Origin: a virus | Lineage: Duplodnaviria > Heunggongvirae > Uroviricota > Caudoviricetes | Strand: one strand, 5' to 3' | Length of the DNA stretch: 4,991 nt | Virus record (IMG/VR): IMGVR_UViG_2706794678_000008 | Shown: piece after piece, positions 1 through 4,991 of the stretch | How positions within the stretch are numbered: position 1 is the stretch's first letter | Layout: every line of letters starts with the position of its first letter | Notes under the pieces: model-generated | The model's input: the letters and a program-made list of their open reading frames with translations, nothing else | Database searches by the model: none | What the model was told of the DNA's origin: nothing | Made by a program: the position numbers and the translations under genes

Positions 1-2
1 CA

Positions 3-2748
3 TCAGAAACGAACGCATCATCAAGCGCCAGTAGCGCAGCTTCCTCGGCGACGGCGGCTGCAAATTCTGCGAAGGCGGCCAAAACGTCCGAGACGAACGC
101 CAGGTCTTCTGAAACGGCAGCGGGACAGAGTGCCTCAGCTGCGGCAGGCTCAAAAACAGCGGCTGCGTCGTCTGCCAGCGCCGCGTCAACAAGTGCCGGG
201 CAGGCCTCAGCCAGTGCCACCGCCGCCGGAAAATCGGCAGAAAGCGCCGCATCGTCTGCTTCAACAGCCACAACGAAGGCTGGCGAAGCCACTGAACAGG
301 CCAGCGCAGCAGCGAGGTCTGCTTCCGCAGCGAAGACATCCGAAACGAACGCGAAAGCGTCGGAAACAAGCGCAGAATCCTCAAAAACGGCTGCCGCATC
401 GTCAGCCAGTTCGGCGGCGTCATCGGCATCATCGGCGTCTGCTTCAAAAGATGAGGCGACCAGACAAGCGTCAGCAGCGAAGAGCAGCGCCACGACGGCA
501 TCCACGAAGGCGACAGAGGCTGCTGGCAGTGCGACGGCGGNNNNNNNNNNNNNNNNNNNNNNNNNNNNNNNNNNNNNNNNNNNNNNNNNNNNNNNNNNNN
601 NNNNNNNNNNNNNNNNNNNNNNNNNNNNNNNNNNNNNNNNNNNNNNNNNNNNNNNNNNNNNNNNNNNNNNNNNNNNNNNNNNNNNNNNNNNNNNNNNNNN
701 NNNNNNNNNNNNNNNNNNNNNNNNNNNNNNNNNNNNNNNNNNNNNNNNNNNNNNNNNNNNNNNNNNNNNNNNNNNNNNNNNNNNNNNNNNNNNNNNNNNN
801 NNNNNNNNNNNNNNNNNNNNCGGCGTCATCGGCATCATCGGCGTCTGCTTCAAAAGATGAGGCGACCAGACAGGCGTCAGCAGCGAAGGGCAGCGCCACG
901 ACGGCATCCACGAAGGCGACAGAGGCTGCTGGTAGTGCGACGGCAGCAGCTCAGAGCAAAAGTACGGCGGAATCTGCAGCAACGCGCGCTGAGACAGCGG
1001 CAAAACGGGCAGAGGATATTGCATCCGCCGTGGCGCTTGAGGATGCGAGCACGACGAAAAAGGGGATAGTACAGCTCAGTAGTGCGACTAACAGCACTTC
1101 CGAGTCACTGGCGGCAACACCAAAAGCCGTTAAGGCCGCGTATGACCTGGCTAACGGGAAATACACCGCACAGGATGCAACGACAGCACAGAAAGGGATA
1201 ATCCAGCTAAGCAGCGCGACCAACAGCACGTCTGAAACGCTGGCGGCAACGCCAAAGGCAGTAAAAGCAGCCAATGACAATGCTGAGAAACGTCTGCAGA
1301 AAGATCAGAACGGTGCGGATATCCCTGGCAAAGACACCTTTACGAAAAATATTGGTGCCTGCCGTGCCTTCGGTGGGTCAGTAAGCACAACAACAGGAAA
1401 CTGGACGACTGCACAGTTTATCGAGTGGCTGGATTCTCAGGGAGCATTTAACCATCCATACTGGATGTGCAAGGGTTCCTGGTCTTATGGCAATAATAAA
1501 ATCATTACTGATACTGGCTGCGGTAATATTCATCTCGCCGGAGCTGTCATTGAAGTAATGGGGATAAAGTCAGCGATGACGATCCGCATTACCACTCCGA
1601 CCACATCCAGCGGTGGCGGAACAACCAACGCCCAGTTTACCTATATTAATCACGGAACAGATTATTCACCTGGCTGGCGAAGGGACTATAACTCCAGAAA
1701 TAAGCCAACGGCATCAGAGATCGGGGCGCTACCGTCAGGTGGAACAGCAGTATCATCAGTTAATCTGGCTTCAAAAGGTCGGGTAGCCGCGCTGACAGAC
1801 AATACGCAGGGGGCAGCAGGTCTTGAGTTATACGAGGTGTATAACAACGGATATCCAACAGCGTATGGAAATATCATTCACCTGAAAGGGATGACAGCCG
1901 TTGGCGAAGGTGAGTTACTCATCGGCTGGAGTGGTACAAGCGGTGCTCATGCTCCGGCATTTATTCGTTCACGACGGGATACGACCGACGCAAACTGGTC
2001 GCCGTGGGCGCAGCTTTACACCTCGGCTCATCCTCCTGCAGAGTTTTATCCAGTCGGTGCACCAATCCCGTGGCCATCAGATACCGTTCCGTCTGGTTAT
2101 GCCCTGATGCAGGGGCAGACTTTTGACAAATCTGCTTACCCGAAACTTGCAGCCGCTTATCCGTCAGGCGTGATCCCTGATATGCGTGGCTGGACGATTA
2201 AGGGCAAGCCCGCCAGTGGTCGTGCCGTATTGTCTCAGGAACAGGATGGCATTAAATCGCACACCCACAGCGCCAGCGCATCCAGTACGGATTTGGGGAC
2301 GAAAACCACATCGTCGTTTGATTACGGCACTAAATCCACGAATAACACCGGGGCGCATACGCACAGTCTGAGCGGCTCTACAAGTTCAGCTGGGGCCCAC
2401 CAACATAGTCAGACTGGGCCCAGAACGAATAGCGGGAGTCAACCTACTGGAATGTTTCCGGCAGGGAGTACTCAAGTTAGCGGGACTAATCAGGTTGGTA
2501 TCAGTGGCTCATTAACCAGTGGCACCTCCCAATGGGTAGGTAAATCATCTTCAGAAGGAAACCATACACACTCACTGTCCGGCACAGCAGCATCTGCGGG
2601 TGCACACGCGCATACTGTCGGTATTGGTGCTCATACGCACTCTGTTGCGATTGGTTCACATGGACACACCATCACCGTTAACGCTGCTGGTAACGCGGAA
2701 AACACCGTCAAAAACATCGCATTTAACTATATTGTGAGGCTCGCATAA
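3..2748 (+). CDS. stf: Side tail fiber protein (lambda Stf-like), 5'-partial (gene begins upstream of window); reading frame interrupted by assembly gap 541-820
   Basis: Frame 3 is open without stops from position 3 to 540 and encodes Ala/Ser/Thr-rich repeats ([13 protein letters not shown]..., [21 protein letters not shown]...). After the gap the same protein continues in frame 1 (821-2748): the fiber motif [26 protein letters not shown] twice, a globular middle region, then a His-x-His-rich tip ending ...[31 protein letters not shown], stop TAA 2746-2748. The frame-1 Arg-rich translation before the gap in the ORF track (MPQLRQ...) is out of frame; the frame shift across the gap reflects an arbitrary gap length. 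Confidence 0.9.
415..944. repeat. Direct repeat flanking the gap: 415-538 and 821-944 (124 bp, 3 mismatches), coding the [21 protein letters not shown](S/G)[18 protein letters not shown] shaft repeat
   Basis: Direct comparison of the sequence on either side of the N run; the copies are offset by 406 bp (not a multiple of 3), so the true gap length and repeat copy number are unresolved. Confidence 0.85.
541..820. other. Assembly gap (280 N) inside the repetitive tail-fiber shaft coding region
   Basis: Uninterrupted run of n from 541 to 820, flanked on both sides by the same 124-bp sequence (415-538 and 821-944). Confidence 0.97.
1063..1272 (+). repeat. Two copies of a 26-aa phage tail-fiber motif G-I-[VI][23 protein letters not shown] (1063-1140 and 1195-1272), period 132 bp
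   Basis: Protein-level repeat with largely synonymous nucleotide divergence between copies; this motif is recalled from P2 gpH, lambda Stf and T4 fiber proteins. Confidence 0.8.
2361..2572 (+). other. Hypervariable block A of the fiber tip (encodes ...[64 protein letters not shown]...)
   Basis: Region where unit A and unit B lose nucleotide similarity; bounded by conserved His-x-His-containing flanks. Confidence 0.75.
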
Positions 2749-2750
2749 TG
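2736..2750 (+). promoter_or_regulatory. Shine-Dalgarno (GAGG) plus overlapping stop/start TAATG; translational coupling of stf to the downstream ORF
   Basis: GAGG at 2736-2739, 8 nt upstream of ATG 2748; TAA 2746-2748 shares one nucleotide with ATG 2748-2750. Confidence 0.6.
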
Positions 2751-3800
2751 GCATTCAGAATGAGTGAACAAGCACGGACCATAAAAATTTATAACCTGCT
2801 GGCCGGAACTAATGAATTTATTGGTGAAGGTGACGCATATATTCCGCCTCATACAGGTCTGCCTGCAAACAGTACCGATATTGCACCGCCAGATATTCCG
2901 GCTGGTTTCGTGGCTGTTTTCAACAGTGATGAGTCATCGTGGCATCTCGTTGAAGATCATCGGGGTAAAACGGTTTATGACGTGGCTTCCGGCGACGCGT
3001 TATTTATTTCTGAACTCGGTCCGTTACCGGAAAATGTTACCTGGTTATCGCCGGAAGGGGAGTTTCAGAAGTGGAACGGCACAGCCTGGGTGAAGGATAC
3101 GGAAGCAGAAAAACTGTTCCGGATCCGGGAGGCGGAAGAAACAAAAAACAACCTGATGCAGGTAGCCAGTGAGCATATTGCGCCGCTTCAGGATGCTGCA
3201 GATCTGGAAATTGCAACGGCTTATCCGTCAGGCGTGATCCCTGATATGCGTGGCTGGACGATTAAGGGCAAACCTGCCAGTGGTCGGGCCGTATTGTCTC
3301 AGGAACAGGACGGCATTAAATCGCATACCCACAGCGCCAGCGCATCCAGTACGGATTTGGGGACGAAAACCACATCGTCGTTTGATTACGGCACTAAATC
3401 CACGAATAACACTGGTGCGCATACCCATAGTTTAAGTGGCAGCACGAATGCAGCTGGTAATCACAGCCATAGAGATGGCCGTCGATTTAACCCCAGTGTT
3501 TTTAAAGATACTTATCAATATGGTTATACAAGCTCAGGTCAAAATACCTGGGGTGTACAAGGCTCAGTAGGTATGTCTACGGGGTGGTTAGCGAATACCA
3601 GTATAGATGGTAATCATAGCCATTCACTGTCCGGCACAGCAGCATCTGCAGGTGCACACGCGCATACTGTCGGTATTGGTGCTCATACGCACTCCGTTGC
3701 GATTGGTTCACATGGACACACCATCACCGTTAACGCTGCTGGTAACGCGGAAAACACCGTCAAAAACATCGCATTTAACTATATTGTGAGGCTCGCATAA
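2748..3800 (+). CDS. Chimeric ORF: tail fiber assembly protein N-terminal domain (about aa 1-157) fused in frame to a duplicated side-tail-fiber C-terminal tip (about aa 158-350)
   Basis: ATG 2748-2750 overlaps the stf stop (TAATG) with GAGG at 2736-2739. The N-terminal 157 aa ([44 protein letters not shown]...) are near-identical to the downstream tfa. From 3219 the ORF continues into [18 protein letters not shown]...[11 protein letters not shown], matching the C-terminus of the upstream fiber except for the hypervariable block. Stop TAA 3798-3800. Whether the fusion is a functional product or a by-product of the duplication is unknown. Confidence 0.7.
3425..3624 (+). other. Hypervariable block B of the duplicated fiber tip (encodes ...[60 protein letters not shown]...)
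   Basis: Counterpart of block A in unit B; 12 bp shorter, more AT-rich and richer in aromatic residues; the same His-x-His positions are retained at both edges. Confidence 0.75.
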
Positions 3801-3802
3801 TG
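3788..3802 (+). promoter_or_regulatory. Shine-Dalgarno (GAGG) plus overlapping stop/start TAATG; translational coupling into tfa
   Basis: Identical arrangement to 2736-2750, carried within the duplicated unit: GAGG 3788-3791, TAA 3798-3800, ATG 3800-3802. Confidence 0.6.
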
Positions 3803-4381
3803 GCATTCAGAATGAGTGAACAAGCACGGACCATAAAAATTTATAACCTGCTGGCCGGAACTAATGAATTTATTGGTGAAGGTGACGCATATATTCCGCC
3901 TCATACAGGTCTGCCTGCAAACAGTACCGATATTGCACCGCCAGATATTCCGGCTGGTTTCGTGGCTGTTTTCAACAGTGATGAGTCATCGTGGCATCTC
4001 GTTGAAGATCATCGGGGTAAAACGGTTTATGACGTGGCTTCCGGCGACGCGTTATTTATTTCTGAACTCGGCTCATTACCGGAAAATGTCACCTGGTTAT
4101 CCCCGGAAGGGGAGTTTCAGAAGTGGAACGGCACAGCCTGGGTGAAAGATGCAGAAGCAGAAAAACTGTTCCGGATCCGGGAGGCGGAAGAAACAAAAAA
4201 CAGCCTGATGCAGGTAGCCAGTGAGCATATAGCGCCGCTTCAGGATGCTGTGGATCTGGAGATCGCAACGGAGAAAGAAACCTTGTTGCTGGAAGCTTGG
4301 AAAAAGTATCGGGTGTTGCTGAACCGTGTTGATACATCAACTGCACCGGATATTGAATGGCCAGTAGCACCTATAGGGTAA
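3800..4381 (+). CDS. tfa: Tail fiber assembly protein (lambda Tfa family), full length, 193 aa
   Basis: ATG 3800-3802 overlaps the preceding stop (TAATG) with GAGG at 3788-3791. The protein [44 protein letters not shown]...[34 protein letters not shown] is recalled as closely similar to lambda Tfa and E. coli prophage Tfa proteins. Stop TAA 4379-4381. Confidence 0.92.
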
Positions 4382-4991
4382 ATTCGTAATGATTACCTAA
4401 ATACGTTATTCTTTTGTTAAAAAAGTGATTTTGCTATAGGTAGGGAGTATGTTCTTGGATTAAGAATAAAAAATCGCCATGAAAGAGCTTCATGGCGAGT
4501 ACATAAACGTACAAAATGTGATGAAAGTAGAGTGGCGTAAGCCACTATATTAAGATATGACAATAGCGAAGAAAAGTAAATAACATTTTATGGACGTTTA
4601 ATTGTTAATTATAAAAACTAGAGTGCCCGATATTGTTTATCTTGCTTTAAAATAATGTACTCAAACCAAATTTTTGAGCTAAAAGCTCAAATAATATAAA
4701 TGCAATAATAATGTTTAATAAGACAATTAGCTTGCTTTGTATTTTCATTTCGGAATACTGTTAAGTAACTTTGATGACCCTAACAATAGATCGGAATTTT
4801 CTTAGAGTCAATGGTCACTGTTTTTGCTTGCAAAGCAAATGTTTTGGTGGTTATAAGTCGTCTTAATATAGTCACGCATGCAACTTGTTCCATGCGGAGA
4901 TTAAAGATTGGAATATAACGCGAAGATGGAATTAAATTACATTTGCAATAATTAATTTATTATTACTCAATAATTACCGATATTATTATTG
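4382..4991. other. AT-rich non-coding region downstream of tfa; no ORF of 60 aa or more on either strand
   Basis: Abrupt GC drop immediately after the tfa stop; only very short ORFs (35 aa or fewer) without convincing ribosome-binding sites; several small hairpins (e.g. ttgagct-aaa-agctcaa at 4674-4690). Confidence 0.6.
4462..4497 (-). terminator. Putative rho-independent terminator for a leftward (minus-strand) transcript
   Basis: Perfect 9-bp stem cgccatgaa (4475-4483) / ttcatggcg (4489-4497) with 5-nt loop. On the minus strand the hairpin is followed by AUUUUUUAUU (complement of 4465-4474). On the plus strand the run is an A-tract upstream of the stem, so it is weaker as a tfa terminator, though bidirectional action is possible. 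Confidence 0.45.

Follow-up and report, generated by a model that had tools for sequence, protein, structure and literature searches.

Genes and repeat architecture of the stf-tfa locus

The window, i.e., the whole stretch of 4,991 nt analyzed here, contains a side tail fiber gene (stf) on the plus strand at positions 1-2748 (5' end outside the window, stop codon at 2746-2748), a chimeric ORF of 350 amino acids (2748-3800, plus strand), and a complete tfa gene encoding 193 amino acids (3800-4381, plus strand). These are followed by the AT-rich end of the prophage (4382-4991, 29.5% GC), which is non-coding and has no recombinase gene. The stf gene comprises the shaft, Phage_fiber_2 repeats, a Collar domain (2056-2199), and a first fiber tip (tip A). 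Its ORF matched the profiles PF03406 (1.2e-37) and PF07484 (3.6e-12) in copy 1 of the repeat described below, where a His-x-His needle follows the collar and the conserved fiber C-terminal end is present. The tfa product is identical to WP_052941040.1 of Shigella sonnei and covers positions 1-130 of the 131 positions of the Caudo_TAP profile (PF02413, E = 4.2e-44), including the conserved C-terminal segment.

Within stf, a scaffold gap of 280 N is present at 541-820. Its flanks (415-540 and 821-946) differ at 4 of 126 positions and match the same single place in complete genomes, their offset (406) is not divisible by three, and the shaft is gapped with N at this site in a sister assembly (L010) as well. 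This run of N, which lies in the same fiber gene as the repeat, is absent from the initial annotation.

By gene content and order, this is an ordinary lambda-type stf-tfa pair. Genes, order, and the stop/start overlap (TAATG) are all shared with Ur-lambda, Rac (stfR-tfaR), and Qin (stfQ-tfaQ), and relatives of the window locus show J-lom-stf-tfa at the prophage end. The difference from this operon is an additional 1,052 nt in the window, which represents a second, shaft-less tip plus a partial tfa. In all 5,426 complete E. coli genomes searched, the stf-tfa loci are single-copy.

Sequence self-comparison placed two direct copies at 2155-3218 and 3219-4270, the coordinates first reported in the initial annotation. 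The 5' arms (2155-2360, containing the collar end and the first His-x-His strands, and 3219-3424; both on the plus strand) have an offset of 1064 and 7 mismatches in 206 nt (96.6% identity), and the 3' arms (2572-3218 and 3624-4270) have an offset of 1052 and 16 mismatches in 647 nt (97.5% identity). A repetition this long (~1 kb) greatly exceeds what chance would produce. The arms enclose variable block A (2361-2571) and variable block B (3425-3623), the distal receptor-binding parts of tips A and B, respectively (both plus strand), which show 60% DNA identity under forced global alignment and whose middle ~50 codons are unalignable. The direct repeat with two different central blocks was thus confirmed. 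The 3' arms include an exact block of 376 nt (repeat R, 2644-3019 = 3696-4071, plus strand) that spans the stf 3' end and tfa codons 1-91. As for the tfa 5' halves, which had been described as near-identical, this is accurate for the first 272 nt, which are identical, but the last 199 nt (3020-3218 vs. 4072-4270) contain 14 differences.

Receptor-binding tips and the chimeric middle ORF

Both tips are very close in sequence to the tip of T4 gp37 (PDB 2XGF), with E values of 2.9e-84 for tip A and 1.2e-60 for tip B, and share its His-x-His strands and C-terminal end. Block A aligns to residues ~134-190 of the 2XGF chain, within gp37 residues 907-996. This range is the receptor-binding domain, and the collar occupies residues 811-860 (PMC12724248, from which these domain limits were taken). 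By this alignment, both variable blocks fall in the receptor-binding region of a gp37-type tip, and it is inside this part that tips A and B differ from each other. Tip B is common at 98% identity among E. coli and S. sonnei fibers. Its alignment to 2XGF starts at chain residue 65 (residue 849 of gp37), and it therefore begins without the N-terminal 38 of the 50 collar residues. Consistent with most of the collar being missing, a Pfam profile search detected no Collar domain in the ORF at 2748-3800. Copy 2 thus lacks the complete collar needed for an autonomous tip module. Another difference from the T4 system is that the chaperone there is gp38/gp57A, and here it is Tfa.

In the chimeric ORF, Tfa amino acids 1-157 run in frame into tip B, whose collar is truncated. 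The joint at 3218|3219 is a codon boundary, and the sequence after Tfa residue 157 reads 'AYPSGV...'. The Tfa part covers Caudo_TAP positions 1-97 of 131 and lacks the conserved C-terminal segment, and the ORF has the same GAGG-ATG start context as the complete tfa. The initial annotation proposed that two alternative tips are stored behind one shaft. Two different gp37-type tips in direct orientation are indeed present, but only tip A continues the shaft. Purposeful storage of both tips is not supported, given that tip B forms the C terminus of a fusion to Tfa(1-157) and is missing most of its collar, and given the singleton status and base-for-base composition of the arrangement described in the next section, together with the N gap in the same gene.

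Base-for-base identity of the two copies with separate Shigella sonnei loci

Sister assemblies of S. sonnei contain two stf-tfa loci, here designated L (the tip-A locus, with an AT-rich end and IS1 downstream) and F (the tip-B locus, which adjoins sitABCD). Positions 1014-3019 of the window are 100% identical to single-copy L on S. sonnei contig L006 (0 mismatches in 2006 nt), and so are positions 3696-4991 (0 in 1296 nt). On this contig, the AT-rich sequence continues into IS1 ~160 nt past the window end, and no recombinase gene was called. The tract in between (3020-3695, plus strand) begins with codons 92-157 of F tfa, crosses the joint into the collar end of F stf, and runs through tip B into the beginning of the 3' arm. 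It has 0 differences from the S. sonnei F locus (L011) in 676 nt (0 in 3020-3218 and 0 in 3219-3695). This F tract is wrapped head-to-tail, codon 157 of F tfa being followed directly by the F stf collar end. Circularly permuted, it gives a single alignment in each of 60 complete genomes (99.0-99.3%). It is bounded on both sides by exact L-type copies of the 376-nt block, and both R copies are L-type at all six L/F SNPs (2742, 2772, 2795, 2834, 2864, and 2906). The 5' arm is L-type in copy 1 and F-type in copy 2, and the duplicate copies as assembled are one L-type and one F-type. The switch from L to F falls inside 2907-3019 and the one back to L inside 3696-3793, which are the sole L/F-identical stretches of 113 and 98 nt. 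Compared base for base, the two copies are thus two separate stf-tfa loci of sister S. sonnei assemblies, and not diverged duplicates. Since they have not diverged from the resident loci, the structure should be very recent. Separate prophage loci for the two tip variants had been named in the initial annotation as a finding that would speak against a genuine tandem; they were seen here in sister S. sonnei isolates rather than in the source isolate.

The head-to-tail joint itself (TTGCAACGG, 3211-3219, plus strand) lies where F tfa reads TTGCAACGG|AGG and F stf reads TTGCAGCGG|CTT. The sequence is F-type on either side, and the microhomology comprises an exact CGG (3217-3219) and 8 of 9 positions overall. 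A match of 8/9 is reached by 146 of 955,008 tfa x stf position pairs (~1.5e-4 per pair), and this excess over chance argues against an arbitrary abutment of contigs. Between L-type sequences, the microhomology is only one exact base and 6/9, and the L-L joint expected under a duplication of L would read GATCGCAACG|GCTTATCC. There is no N at the joint, and SNPs located 7 nt upstream and 3 nt downstream on its tfa side exclude an assembly-graph boundary there. A candidate Pin-type invertase site ('TTATCC...GATAT', 3221-3247) was rejected due to wrong spacing, poor dyad symmetry, and the absence of an invertase gene.

The search of other genomes for the same tandem, suggested in the initial annotation, revealed no recurrence among the collections searched. 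A 200-nt probe across the joint had no place with at least 80% coverage in the 5,426 complete E. coli genomes and no such place in phage records, and the joint sequence had no exact match in GTDB representative genomes, IMG/VR, or JGI metagenomes; the DNA collections searched for the joint exclude complete Shigella genomes. At the protein level, homology search detected no joint-spanning protein among 5.8 billion protein clusters, the fusion ORF has no exact protein record, and the window Tfa is on record only on the sister contig. Within these collections, the arrangement is a singleton, occurring on one gapped draft scaffold and nowhere else. Three possible second examples were discarded: H31 has a normal stfR-tfaR locus, P0001 a tip-to-tfa deletion fusion in reverse order, and P0163 a tfa-to-gpW fusion.

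Possible origins and meaning of the arrangement

We lean slightly towards a one-off, out-of-register splice of L and F, in which a short-homology duplication joint is combined with a paralog swap; such a splice would have been made either in the cell or by the scaffolder. As a first step, F-type DNA would have been joined head-to-tail at a short homology (CGG within TTGCAnCGG), the signature of a 1,052-bp tandem duplication through illegitimate recombination or template switching. The second step would consist of the L-to-F and F-to-L switches inside L/F-identical stretches, carried out either by cellular homologous recombination or template switching, or by a short-read scaffolder and gap filler swapping paralogs. 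Exchange between lambda and defective prophages in stf-tfa over short identical stretches has been experimentally documented (PMC3945230). With short-homology tandem duplications and MMBIR-type events, the locus shares the head-to-tail joint (3 nt exact, 8/9) and the further switches inside identical blocks. However, a simple duplication yields identical copies, whereas those in the window stem from two loci. Identical copies would be expected if F is the true site of the duplication (tip B followed by tip B) and the scaffold threaded it into L, which we regard as possible but not probable. Campbell-type insertion of an excised F circle is excluded, as it predicts reciprocal L/F hybrid R copies, yet both R copies are L-type.

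It is also possible, although we would not expect it, that the whole arrangement is an artifact, i.e., that L and F are normal in the isolate and that both joint and duplication arose during library preparation, assembly, scaffolding, or gap filling. Such an origin is in line with the singleton status, with the 100% identity of both components to separate loci in sister assemblies, with paralog switches placed exactly in L/F-identical blocks, and with the N gap lying 1.6 kb upstream between near-identical flanks; gap filling anchored in L-unique flanks would also yield R copies that are both L-type. On the other hand, a de Bruijn contig requires reads that cross the joint, an 8/9 microhomology has a chance of only ~1.5e-4, and the tfa side of the joint is off any assembly-graph boundary. 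Exact-overlap merging by SSPACE and GapFiller needs 10-15 nt by default, for which three exact bases are too few, and short-read assemblers tend to collapse repeats rather than expand them. The scaffold was probably made by a Velvet/SSPACE/GapFiller pipeline, as inferred from its accession series and gap style; by its authors' own account, this pipeline is greedy and prone to false joins, with 4-10 misassemblies per genome (PMC5320598). The locus resembles known false duplications and paralog chimeras in its multi-copy prophage region, its switches in identical blocks, its singleton status, and the nearby N gap with near-identical flanks, and differs from them in its N-free joint and non-random microhomology.

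That tip A is followed by tip B behind one shaft physically, exactly as assembled, is rather doubtful, and against it stands the requirement for three template switches or several successive rare events. If it were physical, Stf with tip A and Tfa would be intact and translationally coupled, and the middle ORF would be an orphan Tfa-N::tip-B chimera from which most of the collar is missing. The locus has no switching machinery. Recombination between its arms, by RecA or Red, would remove the duplication, in most cases leaving tip A (through the 376-nt perfect block) and less often a shaft-tip-B fiber (longest perfect block, 86 nt), whose predicted deletion product is in frame. It would then be a rare snapshot of tip movement between prophages, in which homologous resolution comes after an illegitimate join; this is the raw material of mosaic tail fibers. 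It would be neither a new mechanism nor a new system. A correct scaffold could even mean that one isolate was caught in the act, as a tip-transfer intermediate between two resident prophages, though this is unlikely. In that case, the out-of-register insertion would later be resolved via in-register deletion, and the population would segregate tip-A and tip-B fibers, a one-way host-range switch without an invertase.

A tandem duplication of L in situ, with subsequent gene conversion of its inner parts from F, would explain why both outer flanks are L-type, and conversion tracts would naturally end at the joint, where homology stops. It is nevertheless very improbable, given the weaker microhomology of L-type sequences (one exact base, 6/9) and the need for two tracts that each reach exactly to the joint and leave 0/676 differences from F.

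No more credible is a maintained two-cassette locus, in which a reserve tip is swapped in by direct-repeat recombination. Tip B does lie between homology arms of 206 and 647 nt, deletion would yield the in-frame shaft-tip-B fiber, and the variable blocks are in the receptor-binding region of a gp37-type tip; but any swap would run in one direction only and use up the reserve, loss of tip B is favored by the longer arm, neither a recombinase nor dedicated sites are present, the copies are undiverged from the resident loci, marking a very recent structure, and no recurrence turned up in the collections searched. The locus was correctly distinguished in the initial annotation from inverted-repeat invertible cassettes, as no inverted repeat was found in 2000-4400 and no serine invertase or recombinase ORF in the window. 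Like the Mu G, P1 C, and e14 P segments (Gin/Cin/Pin), it has two tip-plus-tfa modules and one constant fiber part, and in some of its relatives pinQ or pinR lies immediately downstream of tfa. In contrast to those systems, its repeats are direct, the window has no invertase, the second module is fused to tfa instead of facing it, and exchange would be an irreversible deletion. By analogy only, an expressed gene followed by a truncated, non-autonomous variant flanked by homology recalls the silent cassettes of Neisseria pilE/pilS; here, however, the cassette is single and unconserved, deletion replaces repeated conversion, and there is no evidence of selection. There is little to suggest a diversity-generating retroelement, as the ORF list has no candidate reverse transcriptase and the blocks differ by indels, not adenine substitutions.

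In T2-type phages, gp38 adhesins sit on gp37. A comparable piggy-back adhesin, in which the Tfa N-domain of the chimera docks on tip A and presents tip B, is the least plausible explanation: the N-domain has been described as the fiber-binding part of Tfa, and Tfa is retained by mature virions of Mu and Ur-lambda (PMC9608196, citing North 2019 and Hendrix & Duda 1992), and the fusion is in frame with the tfa-like GAGG-ATG start context, but one fusion in three would be in frame by chance, the collar is incomplete, the Tfa part has lost its conserved C-terminal segment, and no homologous architecture was seen among the 5.8 billion protein clusters.

As a unique splice of two ordinary S. sonnei loci, the arrangement would be a private rearrangement or an assembly chimera, not a host-range device. 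Genome scans of gapped short-read scaffolds will pick up such chimeras between multi-copy prophage genes, and base-for-base decomposition against sister assemblies answers most of the question without reads.

Gene order and the direct repeat

The plus strand of the window carries the 3′ part of stf, a lambda-type side tail fiber gene that starts outside the window, is broken by 280 N at 541-820 and ends at 2748. It is followed by a middle ORF of 350 aa (2748-3800) that joins the N-part of Tfa to tip B, a complete tfa (3800-4381), and an AT-rich non-coding tail (4382-4991; 29.5% GC, no convincing ORF). The GAGG…ATG context is kept at each gene start, and the start overlaps the previous stop codon. 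In stf, Pfam searches identified a Collar domain (window 2056-2199) as well as Phage_fiber_2 repeats, and the complete tfa gave a full Caudo_TAP match; the middle ORF covers just the first 97 of the 131 Caudo_TAP positions, and no Collar domain was detected in it. An internal 107-nt direct repeat (1040-1146 and 1172-1278, 74% identity, spacing 132) corresponds to two Phage_fiber_2 shaft repeats and is an ordinary feature.

Arm-by-arm alignment bore out the direct repeat that the initial annotation had placed at 2155-4270. On the plus strand, the 5′ arms (2155-2360 in copy 1 and 3219-3424 in copy 2) are 96.6% identical, with 7 mismatches in 206 nt, and the 3′ arms (2572-3218 and 3624-4270) are 97.5% identical, with 16 in 647 nt, including an exact block of 376 nt (2644-3019 and 3696-4071, 100%; hereafter R). 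The central blocks between the arms (2361-2571 and 3425-3623) reach 60% in a forced alignment and their middle ~50 codons fail to align. The joint, i.e. the head-to-tail boundary between the two copies (3218/3219), is a codon boundary at which Tfa residue 157 (…DLEIAT) is fused to the fiber sequence AYPSGV….

Both tips match the T4 gp37 receptor-binding tip (PDB 2XGF), with E-values of 2.9e-84 for tip A and 1.2e-60 for tip B. The His-x-His strands and the C-terminal 11-residue motif are present in both of them, and variable blocks A and B both align within the receptor-binding region of gp37 (residues 907-996; limits from PMC12724248). The second copy starts at the equivalent of gp37 residue 849, and of the 50 N-terminal collar residues, 38 are missing from tip B in the middle ORF. 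IS009, an Rfam family for a candidate E. coli sRNA (RF02111), has a full-length match within the tfa coding sequence at 4143-4341 (218.6 bits); a second match at 3098-3219 (127.8 bits) is truncated at model position 129, precisely where the duplication joint falls. In the tail downstream of tfa, a strong terminator-like hairpin followed by TTTTTT lies on the minus strand (4498-4474).

Relation to two Shigella sonnei loci

The Tfa of the window and WP_052941040.1 of Shigella sonnei are identical; the protein is recorded on one contig (3,148 nt; L006) of GCA_001249355.1. This sister contig carries a single-copy tip-A locus, here called L, in the order stf, tip A, tfa, AT-rich end and IS1; an IS1 end follows ~160 nt past the position of the window end, within L006 2927-3148. 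No mismatches to this contig were found over 1014-3019 (0/2006) or 3696-4991 (0/1296), and all differences are confined to 3020-3695. A second locus, F, is found in the S. sonnei drafts L011 and L010 in the order J, lom, stf with tip B, tfa (194 aa) and sitDCBA, and both 3219-3695 and 3020-3218 match L011 with 0 mismatches. In 60 complete E. coli genomes, the circularly permuted tract (3219-4071 then 3020-3218) aligns without a break, with 99.0-99.3% identity. Because of the base-for-base matches to L006 and L011 and the contiguity of the permuted tract, the window consists of the L locus with a 676-nt F piece, wrapped head-to-tail, between two copies of R. L and F differ at six SNPs in R (2742, 2772, 2795, 2834, 2864 and 2906), and both copies of R have the L base at every one. 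The L-to-F switch is therefore confined to 2907-3019 and the F-to-L switch to 3696-3793, which are the longest L/F-identical stretches adjoining heterology.

The joint is F-type on both sides. Across it, F tfa reads TTGCAACGG and then AGG, F stf reads TTGCAGCGG and then CTT, and the window reads TTGCAACGG and then CTT. F tfa and F stf share 3 exact bases here and 8/9 overall; because only 146 of the 955,008 F tfa × F stf position pairs (a fraction of 1.5e-4) reach 8/9, the joint is the product of a similarity-sensing process and not of an arbitrary abutment of contig ends. With L-type sequences the same joint would have 1 exact base and 6/9, and in view of this drop in similarity the join was most likely made on F-type DNA. 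Such a joint is the hallmark of a simple tandem duplication of 1,052 bp formed at short homology.

Physical structure or assembly product

We consider the joint itself to be probably real. In one of three scenarios, it would lie in the F locus, with tip B followed by tip B, and the assembler would have threaded the resulting cycle into L.

That everything is an artefact is doubtful, although it carries appreciable weight, since the scaffold is fragile. The flanks of the N gap at 541-820 (415-540 and 821-946) are 97% identical, with 4 mismatches in 126 nt, and both map to one same place in five complete genomes. Their offset of 406 is not divisible by 3, and the two sides are in different reading frames; the gap represents either overlapping contig ends from paralogous fiber genes or a real shaft repeat of ~400 nt left unresolved. 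The sister draft L010 has three N gaps in J-lom-stf (829-1140, 3095-3688 and 4751-5000), and because one of them falls where the window has its gap in the shaft, the J-lom-stf region breaks recurrently in these S. sonnei assemblies. Judging from the accession series and from N gaps of variable length, the scaffold was probably made with the Velvet/SSPACE/GapFiller pipeline. The authors of that pipeline report 299 public S. sonnei assemblies, describe the tools as greedy and liable to make false joins, and give 4-10 misassemblies per genome (PMC5320598). Against an artefact, the microhomology at the joint is non-random, and the tfa side of the joint falls at no assembly-graph boundary. Moreover, exact-overlap merging by scaffolding and gap-filling tools needs more than 3 bases by default, and the 3 exact bases at the joint are too few for it.

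A structure physically as assembled, with tip A and then tip B behind one shaft, also remains among the explanations, but we regard it as unlikely. To form, it would need either a single microhomology switch and a pair of homologous ones, as in an MMBIR-like detour through the F locus, or a succession of several rare events. Its assembly-graph topology is identical to that of a tip B-tip B joint in F, and only the copy number of the R SNPs and read-pair links distinguish the two. An F circle inserted by a simple Campbell event cannot be its origin, as this would leave reciprocal hybrid copies of R, and both observed copies are L-type.

Both the tip-A Stf and the full-length Tfa are intact in the window. 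According to PMC9608196, citing North et al. 2019, the Tfa N-domain is the fiber-binding part and the conserved C-terminal segment drives trimerization; the middle ORF keeps the former and has lost the latter. If physical, the structure is unstable. Recombination in the 3′ arms, with their 376-nt perfect block, would restore the tip-A locus, and the 5′ arms, in which the longest perfect block is 86 nt, would recombine to give an in-frame shaft-tip-B fiber. Experiments have measured exchange in stf-tfa between lambda and defective prophages over short stretches of identity (PMC3945230). A physical structure would be of interest as a curiosity, in that it would show prophages in the course of exchanging tips.

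Known systems and occurrence in other genomes

No inverted repeats were found at the locus and no recombinase gene among the ORFs of the window, so nothing in the window is able to drive switching. The defining features of the G, C and P invertible segments are absent, and the distinction from inverted-repeat cassettes drawn in the initial annotation was upheld. Some relatives of the locus have pinQ or pinR after tfa, whereas the window has neither.

The search of other genomes that had been proposed for the same tandem arrangement found it nowhere else. A 200-nt joint probe was compared with 5,426 complete E. coli genomes and with 50,697 phage records, and nowhere was ≥80% of its length covered; a 23-nt degenerate joint pattern had 0 matches in GTDB species representatives, IMG/VR and JGI metagenomes, DNA collections that exclude complete Shigella genomes. 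Exact look-up of the 350-aa fusion protein returned no record, and no joint-spanning protein was detected with the whole ORF or a 135-aa joint-centred fragment among 5.8 billion clusters, a collection that includes S. sonnei assemblies. Each half by itself is a very common single-copy stf-tfa locus. A maintained cassette system requires recurrence, which is absent here, and the view of the locus as a store of two alternative tips could not be sustained. The genes themselves belong to the lambda Stf/T4 gp37-tip family and the Tfa family and are unremarkable members of them; their arrangement is best regarded as either a private rearrangement or an assembly chimera of known genes.

Apparent exceptions to the absence of the joint turned out to be different fusions. 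Among other chimeric ORFs in cryptic prophage fiber loci, P0001 is a truncated tip fused to tfa, P0016 (on 480 contigs) a terminase N-terminus fused to tip B, and P0163 tfa fused to gpW. Such loci commonly contain deletion fusions, and the Tfa-N-to-tip order occurs in none of these three proteins. A partial tail fiber of E. coli on a 1,150-nt contig (P0136) has a short in-frame tandem duplication, with a 21-residue stretch present twice, at the collar position where the second copy of the window starts; this part of the collar may tend to slip or may be difficult to assemble. In E. coli UC4224 and its relatives (H124-H126), a fiber locus with an IS3 element has two annotated tail fiber assembly genes under one match, which is a different kind of tfa duplication.

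Follow-up and report, generated by a model that had tools for sequence, protein, structure and literature searches.

The window (the whole 4,991-nucleotide stretch of DNA that was analyzed) carries a side tail fiber gene, stf, with a tip that we call tip A, an intact chaperone gene, tfa, and, between them, a reading frame in which a truncated tfa runs into a second fiber tip, tip B. The positions of these genes and of the segments that compose them are listed in Table 1.

Table 1. Features of the window, numbered from its first letter
Feature	Position	Strand	Remarks
Side tail fiber gene stf, with tip A	3..2748	+	Cut by the left edge of the window; interrupted by the N-run
280-N scaffold gap (or mask)	541..820	.	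Overlapping flanks 415-540 and 821-946
Homology block H1, left copy	2155..2360	+	Collar end and first needle strand; partner 3219-3424
Tip A variable segment (head, receptor-binding domain)	2361..2562	+	T4 gp37 head region in 2XGF alignment
Homology block H2, left copy	2563..3218	+	stf 3' end, stop/start overlap, tfa codons 1-157
Shine-Dalgarno-like GTGAGG of the chimera	2734-2739	+	Read from sequence; identical copy at 3786-3791 serves tfa
Chimeric ORF	2748..3800	+	350 aa, ATG start; Tfa residues 1-157, then tip B residues 158-350
Tract from second prophage allele (Y)	3020..3695	+	Contains the joint and every difference from relative L006
Illegitimate joint	3218/3219	+	tfa codon 157 (ACG) adjoins stf codon GCT (AYPSG)
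Tip B variable (head) segment	3425..3614	+	2XGF alignment, repeat comparison
Intact tfa	3800..4381	+	193 aa; sole complete chaperone gene in the window

The stf gene matches the Pfam families Phage_fiber_2, Collar, and Phage_fiber, and over positions 1192 to 3219 it is 98.0% identical to the stf gene of E. coli SCU-111. The open frame is not the same on both sides of the 280-N run, being frame 3 from the start of the window and frame 823 past the gap. The start of a listed "ORF 130..2748" was rejected because it is created by the N-run; stf in fact crosses the left edge of the window in frame 3. The exact protein encoded by the intact tfa gene is also found on contig CXAI01000274.1. Downstream of tfa, within the window, there is no ORF of at least 60 aa, and the region is an AT-rich b-region that is shared, at a coverage of at least 80%, with 815 genomes.

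The variable segments of tip A and tip B cannot be aligned with each other. A tip A query (2330 to 2640) is covered to at least 80% in 25 of 5,426 complete genomes, and each of the 12 matches listed has 100% identity along the whole query. E. coli and Shigella have many tip B proteins with 95 to 98% identity. K-12 Qin was considered as a donor of tip B and rejected, as it matches at 91 to 94% only and has a different head. The two copies of block H1, which are offset by 1064, are 96.6% identical (7 mismatches in 206 nt), and the two copies of block H2 (2563 to 3218 and 3615 to 4270) are 97.1% identical and include a perfect repeat of 376 nt (2644 to 3019 and 3696 to 4071).

The earlier note had claimed an in-frame, 350-aa fusion of Tfa to a fiber tip with no stop or frameshift, and both the ORF listing and the translation bear out that this reading frame is present in the sequence. 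Across the joint the sequence reads ATT GCA ACG / GCT TAT CCG (GAAATTGCAACG followed by GCTTATCCGTCA). The exact overlap of the two parents at this position is 1 nt (G), with an additional imperfect similarity of the form TTGCAnCnG. Compared with intact Tfa, residues 1 to 157 of the chimera have 4 substitutions (P92S, T118A, N135S, and A151V), and the final 36 residues of Tfa are missing. The 27 nt surrounding the two tfa starts are identical, including the TAATG stop/start overlap, which for the chimera lies at 2746 to 2750 with GTGAGG 8 nt upstream. The chimera start is directly 3' of the fiber gene and translationally coupled to it, so the ribosome-binding site and coupled start of tfa that had been attributed to the chimera are indeed there, identical at both copies. 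A scan for an internal promoter or terminator between stf and tfa gave nothing above shuffled sequences. The length of this reading frame is no evidence of selection, because the sequence downstream of the joint is a segment of an intact gene and is open anyway. Given a tfa-to-stf joint, an open frame requires only the correct phase, for which the prior chance is 1 in 3, and the 350-aa ORF exists because the phase at this joint is, by chance, correct.

The joint interrupts a conserved domain in each parent, namely the C-terminal region of Tfa and the collar of Stf. The chimera matches positions 1 to 97 of the 131 positions of the Pfam profile Caudo_TAP (PF02413) with 76 bits, which is not a full-length match, while intact tfa matches positions 1 to 130 with 150 bits. 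Residues 127 to 191 of Tfa, a conserved C-terminal region, align to residues 113 to 174 of Mu TfaMu (PDB 5YVQ; E value of 1e-8). The joint, at Tfa residue 157, falls inside this aligned region, and the C-terminal helical region is incomplete in the chimera. On the fiber side, the Collar domain (PF07484) of stf spans query residues 353 to 400 (about 2056 to 2199 of the window), and the position equivalent to the joint is residue 386; Pfam finds no Collar match in the chimera and no match to Phage_fiber_2 or to a prophage tail fiber N-terminal domain. The description of the chimera as a fusion of the Tfa N-terminal domain is correct in that the N-terminal part of Tfa is present, but the joint does not coincide with the edge of a domain. 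In addition to the 36 Tfa residues, the chimera lacks about two thirds of the collar and the whole of the Stf shaft repeats and virion-attachment part, and its first 157 residues are Tfa. The needle and the variable head are complete: residues 152 to 350 align to chain residues 59 to 242 of T4 gp37 (2XGF; E value of 1e-61), and all seven HxH motifs are kept (residues 193, 225, 239, 290, 304, 313, and 322). A single-sequence AlphaFold2 prediction of the chimera has a mean pLDDT of 40.9, and the helix at residues 118 to 157 alone is moderately confident.

The parentage of each segment is visible from comparison with relatives. The closest relative, L006 (its contig is seen in 2 samples), has a plain, single-copy stf(tip A)-tfa module, which we call type X. 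Positions 1014 to 3019 and 3696 to 4991 of the window are identical to L006, with 0 mismatches, and the joint is absent from L006. The other parental type, Y, is represented by an ordinary contiguous stf-tfa module: the reconstructed Y unit is found in complete genomes at 99.1 to 99.3%. The joint had been described as a duplication joint. There is a tandem repeat of the tip and the 5' part of tfa, but it is no simple duplication, since its additional 1,052 nt derive from another prophage allele. On the tfa side, the break follows one X/Y SNP by 6 nt and, judged by the Y-like genome TUM9757, precedes the next one by about 4 nt. At the joint, Y-type stf reads CTTGCAGCCGCTTATCC, like X. We considered a longer microhomology in the Y allele, which would explain an overlap merge, and it is not present; the maximum is 1 nt in either parent.

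Neither the joint nor the fusion was found a second time. With a 191-nt junction query, megablast finds no place covered to at least 80% in 5,426 complete E. coli genomes, phages, and plasmids, and neither an exact 24-mer nor a degenerate 26-mer matches anything in the genome, viral, and metagenome contig collections. A look-up of the exact chimera product gives no match, and the protein search for other Tfa-tip fusions (phmmer for the representatives) finds 0 homologues with both halves in the order of the chimera among 5.8 billion protein clusters and 0 among 1.84 billion protein representatives. Two matches that consist of two pieces (H61 and H62) were considered as possible joints and rejected, since they have the ordinary stf-then-tfa order. 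Other one-off, in-frame chimeras of the stf-tfa module do exist, namely an stf::tfa fusion (P0001), two fusions of another sequence to tfa (P0135 and P0136), and a terminase-N::tip B fusion (P0016). A literature search for tandem duplications of tail fiber modules gave nothing directly relevant.

One reading of the chimera, raised in part in the earlier note, is that it is a selected fusion of the Tfa N-domain to tip B, which could act as a free receptor-binding or decoy protein (superinfection exclusion) or as a self-chaperoning tip that joins fiber trimers. The intact frame, the tfa translation signals, and the complete needle and head with their seven HxH motifs are all consistent with such a protein. 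In Tfa proteins, fiber binding is reported to reside in the N-domain and trimerization and assembly in the conserved C-terminal helices (PMC9608196), and Tfa proteins are reported to be able to remain on virions (PMC9608196, PMC7291167). However, the fusion is not conserved in the related prophages or in any other collection searched, and L006 is without it. Both parents are cut inside conserved domains, a tip without a shaft cannot attach to the virion, the open frame is accounted for by the chance of phase, and the structure prediction yields no usable model. We consider a selected function very unlikely, and these results give no support to the proposed decoy or chaperone-tip roles. We regard as highly improbable a related scenario in which the junction is real and either the chimera is expressed and, assisted by the intact Tfa encoded downstream, folds into a free tip B trimer with Tfa N-domain caps as a decoy, or the heteroduplication is a recombinational reservoir from which the prophage releases progeny with either tip. 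In the first case, the tip B receptor of the lysogen or of neighboring cells would be occupied by the decoy, which would amount to exclusion.

The window is a draft scaffold. The two flanks of the 280-N gap, which lies in the same stf gene, overlap by 126 nt with 4 SNPs and are two different alleles: the right copy is identical to the sister draft L005 and the left copy is another allele. This segment is single copy in L005, L002, L003, and L004. Scaffolders such as SSPACE/GapFiller routinely mark unmerged joints with a single N. In L005, two different stf genes are joined across a single N, and this joint gives rise to a 938-aa protein with two tip stretches (P0121) that is the top match among the representatives; we rejected it as a natural double-tip fiber because the single N lies exactly at the switch, which makes it a scaffold joint.

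An assembly artifact is the main rival to recombination. In this case the isolate would carry two ordinary prophages, X with tip A and Y with tip B, and scaffolding or gap closing across the 376-bp shared segment would have doubled this segment and closed the interval with reads of the paralogue; the tfa-to-stf joint would then never have been present in the cell. The allelic mixture around the N-run and the faked double-tip protein of L005 are in keeping with this, as are the uniqueness of the joint among all collections searched and the fact that all foreign bases lie between flanks that are 100% identical to single-copy L006; X-identical flanks around a paralogue-derived fill are also expected from erroneous gap closing. 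The event is a singleton, and the DNA junction is thus a putative one. In contrast, the joint itself carries no N, whereas the unmerged joint of the same region in L005 is marked by one. An overlap-based assembler would not be expected to fuse the parents, because their overlap at the joint is no longer than 1 nt whether the allele is X type or Y type. Nor is the tfa-side breakpoint a natural contig end in a de Bruijn (k-mer) graph, because of the X/Y SNPs that lie 6 nt before it and about 4 nt after it. We consider an artifact a serious possibility, although a somewhat doubtful one.

Based on the anatomy of the locus and the parentage of its segments, we favor, with moderate confidence, the interpretation that a single recombination event between the tail fiber modules of two prophages gave rise to the chimera locus as an incidental and unstable product. 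The window would represent the tail fiber end of X, a lambdoid prophage of E. coli in which stf with tip A is followed by tfa and then by the AT-rich b-region. X would have acquired one additional 1,052-bp unit, copied from the stf-tfa module of Y, a second and common type of prophage that carries tip B. The Y tract would run from the middle of tfa, at codon 92, to codon 157, make a backward, illegitimate jump with 1 nt of microhomology to the stf codon at AYPSG, and from there extend across tip B and into the 376-bp stretch in which X and Y are identical. The resulting X-Y/Y-X pattern could have arisen by a single repair or gene conversion event that was primed within this stretch and switched template backward once, or by a Campbell-type insertion of a 1,052-bp circle.

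Under this recombination model, any expression of the late operon would also produce the chimera, because its ORF inherits the tfa ribosome-binding site and the TAATG coupling. Most likely the product has no effect or a mildly disruptive one and is not a new receptor-binding protein, since it lacks the C-terminal residues of Tfa, the shaft and attachment part, and a portion of the collar. The arrangement would also be unstable. A RecA-type crossover in the 656-nt block would give stf with tip A plus tfa, and one in the 206-nt block would give stf with tip B plus tfa; simulated resolution by either block leaves an intact stf and the 193-aa tfa in both products. The proposal that the chimera is a silent store of tip B holds in a trivial sense only, in that homologous recombination would yield stf with tip B and tfa, but there is no sign that the arrangement is maintained.

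The locus itself has little biological weight; it is one more case of near-identical segments in coresident lambdoid prophages driving the shuffling of receptor-binding tips. Such shuffling, or the draft assembly of such repeats, yields in-frame junction ORFs that resemble new genes. Apparent stf-tfa fusion proteins from draft scaffolds, of which P0121 is an example, need to be checked against the reads and against sister genomes. If the junction is real, the window is a snapshot of a tip exchange intermediate that simple homologous recombination can resolve to either tip.

The invertible segments of Mu (G/Gin), P1 (C/Cin), e14 (P/Pin), and p15B (Min) likewise hold two alternative tips and chaperone genes at one locus. 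Another reading of the window is that of a programmed cassette, with direct repeats kept for toggling between tip A and tip B and the chimera as a silent store of tip B. The two intact outcomes of the simulated crossovers fit such a cassette. However, deletion between direct repeats is one-way and cannot toggle, and the arrangement has been seen only once and is absent from the sister isolates. In the known switches the cassettes are inverted, have crossover sites of 26 bp, and lie next to an invertase, whereas the copies in the window are direct repeats on the plus strand; the window has only two inverted repeats, both weak and unrelated. There are 0 matches in the window to a gix/cix/pix-type crossover site with up to 3 mismatches to the consensus TTNTCNNAAACCNNGGTTTNNGANAA, and no serine invertase or recombinase ORF lies within the window, where tfa is followed by the b-region. 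We consider a programmed switch extremely unlikely.

Like the T4 gp37 tip (2XGF; chaperone gp38), the chimera has the HxH motifs, and its variable part maps to the head region. Unlike gp37, its fiber part starts inside the collar, without a shaft, and its N terminus is a chaperone fragment rather than fiber. The intact tfa gene of the window aligns to TfaMu (5YVQ), of the two-part Tfa family, over the conserved C-terminal region, while the chimera keeps the first half of this region (to LEIAT) and has lost the 36-residue remainder.

Among the closest known systems is the Stf-Tfa module of Ur-lambda, to which stfR/tfaR and stfQ/tfaQ of E. coli cryptic prophages are homologous; it shares with the window its genes, their order, and the TAATG coupling. 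The match of the window to lambda stf-tfa is about 92% and covers 73% of the query, and thousands of E. coli prophages match the window as well. A normal module consists of a single tip and a single tfa, whereas the window has an extra unit of tip B and tfa codons 1 to 157 in between and a truncated tfa fused to a truncated tip. The other chimeric ORFs of stf-tfa modules (P0016, a terminase-gpA-N::tip B fusion on 480 contigs, and P0001, P0135, and P0136) are also in-frame, illegitimate joints, and several of their breakpoints are within about 40 codons of AYPSG. These ORFs keep the normal gene order, as a deletion leaves it; in contrast, the joint in the window is of the duplication type, with the order reversed from tfa to stf, and has been seen once.

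The window covers the distal late-operon end of a lambdoid prophage of the E. coli type, and the coordinates of its features are collected in the table. The Stf product matched Phage_fiber_2, Collar and Phage_fiber (Pfam), with Phage_fiber_2 repeats in the shaft (..[27 protein letters not shown]..) that correspond to two direct repeats; these are ordinary, yet they make the stf sequence still harder to assemble. The fibre tip is closely homologous to the receptor-binding tip of T4 gp37 (PDB 2XGF, E 1e-61) and has all seven HxH motifs, and the intact Tfa has a full Caudo_TAP domain (Pfam). The AT-rich stretch lies 3' of tfa in 815 complete E. coli genomes (≥80% query coverage; best 99.4-99.7% identity), and one example, in strain ECamp52, adjoins attB-lambda (ybhB/bioA). 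A strong hairpin in this region, which is without sizeable ORFs, is probably the terminator of a leftward transcript from the b-region.

Features of the window and their coordinates
Feature	Position (nt)	Description
stf, side tail fibre gene	left edge..2748	enters from the window's left edge
Run of N	541-820	280 N, inside stf
Run of N with both flanks	415-946	126 nt on each side
Direct repeats in stf shaft	1040-1278	two of 107 nt, 132 nt apart, 74% identical
Repeat unit 1 / unit 2	2155-3218 / 3219-4270	copies differ
First repeat block	2155-2360 / 3219-3424	96.6% identical
Second repeat block	2563-3218 / 3615-4270	97.1% identical
Perfect repeat	2644-3019 / 3696-4071	376 nt, inside second block
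Chimera	2748..3800	350 aa, ORF in question
Joint	3218/3219	tfa to stf
tfa, intact tail fibre assembly gene	3800..4381	193-aa product
AT-rich stretch	downstream of tfa	non-coding
Hairpin, then T-run	4474-4498	minus strand, 11 pairs, ~100 nt downstream of tfa

The earlier note had described the chimera as an in-frame Tfa-tip fusion with its own translation signals, and both points are borne out. Tfa residues 1-157 run uninterrupted into [13 protein letters not shown]... and on to the normal fibre C-terminus; this Tfa part has 4 substitutions relative to the downstream tfa copy, and the final 36 Tfa residues are absent. The chimera has GTGAGG-N8-ATG and a TAATG stop/start overlap, the same as the real tfa, and a signal scan gave no conspicuous promoter- or terminator-like element between the genes. 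Given transcription of the late operon, translation of the chimera should proceed as for tfa. At the joint, the tfa parent runs on as GAG AAA/GAA and the stf parent has GCC ahead of GCT TAT CCG; exact microhomology is 1 nt, beside an imperfect TTGCAnCnG match. The long open frame alone carries no information on selection, because the prior for an in-frame joint is one in three.

Between the first and second repeat blocks, ~200 nt are unalignable between the units. Because this segment corresponds to the receptor-binding head of gp37, units 1 and 2 should have tips (A and B, respectively) of different specificity. Tip A is rarer than the module of the second, common prophage allele (Y, with tip B): only 25 of the 5,426 complete E. 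coli genomes covered ≥80% of the tip A query, and the 12 matches listed are all 100% identical.

The window's exact Tfa protein has been recorded on a single short draft contig, CXAI01000274.1 (L006; 2 samples), whose module is a plain single-copy stf(tip A)-tfa (type X). There are 0 mismatches to this contig over 2,006 nt (1014-3019) and 0 over 1,296 nt (3696-4991), and all 22 differences are confined to 3020-3695; a foreign tract therefore starts in mid-tfa, takes in the joint and tip B, and stops at the start of the perfect repeat. The presumed donor, rebuilt by joining window 3219-4071 to 3020-3218 (1,052 nt), occurs in many complete E. coli genomes as a normal, uninterrupted stf-tfa (99.1-99.3% identity), and 60 carry it at ≥99% identity. 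Based on the identity to L006 and the matches of the rebuilt donor, the window is an X (tip A) prophage with 1,052 bp of the Y (tip B) module in circularly permuted order.

We give a real one-off recombination about an even chance of being the origin of this pattern. That the joint is instead an assembly artefact is somewhat less likely, but a real possibility. The region is demonstrably mis-scaffolded in drafts of this lineage, and faulty gap closing would also give X-identical flanks around a paralogue-derived fill. The window itself is a scaffold whose stf reading frames disagree across the run of N, and the flanks of that run are the same segment in two different alleles, the right copy identical to the related draft prophage L005 (CXEP01000296.1) and the left copy with 4 SNPs; all relatives examined have a single copy of this segment. 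The start of the listed ORF 130..2748 and its Arg/Pro-rich N-terminus are artefacts, because they are read across Ns. L005 is 99.5% identical to the window stf up to 2537, after which come a single N (L005 2051) and then another, different stf, whose end is tip B-like. Against an artefact at the chimera's own joint, there is no N there, the parents share just 1 nt in the X and Y versions alike, and the tfa-side end falls between X/Y SNPs ~10 nt apart (by comparison with the Y-like genome TUM9757), where a k-mer graph would not end a contig.

P0121, a 938-aa "double-tip" fibre protein in a public collection, spans the single-N scaffold joint of the two different stf genes in L005 and was rejected as a product of assembly rather than a natural fibre with two tips. 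Between its tip B-type stf and its tfa, L005 carries a 296-aa ORF (3356-4246, plus strand) with a Macro domain (PF01661, E 3.9e-18), a start that overlaps the stf stop and a C-terminal tail with fibre-like HxH motifs; it may be an ADP-ribose-processing cargo gene (moron). The L005 tfa (4255-4840) is without a 63-nt stretch equivalent to window 3924-3986 and its frame is shifted at the start, so the chaperone gene of this prophage is damaged.

If the recombination is real, its mechanism was most likely one of two. Repair or gene conversion, with priming in the 376-bp segment that X and Y share, could have copied from prophage Y, made one backward template switch (tfa codon 157 to stf AYPSG), and then re-annealed in the shared segment. 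Alternatively, a 1,052-bp circle excised via an illegitimate joint could have been integrated by one crossover in the same segment. Either route would yield exactly the observed order (X-Y, joint, Y-X). The duplicated arrangement is expected to be unstable. When crossover was simulated in the first block, the result was an intact tip B stf plus the 193-aa tfa; in the second block, it was an L006-type stf with tip A plus the 193-aa tfa. The suggestion that the chimera is a store of tip B is thus right insofar as crossover can restore stf with tip B, but the deletion is one-way and there is no sign that the state is maintained.

A junction-spanning query was covered at ≥80% at 0 places in 5,426 complete E. 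coli genomes, 50,697 phage records and 72,556 plasmids; two partial two-piece matches, considered as second joints, were rejected since both have normal gene order. Exact and degenerate junction patterns gave 0 matches in genome, viral and metagenome contig collections, and the exact chimera protein has no record. The protein search that had been proposed for other Tfa-tip fusions returned no Tfa-N-then-tip protein among 5.8 billion clusters or in an exhaustive search of 1.84 billion representatives. In-frame chimeras of other architectures are common in the stf-tfa module in these same protein searches: stf::tfa (P0001), stf-N::tfa (P0135), J::tfa (P0136), terminase-gpA-N::tip B (P0016) and ClpP-like::tip B (P0010). 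Tip B is often joined in frame to unrelated N-termini, namely, the terminase gpA N-terminus, a ClpP-like protease and an Xis-like peptide (P0016, P0003, P0002, P0010). At least one tip B chimera is thus widely inherited within a cryptic prophage: gpA-N::tip B occurs on 480 contigs. In two Tfa-like proteins, P0198 (356 aa) and P0223 (652 aa), the N-terminal domain is apparently repeated (4 to 8 copies) ahead of one conserved C-terminal region, which is unusual among tail fibre chaperones.

In the summary of North et al. 2019 given in PMC9608196, fibre binding is the role of the variable N-domain in Tfa proteins, and trimerisation and assembly are driven by the conserved C-terminal helices. Residues 127-191 of the intact Tfa, its conserved C-terminal region, align to Mu TfaMu (5YVQ). 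The joint at residue 157 is in the middle of this region, and the chimera's Caudo_TAP match ends at profile position 97 of 131 (Pfam); on the fibre side, the joint comes at position 34 of the 48 residues matched to Collar, and the chimera has no Collar match (Pfam). Because the joint lies mid-region in Tfa and inside Collar, both parents are cut within conserved units, which is expected of a random breakpoint and not of a domain-wise fusion. The chimera has neither shaft nor attachment part and fails tests for a complete Tfa and for a complete fibre. A single-sequence AlphaFold2 model has a mean pLDDT of 40.9, with moderate confidence only in helix 118-157. The structural part of the earlier interpretation stands, while its functional part does not: the proposed roles as a decoy or chaperone-tip fusion are unsupported, and no conservation of the fusion was found in the collections searched, an outcome that the earlier note had listed among its grounds for refutation.

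The window's genes are members of the same family as lambda Stf-Tfa and T4 gp37-gp38. The locus does not qualify as an invertase-type fibre switch; the window copies are direct, and neither a gix-like site (by a consensus, with up to 3 mismatches allowed) nor a recombinase ORF was found within the window. The chimera is best grouped with the junction ORFs that rearrangements have left in great number in prophage tail-fibre modules, from which it differs by a duplication-type (tfa-to-stf) joint that is seen only once.

Follow-up and report, generated by a model that had tools for sequence, protein, structure and literature searches.

The window, a 4,991-nucleotide stretch of Caudoviricetes DNA (IMG/VR record IMGVR_UViG_2706794678_000008), contains two fibre ends of about 195 residues with seven His-x-His motifs each. 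We consider it probable, at roughly 0.8, that these are two known tip alleles, most likely from two prophages, which were interleaved by an assembler. The two cassettes are ordinary, already known alleles of the lambda Stf / T4 gp37 receptor-binding tip family. The initial annotation had described two alternative tip cassettes carried by one phage, which we do not uphold, as the second copy has no shaft, is fused to a truncated chaperone and is accompanied by no switching device. Nor could the side-by-side placement of the tips in the genome be confirmed, as position 3219|3220 has the signature of a join between contigs and the adjacency is most likely an artefact.

Layout of the window

All coding features lie on the plus strand. 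The window opens in the Ala/Ser-rich shaft of stf (3..540, frame 3), which belongs to the left-hand contig, enters from upstream of the window with its frame-3 translation open, and is 93-96% identical to stf of complete genomes. Beyond a run of 280 N (541..820), the distal part of stf continues in frame 1 and ends in tip A (821..2748). Tip A terminates a complete fibre, with Pfam matches to Phage_fiber_2 repeats and to the Collar domain upstream in the same frame. It comprises a left conserved arm (2155..2360, from AYPSGV through the first two His-x-His motifs), which aligns to T4 gp37 from residue 849; the 212-nt variable block A (2361..2572), a tip subdomain bounded by motifs 3 and 4; and the fibre part of a right conserved arm (2573..2748), which holds motifs 5 to 7 and the C-terminal 11-residue sequence.

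The first 157 codons of tfa follow (2748..3219). At 3219..3220, nucleotide 471 of tfa passes with 1 nt of microhomology into the fibre sequence AYPSGV, at what is probably a contig join, and a second copy of the tip begins: left conserved arm (3220..3424), the 200-nt variable block B (3425..3624, again a tip subdomain) and the fibre part of the right conserved arm (3625..3800). The ORF at 2748-3800 is thus chimeric, consisting of 157 tfa codons and 193 fibre codons, with copy 2 as its 3' part. It begins as tfa does, with GAGG and then an ATG overlapping the stf stop, and would be translationally coupled in the same way; its Caudo_TAP domain is incomplete, the match being cut at profile position 97 of 131. 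An intact tfa of 193 aa lies downstream (3800..4381), its start overlapping the fibre stop. It has the full Caudo_TAP domain (PF02413, 4.2e-44, profile positions 1-130 of 131), and the exact protein is also encoded on a contig from another assembly (L004). The tip of copy 2 follows tfa codons without a fibre shaft and begins inside the collar domain, at T4 residue 849; the absence of a full fibre upstream of it is most likely due to the join being artefactual.

The two copies are closely similar outside the variable blocks. The left arms (2155-2360 and 3219-3424) differ at 7 of 206 nt and the right arms, extended into tfa (2573-3219 and 3625-4271), at 16 of 647 nt. An exact repeat of 376 nt (2644..3019, equal to 3696-4071) is the probable point at which the paralogues were swapped: within the tfa part of 2748..3219, SNPs of a second allele appear from 3020 onward, and 2950-3219 is identical to a locus (L008) of TUM9757.

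The two tips and their variable blocks

We found that both tips are homologous to the T4 gp37 tip (PDB 2XGF chain A; E = 2.6e-59 for tip A, query residues 1-197, and 1.1e-61 for tip B, residues 152-350 of the chimeric ORF). The five His-x-His motifs listed in the initial annotation are all present, but the count is seven per copy, at positions 36, 68, 82, 137, 151, 160 and 169 of tip A and 36, 68, 82, 133, 147, 156 and 165 of tip B. All seven are in register with T4 H883, 915, 929, 966, 980, 989 and 998, and all seven are also found in 51 of 86 family representatives. The two motifs missing from the earlier list (HQH/HSH and HTH/HSH) are those that bound the variable block. The link to the iron needle of T4 gp37, which the initial annotation had drawn, is therefore one of real homology, given these E values and the alignment of all seven motifs.

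The same alignment bears out the earlier placement of the variable segment at the distal tip. With domain limits taken from PMC6957217, the block falls between T4 H931 and H966 and aligns to T4 932-965, the interval of the 'tip' subdomain (932-959), which lies at the distal pole and makes contacts with LPS and OmpC (PMC6957217). T4 gp37 (2XGF; collar D10 and needle D11, the latter with 'stem' and 'tip') shares more than 60% identity with the arms, has its seven motifs at the same positions and the same C-terminal 11-residue sequence, and carries its variable block in the same place. It differs in having 34 residues between motifs 3 and 4 rather than 52 (A) or 48 (B), and its block has no detectable similarity to either A or B (z about 0). 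T4 is, moreover, a myovirus, whereas the fibre examined here is that of a lambdoid siphovirus prophage.

By analogy with 2XGF and the literature, three chains would intertwine to form the needle, with each of the seven His-x-His motifs contributing to an octahedral iron site that staples it. The chain would run out along the needle, form a small distal head (the variable block) that may contact LPS or an outer-membrane protein, and run back; folding of the fibre would need the Tfa chaperone encoded directly downstream. In the 'T4- and lambda-based RBP family', the distal ~215 residues are conserved except in the segment that sets receptor specificity, where the divergence lies, and the fibre gene is directly followed by one for a Tfa/gp38-type chaperone (Magaziner and Salmond 2022, PMC9659904). 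The window has the same architecture as the lambda Stf/Tfa members of this family, with nothing essential different, and the gene order in relatives is J-lom-stf-tfa. The lambda match itself is 92% identical, in four pieces covering 70% of the query, and the block carried by lambda is distinct from A as well as from B.

Of the 52 residues of block A that lie between motifs 3 and 4, 37 are S, T, G, Q or N and two are aromatic; for the 48 residues of block B the corresponding counts are 26 and seven. GC is 0.514 in block A and 0.43 in block B, against 0.51-0.55 in the flanks. The residue counts and GC values agree with the earlier description of A as Ser/Gly/Thr/Gln-rich and of B as more aromatic and AT-richer. 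The blocks are divergent, as had been stated, but to say that they differ completely was an overstatement: their global alignment has 17 identities and scores 4.7 sd above shuffled sequences, a score reached by none of 2000 shuffles. Hypervariability between conserved elements was likewise confirmed, as the 86 family representatives share on average 0.75-0.93 identity with tip A in the arms, against 0.15 in the block; across 88 sequences, block length ranges from 8 to 55 residues.

Separate searches with each block, as the initial annotation had proposed, located natural carriers of both. Block A is present in 25 of 5426 complete E. coli genomes (98.6-100% identity) and had no match in any phage record, nor was an isolated phage with tip A found. 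Block B is present in 1144 of the 5426 genomes, in seven lambdoid phages and in the T-even-type myovirus P896; no receptor data for the tip-B phages were found in the literature. Elsewhere, both blocks always occur in single-copy fibres. The match between block B and the P896 fibre reaches 91% DNA identity (44 of 48 residues), whereas the flanks reach only 68-77%, and P896 is AT-rich. This supports the earlier suggestion that block B has a different origin, and its occurrence in a T-even myovirus fits its low GC. It is plausible that tips A and B have different receptor specificities, although the search brought up no characterised receptor for either.

Contig boundaries and the apparent duplication

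The run of 280 N is an assembly gap within a duplication that is provably false: 415-540 is repeated at 821-946, the repeated segment occurs once in relatives (L002, L005, L007 and L009), and deletion of 541-946 yields a single open frame of 779 codons. The right-hand contig starts at 821, which is 52 nt before its first discriminating SNP at 873, and copy 2 starts at 3220, which is 52 nt before its first discriminating SNP at 3272. The value of 873 had been predicted from the offset at 3220 before the repeat at 821 was examined. A distance of 52 nt from contig start to discriminating SNP is characteristic of a node boundary in a k=53 de Bruijn assembly.

Comparison with other genomes points in the same direction. 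Contig L004, from the assembly of a clone-mate, is 100% identical to 1014-3019 and 4072-4991 of the window and has one copy of the tip. When the foreign segments are placed in natural order they match contiguous tip-B stf-tfa haplotypes at 99.1-99.3%, and the sequence specific to the second prophage has 1 mismatch in 676 nt to TUM9757, a genome with two prophages that have identical J and Lom and different tips. In the sibling draft L009, only one N separates a tip-A contig from the tip-B contig that follows it, the order being that of the window, and the gene caller has read this join as a 938-aa chimera.

Our preferred explanation is that one prophage has exactly the arrangement of contig L004, with tip A, its own tfa and an AT-rich right end, and that another resembles the TUM9757 locus in carrying tip B and a second allele of tfa. 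In a k=53 de Bruijn assembly, these paralogues would be inseparable over the identical 376 nt and the path would swap there; scaffolding would then have placed the contig specific to the second prophage after that of the first, so that 1052 nt appear duplicated in tandem and a chimeric Tfa'-tip ORF results. Both the location of the two alleles at separate loci and the role of the joining software are what we infer. False (heterotype-like) duplications in draft assemblies similarly set diverged copies side by side on a scaffold near contig joins, and are known to produce spurious gains of genes as well as chimeric gene models (Ko et al. 2022, PMC9516828); the present case differs in that the copies would be paralogous prophage loci of a haploid genome rather than haplotypes, and in that one join has no N.

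The junction itself was sought widely. The exact sequence across 3219|3220 had no match in GTDB representative genomes, IMG/VR or JGI metagenomes, and megablast found none in the 5426 complete E. coli genomes; recurrence of the junction, which would mark a genuine tandem duplication, was thus not seen, and the start of copy 2 coincides with a k=53 node boundary. The exact fusion protein is not on record. A search of 5.8 billion proteins for homologous fusions gave no Tfa-N-to-tip fusion among the 120 best-scoring of 8000 candidates scored; the matches listed included only a reverse-order fusion (P0001) and deletion fusions. A further candidate for a tfa-then-fibre order, H61, was rejected, as it has the normal stf-tfa order and the query pieces had been joined out of order.

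Some features of the junction nevertheless count against an assembly artefact. The join has no N, whereas the other joins carry 280 N (the window) or one N (L009), and no tool that abuts contigs without N was identified. The left end at 3219 is not at the last SNP plus 52, and no polymorphism was present at 3167 in the seven alleles checked, so that the artefact reading does not account for how the contigs were joined so seamlessly. Furthermore, the junction is in frame and is surrounded by patchy microhomology (TTGCA.C.G), as would also fit real illegitimate recombination.

These last features are shared by the foremost alternative, which we regard as improbable: that the duplication is real, the locus being merodiploid and partway through an exchange of tips. 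The 3' end of the fibre gene and the 5' end of tfa, together 1052 nt, would have entered a tip-A prophage from a tip-B prophage by one illegitimate event (circularisation, or a template switch at 3219|3220) together with a homologous crossover in the 376-nt stretch, and the reciprocal SNP pattern does fit a single crossover there. The virion would display tip A only. RecA or Red would then resolve the locus by a deletion from one direct repeat to the other, a crossover in the right arms giving tip A (the L004 form) and one in the 206-nt left arms giving a tip-B fibre with intact tfa; the outcome would be a one-way, stochastic change of host range. In silico, either way of resolving the locus leaves an intact fibre gene, lambda is known to recombine experimentally with the stf-tfa regions of Rac and Qin (PMC3945230), and the boundary between the N- and C-domains of tfa is a natural module boundary, ECamp52 keeping only a C-terminal tfa remnant. 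However, a real duplication gives no account of why copy 2 should start 52 nt before the first SNP, an offset matching the proven contig start at 821. The arrangement is also a singleton in all collections searched, the clone-mate contig has one copy, and in L009 contigs of these two kinds have been wrongly joined by the pipeline. We give slightly less credence still to the tandem as a merodiploid host-range module in which tip A is displayed, tip B is silent, homologous recombination could collapse the locus to either allele, and the Tfa-N::tip-B protein might dock on the fibre end as a second adhesin. If true, the layout would be a natural snapshot of prophages exchanging their receptor-binding tips, and possibly a one-step host-range switch.

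It is far less probable that the Tfa'-tip-B fusion is itself functional, its Tfa N-domain docking on the end of the tip-A fibre to present a second needle, as a piggy-back adhesin like T2-type gp38, or the protein serving as a soluble receptor decoy. The ORF is intact, has the translational coupling described above and retains the portion of Tfa to which fibre binding is ascribed, and mature Ur-lambda and Mu particles are reported to keep their Tfa (PMC9608196), which would provide a model for such docking. All of the evidence for an artefact applies here too, however; in addition, the fusion is without the conserved C-terminal Tfa domain, its fibre part begins within the collar domain, and the protein search returned no homologous fusion among its best-scoring candidates. 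Programmed switching, through an invertible segment (Mu G, P1 C, e14 P) or a diversity-generating retroelement, is scarcely credible and, within the window, refuted. The known invertible systems combine inverted orientation with a Din-family invertase and crossover sites. Here, alternative fibre ends do lie close together with tfa sequence after each, as in those invertible systems with their own tfa-type genes, but the copies are direct rather than inverted, the window has no invertase or reverse-transcriptase ORF, Din-type crossover cores are not above chance (one weak match against 2.2 expected), and the blocks differ in length and throughout rather than by adenine-specific substitutions. 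No further ORF of at least 40 aa lies wholly within 4564-4991, stops break all six frames of 4382-4991, and internal promoters or terminators are not above chance.

Significance for tail-fibre loci

The interleaving of two prophage alleles, which remains our preferred reading, carries a caution: where tail-fibre loci occur in several prophage copies, scaffolded short-read drafts can contain false duplications that look convincing, and chimeric 'fusion' proteins from such drafts can enter protein databases (for example, P0121). As for the tips themselves, the segment between His-x-His motifs 3 and 4 of gp37/Stf-type fibres is, in keeping with textbook knowledge, an exchangeable host-range determinant, and one that moves between temperate siphoviruses and virulent T-even phages.

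Repeat structure and gene layout

The window carries a direct repeat with a period of 1052-1064 nt, in which block A (2361-2572, within tip A of copy 1) and block B (3425-3624, within tip B of copy 2) diverge between matching arms. The 206-nt left arm (2155-2360 = 3219-3424) has seven mismatches and a longest perfect run of 86 nt; the right arm (2573-3219 = 3625-4271) has 16 mismatches and includes 376 nt of perfect identity (2644-3019 = 3696-4071). The window opens within a lambdoid side tail fibre gene (stf) coming in from upstream; its distal part is read first in frame 3 and, beyond a run of 280 N (541-820), in frame 1 up to its end at 2748. Two ORFs lie 3' of stf, both on an ATG overlapping the stop of the preceding gene: ORF2 (2748-3800, 350 aa), which encodes the first 157 residues of the tail-fibre chaperone Tfa and, joined to them in frame at nt 3219, 193 residues from a fibre C-terminus, and ORF3 (3800-4381, 193 aa), an intact Tfa chaperone. 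The remainder (4382-4991) is ORF-free, with 29.5% GC. This AT-rich stretch 3' of tfa is 99% conserved in relatives, where an AraC-family gene comes next; within the stretch are a weak inverted repeat (4531-4555 / 4861-4885, 76% complementary) and, on the minus strand, a terminator-like hairpin (4498-4474).

Origin of the tandem

The tfa-to-fibre junction (3219|3220) was found in none of 5426 complete E. coli genomes, nor in GTDB species representatives, IMG/VR or JGI metagenomes. Exact look-up returned no record of the ORF2 protein, and among the top-scoring hits of a search of 5.8 billion proteins there was no fusion of the Tfa N-terminus to a tip; the fusions that did appear were one in reverse order and others made by deletion, as is typical of decayed prophages. 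Other chimeric proteins ending in these tips do exist (P0016, P0010, P0150, P0001): a terminase GpA N-terminus is fused to the tip-B fibre in 480 contigs, an Rz-like N-terminus is joined to a tip-A fibre that is frameshifted after 'SQWVG', and there are ClpP-like protease-fibre and, by internal deletion, fibre-tfa proteins. Such chimeras are probably in part real scars of prophage decay and in part assembly chimeras.

The exact ORF3 protein led to a contig in another draft assembly (L004) that has one copy, with tip A, tfa and the same downstream sequence. As L004 is 100% identical to window positions 1014-3019 plus 4072-4991, the window equals L004 plus 1052 nt, with the distinguishing SNPs of the extra piece within 3020-3695. 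Reordered naturally, this insert reads through as a contiguous tip-B stf-tfa haplotype, which many genomes match at 99.1-99.3% identity; its allele-specific sequence has a single mismatch in 676 nt to strain TUM9757, whose two lambdoid prophages agree fully in J and Lom but differ in their fibre tips. Taken together, the L004 identity, the contiguous tip-B haplotype and the TUM9757 prophage pair indicate that the window interleaves two paralogues, with the swap inside the identical 376-nt stretch.

Copy 2 begins at 3220, and its first discriminating SNP follows exactly 52 nt later, at 3272. Position 873 was predicted from this offset (3272 - 3220) before the repeat at the gap was inspected, and the contig right of the gap does start at 821, with its own first discriminating SNP exactly 52 nt on, at 873. 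In a de Bruijn graph, a paralogue-specific node starts k-1 bases before the first distinguishing base; two independent 52-nt boundaries thus indicate k = 53 and mark 3220 as a contig start. Around the N-run a false duplication is provable: 415-540 is repeated at 821-946 with four mismatches and a spacing of 406 (not a multiple of 3), the segment is present once in four relatives (L002, L005, L007, L009), and deletion of 541-946 leaves one open frame of 779 codons. Because merging the repeat copies restores this frame, the listed 872-aa ORF (130-2748) is spurious at its 5' end, an out-of-frame Arg/Pro/Gln-rich reading through the N-run. In the sibling draft L009 (CXEP01000296.1), a contig carrying tip A, truncated at window position 2537, is joined to a contig with another shaft and tip B, in the same order as in the window and across a single N (at 2051, inside block A), and the chimera was called as a gene (938-aa P0121). 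In its region 3356-4378, after the tip-B fibre stop, L009 also shows an apparent 296-aa macro-domain ORF with HxH-like motifs in its C-terminal part, and the tfa that follows seems to lack ~63 nt. The cassette pair and the Tfa-tip fusion ORF most likely reflect a false duplication such as has been documented in draft assemblies (PMC9516828).

A real tandem, that is, a merodiploid locus, is in our judgement improbable. The 52-nt offset at 3220 fits a contig start, and nothing would favour a biological breakpoint at that spot; on the other side, the join at 3219|3220 is seamless, unlike the other joins, which carry N, its left end does not sit at the 'last SNP plus 52' position, the junction shows patchy microhomology, and the fusion keeps the reading frame. 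Experiments also show that lambdoid stf-tfa regions recombine frequently (PMC3945230), and tfa is broken close to a natural module boundary. ECamp52 (NZ_CP196304.1, 2338-6120) has, at the same chromosomal site (bio / ybhB side), a fibre ending in an S74 endopeptidase (an intramolecular chaperone) and retains only a 132-nt C-terminal tfa remnant, with homology to the window from 4239, which marks the border between the Tfa N- and C-domains as a module boundary; fibre binding is the role of the non-conserved N-domain, and trimerisation is driven by the conserved C-domain (PMC9608196). If real, the merodiploid would resolve to tip A via the right arm and to tip B via the left. A programmed fibre switch is rejected: the window offers neither an invertase, a reverse transcriptase nor a crossover site in its favour, and no internal promoter or terminator supports it.

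Tips and variable blocks

Over their whole length, both C-termini match the T4 gp37 tip of the crystal structure 2XGF (E 2.6e-59 and 1.1e-61), and each carries seven H-x-H motifs that line up with T4 H883, 915, 929, 966, 980, 989 and 998. The T4 needle holds seven iron atoms along its length, and residues 932-959, between motifs 3 and 4, make up the distal-pole 'tip' subdomain, to which LPS and OmpC contacts have been mapped (PMC6957217). The variable blocks map precisely onto this interval, with 52 residues in A and 48 in B against 34 in T4. Across 86 aligned family representatives, identity to tip A is 75-93% in the arms and 15% in the block, which is 35% gapped and spans 8-55 residues. The fibre tips of the window share an architecture published for T4, lambda and >200 phages (PMC9659904): flanks that are conserved, a receptor-specificity segment that varies, and a chaperone gene downstream. 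The likeness to gp37 proposed in the initial annotation is thus true homology; its description of H-x-H motifs and blocks is correct, and alignment to the T4 tip subdomain rules out a variable block lying away from the distal tip. The family and its alleles are already known.

Elsewhere, both blocks belong to ordinary single-copy fibres. Block A occurs in 25 of the 5426 complete E. coli genomes (98.6-100% identity) and was found in no phage record. In P0147, a 541-aa fibre with T4-like arms, the block ([26 protein letters not shown]...) is a relative of tip A, so tip A has counterparts on T-even-style scaffolds as well, though it is absent from every isolated phage record. Block B is present in 1144 of the 5426 genomes, and also in seven isolated lambdoid phages and P896 (OL451225.1, 2457-2903), a virulent T-even-type myovirus (Gaprivervirus).

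The initial annotation described block A as Ser/Gly/Thr/Gln-rich and block B as richer in aromatics and in AT, which holds; that the two differ completely does not, as their global alignment scores 4.7 s.d. above shuffles and they are not unrelated. It had also proposed a different origin for block B. The P896 block is 91% identical in DNA (44 of 48 residues), against only 68-77% for the flanking arms, and P896 is AT-rich, with a block GC of 0.41; this supports a separate, T-even-related origin of block B, and shows that the moving unit is the block itself. De Paepe et al. treated stf as the special case of temperate-virulent exchange (PMC3945230). The difference in identity between block and arms indicates that a virulent myovirus and temperate lambdoid phages have recently exchanged the tip subdomain alone.

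Follow-up and report, generated by a model that had tools for sequence, protein, structure and literature searches.

Why would a prophage carry two different tail fibre tips, one behind the other and on the same strand? The question is raised by a 4,991-nt stretch of DNA (hereafter, the window; IMG/VR record IMGVR_UViG_2706794678_000008) that comprises a lambdoid stf–tfa module. Base for base, the window is a mosaic of two prophage loci from Shigella sonnei. It probably represents a private and recent variant of an S. sonnei lambdoid prophage, in which a patch of one locus (locus B) has been inserted into the other (locus A) to give a 1052-bp heteroallelic tandem repeat. The arrangement looks like a recombination accident caught before its resolution, rather than a dedicated host-range switch.

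The gene labels of the initial annotation are correct: the end of stf is at 2748, an in-frame fusion ORF spans 2748–3800 and a complete tfa spans 3800–4381 (Table 1). The stf ORF extends upstream across an assembly gap to the start of the window, and the homologous ORF is intact, at 1029 aa, in a related contig (L008). The exact 572-aa Stf(tip A) ORF is present on 289 contigs named S. sonnei. The last 230 aa of Stf match the T4 gp37 tip (PDB 2XGF, E 1.3e-81), with the tip A region aligned to the variable centre of that tip; the Collar domain, the His-x-His repeats and the gp37-tip homology at the C-terminus mark the protein as a fibre of the Lambda Stf/T4 gp37 type. As in the T4 gp37 tip, which has the chaperone gp38, conserved His-x-His needle strands surround a variable centre, and this build is the reason that conserved blocks flank the variable tip. 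The C-terminal segment of the window Tfa is matched by Mu TfaU (PDB 5YVQ). Both gp37/gp38 and TfaU are protein homologues of Stf and Tfa and are uninformative on the duplication. A Caudo_TAP chaperone gene follows stf, with stop/start overlaps (TAATG) at 2746–2750 and 3798–3802, and relatives keep the gene order J-lom-stf-tfa. The complete Tfa is identical to an S. sonnei protein, WP_052941040.1, recorded in only two samples. Of 5426 complete E. coli genomes, 25 have tip A at ≥98.6% and 1144 have tip B. The region downstream of tfa includes a minus-strand terminator-like hairpin (4498–4474); it is 100% identical to that of an S. sonnei contig, L006, and is also conserved 3' of tfa in E. coli prophages (e.g., L001).

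Table 1. Features of the window (positions count from its first nucleotide).
Feature	Position	Strand	Remarks
280-N run inside stf	541..820	.	Scaffold gap of the draft assembly; flanks: 415–538 = 821–944
stf (side tail fibre), tip A, contiguous part	821..2748	+	ORF; Pfam Phage_fiber_2, Collar, Phage_fiber
Phage tail collar domain of Stf	2056..2199	+	Pfam PF07484, residues 412–459 (translation from 823)
5' conserved block, copy 1, locus A allele	2155..2360	+	7/7 differing sites A-type
Tip A variable region	2361..2572	+	Head domain between His-x-His needle strands; unrelated to tip B
3' conserved block, copy 1	2573..3218	+	stf 3' end and first 471 nt of tfa
Perfect 376-nt tract, copy 1	2644..3019	+	= 3696–4071; predicted likeliest site of homologous deletion
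In-frame fusion ORF, 350 aa	2748..3800	+	Tfa residues 1–157 and Stf C-terminal 193 residues (tip B)
Minimal locus B patch	3020..3695	+	Maximal extent 2907–3793; no mismatch to L018
Novel joint	3211..3219	+	Locus B tfa nt 471 back to locus B stf; microhomology TTGCA(A/G)CGG
5' conserved block, copy 2, locus B allele	3219..3424	+	
Tip B variable region	3425..3624	+	100% identical to S. sonnei locus B
3' conserved block, copy 2	3625..4270	+	stf 3' end and first 471 nt of complete tfa
Complete tfa (tail fibre assembly chaperone), 193 aa	3800..4381	+	Caudo_TAP 1–130/131, E 4e-44
AT-rich region downstream of locus A tfa	4382..4991	.	No ORF >48 aa

The repeats are as the initial annotation described them. 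By ungapped comparison, 2155–2360 and 3219–3424 are identical at 199 of 206 positions (96.6%, offset 1064), and 2573–3218 and 3625–4270 at 630 of 646 (97.5%, offset 1052). A repeat search recovered both families independently (2132–2408/3196–3472 and 2553–2852/3605–3904). The period is above the 500-nt limit of Tandem Repeats Finder, which therefore reported no repeat in the window. Each 5' block is separated from its 3' block by a stretch of its own, 212 nt for tip A and 200 nt for tip B, the two being unrelated, and the repeat ends meet exactly at 3218|3219. Such head-to-tail direct repeats with a single novel joint are expected of a tandem duplication formed by template switching, and repeats this long and this identical cannot have arisen by chance in a 5-kb window. 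The longest unbroken identity is 86 nt for the 5' blocks (2263–2348) and 376 nt for the 3' blocks (2644–3019 = 3696–4071); natural tfa alleles differ from the window at 5–15 sites within 2644–3019.

What are the two copies made of? Locus A (J-lom-stf[tip A]-tfa) contributes 821–3019 and 3696–4991, and locus B, which carries tip B and adjoins sitABCD (J-lom-stf-tfa-sitDCBA), contributes 3020–3695. Locus B, represented by contigs L017 and L018, has zero mismatches to the window over 2907–3218 and 3217–3793, giving a patch of 676–887 nt in which all 14 + 7 + 2 diagnostic sites are B-type. Copy 1 of the 3' block has A-type markers up to 2906 and B-type markers from 3020; copy 2 is B-type at 3650 and 3695, and A-type from 3794. 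The switches between A and B lie in the two longest stretches in which the loci are identical, 2907–3019 (113 nt) and 3696–3793 (98 nt). This composition gives good support to an earlier suggestion that the tandem is an intermediate of cassette exchange between co-resident prophages: 3020–3695 matches the sitABCD-adjoining prophage, and the rest matches the tip-A prophage, with no mismatches. Loci A and B have been seen in different assemblies of one clonal species, and we infer that they were co-resident in one cell.

Both sides of the novel joint are B-type. The crossover falls within the CGG at 3217–3219; the stf side is the codon GCT of AYPSG, and the partner site at 2155 is within the collar domain of Stf. 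The microhomology is imperfect (8/9) and is better in locus B (8/9, with the terminal CGG) than in locus A. Among all the breakpoint pairs possible in locus B, ~1.2e-4 have an 8/9 match together with a terminal 3-nt match, and microhomology beyond chance is expected at the joint of a template-switch duplication. In the fusion ORF created by the joint, Caudo_TAP is cut at profile position 97 of 131, within the C-terminal segment matched by Mu TfaU (5YVQ_B), and Pfam detects no Collar domain; both domains are cut short where the joint falls. The resulting Tfa'::Stf'(tip B) fusion is probably a by-product. The joint DNA has no match in 5426 complete E. coli genomes or among 50,697 phage records, and was not found in GTDB representatives, IMG/VR or JGI metagenomes. 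Its protein was not found among 5.8 billion protein clusters, S. sonnei assemblies included, and the fusion is without any record in the protein collections searched.

How could such a product have formed? The path would start in locus A and run as far as the 113-nt identical stretch, continue in locus B tfa up to nt 471, jump backward by 1052 nt inside locus B at TTGCA(A/G)CGG to the stf codon for AYPSG, proceed through locus B stf across tip B, and re-enter locus A within the 98-nt identical stretch. In homologous coordinates the re-entry point is upstream of the exit point, and so the locus A sequence 2742–2906 occurs twice in the window. Replicative template switching of an MMBIR-like kind could account for this path, with two homology-guided switches and one microhomology switch. 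Alternatively, three successive recombination events could have given the same product. One reciprocal crossover or gap repair would not give the switch pattern of the window. The three-switch mechanism is deduced from its product alone.

There are precedents. Relaxed homologous recombination lets lambda swap stf-tfa with Rac and Qin (~2e-6; PMC3945230), and tandem duplications in E. coli arise at imperfect microhomologies of 4–15 bp via template switching (PMC1428787). The mosaic exchange that De Paepe et al. (2014, PMC3945230) describe for lambdoid phages and defective prophages concerns the two genes of the window and takes place between co-resident elements. It is guided by flanks of 88–95% identity, and its crossovers fall in stretches of perfect identity; in the window, both switches between A and B likewise lie in the two longest identical stretches (113 and 98 nt). 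However, those exchanges are clean replacements, whereas the window has one illegitimate switch, at a 9-nt imperfect microhomology, and a tandem with both tips and a fusion ORF. The E. coli microhomology duplications (Slack et al. 2006, PMC1428787; MMBIR, Hastings et al. 2009, PMC2621351) resemble the window in their head-to-tail repeats, their short, imperfect, G-rich microhomology, the complexity of the event, the use of more than one template and an ancestral single-copy state. They differ in unit size (7–32 kb in the lac system, ~1 kb here), and two of the three switches in the window rely on genuine homology, ~100 nt long, between prophage genes that are paralogues.

Is the tandem real? 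The source is a scaffolded short-read draft, and the possibility that the joint is not real DNA, or that it is real but comes from a simple tip B–tip B tandem in locus B, mis-threaded into locus A when paths were swapped in the shared repeats, is an unlikely one. The N gap is flanked by one 124-nt segment present twice, which is a single sequence in every relative; the 406-nt spacing of these flanks breaks the reading frame, and the left flank reaches only 97.6% identity with locus A. L017, a sister assembly, contains 1156 N over 13.8 kb. Both switches between A and B lie in the longest identical stretches, where graph mis-joins also fall; the two traversals have the same k-mer content except for 2742–2906; and no independent data set or assembly with the joint was found in the collections searched. 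The 376-nt perfect tract is longer than a typical read, so it was the assembler's handling of the repeats that decided whether the unit with the joint was placed in locus A or in locus B. Nevertheless, neither overlap nor de Bruijn assembly could create the joint, because its partners share only TTGCA and CGG, and its position at a significant microhomology (p ~1e-4) is a biological signature. Misplacement is countered by the A-type markers at 2742–2906 in both copies. Threading a locus B duplication into locus A would also need two false joins, across the 98- and 113-nt stretches, and these were phased consistently in all thirteen sister contigs inspected (L006–L016 all A-type, L017–L018 all B-type). 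If the tandem did belong to locus B, the heteroallelic repeat would not exist, and nor would any choice between tips.

Taking the tandem in locus A as real, which form came first? All eleven other S. sonnei locus-A contigs inspected (L006–L016) are single copy. L006 (GCA_001249355.1) lacks exactly one 1052-bp unit of the window and is otherwise 100% identical, with zero mismatches to 1014–3019 and 3696–4991; the other ten (L007–L016) are 100% identical to 821–3019. An unduplicated state in close relatives is expected of a template-switch duplication. A rare 3-SNP patch (4147/4151/4153) is found in the window and L006 and in no other S. sonnei, which makes these two sister lineages. Could the tandem be the older state in this sub-lineage, and L006 a genuine product of recombination between the 3' blocks? 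This order of events is improbable, even though L006 is base for base the predicted product of a crossover inside the 376-nt tract and shares the SNP patch. Every other locus-A contig inspected is single copy, so the ancestor of the sub-lineage was too; gain on the window's branch needs one event, and gain followed by loss needs two; and L006 is found in two samples, the tandem in one. By parsimony, with eleven single-copy contigs against one tandem, the tandem appears to be a private, derived rearrangement, and the single-copy form most likely came first and did not arise by resolution.

What would become of the tandem? The direct repeats should predispose the locus to deletion by RecA or a phage recombinase. 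The initial annotation predicted resolution to either tip with the right deletion geometry, and in silico both products are intact: deletion between the 5' blocks gives stf(tip B)-tfa, which aligns with E. coli prophage L001 in one ungapped, collinear stretch of 3107 nt, and deletion between the 3' blocks gives stf(tip A)-tfa, which equals the public S. sonnei contig L006 over 2,926 nt, with the crossover at any point in the 376-nt tract. The further claim that the tandem could yield two host-range variants stands only in part. Deletion between the 5' blocks would give a new tip, but deletion between the 3' blocks would leave the phenotype unchanged, because an entire Stf(tip A) and an entire Tfa are encoded in the tandem as it stands. 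From its ORFs, the tandem is predicted to express tip A itself, and its fibre phenotype should be unchanged. The two routes are very unequal (376 nt of perfect identity versus at most 86 nt in blocks of 96.6% identity), so mostly the ancestral tip-A locus would be restored: most deletions should run through the perfect 376-nt tract and return the single-copy form, and a few should use the 5' blocks, completing a replacement of tip A by tip B.

Known systems that do alternate between tips are built differently. The invertase switches (the Mu Gin/G segment, P1 Cin, the e14 Pin P segment and PinQ; PMC12529663) share with the window two tips and a chaperone gene behind a constant shaft, and the same Stf/Tfa families. 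In the window, however, the second cassette is direct rather than inverted, and any switch would be a one-way deletion rather than a reversible inversion. Both cassettes are on the + strand, and the only inverted repeats in the window are two weak, unrelated pairs. No serine recombinase gene lies beside the segment, as 4382–4991 has no ORF >48 aa, and the S. sonnei relatives of locus A show only IS1 and a phage (tyrosine) integrase in the 6 kb downstream, with no serine-invertase (Pin) gene called there. Nor was there a 26-bp crossover site of the kind expected at a constant/variable boundary: neither the generic core pattern AAACCNNGGTTT nor the e14 site CCTTCTCCCAAACCAA (up to 3 mismatches) had a match. 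A pin-like recombinase is carried by L002, an E. coli relative with tip A, but not by the window locus.

Could the tandem nonetheless be maintained as a host-range or defence device, either as a RecA-dependent one-way tip switch or through the fusion as a receptor-blocking decoy? The fusion preserves the reading frame, the ribosome-binding context of tfa and a complete tip B head, and E. coli provides a precedent: the chimeric Stf protein StfE2, made by PinQ inversion, blocks T2 adsorption (PMC12529663). Against these points, an in-frame fusion is expected by chance in one case in three, Caudo_TAP and Collar are truncated, and a switch would be irreversible and strongly biased to no change. 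A programmed locus should recur, and this one was not seen again in 5426 E. coli genomes, phage records, three contig collections or 5.8 billion protein clusters. With the joint private to one sequence, eleven of eleven other S. sonnei locus-A contigs single copy, and neither a recombinase gene, an invertase crossover site nor an inverted-repeat architecture in the window, a maintained diversification device is very improbable. There is likewise only a slender chance that the heteroallelic tandem is a real selectable state, a prophage with two receptor-binding tips that RecA or a phage recombinase could convert irreversibly from tip A to tip B by deletion, or that Tfa'::Stf'(tip B) is made as a receptor-masking decoy like StfE2. 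If it were so, prophages that share a cell would, by recombining, give rise to novel functions derived from fibres, beyond the production of mosaic phages.

The window holds the distal part of a lambdoid prophage tail module, and the gene order in its relatives is the usual J-lom-stf-tfa. In the side tail fibre protein Stf, the final 230 residues are homologous to the tip of gp37, the T4 long tail fibre protein, in its crystal structure (PDB 2XGF, E 1.3e-81), and in this alignment the variable centre of the Stf end is bordered by conserved His-x-His strands. The variable stretches of both Stf ends, tip A and tip B, align with the variable centre of the gp37 tip. That centre we take to be the distal head domain, with the conserved flanks as iron-binding needle strands; given this position, "tip" is an apt label for the Stf variable stretches. 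The repeat blocks described in the initial annotation are real, and both pairs were found independently by repeat search: the 5′ blocks (2155-2360 and 3219-3424) are identical at 199/206 positions and the 3′ blocks (2573-3218 and 3625-4270) at 630/646. The stretches that they enclose, tip A (2361-2572) and tip B (3425-3624), are unrelated to each other. Tandem Repeats Finder gave empty output, which is uninformative for a period above 500 nt. Both tips are natural alleles: in a set of 5426 complete E. coli genomes, 25 carry tip A and 1144 carry tip B.

Features of the window, with the parental locus of each segment
Feature	Position (nt)	Remarks
stf (side tail fibre), long ORF	end at 2748	Pfam Phage_fiber_2, Collar, Phage_fiber
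Fusion ORF	2748-3800	in-frame: Tfa residues 1-157 + last 193 Stf residues
tfa (tail fibre assembly), complete	3800-4381	Caudo_TAP, E 4e-44
N run	541-820	280 N
Locus A segment	821-3019	
Locus B segment	3020-3218	tfa to nt 471
Joint	3217-3219	
Locus B segment	3219-3695	stf from AYPSG codon through tip B
Locus A segment	3696-4991	

Just downstream of tfa is a strong terminator-like hairpin on the minus strand (4474-4498; 11 pairs, then TTTTTTATT). The surrounding 600 nt are AT-rich, contain no ORF longer than 48 aa and are also conserved behind tfa in E. coli prophages (e.g., L001). The sole match in an Rfam scan is RF02111, "IS009", a predicted E. coli sRNA, which falls within tfa: at full length in the 3′ coding part of the gene (4143-4341), and again in the cut tfa copy up to the joint (3098-3219). 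Here the IS009 family seems to describe the coding sequence of tfa and not a separate RNA.

What are the parents of this arrangement? The E. coli relatives (L001-L003) were unusable for parentage, being mosaic at about 97-98%; contigs of Shigella sonnei gave the parents. The exact Tfa protein is recorded on one contig type only (L006, S. sonnei GCA_001249355.1, two samples). For the 572-aa Stf(tip A) ORF, exact copies are present on 289 contigs named S. sonnei. L006 has zero mismatches with the window at 1014-3019 and at 3696-4991. Thus, taking precisely one 1052-bp unit out of the window gives L006, and the breakpoint can lie anywhere within a 376-nt perfect tract shared by the 3′ blocks (2644-3019 = 3696-4071); the longest perfect identity between the 5′ blocks is 86 nt (2263-2348). 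Within 2644-3019, 5-15 sites separate natural tfa alleles from the window, so the perfect 376-nt identity reflects a true duplication of locus A sequence rather than general conservation. Locus A was found in ten more S. sonnei contigs (L007-L016), all single copy and 100% identical to 821-3019. Locus B is a second S. sonnei lambdoid module, J-lom-stf(tip B)-tfa-sitDCBA (L017, L018), with zero mismatches to the window at 2907-3218 and at 3217-3793, and within 3020-3695 all sites that distinguish the repeat copies are B-type. Judged by these base-level matches, the window reads as an exact mosaic of locus A and locus B, and the stretches where the two loci are identical, 2907-3019 and 3696-3793, contain both homologous switch points. 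As a separate matter, three locus-A assemblies (L009, L011, L013) carry a ~63-nt deletion in tfa, equivalent to window 2872-2934, that splits the gene into ORFs of 42 and 115 aa. The locus-A chaperone is therefore decaying in part of the species, and phage competence is doubtful.

The joint has locus B sequence on either side. Its locus-B partners, TTGCAACGG in tfa and TTGCAGCGG in stf, are identical at 8/9 positions and end in CGG, and the match is poorer with the stf of locus A than with that of locus B. Such microhomology occurs in ~1.2e-4 of the locus-B breakpoint pairs able to form a duplication. By its sequence, the joint bears the signature of microhomology-mediated illegitimate recombination or template switching, and it could not have been produced by an overlap-based assembler. 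For E. coli tandem duplications, imperfect junction homologies of 4-15 bp are documented for a template-switching process (PMC1428787). A joint at domain boundaries would have hinted at a functional fusion, but this reading was rejected because the Caudo_TAP profile (cut at 97/131), the segment aligned to Mu TfaU (PDB 5YVQ_B) and the Collar domain are all cut internally; hence, the fusion ORF is best read as a by-product. An in-frame outcome at such a joint has a chance of one in three.

A 201-nt query gave no joint-spanning match in complete E. coli genomes (0/5426) or phage records (0/50,697), and a 26-mer across the joint, GAAATTGCAACGGCTTATCCGTCAGG, was not found in GTDB representative genomes, IMG/VR or JGI metagenomes. 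Protein searches with the full-length fusion and with a junction peptide of 72 aa gave no record of the fusion protein, and none of 5.8 billion protein clusters matched both halves in the window order; Shigella genomes were covered by the protein collections only, outside the DNA-level joint searches. Two partial matches in the E. coli genome search (H31, H32), seemingly tfa followed by a fibre gene, proved to be ordinary stf-tfa loci. The sole Stf/Tfa fusions met, P0001 and P0252, have the reverse order and are deletions. The tandem is a private structural variant, made by known processes in a notoriously mosaic gene pair. The two E. coli Stf′::Tfa deletion fusions (496 aa and 104 aa, respectively) join near AYPS(A/G)VI, and a further E. 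coli protein, P0016, found on 480 contigs, fuses a terminase N-terminus to a Stf tip. The stf collar/tip region seems to be a repeated endpoint of prophage deletions.

The sequence comes from a scaffolded draft assembly of short reads, and the repeat family concerned is one prone to unreliable assembly. Around the N run, a 124-nt stf segment is repeated (415-538 = 821-944, 98%) that is one sequence in every relative, and the 406-nt spacing of the N-run flanks breaks the reading frame. In addition, identity to S. sonnei locus A is 100% from 821 onward but only 97.6% in 1-540. This region looks like an unmerged contig overlap in the scaffold, and the additional repeat unit that it seems to give the stf shaft is probably spurious. 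Could the tandem itself likewise be an assembly artefact, or be misplaced? Assigning the joint to locus A and not to locus B means passing through repeats 98-376 nt long, and a sister assembly has 1156 N in 13.8 kb; an error of this kind deserves some weight. We nevertheless consider it unlikely: an artefact does not readily account for the joint itself, misplacement requires two false joins across stretches that are phased consistently in all thirteen sister contigs, and the duplicated A-type markers at 2742-2906 favour the assembled order.

Taking the assembled tandem as real, how might it have formed? The switch from A to B (2907-3019) and the switch from B to A (homologous to 2644-2741) lie at different positions, and because the return is upstream of the departure, 2742-2906 is A-type in both copies. 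This "wrong" order of the switches, with its duplicated A stretch, excludes three models as single events: a reciprocal or unequal crossover joining the left half of A to the right half of B, one-crossover integration of a 1052-bp circle from locus B, and ordinary double-strand gap repair with a duplicated B sequence as template. It is also unlikely that locus A first duplicated its own allele and was then converted by B, as B-type sequence reaches to within 6 nt of the joint on either side and locus B itself is without the joint. The tandem may instead have arisen by a replicative event with three template switches, two via ~100 nt of identity and one via microhomology; three successive recombination events would also fit.

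The direction of change can be read from close relatives. No second copy is present in any of the eleven other S. sonnei locus-A contigs inspected (L006-L016). A rare cluster of three SNPs (4147, 4151 and 4153) reads AGA only in the window and L006 among the S. sonnei contigs; it is GAG in the other locus-A contigs and in locus B, and AGA in E. coli L001 and L003. The cluster resembles a very short gene-conversion tract derived from a third tfa paralogue, and its sharing makes the strains of L006 and the window sister lineages. L006 is base for base what resolution through the 3′ blocks would yield. It is, however, more likely an ancestor than a resolution product, since one gain on the window branch is more parsimonious than a gain and a loss.

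The initial annotation had predicted that recombination between blocks would delete one unit and leave stf-tfa with either tip, so that the tandem could give two host-range variants in a population or be a transient intermediate of cassette exchange between co-resident prophages. In silico, both deletions behave as predicted. After the 5′-block deletion, the C-terminal stf frame of 637 codons is intact and carries tip B, the tfa behind it is also intact, and the product is collinear with E. coli prophage L001 in a single ungapped alignment of 3107 nt (97.4%). After the 3′-block deletion, stf(tip A) and tfa are both intact; this product matches L006 exactly and aligns collinearly with L002 at 98.4%. 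The predicted geometry is right. The 3′-block route would alter no tip: complete Stf(tip A) and Tfa are encoded by the tandem as it stands, and a changed tip would come from the rarer 5′-block event only. The underlying observation is confirmed, and its interpretation is partly supported. Recombination mediated by RecA, Red or RecET depends on the length of homology, and mismatches impose barriers. On such general grounds, deletion through the 376-nt perfect tract is expected to be more frequent, by at least an order of magnitude, than deletion through the 5′ blocks, which differ by 3.4% and share no perfect stretch longer than 86 nt. Exchange between lambda and the Rac or Qin prophage in exactly these genes has been put at ~2e-6 (PMC3945230). 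Tip switches in the same protein family, namely Gin, Cin, Pin and PinQ, use inverted cassettes, crossover sites and a serine recombinase (for PinQ, PMC12529663). Unlike in those systems, both cassettes in the window are direct, with no inverted architecture. Invertase crossover patterns had no match in the window, and the downstream genes at S. sonnei locus A are IS1 and a tyrosine integrase. A remnant invertase system was rejected, as crossover sites, inverted architecture and recombinase are all absent.

What does the tandem mean for tail-fibre evolution? It is an unresolved intermediate of prophage-to-prophage tip transfer and no new kind of system; stf-tfa mosaicism, microhomology-mediated duplication and direct-repeat instability are already established. 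First, it gives a testable prediction on the dominant resolution product. Second, if confirmed at read level, it would offer a rare view of two prophages of one bacterial lineage exchanging a tail-fibre cassette, with donor, recipient and unresolved intermediate all known to the base. Third, such confirmation would mean that exchange can run via a microhomology template switch and homologous switches of ~100 nt, rather than by a clean double crossover.

Follow-up and report, generated by a model that had tools for sequence, protein, structure and literature searches.

Invertible tail-fiber cassettes are known from Mu (the G segment), P1 (C), and e14 (P), with the invertases Gin, Cin, and Pin, respectively. 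Tandem duplications formed by illegitimate recombination were reportedly described in λ by Emmons and co-workers in the 1970s, and Tétart et al. are said to have reported in 1996 that the T4 gp37 tip is duplicated between His-box motifs. Orr-Weaver and Szostak's model of double-strand-break repair, with integration of a gapped plasmid and repair of its gap, was reportedly drawn from yeast and engineered plasmids. Among prophages, λ recombines with Rac and Qin within stf/tfa at 88 to 95% identity (De Paepe et al. 2014, PMC3945230), and a gene-conversion patch in Qin derived from Rac has been documented in E. coli K-12 ER2796 (PMC4444293).

The locus analyzed here, a 4,991-nucleotide window from a caudovirus record (IMGVR_UViG_2706794678_000008), reflects prophage recombination of a common type, or perhaps the confusion, during assembly, of two loci that we call R and C; it bears on no open question and involves no new mechanism. 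The window comes from a gapped scaffold, with a run of Ns at 541–820, and sister Shigella sonnei assemblies fragment here into contigs of 1.7 to 3.1 kb. Both references are contigs from draft assemblies of other isolates. The R locus, from S. sonnei L014 (GCA_001249355.1), carries the tip-1 side tail fiber gene stf and the tail fiber assembly gene tfa and adjoins the attλ/bio flank. The C locus, from S. sonnei L015 (GCA_001251215.1), is a natural tip-2 stf with a K-12 tfaQ-type tfa and adjoins sitABCD; the Pfam content of its neighbors (ABC-3, ABC_tran, and ZnuA) is that of the annotated sitBCD flank of the compared E. coli loci.

All genes, blocks, and segments given here lie on the plus strand. 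The gene stf, with tip 1 as its receptor-binding end, occupies 1–2748, its 5′ end lying outside the window. The translation of 823–2745 matches Pfam Phage_fiber_2, Collar, and Phage_fiber; with its Phage_fiber_2 repeats, Collar, Phage_fiber/HxH repeats, and a position after J-lom and before tfa in homologous loci, the gene is of the λ Stf type, and a related locus shows the J-lom-stf-tfa context adjoining ybhB-bioA. Within stf, copy A of a 5′ conserved block (2155–2408, R type; repeat family D2, offset +1064) is followed by the tip-1 variable segment between HxH motifs (2409–2552), which the natural tip-1 fibers of E. coli SCU-152 and SCU-111 match at 100% identity. Copy A of a 3′ conserved block, found by the repeat comparison (2573–3218), comprises the end of stf (to 2748) and tfa codons 1–157. 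Next come copy B of the 5′ block (3219–3472, C type), 100% identical to E. coli S51 and to L015, the tip-2 variable segment (3473–3604), 100% identical to L006, L007, and L015, and copy B of the 3′ block (3625–4270). A complete R-type tfa of 193 aa (3800–4381) is identical to that of L014 and encodes exactly the protein WP_052941040.1, named Shigella sonnei; it matches Caudo_TAP (PF02413; domain roles in PMC9608196) at full length, its conserved C-terminal helical part included, over positions 1–130 of 131 (E = 4e-44). The AT-rich flank that follows tfa in the R prophage (4382–4991, no strand) is 100% identical to L014 and 99.4% identical to E. coli loci adjoining ybhB-bioA. Tip 1 and tip 2, each known in nature as a single-copy stf-tfa pair, have no similarity to one another, and the 5′ blocks of the two units are 88 to 90% identical (25 differences in 254 bp, with identical runs of 53, 23, and 86 bp). 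Judged from these comparisons, neither unit was ever a copy of the other: the tips lack any relationship, and the 5′ blocks differ to this extent.

Gapless comparison of copies A and B at an offset of +1052 recovered the step in identity on which the original prediction was built (about 455 bp with 2 differences, then about 190 bp with about 15), its figures lying within a few bases of ours. Between 2573–3019 and 3625–4071, 2 of 447 positions differ (2598, G/A; 2643, T/C), whereas 14 of 199 differ between 3020–3218 and 4072–4270, leaving 93.0% identity (Fisher exact test, p = 3.2e-6). These distal sites (3020, 3021, 3023, 3038, 3050, 3095, 3099, 3101, 3151, 3179, 3199, 3200, 3209, and 3212) include four amino-acid changes, P92S, T118A, N135S, and A151V, exactly those quoted earlier, and the other 10 are synonymous. 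The differences at 2598 and 2643 track tip type in every natural allele; the truly identical tract is therefore 2644–3019 = 3696–4071 (376 bp). Counted in this way, the substitutions cluster as in ectopic gene conversion, with 0/376 differences against 14/199 (p = 2.6e-7). The shared tract carries a T at 2906, a site occupied by C in 8/8 natural alleles compared, and a search of 5,426 complete E. coli genomes with 2644–3019 returned no full-length match above 98.7%. Among eight natural single-copy alleles, 2644–3019 holds 42% of the pairwise differences; at that ratio the chance of all 14 falling distally is 4e-4, so that uneven conservation fails to account for the step.

Comparison with the two references shows that the step is instead a haplotype switch between two lambdoid prophage tail-fiber loci, both of them found in S. 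sonnei. The initial references were the E. coli natural alleles L004–L011, against which the differences were already seen as pre-existing polymorphisms; a three-haplotype history based on that comparison was replaced, as L014 and L015 account for every base with two parents. From 1014 to 4991, every base is matched at 100% by the R or the C locus with no private change, and the window exceeds R by a single 1,052-bp unit. With one unit removed, 1014–2900 together with 3953–4991 matches L014 at 2,926/2,926 bases; the only sites that separate L014 from copy A are the 14 distal ones, and the only sites that separate it from copy B are eight tip-linked ones. The donor side is equally exact, since L015, a different isolate of the species, is 100% identical over 2907–3219 and 3217–3793, and all four R/C segment identities proved true when checked.

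Read along the window, R extends from the left, with 1014–3019 100% identical to L014, and the copy A tract at 2644–3019 is the R haplotype, including the rare T2906. The switch from R to C falls in 2907–3019, between the last R-only marker (2906) and the first C-only marker (3020), an interval in which R and C are the same throughout. The K-12 tfaQ-type tfa segment of C then occupies 3020–3218, up to codon 157; it contains all 14 differences from copy B and shows 0/199 differences from K-12 tfaQ-type alleles, from L008–L011, and from L015. Beyond the join come C stf, purely C type from the first base past the junction, then tip 2 and the stf end. The sequence returns to R within 3696–3793, between the last C-only marker (3695) and the first R-only marker (3794), again with R and C the same throughout, and remains R to the window end; the stretch opposite the distal segment, 4072–4270, is 100% identical to the R locus. 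R's 2742–2906 occurs in both units, with six R/C marker sites at 2742, 2772, 2795, 2834, 2864, and 2906 and their partners at +1052. On either side of it, R and C share exact stretches of 98 bp (2644–2741) and 113 bp (2907–3019). These alignments show that the 14 distal substitutions are exactly the allelic differences between R and C and that the identical tract consists of two occurrences of R's own haplotype. Gene conversion, the original interpretation, is the right class in the broad sense because the step lies where recombination has joined paralogous genes of two prophages, and an R-type stretch (at least 2742–2906) in both copies is exactly what a gap-repair or conversion event would leave. 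The part of that interpretation that did not survive is the single duplicated block with a re-homogenized proximal part, as the distal 14 are pre-existing alleles and the tips are unrelated.

The two units meet head to tail at 3211–3219, where tfa codon 157 passes in frame into stf Ala-Tyr-Pro-Ser-Gly at the microhomology TTGCANCGG. The match, TTGCA[A/G]CGG, holds at 8/9 nt, with the crossover inside an exact CGG (3217–3219). With a slash marking the join, C tfa reads AAATTGCAACGG/AGGAAG and C stf reads AACTTGCAGCGG/CTTATCC, and the junction-spanning sequence is TTGCAACGGCTTATCC. Upstream of the junction, 15/25 positions match (p = 2e-4), and the longest exact match linking tfa codon 157 and stf is 5 nt. 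Such a short-homology head-to-tail junction is characteristic of illegitimate tandem duplication; a duplication within a single parent was nevertheless rejected on the unrelated tips, the 25/254 differences in the 5′ blocks, and their R-type versus C-type identity.

The join creates an ORF of 350 aa (2748–3800 in the ORF list) that consists of Tfa residues 1–157 followed by the C-terminal 193 aa of the tip-2 Stf. Caudo_TAP covers only profile positions 1–97 of 131 in this fusion, together with a Phage_fiber repeat, and the first tfa copy (2748–3218) falls short of the full-length domain, its last 36 codons being replaced by stf sequence. A 201-bp junction query found no place covering at least 80% of it in the 5,426 complete E. 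coli genomes, a junction 26-mer had 0 matches in GTDB species representatives and 0 in IMG/VR, exact look-up of the fusion protein gave no record, and a homologue search with it gave no Tfa-to-Stf fusion. Two JGI metagenome matches to a junction 20-mer (L001 and L002) were without BLAST similarity to the window and were dismissed as chance. Two-piece matches (H51 and H52) were likewise rejected as tandem arrangements, both being ordinary stf-tfa loci.

We propose, with a probability of roughly 0.6, that the locus arose by recent ectopic recombination between two resident prophages, giving a heterologous two-tip tandem array and the Tfa′::′Stf fusion ORF, and we infer that both R and C reside in this strain. 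In the cell, a C segment already carrying the head-to-tail junction would have been transferred into R by ectopic, homology-driven recombination. In one possible route, a C-unit fragment, gapped or linear, integrates and its gap is repaired from R (double-strand-break repair with crossover); another is break repair with template switches from R to C at homology, from C to C at microhomology, and from C to R at homology. Either product would retain tip-1 stf and tfa, both intact, and gain a silent tip-2 cassette within the in-frame fusion ORF. Such an array would be expected to be unstable, with deletion inside the 376-bp identical tract leading to exactly the L014 sequence and deletion inside the 5′ blocks to a tip-2 fiber. 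Counting against an origin in the cell are the three switches needed in 1 kb, the junction being a singleton in the collections searched, and the availability of a simpler cellular event, a plain tandem duplication at C, which an assembler could thread into R.

The resemblance to the λ × Rac/Qin hybrids and the ER2796 patch lies in a substitution cluster with a perfect donor at another prophage locus, a recipient backbone unaltered outside the patch, and exchange points in short stretches of identity within stf/tfa DNA that is 88 to 97% identical. Unlike in those cases, the transferred segment here holds the junction of tfa codon 157 with stf, the recipient becomes 1,052 bp longer and acquires a second tip, and donor and recipient are known from the assemblies of other isolates. 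With the λ and T4 tandem duplications the locus shares a new head-to-tail junction formed where a few bases are homologous, a spacing of about 1 kb between direct repeats, and expected loss by homologous recombination, and with the gp37 case also the connection between HxH-motif fiber tips and host range; it departs from them in that its units come from two parents (tip 1 from R, tip 2 from C) and that the duplication crosses a gene boundary, fusing a chaperone gene to a fiber gene. As in gapped-plasmid integration, there is a tandem in which both flanking repeats carry recipient (R) alleles across the gap at 2742–2906 with donor DNA between them, although here the route would be a reconstruction, and the donor fragment must already carry the microhomology junction. 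The Mu G, P1 C, and e14 P segments likewise present two alternative fiber C termini, each with a tfa, at one locus, and the fiber's constant N-terminal portion is connected to just one C terminus. In contrast to those segments, the cassettes here are in direct orientation with no inverted crossover sites or invertase in the window, and switching, if it occurs, would run one way by homologous deletion instead of reversibly by inversion.

An assembly artifact, which the original prediction raised as consensus collapse, is a possible explanation that we consider less probable, though by no means negligible. A strain with a single-copy, L014-like R locus and a C locus could have had the two threaded together by a short-read assembler or scaffolder through the exact shared stretches at 2644–2741 and 2907–3019, so that R's tract was written twice, with the junction either real in a simple tandem duplication at C or derived from chimeric reads. 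Several observations favor this: two loci of the same species account for all of 1014–4991 without a private change, both switches fall where R and C agree exactly (over 98 and 113 bp), as is typical of places where assemblies collapse with k-mers below about 100, and a single-copy contig that is otherwise identical exists (L014). The N gap in the scaffold, the breaking of sister S. sonnei assemblies into 1.7- to 3.1-kb contigs in this region, and the absence of the junction from every other collection searched point the same way. However, the longest exact match at the junction is 5 nt, so that a de Bruijn graph would be unable to invent it, and the 8/9-nt microhomology and the kept frame resemble a DNA join rather than abutted contigs. 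Gaps elsewhere in the scaffold are given as Ns, and an unbridged contig join would therefore be expected to appear as Ns too. If C itself were duplicated, the C tract would stand at twice the depth of R and collapse should favor C, but it is the R alleles that are seen twice.

It is very unlikely that one stf-end/tfa unit was duplicated, mutated, and then re-homogenized by gene conversion over its proximal ~450 bp. The direct repeats 1,052 bp apart, the head-to-tail junction, and the perfectly identical 376-bp tract with its rare variant would fit such a history, but 14/14 distal differences belong to a pre-existing allele (0/199 against K-12 tfaQ-type and L015) and none is private, the unrelated tips are each 100% identical to a different natural fiber, and copy B is 100% C type from the first base after the junction. 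Differential constraint, with purifying selection on the end of stf and on the N-terminal domain of Tfa while a truncated, functionless distal tfa′ drifts, is highly improbable: per-site polymorphism in the distal tfa of natural alleles is indeed about 2.5-fold higher than in 2644–3019, and the fused tfa′ is without its last 36 codons, yet 10/14 changes are synonymous, the differences exactly equal an existing allele, and the 0:14 split has P = 4e-4 under the natural-pair ratio. Programmed tip diversification, by a diversity-generating retroelement or a site-specific invertible or shufflon cassette, is hardly credible despite two alternative receptor-binding tips standing side by side and a pin-type recombinase adjoining tfaQ in relatives, K-12 Qin among them: the substitutions are of mixed types rather than adenine-specific (T>C, C>T, G>A, G>C, and A>G), the window contains no reverse transcriptase or recombinase ORF, and the cassettes are direct rather than inverted and lack flanking inverted crossover sites, the only inverted repeats in the window being two that are weak and unrelated.

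Should the proposed recombination between resident prophages be real, the locus would offer a clean, base-resolved natural example of co-resident prophages trading receptor-binding modules, with parental haplotypes at 100%, homologous exchange intervals of 98 and 113 bp, a microhomology junction placed to 3 nt, and a sister isolate (L014) with the exact sequence left after array deletion. It would also support the view of defective prophages as stores of parts for tail-fiber evolution. A further and doubtful suggestion, to which we give only a small chance, is that the array is a captured intermediate of tail-fiber tip exchange, in which the tip-1 fiber is expressed, the tip-2 cassette is silent, and a single chaperone gene is shared. 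Deletion in the 3′ block would then restore the tip-1 fiber, the L014 form of the sister isolate, and deletion in the 5′ block (identical runs of 53 and 86 bp) would give a tip-2 fiber, so that parts taken from a neighboring prophage would provide a host-range switch that is driven by recombination and works in one direction.

Loci of this kind are spots where short-read assemblies need checking against reads. The 350-aa "tail fiber" ORF is a chaperone-fiber fusion and should be annotated as neither gene. The homologue search with this protein returned only other deletion fusions, namely terminase::stf, Nu1-like::stf, and stf::tfa.

The window takes in the distal end of the tail region of a lambdoid prophage and contains three reading frames: the side tail fibre gene stf, whose 5' end is outside the window and which runs across Ns at 541-820 to end at 2748; a middle ORF of 350 codons (2748-3800); and tfa, a complete gene for tail fibre assembly (3800-4381). 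An AT-rich flank lies 3' of tfa, and the equivalent flank in related E. coli genomes adjoins ybhB-bioA on the attλ side. Two units in direct orientation make up the locus. Of these, unit A (2155-3218) comprises a 5' block, a tip-1 variable segment (2409-2552) and a 3' block, and unit B (3219-4270, then the remainder of tfa) comprises a 5' block, a tip-2 variable segment (3473-3604) and a 3' block. Between the units, 25 of 254 bases differ in the 5' block, and the two tips are unrelated sequences. The array leaves the tip-1 fibre gene and one tfa intact, with the middle ORF fusing Tfa codons 1-157 in frame to the last 193 fibre codons; Pfam matches this ORF to positions 1-97 of the 131-position Caudo_TAP profile only, followed by a Phage_fiber repeat. 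The conserved C-terminal helical part of Tfa, a putative driver of trimerisation (PMC9608196), is missing from the fused Tfa', and the 'Stf part lacks the entire N-terminal fibre portion upstream of Ala-Tyr-Pro-Ser-Gly; the Tfa'::'Stf fusion is therefore probably a by-product.

The original prediction described a step in identity between the two copies of the 3' block, and our counts bear it out. Compared with its partner at an offset of +1052, the segment 2573-3019 (447 bp) has two differences (2598 and 2643), and the segment 3020-3218 (199 bp) has 14, a significant step (Fisher p=3e-6). Four of these 14 distal changes alter the protein (P92S, T118A, N135S and A151V) and 10 are synonymous. 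Pairwise comparison of eight natural single-copy alleles places 42% of the differences in 2644-3019, so that the 0:14 split has P=4e-4 once the greater variability of distal tfa is allowed for.

The full Tfa protein, looked up by exact match, is WP_052941040.1, named Shigella sonnei, and led to L014, a 3,148-bp S. sonnei contig (GCA_001249355.1) that represents a tip-1 prophage locus, here termed R. When one 1,052-bp unit is removed, the window matches L014 at 2,926 of 2,926 bases; the 14 distal sites are the only differences between L014 and the 3' block of unit A, and eight tip-linked sites the only ones between L014 and that of unit B. The locus termed C, a tip-2 stf with a tfa, is found on another S. 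sonnei contig, L015 (GCA_001251215.1), where the neighbouring genes match Pfam ABC-3, ABC_tran and ZnuA, the content of the sitABCD genes annotated beside related E. coli loci. Across the window, 1014-3019 is 100% identical to R, 2907-3219 to C in the tfa register, 3217-3793 to C in the stf/tfa register (stf plus the start of tfa) and 3696-4991 again to R. Because L014 and L015 account for these segments at 100%, the R-to-C switch falls within 2907-3019 and the C-to-R switch within 3696-3793, intervals throughout which R and C are identical. By the same accounting, both units have the R alleles at 2742, 2772, 2795, 2834, 2864 and 2906 (C, G, C, C, T and T, against T, C, T, T, A and C in C), and the 14 substitutions are, in terms of sequence, simply R against C. 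The earlier interpretation is thus partly right: it correctly attributes the step to recombination, but re-homogenisation after divergence was not the process, since the substitutions separate R from C.

The differences between copies are natural alleles. Each tip is found in complete E. coli genomes within an ordinary single-copy stf-tfa pair (tip 1 in SCU-152 and SCU-111; tip 2 in D6, S51 and CFSAN064035), and the proximal differences at 2598 and 2643 go with tip type. Site-by-site allele comparison identifies the 14 distal differences as pre-existing polymorphisms, with 3020-3218 of unit A differing from K-12 tfaQ-type alleles at 0 of 199 positions. The identical tract 2644-3019 includes T2906 and an internal haplotype switch, both common to the two copies, and has no full-length match above 98.7% in 5,426 complete E. 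coli genomes; its identity is therefore due to very recent descent, or to assembly, and not to invariance of the region. The R tfa is itself mosaic, being SCU-152-like up to 2864 and again from 3020 and resembling K-12 tfaQ and C at 2909-2975, with the rare T2906 right at the switch. This stretch (2906-2975, also 3958-4027) resembles a scar left by an earlier exchange between these same two types of prophage. The same tfa alleles also occur in at least three downstream contexts: a pin-type recombinase gene directly follows tfaQ in K-12 Qin and E. coli SCU-152 (4033-4623 in locus L004 and 3778-4368 in locus L008), the same place in the window (4382-4991) and in L014 is AT-rich flank without an ORF, and in L015 it holds sit-type transporter genes.

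At the tfa-stf junction, C tfa reads AAATTGCAACGG/AGGAAG and C stf reads AACTTGCAGCGG/CTTATCC (slash, junction point), and the window reads AAATTGCAACGGCTTATCC. The junction sequence is TTGCAACGGCTTATCC, for which the natural neighbours are GCAACGGAGGAAG in C tfa and GCAGCGGCTTATCC in C stf. Microhomology extends over 8 of 9 nt with the crossover inside CGG, 15 of 25 positions upstream match (p=2e-4), and the reading frame is kept. The junction was not found in complete E. coli genomes, GTDB species representatives, IMG/VR or JGI metagenomes, where two 20-mer matches proved to be unrelated DNA, and no Tfa-to-Stf fusion protein is on record. Deletion fusions ending in the same stf C-terminal module are numerous in public assemblies, including terminase GpA N-terminus::stf (P0016, 480 contigs), Nu1-like::stf (P0002) and stf::tfa (P0001); P0003 and P0016 have a common terminase breakpoint (…SARVGY) and different stf entry points. 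These stf-ended fusions suggest repeated microhomology deletions in decaying prophages.

Sequence comparison shows that the window combines R and C in a mosaic with a single microhomology junction, and we estimate a probability of roughly 60% that this mosaic as assembled is the true structure. It most likely arose by ectopic recombination in a strain with both prophages, in which a C segment bearing the head-to-tail junction moved into R. By one route, a gapped C-unit fragment would integrate ends-in and its gap (2742-2906) would be repaired from R, leaving R alleles in both repeats. Alternatively, break repair could proceed with template switches from R to C by homology, from C to C by microhomology and from C to R by homology. 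Both routes are standard, and each would produce exactly the observed outcome. Homeologous exchange inside stf/tfa has been shown experimentally for λ with Rac or Qin (PMC3945230), and a Qin-from-Rac conversion patch is on record (PMC4444293). The window works like other ectopic recombination between prophage tail-fibre modules, and the class tests that could be run agreed with this assignment.

A mis-threaded or chimeric assembly is a less likely though appreciable alternative. The scaffold from which the window derives is gapped, sister assemblies break up in the stf/tfa region, and R and C are exactly identical over ~100 bp in each switch interval, the kind of stretch at which short-read graphs collapse. 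However, no shared k-mer could create the junction, whose microhomology and kept frame speak for joining at the DNA level, and other gaps of the same scaffold are written as Ns. Moreover, a duplication at the C locus would give greater depth to the C tract than to the R tract, and collapse would favour C alleles, whereas the window has R alleles. Illegitimate tandem duplication leaves this kind of junction but requires both units to come from the same parent, which those of the window do not. An invertible cassette and a DGR were both rejected for the array.

Frequent deletion would be expected from the perfect direct repeat of 376 bp, and the deletion product is exactly L014. Other repeats are also present in the window. 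In the N-terminal, Ala/Ser-rich part of stf, the 280-base N run at 541-820 is flanked by two 124-nt direct repeats (415-538 and 821-944; 98% identical); the run resembles a gap in the scaffold, or masking, within repetitive coding sequence. A 107-nt direct repeat (1040-1146 and 1172-1278; 74% identical) corresponds to two Phage_fiber_2 repeats and is an ordinary internal repeat of this stf fibre family. Rfam RF02111 (IS009) matches tfa coding DNA on the plus strand, over the full model in the complete tfa (4143-4341; 218.6 bits) and over model positions 8-129 of 199 in the fused copy (3098-3219), where the match stops exactly at the tfa-stf junction; the family appears to derive from the 3' coding part of tfa genes rather than from an independent RNA gene. 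Finally, the AT-rich flank 3' of tfa contains an imperfect inverted repeat of 25 nt (4531-4555 and 4861-4885; 76% complementary, with 305 nt between the arms) that has no evident function.

Follow-up and report, generated by a model that had tools for sequence, protein, structure and literature searches.

A probable short-homology illegitimate joint between tfa and stf in a head-to-tail duplication of Rac-like lambdoid prophage sequence

The window, which is the whole 4,991-nt stretch of viral DNA analysed here (Caudoviricetes; IMG/VR record IMGVR_UViG_2706794678_000008), includes in order: (i) the 3' two thirds of stf, which ends at 2748, (ii) a chimeric ORF at 2748-3800, (iii) an intact tfa gene at 3800-4381, and (iv) an AT-rich flank downstream (GC 0.29 at 4401-4800). 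The features of the window are as follows.

541-820, no strand: scaffold gap of 280 N inside stf, with near-identical 126-nt flanks (415-540 and 821-946).
2155-2748, + strand: C-terminal 197 codons of the full-length stf (tip variant 1), 100% identical to the S. sonnei locus L007.
2644-3019, + strand: left-hand member of a perfect direct repeat (376 nt), which covers the final 105 nt of stf and tfa nt 1-272.
2748-3800, + strand: chimeric ORF (from the ORF list and Pfam), Tfa residues 1-157 followed by the C-terminal 193 residues of Stf, with tip variant 2.
3020-3695, + strand: minimum segment assigned by locus comparisons to a second prophage type, comprising tfa nt 273-471, the joint and the stf C-terminal variant 2.
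3195-3219, + strand: homeology patch ending at the joint, with the crossover within CGG 3217-3219 by parental comparison.
3696-4071, + strand: right copy of the perfect 376-nt direct repeat, with zero mismatches to 2644-3019.
3800-4381, + strand: intact tfa, 193 aa, with a complete Caudo_TAP domain and an exact protein match to WP_052941040.1 of Shigella sonnei.

The chimeric ORF is open and in frame over its 350 aa, with tfa nt 1-471 (2748-3218) fused to the last 193 codons of stf (3219-3800). At its start, the ATG shares bases with the stop codon of the stf upstream (TAATG); at its end, the stop codon shares bases with the start codon of the intact tfa. Across the joint, here marked by a slash, window 3201-3234 reads ...gatctggaaattgcaacgg/cttatccgtcaggcg...; no N falls within 3205-3235, and the longest exact word common to tfa and stf at the joint is 5 nt. 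An earlier note on this DNA placed the break at 3218/3219, which is right to within 1-2 nt, as the crossover point is ambiguous across 3217-3219: G3219 is common to the joint and the window's own stf copy, CGG 3217-3219 is common to the joint and the real parental stf allele, and stf sequence proper begins at 3220 (CTTATCC). The same note read the left side as tfa and the right side as stf from 2155 onward. Both readings agree with the alignments, in which the left side is a copy of tfa starting at the ATG at 2748 (2553-3219 versus 3605-4271, 96.7%) and the right side is stf with its in-window counterpart at 2155-2748 (2144-2393 versus 3208-3457, 91.6%); the coordinates 4252-4271 given for the tfa match were off by one, the string being that of 4253-4271.

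The two units on either side of the joint, 2155-3218 and 3219-4270, are not mutual copies. Their collar-side parts differ at 18 of 239 positions and the parts from 2553 and 3605 onward at 22 of 667, while the central tip regions (2394-2552 and 3458-3604) are unrelated. The second-type segment between the two perfect 376-nt repeats is at least 676 nt long.

The 280-N gap identifies the source of the window, a Shigella sonnei assembly of the series that includes GCA_001249355.1, GCA_001253995.1 and GCA_001256535.1, as a scaffolded draft. The 126-nt flanks of the gap overlap but are non-identical, the reading frame changes over the N run, and the loci L004, L005 and L015, which are contiguous here, carry the flank stretch once only. 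The gap of a sister assembly, L016, ends at the same stf position as that of the window. Other assemblies of the same series hold chimeric stf scaffolds, and the joint itself is known from this one scaffolded draft sequence; both observations weigh on the side of caution.

The intact Tfa has an exact match on one recorded contig, from Shigella sonnei GCA_001249355.1 (L007). L007 is a single-copy stf-tfa locus that is 100% identical to window 1014-3019 and 3696-4991 and, thus, equals the window minus one repeat unit; all 22 differences between the two lie inside 3020-3212 and 3608-3695. Comparison with Escherichia coli TUM9757 (L008) gives the same picture for the segment 3020-3695. Read in natural gene order (3219-4071, then 3020-3218), the second unit is 99.0-99.3% identical to single-copy loci of many E. 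coli genomes. TUM9757 has 0 mismatches over 3020-3218 and 3219-3603, and L017, a Rac-like prophage locus of S. sonnei that adjoins sitABCD, has 0 mismatches over 3020-3218 and 3219-3793. The re-ordered unit is contiguous in both loci and, outside the 376-nt repeat core, shows 0 mismatches to L017 and 1 to L008. The only six differences of L017 fall within the 376-nt repeat, at the sites that separate the prophage types (2742-2906 and 3794-3958), where both copies in the window have the L007-type alleles.

Since L017 has no mismatch on either side of the joint, both sides are assigned by sequence identity to one parental stf-tfa pair, that of the second (Rac-like) prophage type, which co-resides in S. 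sonnei. The copies in the window itself, stf at 2155 and tfa at 4253, are thus not the parents that the earlier note had taken them for; it is the L017-type pair that matches at 100%, and the alignment to single-copy loci that the note had recommended for fixing the parental breakpoints places the break within CGG. Nor does the locus fit a picture of simple duplication. Judged by its alleles, the window is a three-part mosaic, of L007 type up to 2906-3019, of the second type up to 3696-3793, and of L007 type again. The type switches lie within stretches that are identical in both types, namely 2907-3019 (113 nt) and 3696-3793 (98 nt), and the right repeat copy is of L007 type at all six distinguishing sites. 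Two simpler histories were considered and rejected on these alleles: had a circularised 1,052-nt fragment entered an L007-type locus by one Campbell-type insertion, the right repeat copy would have Rac-type alleles at 3794-3958, and one illegitimate crossover between two unmixed parental phages is excluded by the six L007-type alleles found there. The mosaic needs at least three exchanges, and no intermediate was observed among the loci compared, a point that tells against the reading preferred below.

At the joint, the parents read TTGCAACGG/AGG and TTGCAGCGG/CTT, or at greater length ...GCTGCAGATCTGGAAATTGCAACGG/AGGAAG for tfa and ...TCTGCATACCCGAAACTTGCAGCGG/CTTATCC for stf. The parental match consists of 3 nt exact (CGG) within TTGCAnCGG (8/9) and a wider patch of 18/25. 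The loose likeness of stf and tfa noticed earlier is, thus, real, while its figure of about 15 of 21 is not reproduced: against the window's own stf copy the measured values are 13/21 (last 21 nt) and 16/24, the 18/25 being that against the true parent. When all tfa and stf positions were paired, a match of 18/25 was reached by two of 921,723 ungapped 25-nt pairings, both on the diagonal of the joint; pairings with at least 18/25 make up a fraction of 2.2e-6 and those with at least 8/9 a fraction of 1.5e-4. For comparison lengths of 9-30 nt the joint is always in the top 1.6e-4 of pairings, and other stf/tfa alleles gave similar microhomology statistics. By these fractions (1.5e-4 and 2.2e-6), the similarity at the joint exceeds that of a random joint.

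Longer homology was looked for in related phages, as a long stretch shared by stf and tfa would have made the joint an ordinary crossover. MAFFT alignment of the joint with five stf/tfa alleles revealed no long shared stretch, and the single-copy loci compared (L001-L008, L016 and L017) have no tract common to stf and tfa. The best gapped local alignment of tfa to stf scores 25, compared to 22.9 +/- 2.3 for codon shuffles, and lies elsewhere than the joint. These alignments, together with the pairing statistics, bear out the earlier view that the joint has only short imperfect homology and is microhomology-mediated rather than the result of unequal crossover between long repeats; with no exact word above 5 nt at the joint, it is also not the kind of join that an assembler makes in shared sequence. 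An exact 11-mer, CCTGATGCAGG, occurs in stf (2103-2113) and in tfa (3152-3162) in the same codon phase, about 55-65 nt upstream of the joint in both genes, and is not the crossover site. It raised the possibility of true tfa-stf homology around the joint, which was rejected as the gapped alignment is no better than shuffles. The joint is, thus, on an exceptional patch, though not on the longest exact match. An exact microhomology of just 3 nt and a longer exact word nearby left unused both count against the duplication reading.

The joint is a singleton in everything searched. A 241-nt query spanning it found no match of at least 80% cover in 5,426 complete E. coli genomes and none in 50,697 phage records, the 29-mer at the joint (exact or degenerate) gave 0 matches in GTDB representatives, IMG/VR and JGI metagenomes, the exact 350-aa product is absent from protein records, and the order of a Tfa N-terminus followed by a Stf C-terminus occurs in none of 5.8 billion clusters and 1.84 billion representatives. 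The DNA collections searched left out complete S. sonnei chromosomes, and short-read assemblies would break near the joint, so that absence from them is weak evidence. In every single-copy locus compared, the two sequences of the joint stand apart. The recurrence of the same breakpoint in independent genomes, proposed earlier as a check, was thus not found in any collection searched, and this too speaks against the preferred reading. Two apparent leads were discarded. The six matches to a codon-degenerate EIATAYPSG pattern lie on GC-rich Acidobacteriota/soil contigs with no tfa/stf similarity and are due to chance. P0121, a 938-aa stf with two Collar domains, seemed a second case of tandem tips and was set aside as an artefact, its two parts being joined in a scaffold by a single N.

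The joint unites non-allelic positions that are contiguous nowhere else in the sequences searched, and both of its sides come from one parental segment in head-to-tail order. It is best explained as the novel junction left when 1,052 nt were duplicated head to tail by short-homology illegitimate recombination in a Rac-like lambdoid prophage, a reading to which a probability of roughly 0.6 is given. The duplicated segment would consist of the 3'-terminal 581 nt of stf plus the initial 471-472 nt of tfa in an S. sonnei / E. coli Rac-like prophage. A 3' end in tfa probably annealed, or switched template, to a sister or second copy at a site in stf some 1 kb upstream, where the chance similarity is best (CGG exact, TTGCAnCGG 8/9, 18/25). 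The likely process would be replication template switching, within or between forks, or single-strand annealing, and the Rac-type background and lambdoid recombinases would make relaxed annealing plausible (PMC3945230). The placement of 3020-3695 in an L007-type locus could be due to two further homologous exchanges in the 98-113-nt identical stretches or, alternatively, to one multi-switch repair event of the type in the MMBIR model (PMC2621351) or to assembler mis-threading. The array is expected to be unstable because its 376-nt repeats can recombine and delete it; the product predicted from this deletion would be exactly L007, and the observed L007 locus matches it. A crossover in the collar repeats would instead give a tip-2 locus such as those of L004 and L005. 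The joint is probably real DNA, while the odds lean somewhat against the context drawn for it being correct. With the outer switches in shared sequence and the source a scaffolded draft, the context beyond the 376-nt repeats is insecure.

The main competitor is an assembly artefact, in which the joint arose in silico or in a chimeric library molecule, or in which a real joint was mis-threaded through the repeats; this is possible but on the whole unlikely. Identical stretches collapse in a de Bruijn graph, and the prophage type switches exactly within identical stretches of 113 and 98 nt. The scaffolded short-read nature of the draft, with overlapping, non-identical flanks and a frame change at its 280-N gap, points the same way, as do the many N runs of sister S. 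sonnei assemblies, the sister assembly L015 in which a chimeric 938-aa stf is joined at a single N, and the singleton status of the joint. The 3-nt exact microhomology is within the range of chimeric reads (PMC3411829). By contrast, the joint has no N, unlike the true scaffold join of L015, and no common word above 5 nt, and k-mer or overlap merging cannot make such a joint; contig ends would have no reason to fall on the single best 25-nt similarity of tfa and stf, and random ligation chimeras would not give 8/9 or 18/25 (p about 1e-4 to 2e-6). Simple mis-threading via a collapsed node is likewise at odds with a repeat core that is L007-type twice and Rac-type never. In a weaker form of the artefact, the joint would be real, and the mosaic would be drawn from a genome with an unaltered L007-type locus and, in its Rac-like prophage, a plain tandem duplication.

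The Caudo_TAP profile of Pfam (PF02413) is matched by the intact Tfa over 1-130 of 131 positions and by the fusion over 1-97 only, as the C-terminal 36 residues of Tfa are replaced by Stf sequence. According to PMC9608196, citing work on the Tfa of Mu, fibre binding is the role of the variable N-terminal domain of Tfa, and trimerisation is driven by its conserved helical domain at the C-terminus. On these assignments, the fusion would keep the fibre-binding domain and lose the trimerisation domain and, with its C-terminal domain gone, does not qualify as a complete Tfa. Its Stf portion is also incomplete. In the stf fragment, the Collar match (PF07484) covers residues 412-459 (window 2056-2199), and the Stf part of the fusion begins inside this match, at the position of residue 445; two thirds of the Stf Collar are missing, Pfam reported no Collar match in the fusion ORF, and the HxH-rich tip is not preceded by a complete Collar. 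Tfa(1-157)::Stf(C-terminal 193 aa) is in all likelihood a by-product with no function, and the joint is probably without function and an ordinary kind of event. The chance of an in-frame outcome at random is 1/3. The TAATG stop/start overlaps kept on both sides would preserve translational coupling to the intact tfa, which is a possible reason for tolerance of the array and not evidence of selection.

Two readings grant the array more significance. The first, which is highly improbable, views it as a genuine, expressed evolutionary intermediate, in which an illegitimate joint parks a second receptor-binding tip, RecA-type recombination resolves the array to either tip, and the fusion is retained for coupling or as a soluble or tethered tip. 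The second, with a chance that is very slim, holds the arrangement to be functional or selected, as stand-by cassettes for swapping the receptor-binding tip or as a useful expressed Tfa-tip fusion. Here, recombination between the collar repeats (2155-2393 and 3219-3457) would yield tip 2 and recombination between the 376-nt repeats tip 1, and the in-frame joint would be maintained for the translational coupling that it allows with the tfa downstream. In its favour are the native tfa ATG (TAATG) of the in-frame fusion and the native stf stop that overlaps the next tfa ATG, two tips that are wholly different in their central region, the natural single-copy loci that correspond to both predicted resolution products (L007 for tip 1, and L004 and L005, with the same backbone and flank, for tip 2), and the Tfa fibre-binding domain, which is kept according to Pfam and the domain roles given in PMC9608196. 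Against it, the arrangement did not recur in the collections searched, the joint breaks Collar at residue 445 (match 412-459) and deletes the conserved C-terminal Tfa domain, an in-frame join is expected by chance in one case of three, and neither a recombinase gene nor inverted repeats occur in the window. Resolution would also be irreversible, and ordinary homologous recombination explains tip exchange on this backbone with no need for a tandem intermediate. Ordinary unequal homologous crossover between long repeats common to stf and tfa has next to no likelihood. In its favour, megablast stf matches reach 23 nt leftward over the joint, to 3196, and MAFFT shows a second common word upstream (CCTGATGCAGG). 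Against it, this leftward reach is no more than the 16-18/25 patch, the single-copy loci compared have no common tract, and the gapped alignment is no better than shuffles.

The preferred reading, a short-homology illegitimate duplication, makes the joint a member, seen once, of a known class of short-homology illegitimate junctions. The MMBIR model reportedly covers complex events with multiple template switches, and the possible multi-switch history of the window is similar. In E. coli, rearrangements attributed to template switching are tandem direct repeats with imperfect homology of 4-15 bp at their borders, usually spaced by some hundreds to thousands of bp within one fork (Slack et al. 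2006, PMC1428787); the window joint is alike in spacing and junction type. It shares with the short-homology duplications of E. coli and Salmonella a head-to-tail repeat, a few identical bases within a slightly longer imperfect match, and the lack of long homology. By contrast, its 3 nt of exact homology are at or below the low end of the 4-15 bp of published junctions, and it is inside prophage genes, with no evident selection for amplification, in one draft sequence. In a Salmonella survey, candidate duplication junctions with less than 11 bp of microhomology failed verification and were inseparable from chimeric reads, while verified duplications had at least 11 bp (Sun et al. 2012, PMC3411829).

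For exchanges of lambda with the Rac and Qin prophages, the stf-tfa region is a known hot spot (De Paepe et al. 2014, PMC3945230). Similarly to the novel joints of phage mosaicism, the window joins non-homologous positions in the stf-tfa region of a lambdoid phage, and its flanking exchanges resemble relaxed homologous recombination in that they lie in short stretches of identity between diverged prophages (PMC3945230). The experiments of that study recovered only homologous exchanges (88-95% identity), and illegitimate events were concluded to be much rarer. Unlike those exchanges, the window joint is illegitimate and part of a duplication with a scrambled gene, and is no clean module swap.

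If real, the joint gives a clean and datable case of illegitimate joining where lambdoid phage genomes are most recombinogenic, with both parents and a likely resolution product known at 100% identity, and it bears on whether phage mosaics begin from non-homologous joins. Were the reading as an evolutionary intermediate true, it would be a live case of the model of mosaicism in which illegitimate recombination comes first and homologous tidying later. No consequence of the joint for host biology is evident. In practical terms, stf-tfa loci are unreliable in short-read Shigella/E. coli drafts, and a gene model such as that of a "tail fibre assembly protein" of 350 aa needs read support before it is propagated from the window.

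In invertase switching of the Gin/Cin/Pin/Min type, the cassettes lie between inverted crossover sites, next to a gene for a serine invertase. The window is like these regions (Mu, P1, e14 and p15B) in having two alternative fibre C-termini next to each other in one locus, each followed by tfa sequence; it is unlike them in that its cassettes are direct and the second is fused to tfa and not placed for use by the constant part of the fibre. In two related loci, L003 and L006, a pin-type recombinase gene follows closely after tfa. The window has no recombinase gene, with no ORF of at least 60 aa downstream of tfa, and no inverted crossover sites, its repeats being direct; Pin/Gin-type site-specific recombination at the joint was rejected on these grounds. 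By eye, the joint is also unlike the gix/hix crossover sites.

Decayed lambdoid prophages provide further in-frame illegitimate joints that place a C-terminal stf tip and/or tfa on an unrelated N-terminus, among them the deletion fusions gpA::stf (P0003 and P0016), Nu1::stf (P0002), ClpP-like::stf (P0010) and J::tfa (P0136). Several of these break in or beside the same Collar motif (...GYALMQGQ...) as the window joint. P0016 recurs on 480 contigs, while the window joint is unique. The decayed-prophage fusions are deletions with an upstream gene as the N-terminal partner; by contrast, the N-terminal partner of the window joint is the downstream gene tfa, an arrangement that is possible through duplication only.

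The following features were observed in the stretch:
541-820, run of 280 N inside the side tail fibre gene stf (region 415-946)
1040-1146 and 1172-1278, 107-nt direct repeat internal to stf, 74% identity
2644-3019 and 3696-4071, perfect 376-nt direct repeat composed of the stf end and the start of the tail fibre assembly gene tfa
2103-2113, 3152-3162 and 4204-4214, exact 11-mer CCTGATGCAGG common to stf and tfa
4498-4474, minus strand, strong terminator-like hairpin followed by TTTTTT

The N gap is bordered by two near-identical sequences of 126 nt each (415-540 and 821-946, 4 mismatches), and the gap of a sister assembly (L016) ends at the same position. The region looks like two contigs that overlap, come from distinct alleles of stf and were placed in one scaffold with a run of N between them. 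A real duplication of 406 nt at 415-946 is disfavoured, as the stretch that flanks the gap occurs only once in the contiguous loci L004, L005 and L015 and the reading frame of stf before the gap differs from that after it. An annotated protein of Shigella sonnei, CST25908.1 (P0121; GCA_001256535.1, CXEP01000296.1), is a scaffold chimera and an assembly artefact: this protein of 938 aa, deposited as a 'phage protein-like protein', has two Collar domains and derives from two stf genes that are joined via a single N at position 2051 of L015.

The 376-nt repeat is perfect within surrounding units that are otherwise 3-8% diverged, and both of its copies carry alleles of the L007-type prophage (a single-copy stf-tfa locus of S. 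sonnei); its identity therefore implies either recent gene conversion or a consensus effect of the assembly. The 107-nt repeat, which encodes two Phage_fiber_2 repeats, is an ordinary feature of stf. The 11-mer is the longest exact match of stf to tfa near the tfa-to-stf joint (3218/3219) and is read in the same codon phase in both genes (Leu-Met-Gln); the crossover site of the joint lies elsewhere.

The sequence beyond tfa (4382-4991) is an AT-rich flank (GC about 0.29) with no ORF of at least 60 aa, and it also follows tfa in Escherichia coli STEC316 (99.0%) and S. sonnei L007 (100%).

Many cases were also observed in which unrelated phage N-termini are fused in frame to the C-terminal tip of stf or to tfa. 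The N-terminal partners include Nu1, terminase gpA, a ClpP-like protease and the tail tip protein J, and the fusion proteins listed are P0002 (Nu1::stf), P0003 and P0016 (gpA::stf), P0010 (ClpP-like::stf), P0136 (J::tfa), P0001, P0135 and P0139. The stf tip and tfa end seem to be preferentially retained in decayed lambdoid prophages. The P0016 form is found on 480 contigs, and the break points of several fusions are within or adjoin the Collar motif.

Follow-up and report, generated by a model that had tools for sequence, protein, structure and literature searches.

A minus-strand unit behind tfa in lambda-like prophages of Escherichia coli, probably a moron with a gene for a YncL-family small membrane protein

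The DNA analysed here, a window of 4,991 nucleotides from a virus of the class Caudoviricetes (IMG/VR record IMGVR_UViG_2706794678_000008), ends in 610 bp of AT-rich sequence (4382-4991) located directly behind tfa, the last late gene of a lambda-like prophage. The question raised by this locus is whether such a segment is a genome boundary, the end of a transcript arriving from elsewhere, or a gene-bearing unit of its own. An original prediction, which was made from the letters of the window, had considered all of these possibilities. The analysis described below leads us to regard positions 4382-4928 (about 550 bp) as probably a phage moron, i.e., a self-contained minus-strand accessory unit that contains a previously unannotated gene for a small membrane protein of the YncL family and uses a hairpin near tfa as its terminator.

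Composition and layout of the unit

Composition was determined in windows of 200 nt. The GC content was 0.475-0.535 (about 50%) across 4001-4400, dropped at the tfa stop, and was 0.37, 0.32, 0.275, 0.26, and 0.34 across 4301-4900; the abrupt fall at the tfa stop that had been described was thus recovered as a change from about 50% to 26-37%. The longest ORF within 4382-4991 encodes 48 aa, and the earlier statement that the 610 bp contain no substantial ORF was literally correct, but it overlooked a conserved ORF of 33 codons on the minus strand (4748..4647). This ORF is yncL-like and lies inside the segment, as would be expected from the companion suggestion that an accessory gene may be carried there. 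The 48-aa ORF itself (4563..4417) was rejected as a candidate, its frame being shifted by 5T/6T length variation in the tail, as was a 37-aa ORF (4893..4780) that is annotated in phage PhiR70_1 and whose frame is broken by indels in the L006 lineage. The AT-rich spacer that extends from the tfa stop codon to the terminator tail (4382..4467) is without a conserved ORF.

An intrinsic (Rho-independent) terminator was located on the minus strand at 4468..4498 using a consensus terminator scan. It consists of a stem of 11 pairs (4498..4474), five of which are G-C, and a run of six U residues (4473..4468; tail TTTTTTATTC). Two terminator-like sites were found in 4300-4991 compared with 0.2 +/- 0.5 in dinucleotide shuffles. 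The folding energy of the hairpin was -15.2 kcal/mol in the window (RNAfold) and ranged from -13.2 to -17.1 kcal/mol in other lineages, where the tail is UUUCUUAUU or U5, and the stem was unchanged in 19 variants. As a T-run is present on the minus-strand side but not on the other, the hairpin is read as a unidirectional terminator. The minus-strand hairpin with a U-tract that had been proposed therefore holds, with an excess over shuffles, and its reading as the terminator of a leftward transcript is supported. The source of that transcript had been sought in a gene possibly beyond the window; it is more probably the ORF at 4748..4647, whose stop codon is separated from the terminator by a gap of 150 nt, and extension to the right yielded no other leftward gene upstream in the window's own lineage. 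The hairpin is most likely the terminator of this yncL-like unit, and in sit-type prophages, which are described below, it would also halt any read-through from sitD.

A sigma-70-type promoter-like site (TTGACT, 17 nt, TATTGT) is present on the minus strand at 4783..4811, 35 nt upstream of the ATG. It agrees with the consensus at 9 of 12 positions, and promoter-like matches in the region are at chance level (3 found vs. 3.9 expected in shuffles). Support for this weak site comes from its position and conservation rather than from the match count: of the promoter-like sites, this one alone keeps its position throughout the six lineage representatives (with TATCGT in the L006 lineage). From this site a leader of ~27 nt is predicted (4749..4776, minus strand), which is without a Shine-Dalgarno sequence. 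Further upstream lies a conserved block (4858..4928) that has two allelic forms and an invariant centre, ATGCAACTTGTTCC; identity across this block is 84-87% in every lineage, the palindrome arms to either side of the centre are not preserved, and the block is possibly an operator. Two palindromes had been reported in the segment, and both exist (4673-4691, -8.3 kcal/mol; 4875-4896, -7.5 to -10 kcal/mol), but their stems are not kept in diverged lineages. The former falls within the ORF, its stem being disrupted in L006 and L007, and of the latter only the loop is invariant, so that neither was retained as an element. A sigma-54-like TGGAAC..TTGCA at 4876-4890 was also set aside on account of its spacing, which was wrong as judged by eye. 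The module ends at 4928, and positions 4929..4991 are a lineage-specific right flank in which the AraC-type cargo region starts; on this side the lineages diverge at ~4929 (sit type) or ~4963 (ydfJ or second-tfa-fragment type).

In the simplest reading of this arrangement, promoter, leader of ~27 nt, 33 codons, 3' UTR of ~150 nt, and terminator make up one unit. The sigma-70-type promoter (4811..4783) would produce a transcript of ~310 nt, in which the leader would be followed by the 33-codon gene (4748..4647) for a putative single-pass small inner-membrane protein homologous to YncL. The 3' UTR, the final 76 nt of which are highly conserved, would come next, and the hairpin-plus-U6 terminator (4498..4468) would end the RNA, thereby sparing tfa and stf antisense transcription. 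We infer promoter activity in lysogens, translation of the ORF, and a mode of action of the protein like that of YncL. Since nothing here terminates the plus strand, late plus-strand transcription would cross the unit in antisense.

The 33-codon yncL-like gene

The ORF at 4748..4647 (minus strand; 33 codons and a stop) specifies the product MKIQSKLIVLLNIIIAFILFELLAQKFGLSTLF, which is predicted from homology and coding signature to be a YncL-like single-pass small membrane protein and has a GRAVY value of 1.51. When the peptide was searched against NCBIfam, YncL was the sole family returned (E-values up to 10), with an E-value of 1.3e-5 and a score of 25 bits that missed the curated cutoff of 35 bits for the equivalog model NF000537; the product is classified on this basis as a YncL homologue or paralogue and not as an equivalog. 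Comparison with YncL of E. coli K-12 (MNVSSRTVVLINFFAAVGLFTLISMRFGWFI, read from the genome) gave an ungapped BLASTP alignment with 39% identity over 28 aa (E-value of 2e-7) and a probability of 89.9% in hhalign (E-value of 1.7e-6).

The K-12 protein (b4598) is a stress-response small inner-membrane protein of 31 aa, near-identical in length to the 33 aa found here, and the two align from Met1 without a gap, sharing among other residues S5, N12 (midway along the hydrophobic helix), and (K/R)-F-G at 26-28. About 31 aa, one hydrophobic helix, and colinear similarity, the properties by which a YncL was recognized, were all found in the 33-aa peptide. The two genes differ in their surroundings. 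In K-12, yncL is located between patD and ortT, is preceded by a Shine-Dalgarno sequence (AAAGGTGG), and has a terminator directly after its stop codon, whereas the moron copy lies behind tfa in lambdoid prophages, has no Shine-Dalgarno sequence before its ATG in any lineage (upstream sequence CAGUAUUCCGAAAUG), and has a 3' UTR of 150 nt with a conserved end.

Integrity and substitution pattern of the ORF were assessed across copies and lineages. The ORF was intact and of the same length in all 38 full copies from genomes and IMG/VR and in 25 of the 26 full copies from metagenomes, the exception having ATA for ATG, which amounts to 63 of 64 full copies overall. Between the window and L006 there were 11 synonymous and 7 non-synonymous differences (pS 0.56, pN 0.088, pN/pS 0.16, binomial p 1.5e-4), and between the window and L007 there were five and one, respectively. 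Differences were distributed over codon positions 1, 2, and 3 as 7, 1, and 10, and no other frame was open. By this test, which is based on 24 substitutions in about five lineages with recombination present, the ORF is under purifying selection. Because of its YncL homology, integrity, synonymous bias, and single open frame, it is treated here as a real protein-coding gene and as a prophage paralogue of yncL.

In the published work on the K-12 protein, production of YncL in exponential phase partly dissipated the membrane potential, condensed the nucleoid, and increased sensitivity to pore-forming peptides; overproduction drives a stress or low-metabolism state, and both heat shock and minimal medium induce the gene (PMC12542507). 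KilS and RprA are RIL-seq or TRIC-seq partners of its mRNA. By analogy, the prophage protein could act like YncL, or it might instead be an inner-membrane superinfection-exclusion factor like gp15 of HK97, a small inner-membrane moron product that blocks DNA entry (Cumby et al. 2012, PMC3594210).

Existing resources contained few traces of the peptide. Among ~15 billion predicted proteins the exact sequence occurred twice, both times unnamed, and a HMMER search over 1.84 billion representative proteins returned the peptide itself, one frameshifted variant, and nothing else. No match to the peptide was obtained in Pfam, PHROGs, or PADLOC, and a full-text literature search with the hairpin, core, and peptide sequences retrieved no paper.

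Distribution and genomic context

Of 5426 complete E. coli genomes, 830 (15%) contained the 610-bp segment, at 939 places that were all chromosomal, and it also occurred in the phages mEp332, PhiR70_1, and ev099; a search of plasmids did not recover it. Among the records listed (E. coli genomes, RefSeq, and phage records), no annotated feature was found under the segment match. Diversity was narrow, with about five lineages, all from E. coli: the window type at 98-100% identity and others at about 94%, 88%, 84%, and 77%. Neither the DNA pattern nor the peptide identified distant relatives in GTDB species representatives, and IMG/VR and the metagenomes contained the same five lineages only, with no further relatives. 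Recombination was evident in L039, a mosaic in which an L006-like left flank is joined to an L007-like right part at the 76-nt 3' end.

Gene order in the window's own lineage is J, lom, stf, and tfa, followed by 1.5 kb of unannotated AT-rich DNA. To the right of this are an AraC-family regulator gene, IS2 remnants, and then either int/xis (phage) or ybhB-bioA (prophage), the latter being the lambda attB site. This order places the segment inside the phage genome. The prophage boundary that had been suggested earlier is contradicted by phages mEp332 and ev099 and by prophage L004, in which 2.6-3.3 kb of further phage DNA lie to the right of the segment, and a check of the segment for an att site led outside it, as an att remnant (the 3' fragment of a tRNA-Ser gene) and attR lie 1.9 and about 3 kb rightward. 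The remnant, at L004 6860-6930 and 1.9 kb past the right end of the window, matches with 100% identity the 71 nt at the 3' end of a tRNA-Ser gene that is present in 5423 of 5426 E. coli genomes, and no whole tRNA was found at this location by ARAGORN. The fragment looks like an att-site scar and suggests that the AraC-family cargo was captured from a tRNA-Ser-integrating element. The regulator gene (250 aa; L004 7497-8249, also in L001-L003) is located at the right end of the phage genome, with a long AT-rich leader before it and IS2 remnants after it, and its product presumably belongs near the AppY, GadX, PatE, and Psr group of prophage regulators.

The module invariably follows the 3' end of tfa, and its right neighbour varies: the AraC-family gene, sitABCD of an icd-site prophage, the ydfJ junction of a degraded Qin-site prophage, or intS with tRNA-Arg. 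The right flanks of 55 copies comprised 26 of the AraC type, 10 with a second tfa 3' fragment, 4 of the sit type, and 12 of no assigned type, and the remaining 3 were cut by a contig end. As these flanks differ, 4382 to ~4928 is regarded as a module that travels with the tfa end independently of the cargo.

The tfa ends themselves have several forms. In L005 (~6580-6690), L006 (6587-6686), and L058 (5530-5629) the module lies between two tfa 3' ends, the second of which is a frameshifted fragment of ~90-100 nt that ends in ...DIEWPAVPVG and a stop; this arrangement suggests either spread via recombination within tfa ends or an insertion that duplicated the tfa end. Behind S74-peptidase-type tail fibres, which presumably no longer need Tfa, the tfa 3' end persists as a pseudogene stub of 130-160 nt (L005, L006, L008, and L058), with the module still behind it. 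In L008 (strain fM51a, 4001-4126), only the first 70 nt of the segment are left, followed by IS1A and then the AraC-family gene, and this stub represents an IS-mediated loss of the module.

Within the window, stf ends at 2748 and is followed by a chimeric ORF (2748-3800) and by tfa (3800-4381; Pfam Caudo_TAP, E-value of 4e-44). A tandem duplication of ~1.05 kb in 2132-4267 covers the C-terminus of stf and the N-terminus of tfa (97% identity between 2553-2852 and 3605-3904, 88% between 2132-2408 and 3196-3472). It gave rise to the chimeric ORF between stf and the intact tfa, in which ~146 N-terminal Tfa residues are continued in frame by an alternative C-terminal domain of Stf and which may represent a second receptor-binding cassette. 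In stf, the repeat region rich in Ala, Ser, and Thr contains 280 N at 541-820 (masked or unassembled), and the sequences flanking this run nearly repeat one another. Toward its 3' end (4200-4341, plus strand), the tfa coding sequence is matched by the Rfam entry IS009 (RF02111, typed 'Gene') with 155.9 bits vs. a threshold of 117. In mEp332 (L108 15358-16455), a second minus-strand moron was observed, consisting of a gene for an NmpC-like porin that lies between those for the Q antiterminator and the holin.

HK97 gene 15 and lambda bor and lom, which are reportedly phage morons (Juhala et al. 2000; Cumby et al. 2012, PMC3594210), share with the present unit a deviant GC content, an own terminator, an own promoter-like site, a position beside tail genes, and a patchy presence among related phages, and a small inner-membrane product, as predicted here, is also known for gp15. 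Differences from these morons are the absence of any sequence relation to gp15 and transcription antisense to the late operon. A moron has been defined by its own promoter, its own terminator, and deviant GC (PMC3594210). The unit behind tfa deviates in GC from its neighbours (26-37% vs. about 50%), has in silico a factor-independent terminator of its own, and carries TTGACT-17-TAT(T/C)GT in 6 of 6 lineages as a 9/12 match, the number of such sites being at chance level. It is inserted between variable neighbours, i.e., tfa on one side and four different neighbours on the right, and has been lost in L008 except for the 70-nt stub.

The conserved 3' end and alternative readings

Conservation was measured by region as identity to the window in L006, the most distant lineage. 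It was 69.6% from the tfa stop to the terminator (4382-4473), 92% in the terminator hairpin (4474-4498), 94% in the spacer and second hairpin (4499-4549), and 63.7%, with indels, in the rest of the 3' UTR (4550-4646, minus strand). The ORF (4647-4748) was 82% identical, the leader (4749-4776) 75%, the promoter region (4777-4812) 83%, the upstream variable stretch (4813-4857) 59.6%, and the conserved block beyond it (4858-4928) 86%. The terminal 76 nt of the unit (4474..4549, minus strand) are thus 92-94% identical vs. 64-70% in the flanks and 82% in the ORF, and a plain protein-coding moron leaves unexplained why the 3' end should be better conserved than the ORF.

This 3' end is composed of the terminator, an unpaired A/U-rich stretch, CUCUACUUUCAUCA(C/U)AUUUUGUACGUUUAUGUA, and a second, small hairpin, GUGGC-UUAC-GCCAC (4531..4544, minus strand; -8.9 kcal/mol), the stem of which is kept in 19 of 19 variants, one C-to-U change leaving a minus-strand U-G pair. 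When folded, the minus-strand RNA of 144 nt has an energy of -35 kcal/mol (z -7.0), and the plus strand folds about equally well (z -5.9) owing to the inverted repeats. Both hairpins were kept when the 19 variants were folded using RNAalifold, with a covariation term of -0.25 kcal/mol; a putative long-range stem (4504-4522 with 4580-4600) contained one compensatory pair (GC, GU, and AU states and one AC) and several broken pairs. A 25-nt inverted repeat (4531-4555 with 4861-4885) showed no compensating changes, is approximately at chance for AT-rich DNA, and was discarded. The conserved 76 nt may be a 3'UTR-derived sRNA or a stability element, and their conservation may in part be recombinational.

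That the functional product is RNA can be entertained as a tentative alternative: the 76-nt 3' end would yield an Hfq-type sRNA that regulates host genes, either cut out of the yncL-like mRNA or transcribed from a promoter within the unit, and the resulting dual-function unit would be compatible with the moron explanation. The excess conservation of the core argues for it, as does the architecture, a stem-loop followed by ~32 unpaired A/U-rich nt and a terminator with a U tail, which supplies the U-tailed intrinsic terminator after a conserved unpaired stretch that is expected of such RNAs. In addition, G-U changes preserve pairing at 7 pairs on the minus strand vs. 4 on the plus strand, and a weak internal promoter-like site (TTTACT-17-TATCTT, start ~4545) occurs in 4 of 6 lineages. 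This site is, however, lost in the L006 lineage, the covariation comes to a single compensatory pair, and the recombination joint in L039 lies at the 3' end itself. Pairing of the core with the 5' part of the unit or with K-12 yncL mRNA was no better than in shuffles, and none of the 68 translation-initiation regions of phage mEp332 paired with it above shuffles (lowest z -1.45). The unit resembles the 3'UTR-derived or dual-function sRNAs CpxQ, SgrS/SgrT, and AzuCR in combining a short ORF with a best-conserved 3' end made up of a hairpin, an A/U-rich stretch, and a U-tailed terminator; it differs from them in having no Rfam match, and the small-RNA homology raised as a check in the original prediction was thus not recovered. 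Weak minus-strand cmscan alignments to MicC (RF00121; 22.8 bits vs. a threshold of 90, E-value of 0.72) and Esr41 (RF02676; 15.6 bits vs. 102) end at the same terminator, but they are sub-threshold, the L006 lineage does not retain the MicC-like 5' motifs (GUUAU, UAUUGUCA), and the resemblance is due to chance. The stronger proposal, in which one cassette on the tfa 3' end provides both a YncL-like depolarising microprotein and a trans-acting sRNA, seems to us doubtful.

Three further readings dispense with some part of the unit or add to it. The hairpin might act as an insulator against leftward cargo transcription (e.g., from sitABCD) into the tail-fibre genes, the ORF being incidental; a unidirectional minus-strand terminator is suited to this, and in L007, L059, and L006 sitABCD runs leftward toward the module, ending 236 nt or more away. 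We nevertheless judge it unlikely, since the commonest contexts (AraC and ydfJ types) have no upstream leftward gene besides the small ORF and since purifying selection on that ORF and the conserved promoter-like site would be left unexplained. Only a slim chance is given to a type I toxin-antitoxin-like or abortive-infection module, in which the peptide would be a depolarising toxin whose translation is held back by the folding of its own mRNA or by a second RNA, antisense or divergent. Such a role would draw on the dissipation of membrane potential by the overproduced YncL homologue (PMC12542507), on the missing Shine-Dalgarno sequence and the long, structured 3' UTR, and on weak plus-strand promoter-like sites at 4557-4586 and 4844-4872. 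Against it, no plus-strand promoter-like site is common to all lineages, complementarity between a divergent RNA from 4875-4960 and the ORF mRNA did not exceed that in shuffles (z +0.66), the 5'-3' pairing of the single-sequence fold is not conserved, no PADLOC family was matched, and no antitoxin is known for chromosomal yncL; a search for an antitoxin-like partner among repeats, plus-strand promoter-like sites, and RNA complementarity found none, and no suitable direct repeats. Finally, non-functional AT-rich filler, i.e., a prophage end or att scar with a chance hairpin, would agree with the high AT content and with the lack of an annotated feature in the records listed, but it is very improbable given that the segment is internal to complete phage genomes, that its conservation is patterned and includes a coding signature, that its terminator lies above shuffle expectation, and that the tRNA-Ser att remnant and attR are found 1.9 and about 3 kb further right.

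The reading preferred here, a probable minus-strand moron with a yncL-like gene, concerns two classes of elements, small membrane proteins and prophage morons, that are routinely overlooked by annotation. The ORF is conserved and under selection, yet it is unannotated in the RefSeq and phage records listed, and the module that contains it occurs in 830 of the 5426 complete genomes of E. coli, where it travels with tail-fibre modules beside virulence or fitness cargo (sitABCD, AraC-family regulator). If it is expressed in lysogens, stress tolerance, sensitivity to antimicrobial peptides, or phage exclusion could change. Phage mEp332, whose recorded host is K-12 MG1655, provides a ready experimental system, and with its unusually conserved 3' end the unit offers a concrete candidate prophage sRNA. 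Should the dual-function reading be true, host physiology would be reprogrammed, or superinfection blocked, in about 15% of E. coli strains.
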